DNA of 64,000 nt. Origin: Sphagnum compactum. Lineage: Eukaryota. Position 1 is the first letter of the stretch. Each line of letters starts with the position of its first letter. Shown here piece after piece: positions 1 through 64,000 of the stretch. Under the pieces are notes generated by a model. The model was not told the DNA's origin. It saw only the letters and a program-made list of their open reading frames with translations, and searched no databases. The position numbers and the translations under genes are program-made. Location of the stretch: assembly GCA_965153455.1 (NCBI GenBank), contig OZ234494.1, forward strand, positions 10,726,001-10,790,000, written 5' to 3'.

Positions 1-123
1 TATATATTATGTTTTTACATTTTTGTTTTGATAGTTACAATATGCATGGATTCAGGTGTGACCTTTTATTCTCAGATTCTGAAAAGATATTGTGGAACAT
101 TGTTGTGTTTTGATCTACAATAG

Positions 124-3100
124 GAATTTGCAAAATAATTCTCTAGCTGGGGAGCTTCCATATTGGTTGGTTCAACTACCACATCTATCAGTATTGTGAG
201 TATTCTATTATATAGTTTCCACTTCAAAAAGGTTATTTCCATGATATTATGATTTTTTTAATCAACTTAAAAGATTAAACAAGTATTAGTTCATGATTGA
301 ACCTTCAAATAGGACTTTGAAGCTTAGCACTAATTTTTATATACTTATATGTTTTTTTTGCAATTTCATATTAGTCACGTCATGTAATTGCACAAGCCAA
401 AGATATAAGACCATCATGGAATAATTTGAATTATTGTACATTTGGATAAAAAAATCCAACAAAGTTGAAAAACTTCAAACAAGTTGTGACATTGGACTTT
501 CTACAATGTGGAACAGGTTAATACAAAATAACAATTTTAGTGGCCCTATTCCCCCATATTTCATTCCCAACAATGGCACTTGGACTTTCGTGTAAGTAAA
601 AACAAAGATCCAAAAATTTGGCTCCATCTTCGCATAAACATTTTTCATGCTTGTGAAATAATTTCTTTTGAAACTCATGAATTTATATCCATTGTTTTCA
701 TTGTCAAGAAAAAGAATGGTTTTGATTCACCAAATTTGACAATTGTGTGTTTGTGAAAACTTGAAGTTATACTCCAGGAAACCTACTCTTGGACTCACCA
801 ATATCCAATCCCAAATCTACAAATATTGGAATCATAATTGGTCCTATAATAGGTGGCAGCTTAACACTTGTTGTCATCATTTGTGTTATTGTTTATTTTC
901 AACGTAAAAAAAGGCATGGCAAAACCACCAAACTTAGTGAACATTTGCAAATGATGAAATCTACTCATCGAGGTAAGTGAGAAAACACTTTATATTTGGT
1001 AATTGATATTTTGACCTTTTCTAGTCATCACATGTATTTTAAACATTTTAAAAAAACATTTTGAGTGAAAGTGTGGTAAATTGCACAAAATATCATCCCA
1101 AATGGTAGTTTTTCATACTCCCTACAAAGTGTTTATACCAAAAATGTACAAGAACATAATGATATTTGAATGATAAAATCACATTCATGTAGATGAACCT
1201 AACCTTCTAATTCTATGAATGTTTTAAAGTTGGATATGATCACAATGTGCTTTGTTTGCATTAATAATTGTCTGACAAAATAACTTAACATATCACTTGG
1301 TGTTAGTATTATCAAAATTTGATGTTTTGAAAAAAAAACCATTTGTCAACAACTAAGACATCCCAATGTATCCAAAAACTTATAAAATGTGTTTATATAC
1401 TATCACATCAATTTGGGATAATTTGACAAAAAATCGATTCTTAATGAAATCGTCCATTGAAAGGAGTATATCAAAAATTAATATATTGAATTAGACATTT
1501 ATAAAGGAAAATTTCCTACAACCATCCTTGAAGGAATCATGTTGTTGGATTTTTGAAAACCTCAAATCCATGATTACTTGAAATGACTATTATCACTTCA
1601 AAAATGTAATGGGGTAGTTTATTCAAAAAATTGGTGTGTTTTGACATTCACACCAAATTTTCCCAAATTTTGGGAGGCACTAAATCATGATGTCATAAAG
1701 TGATGTACATAAAATTAACTTTGAATTCGTTGAGAAAAATGCATAAGTGCATCTGACAATTTAACATCTTGAAAAATTCAATTTATGAACTTGCTTTAAA
1801 GTTCCACATGTGAACACTCATCTATATAGGTCAATGTAATTTTCCTTGTAAATGAACCACATTTGAAGTATGTCAATGAAAAGATTGTATATAGTTTTGC
1901 ATTAAGTAATGTGAAAAGGTAAAAACATGTATAGGAATTTATTTCACTTCAAATGTGCTGCAATAGAAAATTTTATCAAAATTATAAGAAAAGAAATTTG
2001 GGTGGTTTAGTGTTTGTCAATTGAATGAATGGAAAGTTATTAGTCTATCACTTCATGTTAAACACAACTAAACCATTATGTACATATTTTTGTTGGAATT
2101 AATTTTATGTATGGCTAATGCAATCTATGACATAGGTATTATACAAACATTCAATTGCATGCAAGCAAGATTAATGACTTAATGATCATGTAGGTGCGAA
2201 GCCTTATTCACTTGATGAAGTTGTTGCAACTAACAACTTCAAGACAATAATTGGAAAAGGAGGGTTTGGACCTGTATATTATGGCAAGCTTGAAGATGGA
2301 CAAGACGTGGCAATCAAAGAGCTTGATGTTAAATCAACCCAAGGACCATCTGAATTCTTTAATGAGGTTTGTAAAAGTTCAAGACTTTTTTTTATGTTCG
2401 TAATAAAAACAATTCAACTTGGTTGTGAAAGCAAACCCATTTAACTATAAAAACATATTCCAAATTTTTAATTTTTTTATATTTGTAGTAATTCTTTCCC
2501 TTCATGTTTTAGAATGTGTTATCAAATCATTCCAAAATGTGAACTTTGAATTTTGATTTTAAAATATTATACTAACAACTTAGCAATTTTTTAAAATCTT
2601 GATTTTGGAACTATATTATTCATTATTTGTCAAGAATCACCATCTCAAAATTTCAAATATGCCCAGGAGTATTGAACTTATTTAAGATGGACACATTGAG
2701 TACCCCCTAAATGTTAAAACTGAAAGTAATGCATGGACTAACAAATTATTGATGAGTGATGAAATCATGTGGATCCCACATCCCAAATATTAAAGGACAT
2801 AATACTTAAGTCATGTAGTTGAAAAGAATTTTGAATTATGTAGCCCACTAACTCAATGAATTTCATCATTTAATTATTTGAATGATGTTCAAAATTATGG
2901 AAGGGTTGACATTTCAAACATTCATCTTCAAGAACCTTGATCTATGCAATGTTGATTGAATGTGATTGATGTAGGTTGATGTTTTATCAAGGGTGAGCCA
3001 TCGGAATTTGGTATCTTTAATTGGATATTGCCATGAAGATAATCGAAAAATGTTGATTTATGAATACATGCATAAAGGCTCTTTACGTGATCATTTATAC

Positions 3101-5477
3101 GGTACTATCAATTCCTACTCGAATTTTGATTTTGAACACATGATTGACTCATTATAAGTTCTAATACATGTAACAACCTCCCTAAACATTTGAGAAATCC
3201 TTAAAGTGATCATATCTATGAGTCATCCTTTCACCCCCTACACCTTATGTTAATCTCAAACTCTATTTTTTTTAAGATGAAAGAATTTAATTGAATAAAA
3301 AATGGAACTAAATATCAAAATATTTAATGCACAAGGTTGGAAATAATTATGGAAAGAAGTAAGCCCACTAGTAATGAATGTGCTCAAGAACAAAAAGAAA
3401 GATAAGGTGAAATCAATTTATCACAAAATTAAATATAATTTGAATTTCACCTTGTCTTCATTCCTTGTTTAAATGCAATGATCTTTTTTACTATTTAAAA
3501 AAAAATTAACCCCCTTAATGACCGAATTCAATGTATTAATCCTATGTATTCTTCACTTTACGTATATCTCTATTCGTCACCATGTTTTAATTATGTTGTT
3601 AGTGTCATTTATAATTGCTATTGTGATTAATGAATTTTTTCTGGATGGAAACTTTTTGTCAAAGTTCAATGTAAAAAATATGATTTTGGTTTATACAAAA
3701 TAAATTTCATGAAATGAATCACCCAAAATTGCCAAATTTCAAATTTTATTTTTTCCAAATCATCAATTTTTGTGTGATAAGTTCCAACTACATGTAGCCA
3801 AGAATATAGAATTATCCTTAGATTGTCTTATTTTCATATCCAATTTATAGCCAAATTTAGCTAAATTGACTTATCGATGGTCACCACTTTGGTTACATCA
3901 CAAAATCCAAAAAAAATAAATCATTAATTCTGGTTGCAAATCAAAATCAAATAAAAAATTTCATGTTAATATGATTTTTTAAAATTAAACACAGGTGACA
4001 TAGCAACATTGACAATTGAGCAACTTGATTGGAAAACACGCATGAACATTGCTCTCAATGCAGCACAAGGTAAATGCTTCAACTCCAACATGATTATTGT
4101 TGAGTAACACACCTTTGCAAATTAATGTAATTTTATTTTAATAACTTGTTCTTTTGCATGGCAAATTTAAATTTTGGGCCTATCAAAATGAAACACGAAA
4201 CAATATATCATAAAGGAAAGTTTTTATTGGTAGTTATGTTTTCCTAACATATTTACATGGTAATATTTTTAAGACATTTAAATTTGGAATTTGCAGGCCT
4301 GGAATATCTACATTCAGGGAGCAATCAAAGCATTATTCATCGAGATGTTAAAAGCAGTAACATTTTACTTTCTAGTAATATGGAAATTGCAAAAGTTGCA
4401 GATTTTGGTCTATCAAGATTAATATATGGGGAAGATGATATTACTCATGTTACAACAAATGTCAAGGGAACTGCAGGGTATCTTGATCCAGAGTTCGTAC
4501 TTAACCACATATATTATATGGTCCAATTTATTGTAATGTGTGACATAGATTACAAAATCAATCGTTTGATGATTAAATATATGCACTTTACATGATTTCA
4601 TCTTGTAGAATGTAACTTGATAATTGCAAAATGTCATATTACATACTGCAATTTGCATTAACAATTAGTGTGCATGACTTTCCTCATTGATAGGTATTTT
4701 ACAACACGATGTTTATCACCAAAAAGTGATGTATATGGCTTTGGTGTTGTGCTTTTGGAAATAATATCTGGACGCATGCCTGTAGATCCAACATTGCCAG
4801 AACGCAATGCTTGGAATTTGTGTGAGTGGGTAAGTTATGAATTATAATCCTTTGAAGTTTTTAGAATTTTGATTTTATTTATATACCTTTACAAGTATGA
4901 TTTACAAACTATAATGAGAAAAGATGTATACAATATTAGACTTGTATGTTCTTGCTCTGTTGTTTCACCCAAGATATACTTGTATGTGTGCTACAAAATG
5001 GAATTAGGTGGGTATATCAATTATATACCTTAAATACTTGGTCCATGGAAACATTACACATGATGGTGATATAGACGTAAAATATCAAGTTTTAACCAAG
5101 CAACAATGAATGTCTATTGAACATCCACTTAAAAACCTTTTTGCAAATGATATCAAAAGGTTCAAATAATATGTGTATGTGTTGAATAGGTGCGATCCAA
5201 TCTTCAAGCAGGAAATATTGACAAGATTTTGGACCCTATTGTGAAAGCTTCAAATCCCCAACTTGATGCTTTATGGAAAGTTGCAGAAATTGCCATCCAA
5301 TGTGTGGAACCCAAATCTATTCATAGACCAACAATGACCAAGGTAGTTGAAGAATTACGGGCTGCACTCTTACAAGAAGGCTTGAACCCGACATTATCTG
5401 AATATTCACCAAATGATACATATGGAATTCAAGATCAATCTCGATTTCAAACAGATTCAACATTTGATCCTAGATGA
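124..5477 (+). CDS. LRR receptor-like Ser/Thr kinase (LRR-I-like), 3' portion; 5' exons lie upstream of the window
   Basis: GT-AG exons that join in frame: 124-195 (72-bp LRR exon [24 protein letters not shown]), 517-591 ([12 protein letters not shown]), 767-972 (TM helix [25 protein letters not shown] then QRKKR), 2194-2366 ([16 protein letters not shown]), 2975-3101 ([17 protein letters not shown]), 3995-4069 ([10 protein letters not shown]), 4297-4492 ([26 protein letters not shown]), 4694-4829 ([13 protein letters not shown]), 5190-5477 (RPTM, TGA). Catalytic residues intact (RD kinase). Confidence 0.93.
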
Positions 5478-7774
5478 TCAATAGATATTTGTGGACTATA
5501 AAATTTTAACATCACACCTATTTATATTTTATAAATCTAATGGATGTGGACAAACTTAAAAGGTTAAAGGTGCATCCATTTACGTTATAATGACACTTTC
5601 AATTCAAGTTTTAATGTTCATATATGTAATAATGTTGATTTCTTTTCTGTATCACTATAACAAAGATTTGGATAACAAATTATCTAATGTAGCTATTCAT
5701 AATGCCTTTGATGTTTTAAAAATTATGAAACTCTTTTTAAAAATCAGCCAAAAATGCAATATGTAAAGTTTTGAACTTATTAATCATAAAGTGTTTTATG
5801 AATGATTTCATGTTTTTTATGTGATTCAATTATCTTCATTCATAACAAAGATTTTTTTTCATTAGTGAAGATTGCATGTCATAAACACTTCTTTTGACAA
5901 AAAAAATCATAATTTTATTGAAAGATCCTAAGGTGTTTCTACAATCAATATAAACCAAACCGACCTAACTACCAAGCAAATTGAATCTTGAATCTTTTTA
6001 ACATAAAATCCATTTTGCATTAATCTAAACTTGAATGAATATTGAGATAAAATATATCAATGATCATTACCATACCTTTGGCTAAGGTTTGGTGTTAAAT
6101 AATTCTCAAAAGGGAGATTTGGAAAAAAAAACAAAAAACCTAAAAATTTGAACTGATGACCTTTTAATTTGATTAAAAGAGATTGTCCCTACCATTGATC
6201 TAGCATCTTTTCTTTTGAAAATTATGTGCATTTCTTGCATTAAAAAACTAATTGTCAAAATATTACTTATTTAAGATGGGGCTATTGAACCTTTTTTGTT
6301 GAAATTTTAATTTTTCAATAGTTTGTTCCAAATGTTGATTGAGGATACATTAATAGATTTAGGATAACTTTGAGGTGGATTGGGTGATTATGCCTACTTT
6401 AATTCATTATCAGATCATGCTAGATGTTGACCGTATGAACAAACATAGCTATAATTGTGGGTTCATTGTGTAAATTGATAATTCCCAACTTGTGGAACAA
6501 AAGGTTTCTAGTTTCTTTAAAAATATGGCCATATTATATCTATTATACTATTGAAAATAGTTCTAATTTTGAAGAGTGCATATGAAATTGTGAAAATCTA
6601 AAATTTACAATATATAATCTTGATTTGGCTACCAAATACAATATACTAAATGATAAGCAAATAGAAAATGATAATCATGGAACTCAAATGATGAAATTTA
6701 TAACATTGATTTCAATGGTCACTCTTGATTTTAATAACATGTACAAGTAACTAGTTAGGTTCTTTTGTTGATATTTTTTTCATATTAAACAACTTGAAAA
6801 TTCACACAATAGGAACTTGTGTGTTAATGAGTTGAAAGAATTCCTATGTACTTGAAGTTATTTCATCACTTACAAATCCATTCATTGTTTATTAAATCAT
6901 TATGTTGGACCATTCAAAATTTGATATCCCTCCACTTTTCATTTGATATCATTACATGAATCATTTCATAATTTATCATCCCATTAATCCATTTTCAAAA
7001 GCAGATTCATCTTATTTGCTTATTTGGATTCCATGGAAGTTTTCAAATTAGACTTGTTATACACAAACACACACATATATATCCATCTAATGCGCTAGAT
7101 ATGTTCAACAAAATATCAATGGGTTTTGGTGTCTTTTGATACGAAATTAGTTCGTACCAATATTATTATTTGGTTCTTAAGTTTTTAGGCTCTATTCACA
7201 ATTAAGGTACCCAAAAGGAATGACTTGTATTTGAAGGACTACAAAGGATAACTTTGGATTTTTGTTTATCTTACATTATTATAATTGCATTGGATTATTG
7301 TATGCTAATAAATAAAATGATGTCTTGTTAAATTAATAAAAATAATTTGAATATTATGTAAATATTTTAAGTCTTGTAAACTAACTATATCAAGTGTTTA
7401 AACTACATTTTTTTTAAAGGAATCAACAGAATTGCATAAATTTATACAATTACTTTCAAACTTTTTGTACAACAAAAACATGCCCCCTTTTATGAAAGTA
7501 GTTACATGTTCATTGGATGAACTTGATGAAAAACCAAATTATACAAAAACTTCAAAATCTTGAAATTTCAAAGGAAAAGGCTGCAAAGCAAATGACTATT
7601 TTTTTAACCATTTGATCAAAAAACTATGTTCAATGGTTTCATAATGTCAAGCTTTGGGTGCAAGTCACATGTGCAAGAAATAATCTTGCCAAAAAACATG
7701 TTTGGTTGTCCATTGAAACTCATTTTTGGATTTTTTGCGTTTCTGGCTATAAACCAAAATAGACGCACAATTAT

Positions 7775-10700
7775 CACTAGAAGAAAAACATGTATTTTTG
7801 ACTAGTCTTTGCGACTAAATTTTTGTCACAAGAAACATTTTACAACTAAAATCCCTTTAGTCGCCTAAGACAAGTCGCATGTGATAAACTAGTCGCAAAT
7901 GACAAAAGGTATTGTATGAAAGAAAAAGTCAACAAATACATTTCATCCTTTGACTCCATTGTATACGTATTATCACATGCGACTAAGCTGCAACTATTTT
8001 GGTCACAATTGAGGGCAAATGATGTGCTGCCATGTGTTTTAATATTTGATTATTTAAAATATTCTAATAATTATTATTTTGATATAATCTAGGACGTTCA
8101 ATTCAAATATTTGGATGATATTATATTATGACACGTGGCCCAATGTAAGTTTGCCACGTGGCATAAAATAATTTAATAAAAATCTTAATATTAGGTTGGT
8201 AGGTACCTAGGTAGGTACATAAATAGGTGCCTACAAACCTAAGTTACATACCAACCTACCTACTTAGGTTTAAAAATAGGTAGATAGGTAGGTTTTTTCC
8301 TAGGTTAAATATCTACTCATATAGGTAGGTACTTAGGTAGGTAGGTACATAGGTCAACCTAGGTGGGTAGGTCAAATTAGATACCTACCTAGTTAGGTAG
8401 ATAAGTAGGTTGGGAAGGTAAATATTTTAGAAATGTGCATAATTTGTTTTTTTGTTTTGGGTTGAACTTTTTGATTAGCTCATCCCATGTGCACAAATTT
8501 CTTAATGTGAAATTGGATGACCACACCCCCTTATTTATATAGTGTTCAAAATAGGAATGAAGAACAAACAATATGAGATAAGTTTTGAACTTGCAACTTC
8601 CTCACAAACTAAGTTGTAATTCCAAAACATTTTCCATCCTTTACTTTCTTAGTTTTTAAATTTCTAAACAATTCAAGTACTAGATAACTAGATAATCATT
8701 TAATTAATAATGATTAAATTTACATATATTTAAATTATAAATTATACATTACAAATATTCAATATTTATTATCAATTACTTAAAGAAATAATAACTTCTT
8801 AATATTTAACAAACTAGCTATCTAGCTAGTTACTCACAAATTATTAATACATAACTCATAAATAATTAAAATATTTTAAAATATTTTATTACTTTTTAGA
8901 ATCTGATCAAATTATATATAATATAATTAATGTAGAAATATTTTAAATATTAATTTTAAAAATATAAGTAATGAATTAACAATTGCTATTAGAAAGTAAC
9001 GAATTTTTGAAAAATTATTATTCAACTAATTACATTACTTATTTTATAATTACATTTATTGTTGTAAAAATATTACATGTCAAGTAATTTTTTTTCTTGG
9101 TAATTGTTAACTATAAATACAATAATGTGTTAAACATCAGATTAAATTTCATAATTACTGTAAAATTACTATAAAATATTTATTGTACATGATTAATCAT
9201 AAATGTTTTTTTAAAAACATAATACAATAATTCGTGAACTTAAAATAAATCAAATAATTATTTTAACTACACTGTAATTTTTCCAAGTTTTTAATTCAGG
9301 TTTGAAGTTATAAATTACAGGGTGTGAATTATTATGTTCAATTAGAAAATAATTATGCACATACTAATTAATTCTTATCTGAAGTAATTGCAATGATTTA
9401 AAAAAATGTCACATTAATTACATTAATTAATTTATTCTAATCTAAGAATATAAATTATATAACATACAAATATATATTATAACAATAATTATTTAGTGTA
9501 CTTAGATTTAGTAAACATAATCATTTATATTTATTTATAAAAGTAATTTATTGTGGATAACACTAGTAGAAAAACCCATTAAAACTCAATCAATAATTTT
9601 TTGAATTAAAATATAAATTTAAGATTCCAACGTAATAATTCATAATTCAAATATCAATTTTAAAATCACATAAGTTTTTTGAAGTTAAATAACAAATTTC
9701 AGAATTTCAATTTCAATTTTCAGTATCAAATTATAATATTCAAAATTGAAATGTCCATTTTAAGACTCAATCAACAACTTTCTGAATTGAAATATTAATT
9801 TCGAAAATCCAAAATAATAATTTCGAATTCAAATTTCAACTTTCAAGTCAAATAATTTCTTAAAATTGAAATTTTAAACTTCACAATTAAAATATCAAAT
9901 TTCAAGTCCAAATCAAAATGTCATTTTTTAGACTCAATAAAGTTTTTTGAATTGAAATACTAATTTTTATATTCGAAAATAATAATTTAGAATTCAAATA
10001 TCAAATTTTAGATCAAATAAGTTTTTTGAATTTAAATAACAATTTCCAGAATTGAAATGTCAATTTTCAGATTCAAATAAGAATATTGAAAATTGAAATG
10101 TCCATTTTAAGACTTAATTAACAATTTTCTGAATTGAAATATTAATTTCGAAAATCCAGAATAATAATTTGGAATTCAAAATTCAACTTCCAAGTCAAAA
10201 TAATTTCTTAAAATTGAAATTGTAAATTTCAGAATTCAAATATCAAATTTCATGTCTAAATAAAAATATTTTAATCAAAATGTCAATTTTTAGACTCAAT
10301 AACGTTTTTTGAATTGAAATACTAATTTTTAGATTGGAAAAAATTTATTTAGAATTCAAATATCAATTTTTAGATCACATAAGTTTTTTGAATTTAAATA
10401 ACAATTTCCAGAATTGAAATGTCAATTTTCAAATTTAAATAAAAATTTTCAAAATTGAAATGTCCATTTTGAGACTCAATTAACAATTTTCTGAATTGAA
10501 ATATTAATTTCGAAAATCTAAAATAATAATTTGGAATTCAAAAATTCAACTTTTAAGTCAAAATAATTTCTTAAAATTGAAATTGTAAACTTCAGAATTC
10601 AAATATCGAATTTCATGTCTAAATAAAAATATTTTAATCAAAATGTCAATTTTTAGACTCAATAACGTTTTTTGAATTGAAATATTAATTTTTAGATTCG

Positions 10701-11673
10701 AAAATAATAATTTAGAATTCAAATATCAATTTTTAGATCAAATTTGTTTTTTGAATTTAAATAACAATTTCCAGAATTGAAATGTCAATTTTCATATTCA
10801 AATAACAATATTCAATTTTGAAATGCCCATTTTTAGATTCAATTAATAATTTTTCAGACTTGAAGTATTAATTTTGAGAATCCAAAATAATAATTTGAAA
10901 TTGAAATTTCAGGTTCAAATCAAATAATTATTTTAATTTTAAATTCATAGTTCTTAGAGTCGAAATATAAATTTTCATATTCATATAAAAATATTCAAAA
11001 TTAGAATGTCCATTTTTATAATCAATTAATAATTTTTTGAATTGAAATACTAATTTTTGAATTTAAAAATATTAATTTAAAATTCAAATATCAATTTTTA
11101 GATCAAATAAGCCTTTTTGAATTTAAATTGATAATATCATATTCAAATCAAAAATTTGAAATTCAAATAATGTTTCAAACAATTGAAATTATAATTTTCA
11201 GATTCAAATATGTAGTTTCAAATTCTTATATATATTTTTTTTTAATTAAAATGATAGTTTTCAAAATTGAAATATCAATTTTCAGATGAATAAAAAATTC
11301 AAAGTTCAAATATTAATTTTGAAATTCATTATATGAACAATATACATACGTATGCATATTATATATGTATAATTTTAGTACATACATTAAAATACACCTC
11401 TATGTCATTGTAGAATACCTTTAGGATGCAACTAATATGGTGACTATTGCAACTAATGGGACATATCAACCTATGAATGGATGAAAATAAATGTAAAATT
11501 GATCCAACCAATAGGATGAAATTTCTAATAGTTGCATCATAGTTGTGAGAATGACCAAAATAGTTGAAATATGGTCCTGTAGTTACAAATGTTCCCAAAT
11601 TTAGTCGCAAATGATTACAAGTCGCATGTAGTCGTAAATGGAGTGGTTACATTTTGGCTGATTTCTACTAGTG
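7775..11673. mobile_element. Non-autonomous CACTA (En/Spm) DNA transposon, ~3.9 kb
   Basis: Left end CACTAGAAGAAA at 7775, right end TTTCTACTAGTG ending at 11673 (11/12 inverted match). 3-bp TSD TAT on both sides. Shared subterminal motifs (GCGACTAA/TTAGTCGC, AGTCGCA) at both ends. No transposase ORF. Confidence 0.88.
9580..11330. repeat. AT-rich higher-order tandem repeat (~361-bp unit built from ~20-bp subunits), ~4.5-5 copies, inside the CACTA element
   Basis: The block AAGTTTTTTGAATTTAAATAACAATTTCCAGAATTGAAATGTC (or close variants) recurs near 9672, 10019, 10380, 10742 and 11108. Subunits of type GAATTGAAAT..AATTTT recur every 18-22 bp. Confidence 0.85.
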
Positions 11674-13134
11674 TATGTATGATTGTGAAAATTTACCATT
11701 GTCACATAAATTTATCTTAAATTAAACTATTCAATCCTTTTCACTTAAATTTGTTTCAAGTAAATGTTATTTGCAAAAAGTAGCCCCACAAAAGTCATGG
11801 TGTCCTATGTCTTTTTATGGAACCCCAACCATGAATAAGCATTTTATATATAAGAGATTTGTTGATTCAAATCTATTTTAATTCTAAAACTTAGAACCTA
11901 CAAATTCCAAGGTTGTGTTAAATTTTTAAACTACCAATTCTTGAATCTAAAGGAACCCATTAGTTTAAAGTTCAAAATCACTTTTGAGTTTTAGTGTTTT
12001 ATAACGTGAAGGTGAGAAATTAAAACTTTAAAAATCCATCCAAAGCAATTTTCTTCACCCTAGACTTTGGTAAACTAACACTTTACTTATTTCAAAAAAG
12101 TCTTCACCTTTCTTCATAAGCATAGGACTTCAACTCCAACAATGTTTCATGGTCAAGTATTATGCATAACTAGAATACCTTCATTGTTAATCCTTCACTT
12201 TTGTACCAAAAAAATGGACTCAACAACTTTTAATCCTTTAACACCTTCACAACCATTTGAATATAGATGCAAGAAACTAAAGTTTTATGTATAGAACTTT
12301 GTATAAAACTAGATTGTCCTTTGTAACAAAGAAAGTGCAAACATCTTCATCTTCATTTAACTATGGCAATTTAAAAATATTTTTTTCATTCATACACAAC
12401 ATTATAAGGCCCTAGAGGACCCTACCCCTATTTAATTTATGGCATAGAAAGTATTTTAAAACCTTTAAGACTCATCAAATCTAGTTTTAAAATGATTCTA
12501 GTTCCATGTAAACATGGTGGGTTTAATTTTTAATTGTAGATATAATTGAACACCTAAAAATTGTGTAACACTAGTTTCTTGTTGAAGGCTATAATAGACT
12601 TTAGATTTATGTTTGGACACATTTTATAATAATCGAAAATCTTTTCTTTTACTATAAACACTCTTTTACCAAAAATTGTTGATGTACCAAAAATCCATCT
12701 TTATTGAAATCGTTTATGTTGACAAAAACATAATGCTAGAAGATTATATATTTTTAGAACCATGTTACTTGATTCAAATTATATATTATGTTTCTAAAAA
12801 CACGATATGATTTTTTTGTTATAGATAAATTTCAAATTTTTTTATCTAATTTCAGTGGGGTCATCGTTTGTGACCCTCATCCCTACTTTTGATCTACTTA
12901 AGAACTTGGGGTGCAAATGGGATAACACAAGCCACACCCACCCCTTGGGTGATAACTTATTAGGTGTAGTCATAATCAATCAAAATTGTCATTATGTCAC
13001 ACATCATTTCATTCGACACCACCTTTAGAGATGTTTATTGAACCTTTTCTAATGTCATTCACCATGTAATAATTACATCAATGAGCTACATGGATGGTTT
13101 CGTTATGAAACACAAATGAAGTATCAAGGCCAAA

Positions 13135-13815
13135 ACCTCTCAAAGAAGGGAAATTACCAAATCCAAAGAAAATACAAATAATACTAAACATGCCACCACC
13201 AAAAAATCCACGCAAATTCAAGTATTCAATGGGATGGGATAATTTTACATATCTTTTATCAAAAACTATGCTACTATGGCACCTATCACTAAATTGATCA
13301 GAAAGACATAAACTTTTCTTTGGATAAAAGAATGCTAGAAGGCTTAGGAATTGATTAAACATAAGTATATTGAAGCATCAATATTGATATCACCAAATTG
13401 GCAGGTGGGATTTCATGTTCATATAGATGCATCTTTGTTAGTTGTGGGGGTTATGATATATTATAATGTAACAAGCAATGGTGATCAACCAATAGTGTAT
13501 GTTTCTAGGCTTTTGAACAAAATTAAACAAAATTATAGCACAATAGAGAGAAACTTTAACAATGGTTTTCGCTTTACACAAGTTCAGATATCATTTGCTG
13601 GGCAATAAGTTTGTCTTTTATGTAGATCATATGGCATTGGTTTATTTGGTCAACAAACCATAATTTTTAGGGAGAATAACTAGATGGTTGTTATTGTTCC
13701 TAGAATATGACTTCACGATAATGTATAAGCCCGACATAATTCATGTAATTGCAGATGCATTATCAAGATCACCAGTATTGTAAAACCCACAAGTGTGCCT
13801 AATCAAACCACAAAT
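13135..13815 (+). pseudogene. Decayed Ty3/Gypsy RT-thumb/RNase H fragment (non-chromovirus type)
   Basis: Frameshifted translation with stops: LPNPKKIQIILNMPPP..FIKNYA.MAPITKL..FHVHIDASLLVVG..PIVYVSRLLNK..NYSTIER..FYVDHMALVYL..RITRWLLLFLEYDF..VIADALSR. Confidence 0.85.
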
Positions 13816-13829
13816 TCATCCACTCAAAA

Positions 13830-15566
13830 GGATGTTGAAACTTGAATCCAATCAATATGCTTTTAGATTGGTAGTTTGGCATATGTCGTTGCAATTTATG
13901 TTGGTGAGATATGGGTGAATTAGATCCAAACCCTAAACTCTAAACAATCCCAAATAACATAAAGTTTTGTTAATATTCTGGTTCAAGGTCCTTTCTTTTT
14001 ATTGGATGAACATTTGTTGCCCTAATATTTAATACCTCCCAATTATTTTTCAAATTGCAAAGCAACTACTTGTTAATACACTTCCTCACTCTTTAAACCT
14101 TGCATTTGAATGAGGACTGTTCAATCTAATTCGCATTGATGATCATTCTATTCGCATATTGGTTGATTCATTCAAAAGGATGCTAAAACTTGAAATATTC
14201 AATTTGCTTTGACATTGGGAATTTGGCAAGTGTTGTTGCAATTTACCTTAGTCAAATTTGGGTAAATCAGTTAAACCTTAAACCCTAAGTAATCCCATAT
14301 AAAATAGACTTTAGTTAATATTTTGTTTAAGGTTCTTTGCTTTTATTCAATGAATATTTGTTGCCCTAATGCCCTTAATACTAAACAATTTCTTTTCAAG
14401 TTGCAAAATAACTGCTTGCTTAATATCCCCATTCAATCCCTAAACATTGCATTGAAATTAAGATTGTTGAAATTGATCCGCATTGATGATCATGTTGAAT
14501 GCTGAAATGTTCAATTTGCTTTTCCATTGGGAGTTTGGCAAATGTTGTAAATATTTACCCTGGTCAAATGTGGGTGAATCAGATTTGTTAAACCTTAAAC
14601 CCCAAACACTACCACATAAGATAAATTATGTGGGGTATTTTGGCTTAAGGTTTTTTTTTTTTATTGGATGAATATTTGTTGCCTTAATATTTAGTACCTC
14701 CCAATTTATGTTTTAGGTTACAATGTAATTATTTATTGATACACATCCTCAATCCCTAAACCTTGCATTTGGATGAAGACTATTCAATCTGATCTACATT
14801 GATTATCATGTTGAATGTTATAATGTTCAATTTGCTTTGACATTGGGAGTTTGGTAGATGTTGTAAATATTTGCCTTGGGCAGATCTAGGTGATGGGTGA
14901 TTTGTCAAATCTTAAACCTTAAGCAATACCATGTAGGATAAACTTATCGGGTATTTTGGTTCAAGGTCCTTTGTTTTTTATTGAATGAATATTTGTTGCC
15001 CTAATACCCTTAATATTCACAATAATTTTTTTTGTAGGTTTTTAAAAAAAACTAGTTGGTTGATATTCCCATTCAATCCCTAAACCTTGAGTTTGAATTA
15101 GGGTTGTTGAAATTGACCCGCATTGATGATCGTGTTGAATGTTCAAATGTTCAATTTGTTTTTCCATTTGGGGGTGTGGCAGATGCTATAAATATCTAAC
15201 AACTTGGTTAGATGTTGGTGAATGAAATTTGTCAAACCCTAAACCCAAAGTAATACCATATAGGATAAACTTATGCGGGGTATTATGGCTTAAGGTCTTT
15301 CACTTTTATTCAATTTATATGTGTTGCCCTAAAACCCTTAATACCTCCCAATTTATTTTTCAAGTTGCAAAACAACTACTTATTGATACACTTGTTTTGT
15401 CCTTAAACCTTGCATTTGGATGAGGATTGTTCAATCTAACCCACAATGATGATCATGTTGAATGTTGAAATGTTCAATTTGCTTTGACATTGGGAGTTAG
15501 GCAAATGCTATAAATGTTTACCTCGGTCAAATTTGGGTGATGGGTGGTTTGTCAAACCTTAAACCC
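13830..15566. repeat. ~320-bp tandem repeat (~5.5 copies) containing AAACCCTAAA-like motifs
   Basis: The motif TTCAATTTGCTTTGACATTGGGAGTTTGG (with variants) recurs near 14195, 14510, 14825, 15150 and 15470 (spacing 312-323 bp). Confidence 0.85.
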
Positions 15567-15581
15567 GCTATTGTAGCATGT

Positions 15582-18248
15582 TGTGAGCCATGGATTATAA
15601 TACCACATATTGTTAAGCTTTAGTTCCATAATTTTCCTTAGTATTAATGATTTGAATCCTGATAAACCTCCAAGTAATAATTATTAGGAATTGGATTAGC
15701 CTTTGGATATTTCAGCGTAGAAGACTCTTTTATTTAAATTGATGCAAGGCTTAGTTAGTTTTAGGACCTAGTAAACCTTTTTAAGTGCATTATCCTTTTA
15801 TGTTGTAGAGAAGGGAAAGGGGATGTAGAATTAGATGTGATTTATTGATATATTGAGAATACAAGCCCATAACTCACAACGCCATGACAATATTAAGTTA
15901 GTTTGTAGAATAATCTTCAAGCACGAAAATGTACTGGAAAGATTTCTAGGATGCAATCCTAATACATCTTTATTTAGTTTTCACTTCTATTAGACGCTTA
16001 GATAGAATCAAAATCAAACTTAAGTATTAACATTTCCACATGAGTGGCCTTAGGTCAATTACAATTTAATAAACAACTTGAAGGGAATAGATCACAATTA
16101 CAAAAACTCCAGAATGCAACGGATGGTGCGAGCTAGGTTTTCGGCTCGATGATCCATGGAAAGGGGGTTAATTGGGCCTTGTAGCCAACGGTAATGGCCA
16201 TCACCGAAAACCCAAGTTCGACAATGAAAACGAACATCGTCGTCTTCACATTAATACTCTTCAAACCTTTCTAGCGCGGTTCCTCGATCAGGAATGAATT
16301 CTAAATAAATTGCTAAGGCATGTGGGTTAGGAGACAATTGACGATCCCATGCCGAACGATCGACTCGAGTGCGCACCACTCTTCTGGATGGTTCTTCTTC
16401 GCACGACCGTTGAGAGACATTCACCTCAAACGCTACTTCGTCAAGCGATGTTCCGTCAAGCGATGTCCCGTCAAGCGATGCTTCTTCAAGCTCTTCTTTG
16501 TCTACTGGTGCAACTAAAGGATTCGAAGGTGTAGCAACATCATCCGCCATGACTAAATTATCACGTGCATCAACAAAAATAGAGGGTAGTAGAAACAATG
16601 TGGTACTTACGTTCAGAAGGGGTCGAGGCCTTTTTATTTAACAAATTAAAGTAGGCGTAAGGTGTGGGAGTGACGGCGGAACCTCATGAAAACTCGAACA
16701 TCCTAGATCTAATGGATTCATCCAACCCTAATTTCAACGGTGGATCTAGGAATATGTGGGGGTTTTGTGATGCAAATTTTAATTCCAATTTACTATGTCC
16801 TCCATAGTTAATTAGTGCATGGAAGAAAAAAATAAGTAGGGGATATCAAAAGAGTAAATGGTACGTGGGGATGTTACTTCAACCATTGAATTGATTTAGT
16901 CAAGTAAAGACTCAAGGATGTTTACTTGTTACTACCAATAAATTGTCTTACTAGTTAGTTACTTGAAATAATTAGGATGAAGAAGTAGGATGTGAGGGTC
17001 AACGGACGGAAAGGATAAGGATCAAGCTCAAGAACCTCATCAAGATATCCAAGATAAGGGGAAGGATGAGTCCTCCAATCCCATTAGTGATGAAGATTGT
17101 CATCCTATTTAATTGGAGGATGGAATATTTTGTGTCTCATTGGGCCTAAAAATTCTCAACCTAAAATCAATTGGAGGGCAAATCATCCTCAATTTTCATT
17201 GGCTCTTAAAGGATGAAGAGGCCATTGATTGGAGGGAAAGATTTCGAAACTTCCATTGGTTAAAGGGAACAAGCTCAAAGAAGGTCATGGAGGCTTACCA
17301 AGGGAGAAAGGAGTATCTTGTGTTGGTGGAAGGGGAAAGGAAGAAAATGAATGTGTGAGGAAAAAATTAGTTCTTATGTGTGGAAGGGTGTTGTTCATGA
17401 AAAGGATGTGTGCAAGAAATAAGCATGGAAAGATTTCCATGACAAAGCCTCTGGAGTTTTGTTTCAAATAGTTGTTCCTTCCAAATCCACCGTTGGATTT
17501 GTGCCAAACTTAAAATAATTCTTGTTTAAGAGGTGTAAAAGGTTCTTTCCAAATTTTGGCATCATCGGGTTTGCTGTGAGGGAGCTACACCCCGAAAGTA
17601 AAGGGTGTTTGTAGTGGAGTTCATGGAAGGATTTCCATGACAAAACCTCTGGAGTTTTATTTCAAATAGTTTTTCCTCCCAAATCCACCGTTGGATTTGT
17701 GTCAAACTTAAAACATTTCTTGTTTAGGAGGTGTAGAAGGTACTTTCCAAATTTCAGCATCATCGGGTTTGCTGTAAGGGAGCTACACTTGCCGGAAGTA
17801 GAGGGGGTTGAATTTGTCTATTTTTTCCTCAACCTTAGCAAGTGGTGTTTAGTCCCAAGGCTTAACTCTTGATCAAAAAAATAAAAACTTATAAGATTTT
17901 GTAACATGACTCCTTTTAGATTAGCCTTTTCAAAAATTCAATGCATGTTAGATTAGGAGGTTGTATGTAGATGTTATGACGAATGGAACAAAAAGGGTTC
18001 AACCATCAAGCGTGACATTGAATGAACGTCAACATAATGCCCTTCATATTCCATCATGGTGAGTTACGATTCTCCCACAATGTCTTTGTATCTTCCAAAT
18101 GGACACAACGCATTAGATTTTTAGTGAACTTCATTGCATTACCTTGAACCACCGTACTTGTTAGACTACAACTACATAGTAGTTCCACTTCCATACGAGT
18201 TTTGTGAATGCATATCTGTATGTTGAAGGTGTGCAAGAATTCCTCACA
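15582..18248 (-). mobile_element. Large solo-LTR-like retroelement insertion (2667 bp)
   Basis: Termini TGTGAG...CTCACA (6-bp inverted, TG..CA). 5-bp TSD CATGT at 15577-15581 and 18249-18253. It interrupts one unit of the 320-bp array. Internal ~198-bp tandem duplication at 17424 and 17622. No gag/pol. Orientation is inferred from a minus-strand ORF and AATAAA near 15845. Confidence 0.8.
16098..16550 (-). pseudogene. ~150-codon ORF of unknown function within the solo LTR, one in-frame TAA
   Basis: ATG at 16550 (MADDVATPSNP...EEY), TAA at 16251-16253, then the frame stays open (CEDDDVRFHCRTWVFGDGHYRWLQGPINP...ILEFL) to TAA at 16098-16100. GC/CpG-richer than the flanks. Possible 58-nt GTAAGT...TTTAG leader intron at 16610-16553. 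Confidence 0.5.
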
Positions 18249-18690
18249 CATGTAGGATAAACTTATGTCATGTATTTTGGTTCAAGGTCCTTTGCTTTTA
18301 TTCAATGAATATTTGTTGCCCTAATATTTTTGCAGGTTACAAAACAATTGATTCTTGATTTCCCATTCAATCCCTTAACCTTGCATTTGAATTAAGATTG
18401 TTGAAATTGACATGCATTGATGATCATTCTGTTTGCATATTTGTTCATTCATTCAAAGGGATGTTAAATGATGAAATGTTCAATTTGCTTTGACACTGGG
18501 AGTTTGGCAAATGTTGTTGCAATTTACATTGGTCAAATCTTGGTGAATCAAATTTGTCAAACCCTAAACCCTAAGCAATACCACATATCTTTCAACTTGC
18601 CATAATATTGTGGTTCAAGGTTCTTTGCTTTTATTAGATGAGTATTTGCTATTGAGTACTGGATGAGTACTAGTCAGATCTAGGTGATTG
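18249..18690. repeat. Continuation of the ~320-bp tandem repeat after the LTR insertion
   Basis: Resumes at CATGTAGGATAAACTTAT, the point in the unit where the array was interrupted. Same motif near 18478. Confidence 0.8.
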
Positions 18691-18864
18691 TCCACGGACA
18701 AATGGGGGTTGAAATTATTTATAATAAACCTACATCAGTGTGGGCATGGTTTTCAAATGTAGCCACATGTTCCAGAGGTTATAGAAGGGCTTAAAATAAT
18801 CCATGTTTTAGGTCCTAGTGCATTTGGAAGTAGTAACATACGGATTGGTGGCAATGGGAGCACC

Positions 18865-19440
18865 TTGGGTGGACAAAGGGGTGTTATGCAAAATCAGCCA
18901 AATGTCAGGAATGCATTGCGTACAAAATTAAAAAAACAAAGTCAACAGAAAGTGGTAGCCTATCACCAAGAGGTGAAAGACATTGTGGCACATGGGCACA
19001 CTCCCAAAAGGACTCACATTCCCACAAATGAAACATATGAAATCACTCACTTGAAAGGGGTATGGCAACAAGTAGTCAAGGATGTTGCATACCGACATTT
19101 TTGACCTAACTGTATGACATATGAAATACCACACAAGGAGGCAATGGGAGGCGATTTATGAAAAGCTTGAACAACAATTTTACTATGACCCACCTCTAAG
19201 GCCAAAGATTGTGGAGAGGTATTTGATTGAACATTTTAAATCTATGAGGGCAACATGGAAGTCCCAATGGGTGGTTAAAGGGGAGAATGCAGGACCATAC
19301 AATTGTCCTAAAGAGTGCTAGAAGGCATTGGTGACCTATTCGAAAACCCCAACTATTGCTATGGAGAGCTCATGCATGATTGAAATGCAAGCAATCGTAT
19401 GGAATCCCATCACACTTGGAAGGATGTCAGCTTGGAGAAT
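18865..19440 (+). pseudogene. Decayed CACTA ORF2/TnpA-like (Transposase_24-type) fragment; further degenerate exons likely to ~22640
   Basis: LKGVWQQVVKDVAYR..QWEAIYEKLEQQFYYDPPL..YLIEHFKSMRATWKSQW..PYNCPKEC*KALVTY resembles the W..W...P..C...W..LV.YW pattern of Ptta/En/Spm ORF2 proteins. Contains stops and frameshifts. Confidence 0.55.
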
Positions 19441-22400
19441 CCATGGATTTGGAGATAGAATGTTAAATTTCCTAACATAAGTTAGTTTCATGAACGAGTG
19501 GGGTAATAAGTGGGATCACATGCGGGTAGTTTGAAAATGCCTAAGTTGGAGACTATAATAAATCATTGTAAGTTGTTTTGTGGTTTACTACATGTAGGGA
19601 TGTAACTAGTCTGATGAGGATGATGATGAGGAGGGCATGAACATATCACCTAATGTGCCATTTGGGCACACAACACCCATAATGAGTTGAACGCATAATT
19701 GGGTCATTGGGTTGGAGATGTTGTAATGGTATGTTAGTGGGTTGTTAGTGGGATATTGGTGGGCAAGTTGGATGGTGGTGAAATCCTAGCCATTTGTGAT
19801 ACCTTCATATGTGGTAGGTAAAATTTGGATCACAATTTTAAATGTTGTGACATTGTTTTGATAAATCAAAAACATTTTTGTGGCATGTAGGATGTGGGTG
19901 CATCTATCTATTTTGGTGACGAGGATGAGGTTGATGGGGAGATGAACATGAAAGATGGTATGCCATCCAATGACAAGAATGTCGTGATGAGTATTTGTCT
20001 TCTTGGTTGGTGGGTGGGATTGCAATGTGGTGATATATGAGGTATGCATGGGTAAGTGATGTACATAGTCATTGGTGGCACTTTGAAATGCAAAGTTCTT
20101 GCTAAATTGTTGGTTATAGCCAATTCATAATGTTGGGCTTTTATTGGTATGTTATTAAGGGCATTAGTTGTGCTAAAGAAAAATGTTTAGCCATGGCTTA
20201 CTTTGACATGGTAGTTCAATTTGTTGTGTTTTTTTTTTGGGTAGGCTACTAAGGGTAGCATAAGAGGTAAAAAGAAACATAAGGGGGTGATTGGTACCAC
20301 ACACCATTTACTAAACAAGAAGTGGAAGAGTGCTTTGGAGGCCAAGGTAGAGGCCATGGGAGCCAAAGTGGAGTCCATGTCAAACTCCTTGTTGCACATC
20401 AAGGAGTTGTTACCAAAGAATGTTGATAGTGGTATAAAAGACACACCCTTGCCCATGCAAGATTTGCTAGACATTGGGTTGAATGTAATTGAAAAATTAG
20501 TGCATTCAAGAAGGGATTTGAAGGTCAACTTGAAGGACATGGCTTGCATTTTGATTCCAGGACTTAGAACCTTTTAGCAAACCCCTTCTAGTTTGAAATT
20601 GGACATGGGATTAAAAGAATCCAAGGCAAAGGAAGATGGGGTGTAGCCAAGTGAGGGTCTACTCGATATACATGATCCAAATTGTGTTTTGGAATGAAAT
20701 AAGGTTGTGGACATTGGAGATGCAGAGGTGGTGGCCTCCATGAATTTGCATAATGATGAAGGCCATAAGACCACAAGTGAATTAGGAGGCAATGGTGGGC
20801 ATGAAGGTGAACAAGTACTTGAGCAGGTCTTTGAATGGGGGTTAGATGATGTTGCAATAAATAACCAAATCCATGAATTGGCAACCCTTTTGACACCTAA
20901 GAGGCCATTGTGGAAACTCTTACAAAATTAGTTGCGGCTAATCAAGCTTTTATTGACACACAAGAAATTAAGATAAGAGACCAAAAACCACATGTTATGA
21001 ATGACATGGTTGTCATTGAGACATAATAAGCCCATATAGAAGACCATGAGTTAGATGTTACGAGTGATCAAGCTATCCTAGCCTTAACACACAAGAGGTG
21101 AAAATAACAAACTAGGAGCCAAATGTTGTTGGGGTCCCAACCATGTCCAAATTGGTTTACATTACATTAGTTGTTGTTGACAATCAAGAGGATTGAGGGG
21201 GGGTTACAAGTGTGGATGATCCATTGGTGAAAGAAATGCAGAAGGTCATTTGTTCCATGGATATTGGTGAGGGTGATGAGAGTGACACCAAAATTGTCAG
21301 TTATAAAAAGCGAAAAACAACCCAGCCAACCATTCGATCAAGTGCAAGGAAGAGGCTCACAACACTTGTACCATGCACACAAGAGGCTTACTGGTTGATA
21401 GTGGTGAACCCATTAGGTTTCTAGAATTATCCCAAGTAGATGAAAGTGATATTCAAAAACCAAATGTTGATTTGGCAAGCACAAAGTGAAAGAGACCTAA
21501 TCCAAAAGCAAGGTCAGCACAGGTGACCATAGATGCACATGGTGAAGGAGTTGGAGAGGATTTGAAGGGGACAACCAACCCACCATCAAGTGGGAATCCT
21601 CCACATTGTCATGTAAGAACAACAAGGCTTGCACATAAACTAGTTTGGGATGTTATTAAACCTTTAGTTGATTGGGATGCGACAAAATCCCAACATCAGC
21701 AGGGACTTATAGGTCCCCCCCCTCATTGCGCCCTCAAGATGATGAGGTAGATGTTTATATATTATATGACATTTTTAAAAACCCACTCAAAAAGACTTCC
21801 CATGTATTATAGCTAGTTGGATTGCTTACATGCATATGTTGTTCCTAATGTGTGCTAGTGGTGGGGATGACAAACCCCACATAAATTTGGCACCCGAGTA
21901 TAGATACTCCATCCCAAGCACCAAAATTTGGTGGTGGCTAAAGGTGTGGCTGGAGTGCACAAAGGAGCTTGGAGTTCTAAGACCCCATGATTCCATCACT
22001 CTGTGTAGGTGGCACACAAATGGTGCAGGTCACCAAGGTTTACCATGAAAATACAAAGGTGTTGATAAGTGACAAGGTTGCACAAATTGCCAAAATTTTT
22101 ATGATAGATGGGGCTTCTATCTTGCCAACGAAAAATAATACTTACATACTCTAGTCCACAAGACATTTAGTGGCAAGGGGTGTGTGATGTTTTTATAGTA
22201 AGTATGTGCATGAAAAGTCTATGCAACCCATGTCATAACCTAATGCATTCAATGTTGCTTGTATATGCATACATTGATGTTTGCAAAACAACAACATATG
22301 TTGTTTAGTGGTTTTTATGCAAGCTGTGAGGTTGGTATTGGAATTTTAGTGTAATTTAGTGGATTTGATGGTTTAGGATTTGGTGCATGTTAATAGACAT

Positions 22401-23279
22401 TTTTTTTTGCACATATGAGATGGGGATGCAACATCAAAGGATTGAAACATTTTGCTAATCATAATAGTAGATGTGACGGTTTACCTCCTATATAGGTATC
22501 AAAAACCAAGGCTGGTACATGATAATAACAATGTTTTTTTACACAAGGCCCTACGTAGGTGGACCTCCATATGTGCTGAAGCCTTGGGAGCAACTTCATT
22601 TTTGGCTAGACATTGCCAACTTTGCATAAACAATATGTAACCACCTTGCTAAAGTCACTTTAGAATATGGCACAATATTTCCATGTAAAACCACCCTAAA
22701 CCCTACCCATGTCCCACCAACAAAGCCCACCAAGAAATTCACCCATAGCCCATCCACAAAAAAACACTAAAAAACACCCATAACCCCACTTATGAGTCCA
22801 CCATGAACTCACTCAAAAGCCACCTTAAACACCACTAAAAAAAAGATTCTTAAGACCTTCAATAAAGCCACATACAACCCACCCATAACACCACAACACC
22901 ACTTGTGAAACTATCAAGGAAGCCACCCTAAACCCACTCACAACACCACCCTAACCCCACTTGGGATTAGGGTGCACCAATAACCCTAGCCCAAGACTAC
23001 ACCCTAAAACCACTAAGTAAACAACCCAAGATGACACCACCAAATTGGTACAAACCACACAAAACTCATTAACACCCCACTCACAAACCACTTATAATAC
23101 ACATGCACCAACCCACCATAAGACCACTTGTAATAAAACCACTCACCCGCCCACCCCCCCTACCCTAGCTACCCGAAAATATTTTTTAAAATATTTATTT
23201 AATAACCATTGAAAAATGGGTGGTATGTTGAGTGGTATGGCTACATGTTTTCTAGCAGTGCATGAATAGTGTAATTCAC

Positions 23280-23870
23280 TTTCACAAATATAACCCTTTA
23301 ACCAAACCCATTTGCAACTACACATATTTGATATAATGTTTCAAGTTTAACGTGTTGGAATCTCTATTTCATTTTAACTAAGATTCTTGATGTGAATAAA
23401 TCTTCTAACATTCTATATTTGAATCCAATAACAAAGTGCACCCCTTCTTCCCAAATGAACTTCCACAACAAAAGTTTCACAAATATAACCCTTAAAACCA
23501 AACCCATTTGCAAAGTTGTTCATAATTAATACGTTTCAAGTTCAACAAACTAAAATCTTTGCTTCACTTAGATTAAGATGTTTGATTTGGATCTTTTGAC
23601 ATTTTATAGCTTGAATTCAATAACAAAGTGCACCCCTCTTCCCCAATTGAATTGCCACAACAAAGGTTTCACAAATATAACGCTTGAAACCAGGCCCATC
23701 TCCAATTACTTAATATTCATACTTGATATGTCTTGTTCAATGCTACTAGAATCTTTACTTCACAAGTATACTACTTAGATTCTTGCTTTGAATGGATCTA
23801 TTGGTCCTTTATAGTTTGAGTTCAATAACAAGTAGTGCACCCCTTCTTCTATAAGTGAACTTCCACATCA
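23280..23870. repeat. ~193-bp tandem repeat, 3 copies
   Basis: TTCACAAATATAAC..AACCA..CCCAT at 23281, 23476 and 23668; ATAACAAAGTGCACCCC-type motif in each unit. Confidence 0.75.
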
Positions 23871-24489
23871 ATTGTTAAATGCAAAGAACAAAATGTAAAT
23901 GAATAGTTGCAAATATACCCCCTAGCAAATTAAAAGATAAATAAATAAGTTACACATGTTGTAGATCAATACTTTAAAGGTTATGTAGGCATCCAATTTG
24001 TCATCCACACAAGAGTCCTAATGTTACGTAATAGTTTTGGAGTTTTAAGCTAAGTGATATTGTAAAGGTATAACACCTAATACATTTAATAAAAATTTCA
24101 AATATATTTTGTCAAGTTATTTATCATACCCATCTCAAGTTGAAATTGTCAATTTCAAATAAAGATTCTAACATAATTTCACAACACAATATTTGAATGT
24201 AGAAAAATATCAAATTGCATGTATTCCATGTTACAAAATCAAATGGAATAATAAACTTGGCTTGTGCAACATGTGTGTTATATGCAAATTCAATACCTAA
24301 TCATTCAATACATAATGAACTTAAAATTAAAGGGAGAAAATCACATACAATGGTTTGTACACATTAGAAACACAAATTTGCAAAAAAAAAATCTCTATAA
24401 ATATATAATATAATAGCCCATACGCAAAATTGACTAGATTACTACATAGTCAAAGTTTAATTTAGTTTTTTAAGTGCAAAAAAAAAAAT

Positions 24490-27400
24490 CCTCATTGATT
24501 TTTTGCAAAGTCTTTCCTAGTAGTTCATAAATGGGATCATTTCCACTAATTCAATGATTTTTGGGAGGCATCAAAAACTTTACCGCCCTAACCAAATGAG
24601 AGTAAAGGTACATTTTATGCGAGTCCTTCAAGAAGACATAAAATGTATCATTATTTCCCCATCTTTGATAATAAATACTTCCTACAACATCATCGTCAGC
24701 GTCAAAACTAGTTCCCCATTGATATGTAAATGGCTCTTTTACTTTCTGCATTGGTTTGTACACAAAATCAACCAAAAGGAGGCCCCTCCATTGTTGCCTT
24801 CTTTTGTGTTGATTACTATATTGTCCTCAATTTCAAATACAACTAATTTGTCACCTACATGTGAAATAACAACAATTTGTGACAATGATTTCAATAATGT
24901 GGGATATAAGCAAAACTTAATTCTAGTTAATCATGCAAACAAATTCAAAATTAGAAAAATGCAAAAATGGGTACCTTGTAAGCAAAGTTTGCACTTTCCA
25001 TCCCTCCCATCATACATTGCTTCTCATACATATCATGTACTTCAAAGTTGAAGTTGTTTTGGCACCCAATGCCCCGTCCATTAAACATTTTGACATTTTG
25101 TCCAATGACTATCTAAACAAACTCACAAAAACATGTCAAATCCTTAACAAGCAATTGTAGTAGGTTTTTTTGTTGAATGCACAAATTGAGTGAATCTTCA
25201 TGGTCCCTTTGATGGTATCACAATGAACAACAATGACACTCTATTGACATCTTCATTCACTACAAGAAAACAAACTTTTTTTACTAGGAAAATTGGTCAA
25301 AGGGTACCGCAAATGGCCATTGTCCGTCTTGACCAAGGTGCCATCTTGGACAAGTCGTTTTGGATTTAGCCATTTTGACTAGGTCTTTTTGGTTGGTTTT
25401 TTTATTCTTTTTTTTAGTAGTCAACAATAGTTTGACAAAAATTATATATAACATATTATATAATAATTATAATCATATTTATTTATCTATTAACTAATAA
25501 ATTTAGCTACTGATATTACCTAATAATTAATGTACAAAATAAAATAGAATAATTTGTCTACCTACCTTATTTAGCCTAGACACCTTAAACTAGGTAACCT
25601 AGGCTAAGTGGCCAACTTTAGACCTACTTACTTAGGCGGCTTAAGCTAGCTATCTAAGCCATGTAAAACCAAGGTAACCTAGGTAGCCAATGTTGTATGT
25701 TCGAGGATTTTGAACTCCTCACCTTCACTTTGAAGAATCAAGTCCTTCCCATTGGACTACCACTTCAAAAGTTGAAAACTTGTGTCAACATATTGTAATA
25801 AACTTGATTGAATTGGTTATTTAATGTTAATTACTCATTATTTATTATTTATTATGAATTAATAATTATAAATTATTATATTAAAAAATTATTAACTAAA
25901 ACTTAGTTTTAAATAATCACTTATCAATAATAATTAACAATTATATATTGAATACTATTAATTATTATAATTTAATATCAAGTATAAGCTAAAAAAAAGA
26001 TAAAATTGATAATTTGATAATAATAATTAATCAATTGACAATTTGATGAATAAATTAGTTATTGGTTATCAATTAAGATTTATTTGGTGACTAATTTAAT
26101 TATATAAAATAATACCATTAACTATAATTATATTAAATATCAACTGATTAATGTATTCAATTTCAATACTTACATGTGTCTAAAGGTAGGATGTAGGTAG
26201 CTTATTAATCTTATAAATATCTATTAGGTGTAATATGCTTAACCTATAGCCTATTAACTATGAATTTAGGTTTGATATGTACCCTAGGAAAAATAAGGTT
26301 AAGTAGCTAAATTAGTATGGTTGATTTGATTAAGTGCCAAATCAGAATGGCCAATTTGACTAATTGTAAATCACAATGGTCATTGAGTATGGTCAATTTG
26401 ATTAAGCTTTTGTCATCTTGATGAACCTTTGGCCTTTTTTACCAGATGTCTGGTTTGTTACATGGTCAAAAATGTCACTTTAGTCAAATGTTTTAGTCAA
26501 AAGTAACTCGTGTTTTTCATGCTTCAAACCTTTAGTCAAAACAACCATCCCCTTTGGTCAATGTGGATATTTTAGTCAAGTTGGACCTTCTGAAAAGTCA
26601 CGTTTTCTTGTAGTGACTTTTAACATGCCAAAGTATTCAACAAAAACATTTCATAGAACCAAAATATGAAGATTTTGGTCGGTTAAACAACAATCACATA
26701 AGAATTCAACCACTTCCTCCACATTTTACAACTTTCTGACTTGGGCATTAACTTGTTCTTTTTGAAAAAATCTTTTGATCACAACTCCTGTGCCATTGTG
26801 GGGTCTTTTGCCATGATCATTTCCCAAAAACCCTATAACATCTTACAACCTCCAATTAAATTTGGATACCTAAAGACAAAGTACCATGGTTTATTACTCT
26901 TGAATTGGCTTGCACACCCATCACTCCACACCCAATGGTGCCATTCATGTGCATATCCTTGCTCCACCATATATTGCCAATGAAGCTTGAAACAATGTTA
27001 CACAAATTTTGAATCATGTTTATGATCATTTGAAATATAAAAGTGGTATTTAGTAAAAATCTTGGAATCCTCATCATAAGGATTTGAAGGTTGTGGTGAA
27101 AACAAATGTGCACCAAAATGGAAATCTAGTAAGTATGTCAATACATACTTTGCATTTCATTTTGAACATCAAAACTATAGTTTTATGCAAAGTCAACCAC
27201 AAAAACTGTAATGTTGGTTAGGAAGATGTGACACATGTTTGAAATGCATATCTTCCCATCAAGCAACAAAATTGTGCTTGACAAAATGTTGTTATTTTGG
27301 TTGTAGATATTCAACGAACCATTTGACATCATGTTATTGTATACCAAGGTCAACTTTTTCAAAGGTCGACCATTTTTAGGCATAGTGGTTTAGATAGAAC

Positions 27401-27810
27401 AAAATGGTGCCAATTAATTCCATCAAAGTATGATCTAGTAAACTCTTTTGGACACAAGGACAAATTTTGCACCCCACACCTTGGGTAGGTGCCAAAGAAA
27501 CAACTATGCTTGTGCCAATCCTCATAATCATCTTTTGGGCACATTATAGCCTCCCACAAATTAATAATACATGTGTATACAATGTTTGAGGCTTGACATG
27601 GCTGCCTAGAATGACCACATACATCATCACAATGACAATCACAAAGTTGTTTGTCATGGGTGGTACTTTTTGTCCTCATTTCCTTCAATGCACGCTTCAA
27701 CTCATTGAGCTCTACATGGTAAATGCAACTAGTATTTCTGTCCTTCATAGGCATAACAAAAAATGGTTTTAAGATTCAAATTACCTTTGCCCCCTACAAA
27801 TGTTTTTGTA
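24490..27810 (-). pseudogene. Decayed Sola-type (Sola2-like) DDD transposase, interrupted by a CACTA element
   Basis: Minus-strand motifs in order: LKPFFV..KDRNTSCIYH, Cys-rich region, VVDFA*NYSFDVQNEMQSMY, HWVWSDGCASQFKS, HGK..NGTGVVIKR, WHVK|EDVNR (insertion point), GTMKIHSI..LTCFC. Many stops and frameshifts. The family assignment is from remembered motifs, not a search. Confidence 0.7.
25258..26615. mobile_element. Non-autonomous CACTA (En/Spm) element, 1358 bp
   Basis: Perfect 14-bp TIR CACTACAAGAAAAC / GTTTTCTTGTAGTG. Flanks ATT and ACT (TSD with one mismatch). Removing the element and one TSD copy restores the Sola frame WHVK(S/N)EDVNR. Subterminal TTGAC/GTCAA repeats. Confidence 0.92.
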
Positions 27811-28343
27811 AGAATTACAATTGAGTTCACAAAGGTCAAAAAGGCAGTTTTTAAAAAGAATATATTTCCTCATTTCAACAATAGTAAAACCTTGTGAACA
27901 ATGATCTAGAGTTTGCACAATAGAATCCCTTGGACATTAGGTAGCAGCAAAATTTTCTTTAAGAATTTATTTAATTGAGTTCACATAACCAAGTTTATAT
28001 TCAAAGCTCATAAGGTCATTGAAATCACTCATGATGATAAAAATAAATTCCAAGGTGCCATTTGTCTTGTCAGATTTCCATGGAAGATTCAAGAATTTAA
28101 TATATGTTTTAGCTTGACCCCCAAAAAAAAGAACTTTGTTGTACTATCTAATGGATTCAAATAGACTTCAAGTTACAAGATAACCAATTCATATGGACTT
28201 TGCGATAGTATCAACAATGCAAATGGACTTCAAGTTACAAGTTGTCCAATCCAAGTGGAGTCTTGAACAATTCCATCACTTCAAATGGTGTTCAGATTAC
28301 AAACCAACCAATTCAAAAGGACTTTGTAACTATCTAACCCACT

Positions 28344-28482
28344 CAAATGGGTTTTAAGTTACAACAGAACTCACTCAAATGGACTTTAGGTTACAACAGA
28401 ATTCACTCAAATGGACTTTAGGTTACAACAAAACCCACTCATCTGGACTTTAGATTACAACAGAACCCATCAAATGGACTTA
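28344..28482. repeat. 32-bp minisatellite, ~4 copies (more degenerate copies back to ~28155)
   Basis: Unit CAAATGGACTTTAGGTTACAACAGAACTCACT. Confidence 0.85.
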
Positions 28483-31400
28483 GCATATATACTACATAGA
28501 TTCTATGGACTCCAAGGCAATTTGTTCACAATAGTCCACAATGAATCAACAATTTTAGGTAACTGATTAATTCCATGCCTTCACAATAACCTGAAGTAAT
28601 ACATATATGGACTAAAAGTGTTGCACAACAGAATTTGCCCAGCTTCATCAAAAAACCAATGGCAATCCATTGAACTACAAACTTAATGGAGAGTTAACTA
28701 ACCAGTTTTTGTTCACAAGATTACTTTCTTATTGGACTAATCACTTCAAGGACTTCCATTCAAATCCATTCCAAAAAACTACAATGGACAAAGAACTGAG
28801 CCCTTTCTGGACTTTCCAATTTTTTTGAATGACAACCTCCAGGACATTGTTCACAATCAACATATTTGAAGGTAAAGATAAACATGTGTTTCCATGAGGA
28901 AATGAGTGGGCTTCTCATCGAATGTGCCTAGATTCACTCCCTGTTTTGTCACTTCAGCATTGTCAAGGGGCCGACTCGAGTCTCTTCTACCCACCATTGC
29001 ACCACTAGATTTCTTGTCGAAAGCAAGAGGTCATCAGTCCTCTTCTTTCTCACTGATAATCTCCACAAAGATGCCCCACTTTCACACATTGGAGACTGCA
29101 TGATAATGCTGTAGTAACATTTCAATAGTGCACACCAAGAAGCCTAGCCATGCCCCTAACTGAAGACTGCAAACAAGTAGAACTGCCCAATGCAATTCTG
29201 CACAAAACCATGCAGGCTGCAAAAATGGCACAAAAAGACAAGCCTGAAAATGCGCCAGAACAGAGCTCGTTAGAGGTATTTAGTGTCTTGTGCCATCAGT
29301 AGGTACTGCACCCTCATCATAGACTTTCTTGTAGGCCATTTTTAGGGGCCATTATCTGGTCTGAAGCTTTCGTTGTCTTACTCTCATGCTTTACTGTTTG
29401 AGTGTCATGGGTGTATCCATGGTTCCATATCAAAGCTCTGATCTTTAGGGCTATAATGTCTGATTTGCACCTGAATTTCATCATCAGAAGTTGCTGTGCT
29501 GATCAAAGTTGTATTGAAGTGTTTCTGTTCAACATGATATATATATATATATTTATATATAAATTGTGTCCTTCTCAAGTATGCACAGACAGTCTCCCTA
29601 ACAGTTGACAACCCCTTGCAGTGTTTTAAGCTTTTCCTAAGAATGTTTTTGAGTTCTTTGGGACATCCTTTGGCGTGAACTTGCACACTGTTTATATTCT
29701 TCATGGTAACAAGTAAACAAGTAAACAATATGTCTCATTTCACAGACAAATTTCCTTGGAAACAAGGATCTTCCCCTCTGGTACTGATCACCATGTTTAG
29801 ATTAATTTCCAGCACAATTGTTAGCACTTTGTTAATCTGTACAGGATTACGGAGCCTCAAATCAGTCTGTCCTTACAAGAACCCTGTGAGAGGAGTTTGG
29901 GTCAGTTAATTGTAGACTGGTGCAGCGTGGTAATCTGTTGGTTGTGAAACGGGTAGATTGAGTCTGTGATGTTGCAATATTCTCCGGCTAACAGCTGCTG
30001 CTGCCACTGTACTCCACTTGCCATCATTGTGTCCTTCAGGAATTGGACAAATGGAAGCATCAATAGCAGCAGCAGCAGCTGAGGCAACAGTGAGATGAAG
30101 AAAGAAGGCATGTTGGATGCTTCCTTCTGAAATTCTCTCTTCCAAGGGTGGTTTTTAATTCTTGAGATCAATGTCTCTTGTGATCTTTTGTTTCTTGGGT
30201 TTCCTTCCCAAGATATTGGTAAATTTTTGGGCGAGGCAAAGCCATTTAGTTGAAGGTGCATTGTGTAGCTTGTTCTCTAAAGTTTCTTTGATTTGTCGTA
30301 AGGAAATATTATTAAGCTCCAAAGGTCCAAGATGACTAAGTCTTTGGCTACAGTTTCTGTGCACAGCCAAAGACATCACTACTGCATATGAAAACCCATC
30401 AGGTTGAATCTACAGCCAGATATTATGGGTTTAAGAGAATCGGCTATTTTATACTATGCACAAAATTAGTCAACAGGTGTATCTCAGCACCATTACCCAA
30501 TCAAGCAAAGGATATGGTTGTTGTTGGGATTTCCTCACCGTCATTCCTTCATTTGTTGTGTAAATCTGGATCTCAGTTTGTCCAAATGTACTTTAAACCT
30601 AAACCTATCACCTGTGTCCTCATGCCCTAGCAACTTCATGTGACAAAAGTTGGGGTCCTGAACTTGTGGGTGACATGTACCTGGATGTCAATCAACCAAG
30701 TAGTTGAGTACCCTTTTTTCTAGGACAATTTTGTGTTATGCAATCTATAAAGTTGCAGTGGAATATGGAATGTGGAGTGGTCATTGCAGGCCATGAAATT
30801 TTAACTTTTATGTACTTTGAAATCTGGGGATTCGAACTGCAAGCACATGTTTCATCTCATACAAAATACTCACTTCACGAGAATTGACCAGACTTGGAGA
30901 AATGGGTGTCAGGAGAAATGTTGCCCAGTCGCTGATCTGACCAAGCCTTACCTGCCAAAGACTCCAAGTTGAATTTGAATTTCACAATAATTTGAGATGA
31001 CCCAAATCACACATGTGATTGGTTTGTATGTATGCATGTATGTATGTCGGGAATTTTGAGTAATTGGATTCAATACAATGATCTCAAATGATAACCTAAC
31101 CACAGTTCTTCCAGAAAGGGAAAGATTTCTTTAAGCCATGTGAACTAATTTGTATGTGAGTTTGTTCATTGGTGTGGCACCCAACAGTAGCTTCAAGTGT
31201 ATCTAGTGTCACACATCTAGCCCAAAAGCTCCTCCTGTTGGGTGTCTGGCACAACCATTGCAGACATTGAGAAACTCCCAGGACACAAATTGCTATCAAC
31301 TGACAAGAAAACCTCATACAGTGATGAAGAATTATTTATAATTGTTCTGAGTATTCTGAGATTTGACTCTCTCCAGAAGAGCTCATATTGTGCCGATGAA

Positions 31401-32703
31401 CTTGTTGATACAATTTGTTAAACATGCTTCTAGAAAATACCAGTTTTTCTGACTGGAAAAATGATTCTGTAGAAGTTGCTAAATTCTTTGTATATGTAAC
31501 TCTCACTAAGGAGAGATTCCGCCCTTCACCTGAAGCTTCTTATGGTCAATGTCACTTTCAAATGCATGTGACTACCCAGCATGTAGAAACTTCATGAGGT
31601 TTAGCAAATATAAATCCACAAAGTTCTTAATGATGTGGCAGAACCCTAAATTGTTAGGATTTTGCTAACCTAACTCTGATCCATCGAAACATTAGTTATC
31701 TATACATATGGCTGTTATGTATCCAACAAATTACAAGATGCAAGTTGTAGCTTTAGTGTGAGAGGAGTAAACTGTAAGAATATAGAGCTTTAGATTATCA
31801 TTTATTTCTACAATGAATGTCGAACTCAGACAATGTGAGCTGGAGATTGACATTTTCTCAACTCCCTTTTTTTTCTTTGTTGTAATTGAGTTGTACCTGA
31901 AGAAGCTTCAATAGGACATATTTTTCCCCTTTGCAAAGTGTGGGAGGTAGGTAGGGGAGCAGGGTCAGAAGGATGTTTCTGCACATCAGATCCAAGTGAT
32001 GATGAATGTGCCAGGGAGTAGGTATTAATATGGTTCCATGGTTGCAAGTTGCAACTACCCTTGTAGAGAATATCATGGCATCGAAATGACAAACATAAGA
32101 AGTTGAAATGTGCAATAATATATATTCAATATAAATTGATGTAGAAAGTGGAGGCAAAACTAACATGGAGGGAAAAAAAAAACAGAAAACAAAATTTCAT
32201 TGTGCACCCAAATATTGAGGATTTCAGATTCTTCACCCACCCACCGGTCTGTCTCTATAAGATTGAACCATAAGAAGTTCTTGAATCAAACCCTCATCGA
32301 AACTCTACCTTCCCTTATTCATACCTACTCATGGGATGATTGAATATCCAATCATGATATCATGGTCACCATGTTTTACCATTGCAATGAATGTGAAGAT
32401 TCGATCAAATGATGGATGGCATTATGCACCCAAGTTTTACCTCCTTGATGCATGATTTTCATGTAGGAAGTGAAACAAATCAAACTACCTTCTCTTATAT
32501 ACTACCTTTGGATTACATTCGATAGTTTGTTAAATTTCTTCACTCTGTTGTACTAGTTGTTTCACCATCCTAACATACTCACAGTTCCAGTTTGCACAAG
32601 CTTGGGCCCAACCAAGGAAAAAGTCTTCATTATCACAAAGCAAAGCAAACCCCTTTGCATCACATTCTTCACTTGTCAATCATTTTTTGGAGAGCATATA
32701 CAC

Positions 32704-33042
32704 CAGTGTTGGGCGGTTATTTGATTCTGTTAATAACCGCTGACTCTGGTTTTCTTTTCGTAATTCCGAATCAGAGAACTGCTGGTTTCAGGTTTTTGAA
32801 AGGAAAACAGAGTCAAAGAATCATGGGTTCTGGTCATTTCATACACTTCAAAGAATTACGCACCAGTTTTCAAGATCTTGTGGGCAGTTCCTTGACTTTT
32901 TGAATTCTATTTTTTGAGAACTGTCCTTAATATATCAGAACTGGGTCTTTGAATTTTCTGAGAACCATGGCAATGAACTTCAGGAACCGCAGCGAGATCC
33001 AGTGGGTGGTTTGGTGCAGTTTCTAATACCCATCCAACACTG
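32704..33042. mobile_element. hAT-like MITE, ~340 bp
   Basis: Termini CAGTGTTGGGCGGTTATT ... AATACCCATCCAACACTG (15/18 inverted match). Internal GAACC/GGTT(T/C) motifs. The 8-bp TSD is only degenerate. Confidence 0.55.
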
Positions 33043-36000
33043 GTATTACGCAGTGGCAACTAACCCATCTCTTGCCGAAAGACAGAATTCTAAACAGATT
33101 CTAAACAAATTCTAAACTCCGAAGCCTAGGAAACTACACTACTATATGTACAATTAACAGTGCATTTATCCCATGCTACTATGCAATGTACGTGTTCAAA
33201 GTTCAAAGCTCTCATACCCATTAGTAATACTAGCTAAAAGCCTGTGTAGAACTAGGTACAAATGATGTGAGGAAAAAGATTGGGTCTGTCCAGTGATCAT
33301 GGTATCATCATCATGATACTTGTGAATAGGTAGTAAGTTAAGTACACACAAGGGCCAAAGCATGTTTGGTGCAGGTGCAAGAAAATCCAAGTAAATCAAA
33401 GCAAAAATCATTCACACCATTTGGAGGAGCTGAGGAGCCAACTTTTTCAGCAATTTGTAGATCAGTTTCATTCACACAAGATTTGTGAAAATGAGAAAAT
33501 TCACGAGCTAGGCTACTTATTAGAGCATAGTTGCTAGTTGTACCAAGAAGATGGCGTTGTTTGTAAATTGATGATGATGACCATGACAACGATGAAGGTG
33601 AGTTGTAAATGACAAATCCGACAAGAGAATCCAAGGTCTTTCTGAAACAGCCCATAACGTATTTATCGGGCCTCATCATGTTTTTGTGTTCATCCCCTTC
33701 TTCAGGCTTCAAGTATTTGCAGCTTGCAAGTTGTCTAGAATGGCGGCTGCCTACCTCTGCTTCTGTTCGACAAAATTAGTGCATCAGTGGTGTGTGAGAG
33801 TTGAGACTACGAGGGTTTGTTTTTAACCATGGTTTGTGTGTACTTCGACAAACTATAGGCAGGTGCAACTATCTTTTACCCACTCACAAAAGCATGGAGG
33901 TAAAAATGTGGCAATTAGGACCCTTTCTTTTAGTGTTGGGCTAATATAATCAAATTTGATTTTGATATGTCAAGGCAAGGGTAAACATGCATGTGTTGCA
34001 AAATTTGCAAATTTGGGTCAAATTTGGGAAAGATTAGAGTCTACATAATCTATTGAAATTTCCATCTGGGTCAAGGAAATATCCATGAAATTACATCTAT
34101 ATACTATATACCTTGATTTTTAGGGTAAATTCAAGAATACATGATTTTTGTTTTAATTTCCCTCATAGTTGTTACATTTTTCACTTTGAAATGGGTATAT
34201 TTTAAGTAGAAGACGAACTCTTTGGGGTCATTTTGTGTGTAGTTTCTTTTGACTCAAAATACCCTGAATTTTGCTACTTTTTGCAGTTCATGCAAGTAGG
34301 GTTAAAAATCCGAGTACTCAAAGCTCATAATAAACCCTAAAATTTCTGGGGGAGAGTTTAGAGTTTAGGGTTTAGTTTGAGAGTTTTTTTAATCTCCCTA
34401 GAAAATAAATCCAAGTTAAAAAGAAATTTACCTTACAACAACAGTGGTTTCACAGAATTTGAAGAACCCGACTCAAATTTTTTTTTCCTTATAACGACGT
34501 ATCTTTTAACAAAATTTCCCATCTTGGCGGGGGAAGAATTTAAAGATTCTTTGACATCCCAATCCCAAATGTCATGTGTTCATGTTTCCAATGCCAGCGG
34601 CAAAATTAACTGTCTTTGGCTGTGGAAGAGAGCATTGTCGCTCACGGCTCATTCTTCTTGTACAAACTATTACAATGGGTGTTGTTCATAAGTCATTAAA
34701 TTTTTTATTTACCGTAACCTTGACCTAGTTATTATATTAGGCAACAGGTATCAAATGTAAGGCAAACAATTGATGCCAGGAAAGTGTTTGTCTGCACACC
34801 CAAAAAAAAAAAAAAAAAGGTTTAATAACCAAAAAAAAGGCCACTATAAATTAAAAATTTATATATATATATATATATATATGTCCTACACAACACAACC
34901 CTACCCTCTGGGGCTGGCAAAAAGCCTTTCAAAAGATGGCAGAACAAAGAAGTAAGTAGCCTACCCACCCCATGTGTGATTGCTTGACTAAAACAGAGTG
35001 GAACTTCTCTCAAACAATAATTGCCTTGTACTACTACAATGATCAAACAACAGCCTACTAATTATGAATGGTCTTTTTACCCCTCTTGTCAGTTCAAAGT
35101 CTCCTCCAACACAAAAAATTAGGTGTATGTATATTTCATTTCATTTCATTTCAAAATGGATGAAAAACATGTTAAAACACATCAATTGGGGGACGGAAAT
35201 GGATGGATAATTGAATCTCATGAAAAATAATAACCATTTTTTTTTAATCTATATTGTGAAATGGCCCAAGCTTTTTGTGAAGGCCAAGCAATGCCATTCT
35301 TGTTTTATTTACCCCCCCTAGTAGGTCTTGAAATTTTGGAATGTTTCACAAGAAAACAAGCTTTCATGCCAAGAAGAAGAAGAAGAAGAAGAATGTTAAT
35401 TGACCTTTGGTTTATGTGCCCTAGGTTTATTTGTCCCCTAGATAATAAGGTTGTCAACACTTACCTAGTAGGATTGTCCATGAATCTCCAACCCTAGATC
35501 ATTAGCATTTTTGTAGTAAAGTGCACACCCATATTTTGGATGACCCAACATACTCTTGCTCATCCTTATTTAGGGTTTTTAAAAAAACCCTTGTTTTAGG
35601 GTTTGGTTCTTGAACTTTGGCTTGAGCATTTGAAACATAAGGATTCACTATGCCTCTTGGGACTTGAATGGGGAGTTTCTTAAACAAAGAGATGGACTGG
35701 GGCTCCATCTTTTTGGACACATGAATGGGCTGATTTGATTTGAGCCTCTTGTACACAAGACAAGATTCTTTGATGCAAGGGGCTGATTTGGCTTGAGCCT
35801 TGTGCATTTGGGCCCAAGCTTATTTAACACACGGGCCGGGTTGTTGGAGGGTCTGGCTGGGCCTTTTGGACTTGAGTTCAAGCTTCTTGAACACATGGAT
35901 ACGCACAAGATGCTGAACACTCTTGCACGAGCTTTGTCCAGTGCATTTCTGGCCTTGTCTTTTTGTGCTTTGCATGATTCTATGTATAAGCAAAAAACCC

Positions 36001-37674
36001 TAAACCCTATGTTTTGCAAAAAAACATTTAAACCCTAAACCCTAAAATACAGGGAGTAGATTTAGGGTTTTGCAAAAAAAAATTAATTAAATTTAATTTA
36101 AAAAAATTATCACTATGCTCTAATGTCTCACACTGATTTCAAACTCAACATTACTTAAGAGAAAATGAGGATACCTTTCATTAACATAATTTTTGACGTA
36201 AAATTGTTATTTTATGTGTAACCTAAAACTAAGGTCAAACCCTACGACAGAGCCACACAATTCTTTGCAGGGCTGAGTGTGGTCGGCCAAGCAATGTGTG
36301 GGACAAAGCTTGTTGGGGGTGTTTAGGGTTTTCTGGGATAGGCTGAGCTATGTTTTTCTTTTAAAGCTTTGGTTCAGGATTTTTGGACACTGAGCTTGAT
36401 GGATGTGGGCCTTCTTAGGTTGGCCTGACCTTCTTGTACATAAAGGTTTGGTTGGCCTGAGGCCTCTGGGATTTGGGTCCGAGCTTTTTTGGACATGGGA
36501 TGGGGGAACAGGGCCCAAGCAAGCTCAAGAAACACAAACTTTGAAACAAGGACAAAAAGAAAAAGCCCCGCCCCTCAATAGAGATGATCACAAGTATTCA
36601 ATTGACCCAAGAGTGGAAGAGAAGAAGAGAGAGAGAGAGAGAGAAGTTCATGAACAAAATTGTACTTTGGACAACACAATTGGTGAGACCTCAAGTGTGT
36701 GGACAAACCTTATGTAAGGACAATTTTTGTTGGCCCTAAAGGTTTTTTATTTTCTTGGAAAACATTCCTCCAAAATTCCCAAGATTTTACAACAATTTTT
36801 ATTGACCTAAAAAGGTTATTTTCCTGAAAAAAAATTCCCCAAAATCCTCAAAATTTATCTACTCTAGGAAACAATTCCTGAATGAAATGACCCAGGCCTT
36901 GGTTCCCTCCACCACCCCACCCCCCACCATTTCTTAACACAAAGATTGCCCTTTTTTTTTACTACCTAGGTATTTCTTACAAAACTCATGTTGGAAAGGA
37001 AGGAAAAAAAAAACCCATCACAAACAAACAATAATACTCTGTATCAAAACTCCTATCACAACAAAAATAACAACAAAATGACACTCTACCATAATTCATG
37101 ACACCCAATGATTTGCTTCCTCTAAATTCCCATCTCCCATTATTTTATTTCCCAGTGGATTTTCCCCCATCTCCAAAACCAATTTCCTTCCTCTAAATTC
37201 CCCCCATCTCCAATTATTTTCCTTCCCAGTGGGTTTTTCCCTCATCTCCAATTACTGGGGCGAAAGGAAGGAAGGAAGGAAGGAAGGAAGTACCTAGTGG
37301 ATGAGGAAACCCCTTGAACTTTGCAGAGCTCTAGAATTTCTCAGCCCTAACTCAAAAAATTAAATAAGTGACCAAAATCAACCTTGTTCAAGACTGACGA
37401 TCATCATGATGGGTTCGTTGTTGGCCTGCGTGACAGAGAGAGGGAGAGAGAGACACACACAAGCAAACAAACAAACAAATAAACAAAAGAAAGAAGCTGC
37501 TGATCATCATCAGCAGCAGCCTTGACAGAGAAGGAGAAAGTTCTAAGCTTGTTACTGAACTTCTTATAAGAAAGACACCCACAAAACAAAACAAAACAAA
37601 ACAAAGCAAATTTTTGATTAAAAAAACCTGAGCTTTTAAGAGTCTAAGAATGGGGAGCTTTTCGAGGTTGTGCA

Positions 37675-38160
37675 CTAGAGAATAAGGTGAGGTGGGTTCT
37701 TCAGAGGTAAATAGACAGAAAAGAAAACTGCAAGAGAAGCAAGTGAGCAGGTTCTTCAGCTCAGGTTTAGAGGAACCCAACACAAAATATATAAATTTTT
37801 TTATAAAATAATAATAATAATAATAATCCCCCAAAAAAAAAAAAAAAAAAAACGCTACTAGAGAAAGAAGGTGAGCTTGAAGAACTAGGTGATGATGTTC
37901 TTCAGAGGTTAAGAGAGAAGAAAAGAAAAACTACTAGAGAAGGAAGGTGAACTTCATGAAGAAGTTGGTGATCAGGTACTTCTTCAGAGGTTTTAGATAG
38001 AAGGAAAAAAAAACACACTAGTATCTAGAGAAGGAAGCTGCTAGCAGCTGGTGATCTTGTTCATCATCAGGTGAGAGAGCCTAGCTTCTTGGGAGGTGTG
38101 GTGGGTTTTAGAGAGACGAAGAAGAAGAAGAAACAAAACTGCTGAGCATTTTAGAGAAAA
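37675..38160. repeat. Imperfect ~75-85-bp tandem repeat upstream of the SCPL gene, embedded among microsatellites
   Basis: CTAGAGAA..AGGTGAG...TTCTTCAGAGGT..AGAAAA recurs near 37675, 37857, 37934 and 38025. Confidence 0.6.
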
Positions 38161-38691
38161 AAGAAGCTGAGCATTGGTTGTTGTTGTTGCTGCTGCTGCT
38201 GCTGCTGCAGCAGTTGATGATGATGATGATGATGATCCATATAATTGCTGTAAAACCCACCAGCGAGCTTTGTTTGTGTAATAATTACAAAAAATAAATT
38301 AAAGTTATATACAAAAATTTATGGCCAACTGGAACACCATCCATCAATCAATCACATGAAGGAGCAACAACCCACTCCAAGAAACTGCAATCACCAGAAA
38401 GAAACACCAGAAAGAATTAGCTACTACAACTGCATACCAGAAGCAGCAGCAGCAGCAGTTATGGTACCTCATGCTGCAGCATCTGTGCCTGTTGCAGCAG
38501 CTTTCTGTTATTTTATTCTCGCTTCCAATGTAAAGAAAGAGTTGCAGTAGTAGTAGCAGCAGCTCTCTCTCTCTCTTGACAGCAGCTGCATGAGCTGCAA
38601 GACGTACATGAGTTTCTCACTCTAGTCTCGTGGATCATATTGGAGGATCTATGTTGATGATGTAGCTGGTGGGATCTGATCGTTTGCAGTG

Positions 38692-39243
38692 ATGTATCAG
38701 CTGCTTCTGTTGTTGTTGGAGATGATGATGATGAGGATGAGGATGATGATGGTCATCAACATGTGTGGAATGTTGGTTTTTTCTAGTGCTGGAGGAGCTG
38801 CTGCTGCTGCTGCTGCTGCAGGAGCTCAGGGAGGTGGCGGCGGTGTGGCGGATTTGGTGACGAGTTTGCCGGGACAACCAGCAGGCGTGGAGTTCAAGCA
38901 ATACGCGGGGTATGTGACGGTGAGTGAGGCGCATGGCAGGGCGCTGTTTTACTGGTTTGTGGAAGCTGATCACAAGGACGCTGCTTCCCTTCCTGTTGCA
39001 CTCTGGTTCAATGGAGGTGAGGAGAGAAAGAGTCGGAAGCGCAAGACTAGATCAGCTCACAACTGTCCCCAACACACACACACACACACACACATCTTCT
39101 GACCATCTTGAGAGAGAAAAGAAAAATCATCAGTCCCAGACACACATGAGAAGAAGAAGATCACACTCCCCAGACAGCTGCTCAGACTCCTGCTCTGTCC
39201 CACAGAGCTCAGTACCTGCAGAGAGAGTCCCACAGACACAGAG

Positions 39244-39274
<31 letters not shown>

Positions 39275-39719
39275 ACTTGAATCCAAGAGAGACTAGTCCC
39301 AGAGAACACGAGTTCTACTTGATCATGGGTTCTAGCTAGTGTTTGGTTTTGTATTGTACAATAGCTTCACAACTATAGATCTGTTTCTGCAGCACAACTT
39401 CTCCAGCTTAGGGACAGCTCCACAGAACTTGATCTGCGAAGTGTTTTCTGTTCAAGATGTAGAATTTTTTTTTCTTTTCGTGTTTTTTTTTTGGTGGCTT
39501 GATGCGTGGATGGGTGGGTCGGTGATGATGATGATCAATGTTGTTTGATTGTAAGCTGCTGCGTCACTGTGTGCAGGACCAGGATGCTCATCTGTAGGAG
39601 AAGGGTTTTTGCAAGAGCTTGGTCCCTTCTTTCCGAATGCAGATGGAACTGGACTTATTCGGAACAAGCAATCATGGAACAAATGTCCGTAACCTTCCTC
39701 TTCCTCCCATCTCCCAACT

Positions 39720-39765
<46 letters not shown>

Positions 39766-42700
39766 TTCAACAACACTCATTCCCCTTCTTCACTCTTTTT
39801 GTTTTGCAATTTCAATTGCAAATTTGTCCCCCCTACCCCCCCAGATGTCCAAGCTCTAGTTCTCTCTTGAATTCCTTCTTGTGTTTTTGCTCCAAATTCT
39901 TGTCATCTGTGGTTTTTTACACTATCAGAACTCTCCATCTTCTCAACAATTTTCCCTCTTCCTCTTTCAACAATTGAGTTTTAGCAACAATCTCCAACGC
40001 TCTCTCTCTCTCTCTCTCAGATTATTTTTTGTTTTTTGTTGTTGTTCCCAAACTAACCAACTCTCTTTCCCCAAATGCTTTGAAACTCAAACAATGTTTG
40101 TATAATCTTCCTGTTCCTACAGCACTCATCATCTCTTTTCTTCTCTTCTTCTTCTTCCTCTTCCTCTTCCTCTTCTTCCCAGCTCACTGCCTCTCCATCA
40201 TGTCTGGATTCATCTCTGTATGTCAGAAAAGCTTGAACTCCACCATTAGTCAGTTTTATTTCTGTCCTTAAATCTGAAACCAGGCATTAGGCAGCAAATA
40301 TCTTGAGAGAATTCTAAACTGCATTGAACAAGATTGCATTCTGAAGATCACCCACTCTGAAACTCACCCTTTTTCTTTCCATGAACGTATGTTTTGCATT
40401 CTGAACATCACCCATTTCATTTTTCCAATGGAAGTTTGTTTTGCATTCCAAGGTCACCCATTCTGAAGATCACCATTGTCTTTTTCTTCATGGAAGTTTG
40501 TTTAGCATTCTGAACATCACCCATTTCTTTTTCATCATGGAAGTTTGGTTTTGCATTCTGAAAATCACCTTCTTTTCTTCTTTTTTTTCCTTCAATGATG
40601 GAAATTCTGTTTTGCATTCTGAAGATCACCAGTTTGATTTGTTCTTCAATTGAAATTTGTCATGAATTTCACAATCACCAGCTTTTTTTTTCCTTTGCTT
40701 TTTCTTTCCCCCCAACTGAAGTTTGTTCTAGTGGGTTATCTTATTTGAGTGGTGGATTGATTGATTGTGCCATCAGATGCCAACATAGTTTTTGTGGAAT
40801 CACCAACAGCAGTTGGGTACTCATATTCAAACACAAGTTCAGATTATGAGCTTTTCACAGACAAATTAACAGGTACTGAATTTCTTTCCATCCTACCTTT
40901 TACAAATACTTCAAACCATTCCATTCCATTCATAGAATTACACTACTAATCTCTTCTATTACTCTCTAACTTCACTTAACAAATTCCTCACCAAACTTAT
41001 AAGAAACAAGAAGAAGGAAACCAAAAAAAAAAAGTCAATTTCTTTGGACTTCTTTGATGCGGGAATTGAGAAACTGTTGTTCAATAATTTCATACTCTCT
41101 GAGGGTTTCAATTGTGCTGGGTTTTTGCAGCTGAAGATAACCTTGCATTCATTCTTGGGTGGTATGTGAAATTTCCCGAGTACAAGAAAAATGAGTTGTA
41201 CTTAACCGGCGAAAGCTTTGCAGGTAATGTAGAAACAATTCCCTTTCATTTGTACATTACTTATTATTATTATTATTATTATGTGGATTATTATTTTTTA
41301 TTTCTCTTGGATTTAGTTATAATTGTTGGTCTCTCCTTTTTCTTTTTCTTTTTTCTTCACTTGGTAGTTTTGGGTGGCGCGTCTCTTGGTGGGAGAGGCC
41401 AGGCCACTATTTACCGGAGCTTGCCCAACAAATAGTGCTTTACAATGAGAAACCTGGAGACTTCAAAATCAATTTCAAAGGGTTTGCGGTATGAAAATCT
41501 ACTTCCAACTTAATGGGTAGCAAAAGAAGACGCGGGTACCAGAATAACAATAGATTGGTGTATTAGGGTTTAAGGTGCTATGTAGGTCTATGTGCTTTGC
41601 AGTTGTTCCTAGAACACAAGGGAGAAGGAGGGTGTGTGGAGATGGTGAGAATTGAACTAAATCATAACAAATGATGAAAGATTGTGTTATTGTATGCAAA
41701 TTAGCCTTATAAATTTTGGTTTGTTAAGGCATTATTATTTTCACCCTTCCTTTGCACAAAATTTATGTATGTGTATACACTTAATGAGAAAAAACTTTTT
41801 TCTCTTTTCCTTTGGTGAAGTTAGTTTTTAATAACAGATCTTATATTCATTCAATTGTTTGGCTATCATTTTGTTGAATTTTAATTTTTTTTTCCTCCTT
41901 TTTAAATTAAGCATGATGAGTGTTGATTTTGTAGGTTGGAAATGCAGCGACAGATGCGTATTATGACAATCTTGGCGCTACTAATTTCTACTATTACCAT
42001 TCCCTCATCTCGGATCAGACATACGCCACATTGATTGAAAATTGCGACTTTGCACAAGATCTGCCAGTCGACTATTCATTACACAACGCGACGTGCAACG
42101 AAGCTGCAAATTACGCACTCAATGTCGAAATGAACGAGATTAACATTTACAACATATATGGCTTGAATTGTAATCCTCCGGCCAATACAACACGACCCAC
42201 CTTCACCAAGGTAAGTAAACCTTCAAAACTCATTTGTGAGAGCAAGGAATTTCTTCATCTTTTTTTCTCAAAAAAATTTTTTGAAATTTCTTTTTTCACA
42301 TTTTAGTGAGGGAAATATATATTTATTTATTTATTTGTGCCAAAATGATAATAATAAATATAATAATGGAGAAAATTTGATGTCTCTCTACTTGTGGATA
42401 AACTTTTACAGAGGGTGGGTATGATTCAATTAGCAGGCGTAAACCCTTGTGCCCCCGACAATGTAACACCGTATTTGAACACACCTGCCGTGAAGGCTGC
42501 CCTTCATGCCCGACAAGATATTCAGTGGGTAGAATGCAGGTTTGAGTTCTACATACTTTTGCGAAAAAATCATGTGTTTATTTTTTACTTAGTTTTTTGT
42601 GGAATAAAACTCCGCATAATTATTTCATTTTCTTATTAAAAAATTCCTGCCCTTTATATATATAAATATTTTTATTTATTTATTTTTCCTAGTTCTTTTT

Positions 42701-44023
42701 TAATTAAGACCTTTAAACTATTGAAAAACATTCTATGATTATAGGCTATCTTGGGTGGTGGTTTATTGTTTTTCGCACAATTTCAAAGTCCCGGATATGC
42801 AAGTTGCAATGTTTGATTGCTTATGAAAACCTTGAATTTTCTTGTGACAGTGGCATTGTAAGTAATTCCTATAGCTTACCCGATTACACAAGATCCATCC
42901 TTCCGGTGTATCAGTTTCTTCTCACCAAAGGCATCCGGATATGGGTCTACAGGTAAAAAAAATAAATCCTTACCATAAAACACTATAAACCCTAAAGCTT
43001 TTTTAGATCTTGTTTCACAAAAAAAATTTACAATCACTTTACAAACCCTACATTACCAAACCCTATTGAACCCTAAACCCTAGATTTTTGGCCCCTAACC
43101 CTAAAACCTAGATTTTTTTTTGGCCCCAAAATCCTAAACCCTAAATTGGAGGAGACTCAAAAGCAATAGGAGACTTATTAGAGAAAGGTTTTTGAACAAG
43201 GTGATTATTAAATTGTGTTTTCCCCAATTGGTGTAGTGGTGATGTAGATGGAATTGTGCCTACAACGGGGACGCGCTATTGGCTTGCGGAATTGGATCTA
43301 CCCATCCAAACGGCTTGGTACCCGTGGAACCATTCTAGTCAGGTAATGTATCGACTATCAACCTTGTGTTTTTGTGGGAACTTTTATATACGAGTTTTGC
43401 TCTACTTGAGACCCAAGAAATTATTTTTTTTTTTAAAACTAGAACTTGAACGGGCACTTCATGTATAAGAAAATTAATGTACTACGGAACGGGCATGGTA
43501 GGGCTTATTCTACCTAGGAACATGGCAAGCTTGGTAGGGCCAGCCAATGTTCCGTTAGGTGGTTATGGGGTTTTTCCAAGGCTTGTTTCAAAGCTTAAAC
43601 CATTTTTGATCATCAATTCACATTTCAAGCACTTTTGTTAATAGTCGATTTGCATTAAATAGGACTCCGAAGCTCATTACAATTGTGTGGAAGAAATAAC
43701 CTATAGTTATGAATTAAAGCACCCAAAAAAAAAATAGCCTTGTATTTATCAAGGATGGTTGATTTATTGGATATTCATATTTTGATTTTAGTGTTGTGGC
43801 CTAACTTAATTGTGTGTGTTTTTTTGGTGATTTATTTTTATTTTTTTTTGGTTTTGTTTGTCCCCAGGTTGGAGGGTGGTCACAAGTGTATGAGAATTTA
43901 ACATTTGTTACAGTGAGAGATGCCGGCCACGAAGTTCCTCAATACCAACCAGGAAGAGCCCTTCAATTGTTTAAATATTTCCTTAAGGGCCAATCTCTTC
44001 CTGGCTTTGATTACAATAATTAA
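38692..44023 (+). CDS. SCPL: Serine carboxypeptidase-like protein (peptidase S10, clade II), 10 exons
   Basis: Exons: 38692-39016 ([29 protein letters not shown]), 39577-39684 (GPGCSS..ELGPF..SWNK), 40777-40872 ([17 protein letters not shown]), 41131-41223 (GESFAG, catalytic Ser), 41403-41488 (HYLPELA), 41935-42210, 42412-42539, 42851-42952 (RIWVYS), 43237-43342 (GDVDGIVP, catalytic Asp), 43868-44023 ([10 protein letters not shown], catalytic His; TAA). All GT-AG and in frame. The exact start ATG is uncertain (several in-frame ATGs). Confidence 0.95.
40335..40635. repeat. Degenerate ~50-60-bp minisatellite in SCPL intron 2
   Basis: TTGCATTCTGAA(C/G)ATCACC recurs about 6 times. Confidence 0.75.
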
Positions 44024-47000
44024 GTTAGGGAGGCTGAACCCTAAATTAGCTACTCCCCTAACCAATCCTAAATTAGCTTAGCATAGCCTCATTGTCATTA
44101 GGGTACAAAATACATTGAGGGGTGGGGGGGGGGGGGGTTCCCTTTTGTTGGCAAAGGTCAAAATGAAAGATGTAATGTTTGCTATTAGGAACATCAAAAT
44201 TTGAAACTTTTAAAATAGTGAGTTACCTATTATTTTGACATCACATATTACATTAATTTGTAGACACCCAATTTGATGATTAACATTTAACTCCTTGAAT
44301 TAGGTGGTGATTATTTTGTTGATTATTTGATCAATTGCCACCAAGGTTTCTTGTTTTTCAATTTTGTGATATTGAAAATTTGCCAAAATTTTCCCAAAAA
44401 ATAGCAAAATTATTTGAAACAATACACTAGAATTTTTTTTAAATCCAAAAAAGTTTCCCAAATCTTTTCTCGAAAAGATGACAAAAATTTTGATGAAAAA
44501 AAACTCCTCATCCCTCTTTAAGCAACCAGACCACGGTTCAAACTTTTCAAAACGTGTCTATATATGGATGAATTACAATTTGGAAACTTCTTAAAAACCT
44601 TCATAAGTATGGGTGATGTATGAATGAGATTCTCTCTAAAACTTCCACGAGTAATGGATGACTACCCTTTGGACAAGGATCTAAATCTAATACATTATGG
44701 TGATCAAATGACTTACCAATTGATGTCACCAATGATTTATTAATCCTAGTGGGCATTAATCAATGACGTTAATAATCATTGGAAACATGAATAATTCATT
44801 CGTGACTTACCAATTCATGGATTAATAATGCACATTATTGTGAGATAGAGAAAACTAATATCATGTTGCATTGTGGAGTGGCCAAATTGATGAATGTGTG
44901 TCCATTGTGGCAATCAAATTTGCATGTTGTTGAATCTGTTATGATGGGGGTGTGGATGTGTGATTAAGTATTTACTTGTAAAAGTCTTGTTGAAGGAGAA
45001 TCTTGCTCAAGAAGCATGCATCTTGAACACTTAAAACTATCGTAATTATATCAATGATGCAAGAAGATGTAAGACATAAGACAACATTCTCCATTTGTTG
45101 AGTCTTTTGATAATGTATTCATAGTTAATAACAATTTAAACAATATGATTGTCGATCACGATTATGCAATGACTATATGCAATCAATAGATGATTGGATG
45201 ATGTGCATCCAAATAGTAATATTGTACACATGGTGTGACATGATTATGTGTTTGGGGTCAATTTAGTCATGGTTGCCTTTTAAATTATCAAAACAAATCA
45301 TGTCAATCATAAATTTAATTGTAGCATGGTATTATTGTCTATGTTCAAATCACCTTTGATTAAACTATCAAATAATAGAACAATCTAAAAGGCCAAAACA
45401 AATTTACCACTTGGTGAGAAAACAAAGCTAAAAAAACACTTGTATGAAAAGAAATTGTATTAAATACTTTTGAGCATGGCACCTTTGACCCCTTAGGTCA
45501 TGCCACAAAAGGAGGCCCTTTTTGCTCATATGAATATTGTGTTAAGGATAATAGTTTGAAAAAATATTGAATTCATACACTCTTGAAGCATGCAAGGTCC
45601 TTGGAAATGTACAAATTGAGTACAAAGGCTATAAACCAACATTTATCATGGATGGATTATTGTGTGTGTGTGAGAGAGAGAGGGCAAAGTTGTTTACAAT
45701 GGGGGAATTGGGTTTCTAGCAAGAAATTTTTCAGAAGATGGTAAGACCTTGTTTAGGTTTGTCAACAAAACCCTAAACCCTAGACCCATCTCTTAAATTG
45801 TCACAAATCTCAAGCCTTTATGGCCTTGTGTCCATATTCAACCCATATGAAAAAGTATGACCAACTCAACAACAAAATTCATTGCCTTCTTACTTTGGAG
45901 CAAAATATGAGTGGAATTGAAGCTTGAAGGTATAATAAGAACATCTGAAAAAAAAGATGGGTACTACATTCTTGATTCATATTGGATCACATAAATAGGC
46001 CCAAAAATAAATTAAAATAAAATAACATTACATTGTGTCTTTTGAGTTTTGGTTCAACATTATACCTAAATTGAATTATTCCAAGCATATTACAAAACTT
46101 CAATGAGAAGGTCAAGTTTCTGCAAATAATGTGATTGTTTCTACTGAACAAAAACTAAAAGATTTGTCTTCTTTGAAACTTCATGTCCTCTCATTACATA
46201 ATGGAGCCAATAAAACCCTACTTTTAATTGTGGTTCATGTTGTATTTTCAAAATCTCAACTAGGCCATGTGAAGAATGTGGTGATTTCATGATAGCTTGC
46301 CTAAAAATAACCTTAAAGGAAAAAATGGATAATTTAAACAAAAGGTGATATCATTTTATCATATGGATTTAGCTATTTTTAAAAATAAATTAAATGCGCA
46401 AGCTTTCAGTTATGAAAATCCATCATTTTATCATATGGATTTGGCTATTTTCTTAGAGATAAGTTAAATGTGCAAGCTTTCACTTATGAAGATTTGTGTT
46501 AAGTGAATCTACACTTAGTTTTATTTTATTTTTACCTTATTTACTCAATTGCATTGAATCAAATGTCGTGGACATTTTGACATTAAGCACATTACATCTA
46601 TTATTTCTTTGAACAATCTTGTAATATAGAGTATTTGTGAAATTTTCAATTTAGCACAAATGAAGATTGGCATAATGTTGTTTAGTTACAGTAAGAAAAA
46701 GTTTTTTCATATTTTTTTAATTGCTTAACCTTGCAAATTCTATGGAATCCTAACATTTGATTGAATTTTATCCACAAAAGTGTATTGAAAACTTTAATTG
46801 TTGAAGTAGTTCAAAAATTAAGCTGTACTTACATATGCCATGTCATGTTTTTTTATATTGTTTTCATTGTCTCAAAAGGTTTTATAATGTTGGTCAATTT
46901 AACATCAAGAATCACTAACATGATTTTATCATCTTTACATGTGTAGGTATGTTCTTACATAATGTTAAAACAAAAGATGTTAGACTTCACATAAAGGTAC

Positions 47001-49853
47001 ATCATTTTCATGAACAAGGATTGAACTATAGTTGTGCATTACATTAGAACAAATGTTGAACACTAGGTGGATCTATAACCTTAAAAAAACACTAGAAAAG
47101 GTAAAAGCAAAATGCCCTAATTCAACTTGTCATTGTTGGTTTAAATTTTTTTGAACATGATTAATAAAAGTGGGGAAAACATTTTGTTTTCCAAAATAGA
47201 ATTTTTTAAATTTTTTTCCTTTATTTTTGCAGGTTTGGATGTCTAAATGAAAGCACATTAAGATGTACCCGAAAGAACAACTGTAAAGTCTGTTTTGGTA
47301 ATTTTTCTAACGATTTTTAAACTCAAAAAACTAAGAAAAACCACAAAATCATTGAAAAGATTTTAAAGTTGACATATTTTTCCATGTCCAAGTTAGTGGT
47401 GCCCTACTTTCAACCTTTTTTAACACCTTTATTTAATATTGGTGATGAAAACCATCCCTTTGGATATGTCATGGACTTTGAATTTTTTGGACTTTATTAC
47501 ACATAATAAGTAATTATAAAGTCCATCACATATTTCATATTTTTCAAATTTATTACTCTTAAATTTCATAAGCCTTGAGACTAGCATGTCCCAAAATTGT
47601 GGAAAAAATCTTCAATTCCATTATAAGTAATGAGTCCATAAACGTTTTTTATTGATTGTGCCCCAAAATTGTTGAGATTGCAAAGTCCATATTTCATTGA
47701 AATTTAATGTTTTTGGTGTAATTATTTGAAAGTAAAAAGGACAAAGAAGTTAATTTCATTTATTTGAATCCATTTTGTTAGAATTTCCAACTTGCATATG
47801 AGTTTTATATAATAATGTGTCCAAACCAAAAAAAATTGCCTTTGTGACATTTAGAAAAGTCTATTATAATATGTTTTTATTTGTCCAAATTATGAACGCT
47901 AGTGGAATGTGAACGCCTTGTTTGTTGTTTTGTGCGGGGCACATTAATGTGCTGATCAACTTGTTTGTTTATTTTTCATGACAGATTTGGTATTGTGGAA
48001 GATGATTGGTGTTGTGGATTCTGCTGAGGTAGGAAAGAGTTCATAAGGATGGATTTGAAAAGGCAAAGGTTGTTTGGAAGGCATTAGGAAGTTGGGAAGT
48101 TAATTATTTAGTAACAATTTTTTTTGTTTAGTAGAAAGAATTCGGCATGTTTTAAATATGGTGTTTGGTCAAGATGTAGTTGTTGTTTATGTGTTGACTG
48201 TTACAAACAATGCCCATAGTCATTGCCTTAATCAAAATAGTCATAACCCATATGTGTTCTTTCTTAAAAGTTTATTATCACAATAAGTTTATTTTCTTGT
48301 GCATTTTTGAAGGTTGATAAAGGTATAACTTCAATCACTTGGCATTTCCATACATTTGAGGCAATGTCCATTAATCCTTTGCTTCAATGCATGTCCTTCC
48401 AAAACATTGCTAACAAAAAAATTCTTTCTTGTACTTGTGAACATTGTTATGGCATTCTTGAACTAACAACCCCTCTTGTTTATGTAAATCTTTAAATACA
48501 CTTTGTGGTTTATCTTCATGTTCTACATTATTACGTGTCATGTGCTATTATATAATTGGGTTATAGGTGGTATTGGCTATGGCTATTGCCTATGGCCATT
48601 AATTATTGGCTATTTTTTTGGTTATTGCCCTTGATTATTACCCTTGGCCAATGGCTTTTAGTTATGGCATTTCAAGTTTTGAAAGATGTCTTCTTCAAAT
48701 TTCTCAAATGGCTCTTCTTCAAATAATGATGATTTAACTTCATTTTTAAATGATGATGATATATTGTAAAACATGGATTGAATTGACCTTGTCATTTTTC
48801 AAATGATGGCAATGGCCGCTTCCAACTCCAATGACTTGTTCATTTCACATGAGATGGACGAAAAGGGGGGAGGAAAATTTGTGGACCCAACCATTGGTGT
48901 TCAATTTTTTTGGGGTATTATACAAATCACATTAACATTATTCAAGATTTTGACAAACTTTACATTAAAGGAATGATCCCTACCATTAAAACCCATGTTA
49001 GATCCACATGTGAAATTTTCTTTCATATTTATTTTTTCATTTAGGGTTTAGGGTTTTTAATTTTAAGGCTTGTTTTTAAGGTTAGGGTTTAAGGATAATA
49101 TTTTTTTTTACTAATATCTTCATTTAGGGTTTAAGGCTTTTAAGGTCTATTTATAGGGCTAGGGTTTAAAGCTTAAGTTTGATTTGAATTTTTTTTTCAA
49201 TTTTTTCATTTAGGGTTTGGGGCTTTAAAAGTTTATTTTTAAGGTTAGGATTTAATGCTAAAGTCCACTTTTATTATTTTATTCATTTTCTTTATTTAGG
49301 GTTTAAGATTTGGGCTTTTAGAGATTTTTTAAGGTTAGGATTTAAAACCATGTTATAAAACTTTTAATTTTTTTAAATTTAAGGTCTAAAAGTTTGGAGA
49401 TTTTAAAGTATTTTTAAGGTTAGGATTTAAGGTTATGATTTGAATTTTTAAAAAATGTTTAGGGTTAAACTTAAATATGAAACTTAACATTGCATTTGAA
49501 CAGAATAGAGGTTGTGCCAATTGTGTTAAATAGGCCTTGTAAAGTGACGTTCAAGTACATCTCTTAAATTTCATATTATATAAAAAACACAAAAATGTTA
49601 AGATGTATAATGCTTTCATGTGGAATTGGTCAAAATTTGTTTCGTGTGATGATGTAGTTTTTATGAAATCATGCATTAATGATGCACTTGGATGAAAATT
49701 CAATGGCCATTATCAAGGAAAAAAATTGCTTTGATATGGAATTGTAATAACTATTGGGTTGTATTGGATTCATCAATAACATTTTGATTTAGATCCAAAA
49801 ATTATGGAACAATGAATCACATAAAATCTATGCAATGAACAACACAGTCATTT

Positions 49854-52800
49854 CATCAATACAAAAATGGGGTGCAATTCATTAGCTTAAATCACTATGG
49901 GACCTTAAAAGTGAAATAAGTTCACTACACCTTAATGATTTCACCTTGGTTAAAGTTATTTCATTATAAGGACACTATGTAAACATTCATTTTTGTTACT
50001 AGTTGACATAATTCATTATTATAATTTACTATGACAAATAAATTTATTTTTATGTTGTTGTTTTAAATACCCTAAGCTACTTTAGTTATTTTAATTTATA
50101 CTTTAAGTTATTATAAATTATTATAAACTTCATATTTTAAGTTATTATAAGTTATTTTATCCTAAGGTATAATAATTTAAGGTGGAACAACCTAAGGTAG
50201 AATAATCTAAAATGACCAATAATAACCTCTATAAAATAACCTAAAATAACCAAAAATGGCATATGGTAGGATAACTAATAATAGTTTAAACTAACTTGCA
50301 AAACAAAACTTAGAATAACCTTGAATAATCATGAATACCTTAAAATAGAATAACCAATAATAACTTACAATATAATAGCCAATAATAACCAAGATTCACC
50401 TATGATAAATAACCTAAAATTTAAAAAAACCTATGATAAATAAACCGACAATAATTAAGAATAACATACAATAAAATAACCAACAATAATTAATGATAAA
50501 ATAATCAACAATAACCTATGATAAATAACTTACAATAACCCATAATAATTCTTACAATAAATAATAACCCATGATAGAATAACCAATAATAATTTAACAT
50601 AAAATAACCAATATTTCCTAGTGATAACCACTAATAAAAAAAACCCATATTGCAACTTGTCCAAAATGATTAAAAGTGTTATTTGTGACTATTTTGGTAT
50701 ATTTTGGTGACCAAAATAATCACAAATGACACTTTTAATCACCTTGGACAATTTATAATATGGGATTTTTTTAGTAGTGAACCTACGATAAAACAATCAA
50801 TAATAATTTAATGTTAAATAGTTAGTAATAACCAATTATAACTTAATTTAAAATAACCAGTAATAGCTAACAATAATTTTTGATAGAATAACAAATAATA
50901 ATTTATGGTAAAATAACCAATATTAACCTATGATAAAGTATTCAAAAATAACCTAAAGTAAGATAACCTATCATAACCAATAATATCATACGATAAAATA
51001 ACCAATAATAGCTTATGGTAAATAATTTAGAATAACCAATTAATAACATATATAATAGCCAACAATAATTTACGATATAATAACCAACAATAGCCTATGG
51101 TAAAATAAGCTAGAATAACCAATAATAACTTACAATATAATAACAAAAAATAGTTTATAGTAAATAACCAATTATAGTCTAAGGTAAATAACATAAATTA
51201 ACCAATAATAGAATAACCAACAATAGCCAATGGTCAAATAATTTAGAATAGCCAACAATAAACTATGATAGAATAATCAGCCATAACCAATGGTAAAATA
51301 ATTTAAAATAGCCACAACACACTACGTGTCATGGATACAAAAAGAACTAAATTCCTAGATTTCCAAACCACATGAACGAAACAAGCCTAGTTCTAAATCC
51401 ATGTCATGGAATAAAAAAATCAAAAGCAAAAACGCGATGTGTGCACAATGTGAATGCAAAAGAACTTTATTACAAAAATATGACAAAAATACGTACCCAA
51501 AATTGGTGTTGAACAAATTGAAAGTAACGTGGGATTTCACCTCTATTTATACCCATTGTGCACTTAGCTCAAAAAAGTTTCTAAAAATTTCCAACCTACA
51601 TGTGACCTATGTGATCCATGTGCACCCATGTGTGGCCCATGTCCATCTATGTGGGGACTAATAGTGAACTATGAAGGTTCTAAGAATGAACTAAAAGTGA
51701 ATTGAGATTTAACTATGAATTAACTGAAAGTTAATTGGAAATGAACTAAGAATTCACTAAAAGTTAACTAGAAGTGAACTAAAAATAAATTGATAATACA
51801 TTGAAAGTTAATTATAAATGAAATGAAAATGAATTAAAGGATAACTACAAATGAACTAAAAATTAATTACAAATTAATTACAAATTAACTAAAAGCTAAC
51901 TAAGAATGAATTGAAACTAAATTAGGAATTCAATACAAATTAATTACATGTCATGGATGAACATTCATATGAATGAACTCCATGGTGTTATCATTTGTGA
52001 CATTACGATAAAATAAACAACAATAACCAATGGTAAAATAATTTAGAATAGTGAATAATAACTTATGATAAAATAACCAATGGTAATACAGTTTATAATA
52101 ATCAACAATAGCCTACAAAAATAACCATTAATAATTTATGATAATATAACTTATAATAATCAATAATAGCCTACAATATAATAGCCATTAATAGCCTATG
52201 GTAATATAACCTATGATAGCCTACAATAACCTATGTTGAAATAACGTGTAAAATAGCCAAAATGACATATGATAGAATAACCTAGAATAACCTATCATAA
52301 AATTGTCAAGAAATACCAAGAATAGCTTATTGTAAAATAACATATAATAATCAACAATGGCCTATGATAAAATAACGTAAAATAATCTATTGTAGAATAA
52401 TCAAGAATTGGCAAGAATAATCAATAGTTGTTAAAAATAGCCTAGGGTAAAAAAAAATGCATAATATATGTGATGACAAAATTCATTTAAATAATGATTC
52501 AATGGTTAAAGACATGTTTTTTTAACATGGAGGTGAAAGGAAGTGAAGGATTCAAACCTTCTCCCTTGCACCTTAGGTTAGTGGGCAAGGTGTTTAGGTG
52601 GGTTAGGTTCCTAGCTTAAGTTAAGTAGCTTAGTGAAGGTCCTTAAGTGTTTAACTTGGGTTCATAATTAACTATTAGTGAATTTATTATTGATGATTTA
52701 ACTATTGGTGAATTCAATTAGTTATTATTGAATTCACTTGTCTATAACAATTAGTTCCTATTTACTAAAAGGTTGTCCACTTTCATGATGACAAATTTGT

Positions 52801-52868
52801 TCAATTTCACTCAAAATCTAATTAAACACGCAAAGTGAACTTAGATGCATATTGGTGTATTATTTTTT
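49854..52868. mobile_element. Decayed ~3-kb non-autonomous CACTA-like insertion filled with AATAACC/AATAGCC repeats
   Basis: Separates two adjacent halves of the Harbinger transposase. Left end CATCAATACAAAAATGGGGTGCAATTCATTAG resembles the intact mini-CACTA end CACTACTACAAAATGTGGGTGCAGTTCACTAG, and TTCACTCAAAATC occurs near the right end of both. TIRs are eroded, so boundaries are approximate. Confidence 0.55.
50629..50779. mobile_element. 151-bp fold-back mini-CACTA
   Basis: CACTAATAAAAAAAACCCATATTG...TATAATATGGGATTTTTTTAGTAGTG. The ~70-bp arms are imperfectly inverted over almost the whole length. TSD AAC on both sides. Confidence 0.88.
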
Positions 52869-53003
52869 ACCATCATGGGTTGTTCATGTACATAGATGTT
52901 GACTATTTTGGATCTTATCATGATGTGACAATTTTGCAACATTTCAACGTCTATCGAAATTGACACTGTTATTTAATTTTTGGAAACAATTATTTTGTGC
53001 ATC

Positions 53004-53157
53004 CACTACTACAAAATGTGGGTGCAGTTCACTAGTCCCCGTTCACTAGAACAGTGAATTCACTGTTTCTTCACTGGTCCTCGTTCACTACAACTAGTGA
53101 GTTCACTCAAAATCCAGTGAAATCACTTGGCGTACAGGGACACCTTTTGTTGTAGTG
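53004..53157. mobile_element. 154-bp mini-CACTA inserted in the Harbinger transposase
   Basis: TIR CACTACTACAAAATGTG / CACCTTTTGTTGTAGTG (15/17). TSD ATC on both sides. Interior made of TTCACT/AGTGA subterminal repeats. Confidence 0.9.
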
Positions 53158-53520
53158 ATCTCATGGGTAACCCAAGGTACGTGGGTGAAAATATTTTCAT
53201 TATACATAAGATAGGGCTATGAAAGCTTGCCCCGAATTCAGGTCATGATGTAGTGTTAACATTCAACAAAATGCCTATAGGTATTAAGGTATAAGTAAAG
53301 TGAGGCATAAATGGGTTGAAGAAAAAGTGAAAGAACCTCATAAAAAGGCTTGATTCATCAAAACTAAAATATTCACATTTGTTTTTAATTACAATTATCC
53401 TCATTAAATTTTTACACAATAAACACATGGACCTTCGAAATGAAGTCATTGGTGATCAAAGTGTAAACCCAAATGCATATGACTAGGTTAAGGATTTTTA
53501 ATTATAGGTTCAAAATTGCC

Positions 53521-54260
53521 TTAAACCTTTATTCTAATTTTTTCCTTCAGAACATTTAGCTTTTTAACTGCTTTCAATATGTTAATCTTTGCCTTGTTCA
53601 ACCTTTCATTATTGATTTACACTTTGCAAGCCAATAAGGTGCTTCGAATTTCAGAGGTTGCAAAAAAATGACTAGCCACTATTGCCATGCTTTTGGATTG
53701 ACTTTGCAACATCTTTGCTTTAGTCATCAACTTTTCACCAAAACTTATAGATGGTGTAGAGTCAACTGATACATTTGAATTAAGTGCAAGACTTAAAGGT
53801 TAAAGAGAAGTAGAAGATGGGGTTGATGGTCTAAGTGTAGGTGCCCCATATGTGAAATTTTGTCATATATTCAAGATGTTCCTTGTTGTATGCCTATGAT
53901 CTATGGCCTTGAAACATATCAAAATTTGATCGTGCATTAAAATGTTGTTCTTTTTGAGCCCTCCTCATTTAAACTTTTGTTTTAATTCTATCAAGGTGTT
54001 GCATAAGTGAACCTCCAAAGTCTCTTCAACAAAAGTTGAATTATGACAAGTTATTTGATAATATAGATAAATTTGTTTCCACAAAATGATAGGAGTAAGT
54101 TGTGTTACTTGCTTCCTACCCATGATGTAGTTCACAAAATGCACATTATAAAAAGCTGTCATGGTGTTATGTTGGATAGATTTCATCATTTTTTTTGGTG
54201 CCTTTTTTGTTTGAGAGGCCTCGACTTTGTGCAATGCAATAAACTCCAACTATTGCATCT
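53521..54260 (-). pseudogene. Putative decayed Harbinger ORF2 (DNA-binding partner), convergent with the transposase
   Basis: Minus-strand coding remnants (..LWKQIYLYYQ..ETLEVHLCNTLIELKQKFK; C-terminal coiled-coil-like KAKINILKAVKKLNVLKEKIRIKV) lie tail-to-tail with the transposase, a common Harbinger layout. A Myb/SANT fold is not verifiable by eye. Confidence 0.45.
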
Positions 54261-54529
54261 ATAGTACATTTGTTTCCAATTCTATGCTTGCCCATAATTT
54301 AATTATCCTTGAATATAATTACACAACCCAAAAGAACCAGTCATAGTCACTATTAGATTGACAATAGTCACTAGACTTCAACCCAAAACATTCACTAGAT
54401 TTTAGTCATTGGAAGTATGTAATCACTAGATTTAAATAAATATAAATGTGGGAATTAAATTTTAGTGATTGGAATAGTCATTAAATTTCAATAATTGGAT
54501 TTCAAACATTAAATTCACAAGAAAAGAAG

Positions 54530-55830
54530 GCAAGAAGACCATCATGAGGGTTTGGATACCTTATTGAAGGTTAGGGTAGGTATGTTTCAGCTATAAAGAC
54601 TAGATCACATGTATAAGTGGTACATTTGGGTCTAGAAAAAACAAGAAAACCATCAAGAAGGCATGCAAACTTGAATGAAAGCTAACTTAGGTCTATTTCA
54701 ACAGAAAGATAACAACACATGTATAAGAAATGGATTCAAGTTCAAAAAAAAAAAAATTCTCAAGAGGGTTTTTCGACTTGAATTAAGGCTAGGGTAGGTC
54801 TATTTCAACTAAAAATATAACAACACATGTATAAGAAATGGATTTAGGTTCATTAAAAAACAAGAAGATCATCAAGAGGGTTTTTTGACTTGAATAAATG
54901 TTAGGGTAGGTCTATTTGAACTAAAAAGATAATGCTACACGTATAAGGGATGGATTCATGTTGATATATAAAAAAGAAAGGCCATAAGGAAGGGTTTACA
55001 AACCTTGTTGAATGTTAGGGCAGGTAGGTTAAGGTTGGTCTATTTCAATAAGAAGGACAACATCACTTATATAGGAGATGGATTCAAGTTCATAAAAGCA
55101 AGTAGACCATTAATTAATGAAGGTTAGGGTAGGTCTATTTTAGTTAAAAAATAATGACACATGCATAAGAGATGGATTTAAGTTTTTAAAAAACAAGAAG
55201 ACCATTAGGAAGGTTTGCAAACTTGAATATAGGCTACGATAGGTCTATTTTAGCCATAAAAAAACATAACAAGTATAATATATGAATTTTGCTTTAGAGA
55301 AAACAAGAGGATCGTTAGGAAGGTATGTAGGCATGAATGAAGGCTAGGGTAGGTTTGTTTCAACTAGAAAGACAAAATGTCACATGCATAAAAGATGGAG
55401 TCAAGTTTAGAAAAACAAGAAAAACATCAAAAAGGTTTCCACACTTAAATGAAGGTTAAAGTAGCTATATTTCAACTAGAAAGACAACATCAAATGTATT
55501 AAAGATGGATTTATCTTTTTAAACAAAACAAAAAGACCATAAGGAGGGTTTGTAGACCTTGTTGAATGTTAGGGTACTAATGTTTCAACCATAAAGACAA
55601 CATCAAATGGATAAATTTTTTTTTTGTAAGAGGTGGCTTCAAAAAAAAAACACAAGATCACCACTAAAAGGGTCTATAAACTTTAGTTAAGGTTTGTTTT
55701 AGTTTGACAATATGTTTTAATTTGTAATACACAACCAAAGGGGTAAGAGGAGGACTCAAAAAAGTGAAAAACAAAACCATCATAAGAGGGTTTACAAACT
55801 AGAAGTAAGGTTACATTCAAGTTTGATTTC
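54530..55830. repeat. ~112-bp tandem repeat, ~11-12 copies
   Basis: AGG(T/C)TAGGGTAGGTCTATTTCAACTA..ACACATGTATAAGAAATGGATT recurs near 54568, 54680, 54786, 54899, 55012, 55121, 55230, 55341, 55453 and 55567. Confidence 0.85.
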
Positions 55831-56118
55831 GTATCTAAATGCAATCATCATAACTATCACCATAATAATCATATGGGTAGAATAATGGGGGTTCAAAATG
55901 GTTTCCACGTACATTTCATTTCATATACAAAAAATTAGTTATTGAAATCATCTAACTTTAGTGAATCACTTACCATGACAAAAAATTGTAAACATTCCAA
56001 TTCAAGTTGTAATCAAAATTTAAGAGAATGTTTCCAAAGTTCATGTTTAACAATTGTGCAATGGTATAAATGTTTTTAACTTTCTCAATTTGAAGAATTC
56101 TTCACACAAGGTGGTATC

Positions 56119-56385
56119 TGTTATGGACCGACTACAAACAAGTGGAGAATTACAAGACAAGACAAGCTTTATTGATCCATCAACTGGTGTTGATCTGCTA
56201 AAGGGTTGTTCCCCAGACTATCTCCTTTTATAACCCTGAGCCATACTAGTCCCAAAATATCCTAGGCCATGATATTGCCAAAACTATCGCAAAATATCCT
56301 AGGCCATGATATTGCCAAAAGTATCCCAAAATATCCTAGGACATGACATTGCCAAAAGTATCCCAAAATATCCTAGGCCATGACA
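56119..56385 (-). repeat. 3' LTR (267 bp) with ~3.6 copies of a 37-bp U3 repeat
   Basis: Direct repeat of 61921-62187. Unit CCCAAAATATCCTAGGCCATGATATTGCCAAAAGTAT. Minus-strand TATAAAA and AATAAA present. Confidence 0.97.
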
Positions 56386-59300
56386 TTATCCTCTCCTCAA
56401 GCGACATCTTCTAGATGGAGCCGGTTTGTTAGGATATCGTTGGTGAAACCGATTAACTAAGTCTTGGGCATGAACTAGGTTTCCAGCAGGCTCCCAAGTA
56501 GCTTCAGAAGGAGGATAACCTCGCCAAAAGACAAGGTACAGGAGCTTTCCACGAATCTTCTTGGAGTCCAAGACCTCCTGAACTTCAAACTCTTCTTGGC
56601 CTTCAATTTCGACTGGAGCTGGGGGTTCTTGATGACGTTCTGGGATCGGGTTTTCATGATAGGGCTCAAGCAGGGAGACATGGAAAACATTGTGGATTTT
56701 GAACTGGGGTGGAAGCTCCAACTGGCAAGCCACTAGACCAACCAATTTGGCGATTTTGAAAGGTCCGAGGCGCTTGTAATCCAACTTGGCACATGGGCGA
56801 GTGGTAGCAATGTTCTTTCTGAGAAGCCAGACCTTGTCTCCAACCTTGAAGTTTGGATGGTCCTTGCGTCGGCGGTCTGCTTGCTTCTTTTGCCACTCCT
56901 GTGTTAGCTTGAGTTTTGCCATAAGGTTCTGTTGAACCTGTCCAAGCCTCGTGGCCCTTTCTTCAGCCGAGGGGTTTACGGAGTCTCCAGGAATTTCAAG
57001 GCTGAACCTGGGATGAAAACCGTAATTGGCAAAGAATGGACTGAACCCGGTCGATGCATGTGTTGTGTTATTATAAGCAAACTCTGCTTGAGATAGTAGG
57101 TCCAGCCAGTCGTCCTGTTGGTAGTTCACAGTGCAGCGAAGGTATTGCTCGAGTGTCTGGTTTGTCCGTTCGGTTTGTCCATCTGTCTCAGGGTGGAAAG
57201 CTGAAGATAGCCGAATGTCAACTCCAAGAAGCTCGAATAGACGATGCCAGAACTTGGATGCAAACTGAGGACCTCTGTCGGACACAATTTCCTCGGGGAG
57301 TCCATGCAGTCGGACGATCCCGTCCAGAATTAACTGAGCTGTCTCTTCTGCCGTGATTGACTTGGAACAAGGGGTGAAATGGGCCATTTTGGTGAGTCGA
57401 TCGACCACAACCAGTATTGAATTCTTGGTTCTGACAGTAGGGAGGTCCGTGATGAAGTCCATTGCAATAGATCCCCAAGGTCGGCTAGGAATCGACAGAG
57501 GCTGTAGGAGTCCAAACGGGCGATGCCTGGGAGCCTTGGATCGAGCACATGTATCACAAGACTTGACATACTCCCGTAGCATCTTGTTCATTTTGGGCCA
57601 CCAGTAAGTCCTTGACACTAGTTCGTGAGTCCGTGCCATTCCAAAGTGACCTGCCAGGGTGTTGTCGTGGCATTCCCTCAGGATTTTTAGGCGTATAGGT
57701 CCTTCGGGTACATAAATCAGGTTATTTCGAAGGAGAAGTCCGTCTTGCTGCTCAAATTGATCCAAGTCATCACGATTTGGGTTCCTTGGTCGTTCCTGGA
57801 GTTCCTTCTTGATGTTGGTAGCCCAGGTGTCTTCCTCAGTTGCTATCTTGATGTCCCTGACAAGGTATGAGTCTGGGAGGGTGTTGATTGTTGCTGCAAC
57901 TCGAAATTGCTTGGGGTTGAGTAAAGTCTGGTTCTGCTGGCCGTAGGCCTCATCCCCCGCTCGAAATTCATATTCTGAACGACGAGATAGCGCGTCAGCT
58001 TTCCCTTGCTGGGTGCCGGGTTGATACTGAATCTCAAAGTCGAAATCAGCTAGGAAGATAGACCAGCGTGCCTGGCGACGATTTAAGGTCCGAGTAGTTG
58101 TGAAATAAAGGAGATTCTTGTGATCTGTCAGAACTTGGACTCGATGTTGAGCTCCGGCAAGATACGGTCTCCATTGCTCGAATGCCGTGATGATTGCCAG
58201 GAGTTCCTTATCGTAGACCTGGTAGTTGATTTCGGCACTGGTTAACTTCCGTGAATAGAAAGCAACTGGATGCAGCAACCCATCTATTCCAAATTGAAAT
58301 AGAATAGCTCCCAAGGCAAAATCTGAAGCGTCCGTTTCCACAATGAATGGCTTAGTAGGATCGGGATGTATCAGGATGGGTGCAGAGGTGAATGCCATCT
58401 TGAGAGTATCAAAAGCAACCTGGGCCGTTGGATTCCACGAGAAGGGCTTGTCTTTGCAAGTCAGGGTTATTAACGGTGTTGTGATCTTGGAATAGCCTTT
58501 GATAAACCGACGATAGAAGTTGGTAAACCCTAGGAAGCGTTGAACGTCCTTGACCGAGGATGGAGTAGCCCAACACTGGATGGTCTCGACCTTTGACTTG
58601 TCCATGAAAATGCCATCTGGAGAGATCACGTAGTCGAGGAACGCCACTGAAGATTTGTCGAATTCACATTTTTCCAACTTGGCGTATAAGCCATGCTCCT
58701 GCAGCGTCGCAAACACCAATCGTACATGTTTGTCGTGGGTTTCCTAGTCCTTGGAAAAGATTAAAATGTCATCCAAATAGACCACGACAAATTCGTCCAT
58801 GTAATCCCGGAAGATATCATTCATCAGATGCTGAAAGACTGCGGGTGCATTGGTGAGGCCGAAGGGCATGACCGTGTATTCGAAGTGGCCATAGCGTGTG
58901 CGGAAAGCTGTCTTCCATTCATCACCAAGGCGAATCCTGAGTAAGTTGTAGGCTCCACGGAGGTCAAGCTTGGTGAAGATCTTCCCGGTACGTAGTCGAT
59001 CTAGGAGACCTGAAATCAAGGGCAAAGGATATCGATTCTTTTTGGTTATCTTGTTGAGTCCACGATAATCCACACAAAGTCGAAGGGAGCCATCCTTCTT
59101 CTTGACAAACAAAATTGGGGCGCCGGCTGGAGACTTGGAATGCTGAATGAACCCCTTGGCAAGATTTTCAGTAAGGTAATCACGCAGGGCTTGGAGTTCC
59201 GGTTCCGATAGGCCATAGATAGGACCAAAGGGTGGTGACTGTCCTTCTTCTAGATCAATCGGGCAGTCATATGGACTATGGGCGGGGAGCTGATCAGCAT

Positions 59301-60144
59301 TAATCTTTTCAAAAACATCAACAAAGTCCTTGTACTTCTTGGGAAGTTTGACAGGTGTTGGTTCCGATTGGGGGTTTGTGGTGTTGGCTGGGTTGACATG
59401 GATGGCGAAGACTTGAAGATTCTTAGCAGCCCGATAGAAAGGGACAGCTCTATCAACGAAGATCTGGACAGGGTTGGTTTTTTGGGCAGAATTCTTGACA
59501 AGATTCTTGACAGGACAAGGTTTCGTTCTGACCAATCGGGGGTTCTTGACTGCAGGATTTGACATAACAGACTTGATAAAACTGGAATTGGTTCCGACCC
59601 TCTTTGGGTTCTCGACCACAGGGTTCTTGGCAGGACTGGACAAAGTGTTTTTCTGAGCGTGGGGTTCTTGAGAGGTGCATCGTTGTGCGCTGAAGGTGAG
59701 GGTTCTAGATCGCCAATCAATGATAGGGTTGTGTGCTTCTAGCCAAGGCAGACCAAGGATGATGGGATGGTGAGGGGTGGAAATGATGTTGAGAACAATC
59801 TTTTCCGTGTGCTTGCCGATACAGAGTTCTAGAGGGGTTGTCTCGTGTGTGATTGCACCAGAAGCAATGGTTCTCCCATCAATAACCTCTACCGGAACAG
59901 GGGTTGACTTCTTGACTACAGGGATGTTGTGTTGAACGACAAATGTTTGGTCGATGAAAGAAGAGGTGGCGCCGGAGTCCACCAAAGCTGACACTTGTGG
60001 TATGTCTTCTGGAATACGAATGATGTCCACATACTGAGTGAAACTGGGACTGGGACCAACAGCGGAACAGGAGCCTTTGCAAAGGTGGTGTTGGGTGAGA
60101 TCCAGTCGCACGGCTCCTACTGTGACTGGATGTTCTTGTTTTCC
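56386..60144 (-). pseudogene. pol: pol (aspartic protease, RT, RNase H, integrase, chromodomain) with one in-frame TAG at 58744-58746
   Basis: LVDSGA (PR); [30 protein letters not shown] (RT); ETDASDFALGA, DKELLAI (RH); H..GH..C..C, MDFI, SDRG, TERTN (INT); GPFKI; FEVQEVLDSK..YLVFWRGY..TWEP (chromodomain). The two ORF-track ORFs are in one frame, joined across FSKD*ETHDKHV. Confidence 0.95.
60068..60144 (-). promoter_or_regulatory. Predicted -1 programmed ribosomal frameshift signal (G_GAA_AAC plus H-type pseudoknot)
   Basis: pol is in the -1 frame relative to gag. Heptamer at 60144-60138, 6-nt spacer, stem 1 ATCCAGTCACA/TGCGACTGGAT (10/11), and loop AGGAGCC pairing with downstream GGCTCCT. 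Confidence 0.8.
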
Positions 60145-61091
60145 AACTCCTGGGGAGTTTTCACAGCTTGTACCTGAAGTTTGACAAGCTTTTGAGGGCA
60201 TTGACGAGCTATATGCCCTGGGTTGCCACAGTAAAGACATAGATTGTTTGTCCTTCGGCGAAGTTTCTCGGCTTTTGTCAAAGATTTAAACTTAGCTGTG
60301 TCGATCTGCATCGGAGCAGGTCCAAAAGAGGCAGGTCGGGCAACTGGTGTTGTTTGGGGAACTAAGGGGAGCGTAATAGGCCGACTGTTCCAAAGCTGGG
60401 CGTTGGAGGTGACTTTCTTTTCCTGGCGACGTTCGAACAGACGATTATCGCACCGAATTGCCTGGGTGATGGCTTCACTGAAGGAAGAAGGGTCTGCGAG
60501 TGTCAACAAAAGATCTTGAACATCATCACGAAGCCCATAGCGAAACTGATCAATCAAGGCAGCTTCTCCCCAATTGACGTCACAGGCAAGCTGCCTGAAT
60601 TCTGAAGCGTAGACGATGGCCGAACGTGTCCCTTGCTGGAGGCGACGCAGCTTGTTGGCTGAAGTCCTGGCCTTATCACTGTCCCCAAATACTGCTTCAA
60701 ATTCCGCCATAAAGGCGTTGAAATCTTGTAGAAGAGGGGATGATGTTTCCAGGATGGGAGCAAACCATGCTGCAGCTGTCCCAGTGAGTAGGGTTCCAAC
60801 GAATCCTACACGAGTGGTGTCATCAAAATAACGACGGGGGTGTAGTTGCATGATCAGGCGTACCTGGCTGACAAAGCCTCGAAATTTGAGGCGCGTTCCA
60901 TCAAACTTTTCTGGCAGACTGATCTTGGGTTCTTGGGCGGCCATTGCAAGAGCAGGAAGTACTGGGGCAGGAGGTGGTGGCTGATTCTATAGGCGGGTCA
61001 CCGAGTCTCTAAGCACGGCATTTTCTTGTTGAAGGTGTTGAAGGGCGGCGAGGATTTGAGTGAGATCGATGTTGGATTCTGAGTTGTCCAT
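60117..61091 (-). pseudogene. gag: gag (PEG10/Tf1-like capsid plus CCHC zinc knuckle) with in-frame TAG at codon 35
   Basis: ACCACCATGG start at 61091, MDNSESNIDLTQILAALQHLQQENAVLRDSVTRL*NQPPPP (TAG at 60987-60989), then [38 protein letters not shown], stop at 60117. Confidence 0.92.
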
Positions 61092-61130
61092 GGTGGTAGT
61101 TCTCACACTTTTGCGCTTTCAATCTTCAAA

Positions 61131-61780
61131 CTTGAAACTTCAGATGCTTGGATCTCTCTCAATACAAGTCCAAATGACATGAAATTTCTCTTACACATAT
61201 ATTCCTATATGATCTATAAGATCACAAAGTTACAGACCCAAAAACGTTTACACAAAGGAGATATGACCAAAAAACCAGATCTACACTTGAAACTTCAGAT
61301 GCTTGGATCTCTCTCAATACAAGTCCAAATGACATGAAATTTCTCTCACACATATATTCCTATATGATCTATAAGATCACAAAGTTACAGACCCAAAAAA
61401 GCTTACACAAAGGAGATATGACCAAAAAACCAGATCTGCACTTGAAACTTCAGATGCTTGGATCTCTCTCAATACAAGTCCAAATGACATGAAATTTCTC
61501 TCACACATATATTCCTATATGATCTATAAGATCACAAAGTTACAGACCCAAAAAAGCTTACACAAAGGAGATATGACCAAAAAACCAGATCTGCACTTGA
61601 AACTTCAGATGCTTGAATCTCTCTCAATAGAAGTCCAAATGACATGAAAGTTTTTTCACACATATATTCCTATATGATCTATAAGATCACAAAGTTACAG
61701 ACCCAAAAAAGCTTACACAAAGGAGATATGACCAAAAAACCAGATCTACACTTGAAACTTCAGATGCTTGGATCTCTTTC
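61131..61780. repeat. 155-bp tandem repeat (4 full copies plus a partial) in the retroelement 5' leader
   Basis: CTTGAAACTTCAGATGCTTG starts at 61131, 61286, 61441, 61596 and 61751; copies near-identical. Confidence 0.95.
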
Positions 61781-61908
61781 AAAACATATCCTTTTCTTTT
61801 GAAACTTTGAGAGTAGAAGCGTCCTATAGTCTTCTATAACCTTTCCAAGTTTCACTCCAATATACCTCTAGCTACTTACTGAAACAACATAACAAACAAA
61901 CAAGAAGG

Positions 61909-61920
61909 AGCAGATCAAAC
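61909..61920 (-). promoter_or_regulatory. Non-tRNA primer-binding site (predicted self-priming)
   Basis: The sequence right after the 5' LTR is GTTTGATCTGCT, with no TGG. Its TTGATCTGCT is the exact complement of AGCAGATCAA at 62001-61992 inside the LTR. Confidence 0.8.
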
Positions 61921-62187
61921 TGTTATGGACCGACTACAAACAAGTGGAGAATTACAAGATAAGACAAGCTTTATTGATCCATCAACTGGTGTTGATCTGC
62001 TAAAGGGTTGTTCCCCAGACTATCTCTTTTTATAACCCTGAGCCATACTAGTCCCAAAATATCCTAGGCCATGATATTGCCAAAACTATCGCAAAATATC
62101 CTAGGCCATGATATTGCCAAAAGTATCCCAAAATATCCTAGGACATGACATTGCCAAAAGTATCCCAAAATATCCTAGGCCATGACA
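61921..62187 (-). repeat. 5' LTR (267 bp)
   Basis: Direct repeat of 56119-56385. Minus-strand TATA starts at 62034. Followed by TSD GTATC. Confidence 0.97.
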
Positions 62188-64000
62188 GTATCGTTCATAA
62201 TTTAAACCAAATTTTGTTTACTTGACATAGATGTCATAACATCAAAATGTCCATGGGCAATTTAATGATGATATGTTCAATGACAAAAACAATCAGTGAG
62301 AGGAGGAGAATAAACAACCAAGGTTTTTACACAAATTTTTTAAAATTATGGGATTTGGGGTCTTGGGTTCTTCAAATTATGGTGTTGTTAATTTTTTTGG
62401 CTATGGTCAATAATGTGTTATGGGGTTGAAGGTTGTTGAAATCCAATTTCTTTAGGAGGTAGTTTTTTGTATTTTCTTCAAAGATGGGCAAGCCATGAAC
62501 TAATTAGGGCTTGTAGCATTTCACAAATATTTTAACACATAATTTTTTTTTAAACAAACATGAAAAATGACAACAACAAGATGAGAAATGTTTGTCGAAT
62601 GGCGAGTTCTTAAAAAATGACATTCATAAAAAAATAAATTCTTCCTAAGTAGCATTGGAATTAATGGATACGTGCACCATTTTTTAGGTAGAACTAAGTG
62701 TCACGTGAAGAAGGACCAACACGTCATTGTTGTTGTTGGTGCTTTTGCTTTAGATCACACCATAAACCATGCACTTGCACTACTCCAAGATGTTAGTAGT
62801 TATTTTTTTCTAATTCTTCTATGCTTTCCAAGATACATCTCAACCTTGGTTTGTGTCTTTTTAAGCTTTCAATTTGCACCTCACCAGCATTTATGATTTC
62901 AATCGTTTGTTCCTTTACACATGTTTCTCACCACATTTGTGATTCTTTCTAATTCTTGCACATTCCCTTCTATGCATTATGCTATGCATTTTGTGTTTTG
63001 AACTTTTCAATGCACTTGTGTTCATTGTTCACAATAGCTCATAAAAACAAAAAGAGGGCATTAAAGAAAAAAGAAAAACCTTTGCACCAGCTTTGTTTTT
63101 AGCACAAAAGGAAAATTTTGGCATGAAACTACTTTCATGTTGAGTTGTTGACAAAAAACCAATTTCAGCCCATCTTGGGGTCCTTTGTTTTTTTAATGTT
63201 GGGTTTGGAGTTACGACCTTCAAATTGGGCAAACATGGGCTTTTGGTGTTGTGTTTGTTCAATTTTACAAATATTTTTAATAACTTGAAAAGTGCATAAT
63301 GTGAAAGAACCTAACTATTTTCAACAAATGTAAAACATTGTCGCATTTTTTTTTGGGTATATTTGGATCCTTCATTGGGCTGAAAAAATCTTGTCAACAA
63401 CATTCTAGTGATATCACAGGAACATTAATTTACACAATTTGAAAAATAATTTTTAATTTATTAAAGTAACTTTTATCAGGTAAAGATTACCCACCAACTT
63501 GTCCCTCCTCACTATCCTTCTCACTGCAACGATGTCCTTATGCAACGATGTCCTTATGTAGTGTCACTGTCACGATGATGCTTTACATAAGAGAAGGGTC
63601 TATTAGCAAACCGTTCTGGATCTTCGAACCCCCCTTTGGCCTACCGACAACAAAGGGATTTCAAATCCGGAAAGGTTTGTTGATAGACCCTTTTCTAGGA
63701 TACATTTAATTCTTCCGCATAAAGCAACCTGAATTTTTGTAGAATAAGCATCGATGCCACTTTTTGTCATAGGTGAGGCATAGTGAAATGAGGCGTTTCC
63801 CTACAAAGACATCATTCCGCATTGGAAAAAGGCTTCAAGAGAGGTAGGTACTAGATACCTACTTGTAATTGGGAGTGTAGGCATGGATGCTACTTTTGTT
63901 AGAACCAATGCATAGTAAAATCAGGCATTTCCCTTGAAAGAAAGAGTGCATTCCACGCCGGAAAAAAGCCTCAAGAGGGGTAGGTACTAGGTACGTCCAT

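Follow-up and report, generated by a model that had tools for sequence, protein, structure and literature searches.

What primes the reverse transcription of an LTR retrotransposon that has no site for the 3' end of a tRNA beside its 5' LTR? The question is raised by an element found in a 64-kb window of moss DNA (the window being the whole stretch that was analysed), for which an earlier note proposed self-priming. To our knowledge, fission yeast is the only host in which self-primed reverse transcription has been demonstrated; in plants, self-priming of the Tcn1 and TAR lineages is so far predicted from database-scale surveys. In the fission-yeast element Tf1 it is the first 11 nt that anneal to the primer-binding site (PBS), with RNase H cleavage falling between nt 11 and 12 (PMC7175516). 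The evidence presented here makes it highly probable that the element in the window is a Tcn1-like chromovirus (Tf1/sushi group) of Sphagnum moss that inserted recently and whose reverse transcription is primed by its own RNA, as in Tf1. The locus is a clear-cut case from Sphagnum, a moss of ecological importance.

Structure and affiliation of the element

The minus strand carries a complete LTR retrotransposon of 6,069 bp, a Ty3/gypsy chromovirus, with the PBS under study at its 5' end; all features of the element given below are on this strand. A direct-repeat search and BLAST placed two LTRs of 267 nt, each bounded by TG...CA, at 61921-62187 (5' LTR) and 56119-56385 (3' LTR). Their boundaries were set by the LTR pair together with a 5-bp target-site duplication, GATAC, present at 62188-62192 in the 5' flank and at 56114-56118. 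The LTRs were 99.25% identical over 268 aligned nt (BLAST), and the two mismatches of the 3' LTR against the 5' LTR fall at the sites homologous to 62027 and 61960. A TATAAAA box occupies 62028-62034, and AATAAA at 61970-61975 is the likely poly(A) signal and would define where R ends. U3 of both LTRs (62052-62187 and 56245-56387) contains, upstream of the TATA box, 3.7-3.8 copies of a 37-nt tandem repeat, which may be a series of promoter or enhancer units.

From the PBS to gag stretches a leader of about 965 nt, which contains a tandem repeat with a 155-nt unit (61130-61894), present in 4.2 copies at 97% and one degenerate copy. The same unit was matched by contigs from RNA libraries, and it occurs once in the leader portion read of the sibling copy L010. 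The gag ORF (60117-60944) encodes 275 aa with the Pfam domains Retrotrans_gag and zf-CCHC. The pol region (56386-60240) is read in the -1 frame with respect to gag, overlaps it by 124 nt and encodes PR, RT, RNase H, integrase, SH3_Tf2-1 and a chromodomain. A single in-frame stop, at 58744-58746, divides it into two pieces; Pfam identified RVP_2 and RVT_1 in the first piece, and RT_RNaseH, Integrase_H2C2, rve, SH3_Tf2-1 and Chromo (E=2.5e-14) in the second. The order PR-RT-RNase H-integrase with a C-terminal chromodomain is that of Ty3/gypsy chromoviruses. Because of the stop in pol this copy, young as it is, cannot be autonomous. A polypurine tract, GAGGAGAGGATAA (56386-56398), adjoins the 3' LTR.

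The C-terminal 777 aa of Pol matched mainly metagenome proteins, at 50-63% identity. The best named relative came from a chytrid fungus (57% identity over 95% of the 777-aa query), and the nearest atlas clusters belonged to Basidiomycota and Mucoromycota. In the chromodomain (...EEFEVQEV...YLVFWRGY...) the three cage residues, as placed by eye, are F, W and Y, and the cage W and second Y were invariant in alignment A1. It is a group-I chromodomain with an aromatic cage, a hallmark of the Tcn1 clade; the account of Novikov et al. (2012, PMC3350952) gives the cage positions as Y24, W45 and Y48 and places the group-I domain in Tcn1-like elements of mosses and lycophytes. A moss is also the host here: a kinase exon at 4257-4595 encodes a sequence 96-99% identical to proteins of several Sphagnum species, which agrees with the host range of the Tcn1 clade. 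Of the sampled words of the element, 29-38% were present in each of six RNA runs, of which four bear the label 'moss metagenome' and the other two 'plant metagenome'. Since the chromodomain is of group-I type and the host is a moss, membership in the Tcn1 clade is indicated, and the sequence points to an element of this clade, the plant branch of the Tf1/sushi group.

Pairing between the LTR and the primer-binding site

The 5' LTR terminates in ...CCATAACA at 61921. Next comes GTTTGATCTGCT (61920-61909), which comprises a 2-nt spacer, GT (61919-61920), and the predicted PBS, TTGATCTGCT (61909-61918). A TGG was sought beside the 5' LTR and was absent, the terminal CA being followed by GTTTGATCTGCTCCTTCTTG; there is accordingly no PBS for a tRNA 3' end next to this LTR, as Tf1-type self-priming requires. 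Inside the LTR, AGCAGATCAACAC begins at 62001, 33 nt past the first T of the TATA box. The segment at 62001-61992, AGCAGATCAA, is the predicted self-primer and presumably forms the first 10 nt of the transcript, and the PBS is its exact reverse complement (10/10 pairs). The earlier note had described the missing TGG, the LTR segment starting 33 nt after the TATAAAA box and the perfect 10-nt complementarity, and all three were recovered on the minus-strand read.

An RNA taken to start at 62001 was folded and gave a structure of -23.8 kcal/mol (z = -1.97), in which the 5' end lies on the PBS and an inner stem is formed by 61986-61976 and 61931-61922. The ten primer-PBS pairs had predicted probabilities of 0.76-1.0 and the duplex amounted to about -14 kcal/mol. 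AC/GU pairs lengthen the helix past one bulged C, in agreement with the 12 nt with a one-base bulge described previously. The extended part of the helix begins with CACCAGT (61985-61991), located immediately 3' of the primer and forming the predicted cleavage boundary. In the fold prediction the inner stem resembles the retroviral U5-IR stem, with a 5' arm at 61976-61986 and a 3' arm at 61922-61931, at the end of U5.

A pairing of just 10 nt might be a chance match in an AT-rich LTR. The 10-mer occurs three times in the 64-kb window (in the PBS and once per LTR) against 0.22 expected, and one of 100 shuffles of the window also reached three occurrences. However, when 2,984 16-nt windows from the element interior were inspected, none had a complement of at least 10 nt in the LTR, and at seven 3' LTR/flank junctions used as a control only 1-3 of 10 positions pair. 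The same positions also pair in six other families in which the sequences are different, as described in the next section, so that coincidence is hardly a credible explanation.

In two DNA runs from two organisms the PBS (61909-61918) showed no substitution or deletion at 5% of depth or above, and the only primer variant in these runs was found in a single one of them, at 1.4%. A search of Rfam with 61000-62400 gave no match at E up to 1. No tRNA gene was found in the window, none by aragorn in the window plus 78 related loci, and none in a set of 33 loci.

Covariation of the primer and the primer-binding site in related elements

Metagenome contigs were scanned with the Pol alignment, which gave 78 loci. 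Four relatives (L008, L012, L015 and L056) had first been found by a search for complementary arms, and a census based on motifs only was used to lessen, without removing, the bias that this introduces. The first motif was CAACAC.AGT, which begins with the last three nucleotides of the primer, and the second was ACA, 2 nt and TT at the LTR end. The first motif occurred 25 times in the 78 loci and was accompanied by the second within 320 nt in nine cases. Six of these nine candidates (L008, L009, L012, L015, L019 and L056) have 9-12 contiguous Watson-Crick pairs; the pairing sequence differs in each of them and their Pol identity is 55-63%. The remaining three were L005 (8/10 pairs), L010 (PBS lost) and L007 (a 3' LTR followed by host flank), and the other 16 occurrences of the first motif represented 3' or solo LTRs, contig ends and chance hits.

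The covariation was analysed in an 8-row alignment, of which a 6-row version was also prepared. In the 8-row alignment 89.6% of the cells were paired in comparison to 61.1% (sd 3.3) after shuffling, with none of 500 shuffles as high; both sides had changed in 8 of the 12 pairs, and the covariation score was 0.708 versus 0.177. Sliding the partner by 1-3 columns left at most 47.9% of the cells paired. Compensatory changes between the primer and the PBS, which the earlier note had named as a check on its proposal, are present across the related elements, and L005 carries two compensatory double changes relative to the window copy. The six relatives keep the pairing by compensatory changes although their sequences differ, as self-priming predicts. 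Such covariation lifts what could be a coincidence in a single sequence to evidence of selection on the pairing.

The position of the pairing is conserved as well. In the seven elements with contiguous runs it begins 31-35 nt after TATA, and in six of them a pyrimidine|A step precedes it; judged from the sequence, both features fit a predicted start site of transcription. The spacer between the terminal CA of the LTR and the PBS is always 2 nt in these seven elements (GT in six, GA in one), and among the eight relatives it is GT in seven and GA in one. CAC.AGT is invariant in all eight aligned elements. RNAalifold, run without a hint, predicts the primer-PBS helix together with its extension, with compensated changes in 10 of 19 pairs, and pairs the conserved CACCAGT with the LTR end. 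The predicted U5-IR-like stem shows some covariation in the same analysis, its inner pairs being broken in one or two of six sequences.

Among close relatives (84-92% Pol identity) the primer 10-mer is unchanged in L001, L003 and L010, and variant 10-mers are present in L004, L005, L006 and L007. Only two of the close-relative loci, L005 and L010, extend to the PBS. Of the two, L005 is old, its LTRs being 87% alike; it carries AACAAACCAA in both LTRs and TTCGTTTGCT as the PBS, so that two of the three primer changes are compensated and 8 of 10 positions pair, with two mismatches. L010, the closest 5' sibling, has kept the primer, and a deletion of 8 nt has cost it the PBS. The longest ORFs in this copy measure 244, 120, 117, 275 and 102 aa, and no such deletion reached 5% in the two DNA runs; with its frames shattered in this way L010 is regarded as a decayed copy and no counter-example, and its use as a refuting sibling was rejected. 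The two mismatches in L005, the loss of the PBS in L010 and the stop in pol of the window copy were all counted against self-priming.

The hairpin ATCAAC/GTTGAT, which overlaps the primer and which the earlier note thought might act as a switch, does exist in the sequence and can form when the first 24 nt are taken alone (-5.3 kcal/mol). The proposed function did not stand: enforcing the hairpin in the longer RNA gives -15.8 versus -23.8 kcal/mol, a cost of 8 kcal/mol, the GTTGAT 3' arm is absent from L008, L012 and L015, and CACCAGT is engaged by RNAalifold with the LTR end. In L005 a T-to-C change disrupts the hairpin, yet it is compensated in the PBS. A conserved hairpin switch was rejected, as the arm is not conserved and the structure is energetically disfavoured.

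Covarying complements of the LTR and the PBS were also found in distant relatives (41-50% identity), for example over 13 nt in L025 and in the set of L048, L049 and L069. A second self-priming layout is common to L048, L049, L059, L060, L062, L063, L066, L069, L075, L076 and L078, all in the same identity range. In this layout the PBS starts with ATAATCTT..., 2 nt past the LTR, and its partner ...AAGATTAT lies about 88 nt before the LTR end (296 nt in L069); there is a bulged T, as judged by eye, and the distal half covaries between families. Two local rearrangements were seen as well. In L056 (1440-1510) the end of U5 is tandemly duplicated, ...GGTTCATGACAGTT occurring twice and the PBS following the second copy only, and in L016 (3040-3200) a 3' LTR of the L015/L016 family adjoins what appears by eye to be a Ty1/copia-type reverse transcriptase sequence, which looks like a nested insertion.

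A model of self-priming and its place among known systems

By retroviral rules the PBS must lie 2 nt after the CA of the LTR, and integrase removes the 2 nt after CA from the end of the linear cDNA. Minus-strand synthesis must therefore start after the 2-nt spacer, which is where the paired segment is located. The complementarity is observed, as are the place where it lies, its conservation and the way it covaries between families; from these we infer how the transcription start, the cleavage and the priming itself would proceed. Transcription would start about 33 nt after the TATA box of the LTR, near 62001, and the first 10 nt would loop back onto the PBS, which lies 2 nt past the 5' LTR, and anneal to it. 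The AC/GU pairs past the bulged C and the U5-IR-like stem would prolong this helix. RNase H of the element would then cut after ...TCAA, before the invariant CAC.AGT, and the freed 3' end would prime minus-strand synthesis through the GT spacer and U5. The proposal made for this locus, namely the lack of a tRNA-type PBS together with a PBS position that pairs with the LTR segment where a TATA-driven transcript is expected, is upheld by these data. The RNA data consisted of assembled contigs (three in run X15 and two in run X17), which leave 61870-61930 unspanned in X15 and 61870-61969 unspanned in X17. The contigs showed no pile-up of starts or ends, and they bear on the model in neither direction. 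A contig edge at 61948 is also present in a DNA run and is therefore uninformative on the poly(A) site.

Two other uses of the PBS region have to be weighed against the model. A host tRNA could bind to the PBS by an internal fragment or as a half-tRNA instead of its CCA end, and half-tRNA priming is known in plant Ty1/copia lineages (PMC6317226). In the account given there, however, half-tRNA priming was found only in Ty1/copia elements, and no TGG stands next to the LTR examined here. Moreover, the PBS varies by family together with its own LTR, for which a conserved tRNA cannot account; a primer that changes from family to family, each time fitting the LTR of the family concerned, can hardly be a tRNA. 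A tRNA fragment is thus very improbable, and the element's own RNA is the simplest primer.

The second alternative accepts the selection and assigns it elsewhere: the pairing would be maintained for cyclisation, packaging, dimerisation or translational control, with another primer serving reverse transcription. Covariation indeed shows selection on the pairing and not what the pairing does, and retroviral U5-leader and U5-IR stems surround the PBS (PMC3601003). Nevertheless, in seven of seven elements with contiguous runs the paired segment sits at the sole possible PBS position, 2 nt past CA, neither a TGG nor another candidate PBS is present beside the LTR, and the 5' partner begins, like that of Tf1, where the first transcribed nucleotide is predicted to be. 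This alternative is considered unlikely, though less so than a tRNA fragment, and priming by the element's own RNA is preferred.

In the aligned elements the primer always ends with CAA and is followed by CAC.AGT, which pairs across the bulged C with ACA-GT at the LTR end. It is conceivable, and we propose it tentatively as somewhat short of an even chance, that the primer-PBS duplex belongs to a fixed, sequence-specific cleavage module common to at least eight Tcn1-like elements. In that case the conserved motif, and not primer length alone, would set the RNase H site, because the contiguous runs vary from 9 to 12 nt.

The best-studied counterparts are Tf1 and Tf2 of Schizosaccharomyces pombe, and the likeness is drawn from the description of Tf1. 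Like the moss element, they have no tRNA PBS, and the PBS complements the start of their own mRNA, over 11 nt according to the Tf1 description and over 10 nt here from the predicted start (9-12 nt in the relatives). Both are Ty3/gypsy elements with an integrase chromodomain, and in the moss element a U5-IR-like stem is predicted beside the pairing. In contrast, cleavage and priming are experimental results in Tf1 and are deduced from sequence here; the host in the present study is a moss, and its element has gag and pol in different frames. Tj1 of Schizosaccharomyces japonicus resembles the window element in that self-priming was deduced from complementarity of the 5' LTR and the PBS and a cleavage site was proposed in the published description (PMC4600332), but the same description shows Tj1 to transpose whereas the window copy has a stop in pol.

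The plant Tcn1-clade elements, as described in PMC2864245 and PMC6317226, share with the window element the moss host, the group-I chromodomain, a fungal best named relative and the PBS type 'self', which is predicted for most of the clade. SM-Tcn1 of Selaginella also has separate gag and pol ORFs (PMC2864245); unlike in the Sphagnum element, where the signature is clear, the description by Novikova et al. (2010, PMC2864245) reports neither a tRNA PBS nor self-priming for it. Plant LTR elements of the TAR lineage (Houba, Osr-1) are likewise predicted to self-prime (PMC6317226), but they belong to the Ty1/copia superfamily and have no chromodomain, and they are set beside the window element by description.

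In the survey of Neumann et al. (2019, PMC6317226), tRNA PBSs are absent from most moss and club-moss elements of the Tcn1 clade, for which self-priming is predicted, in contrast to every other plant chromovirus clade. The novelty implied in the earlier note was for this reason overstated, as self-priming had already been predicted for moss elements of the clade. The main text of that survey contains no occurrence of the word Sphagnum, and a literature search returned, among the papers covered, no description of Sphagnum Tcn1 elements or of their priming. The present locus adds evidence of covariation and, at the predicted cleavage site, a conserved motif; the picture of how such elements work is unchanged, and self-priming is not extended to the seed-plant chromovirus clades.

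Activity of the family and surroundings of the element

The Sphagnum family looks recently active: 2 of 267 positions are mismatched between the LTRs, the target-site duplication is unbroken, the family is highly repeated in the DNA runs of two species and contigs of it are present in RNA libraries. If the family is active, Sphagnum could serve as a natural plant system for self-primed reverse transcription.

At 61960, 62027 and 61890 an alternative base makes up all the depth in both DNA runs, the window copy carrying a private base at each site. The changes at 61960 and 62027 look like ones acquired by the 5' LTR after insertion, since the family base is that of the 3' LTR. At 61978 an alternative base accounts for 75% and 97% of the depth in the two runs. 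The summed contig depth in these runs was about 10 times higher in U5 (61920-61960) than in the PBS and leader (61780-61919), and many contigs diverge at 61917-61921, which suggests that there are many solo LTRs or that the LTRs are common to other internal regions.

Elsewhere in the window, a receptor kinase of the malectin/LRR type is represented at 4257-5477 by exons that match Sphagnum proteins at 96-99% identity, and serine carboxypeptidase-like exons, recognised by eye and flanked by GA/CT microsatellites, were found at 38689-41435. Two degenerate tandem arrays (50310-52447 and 54523-55615) are located upstream of the element; the features noted in them are spacings that are multiples of about 25 nt and, at 62-80% identity, units of about 110 nt.
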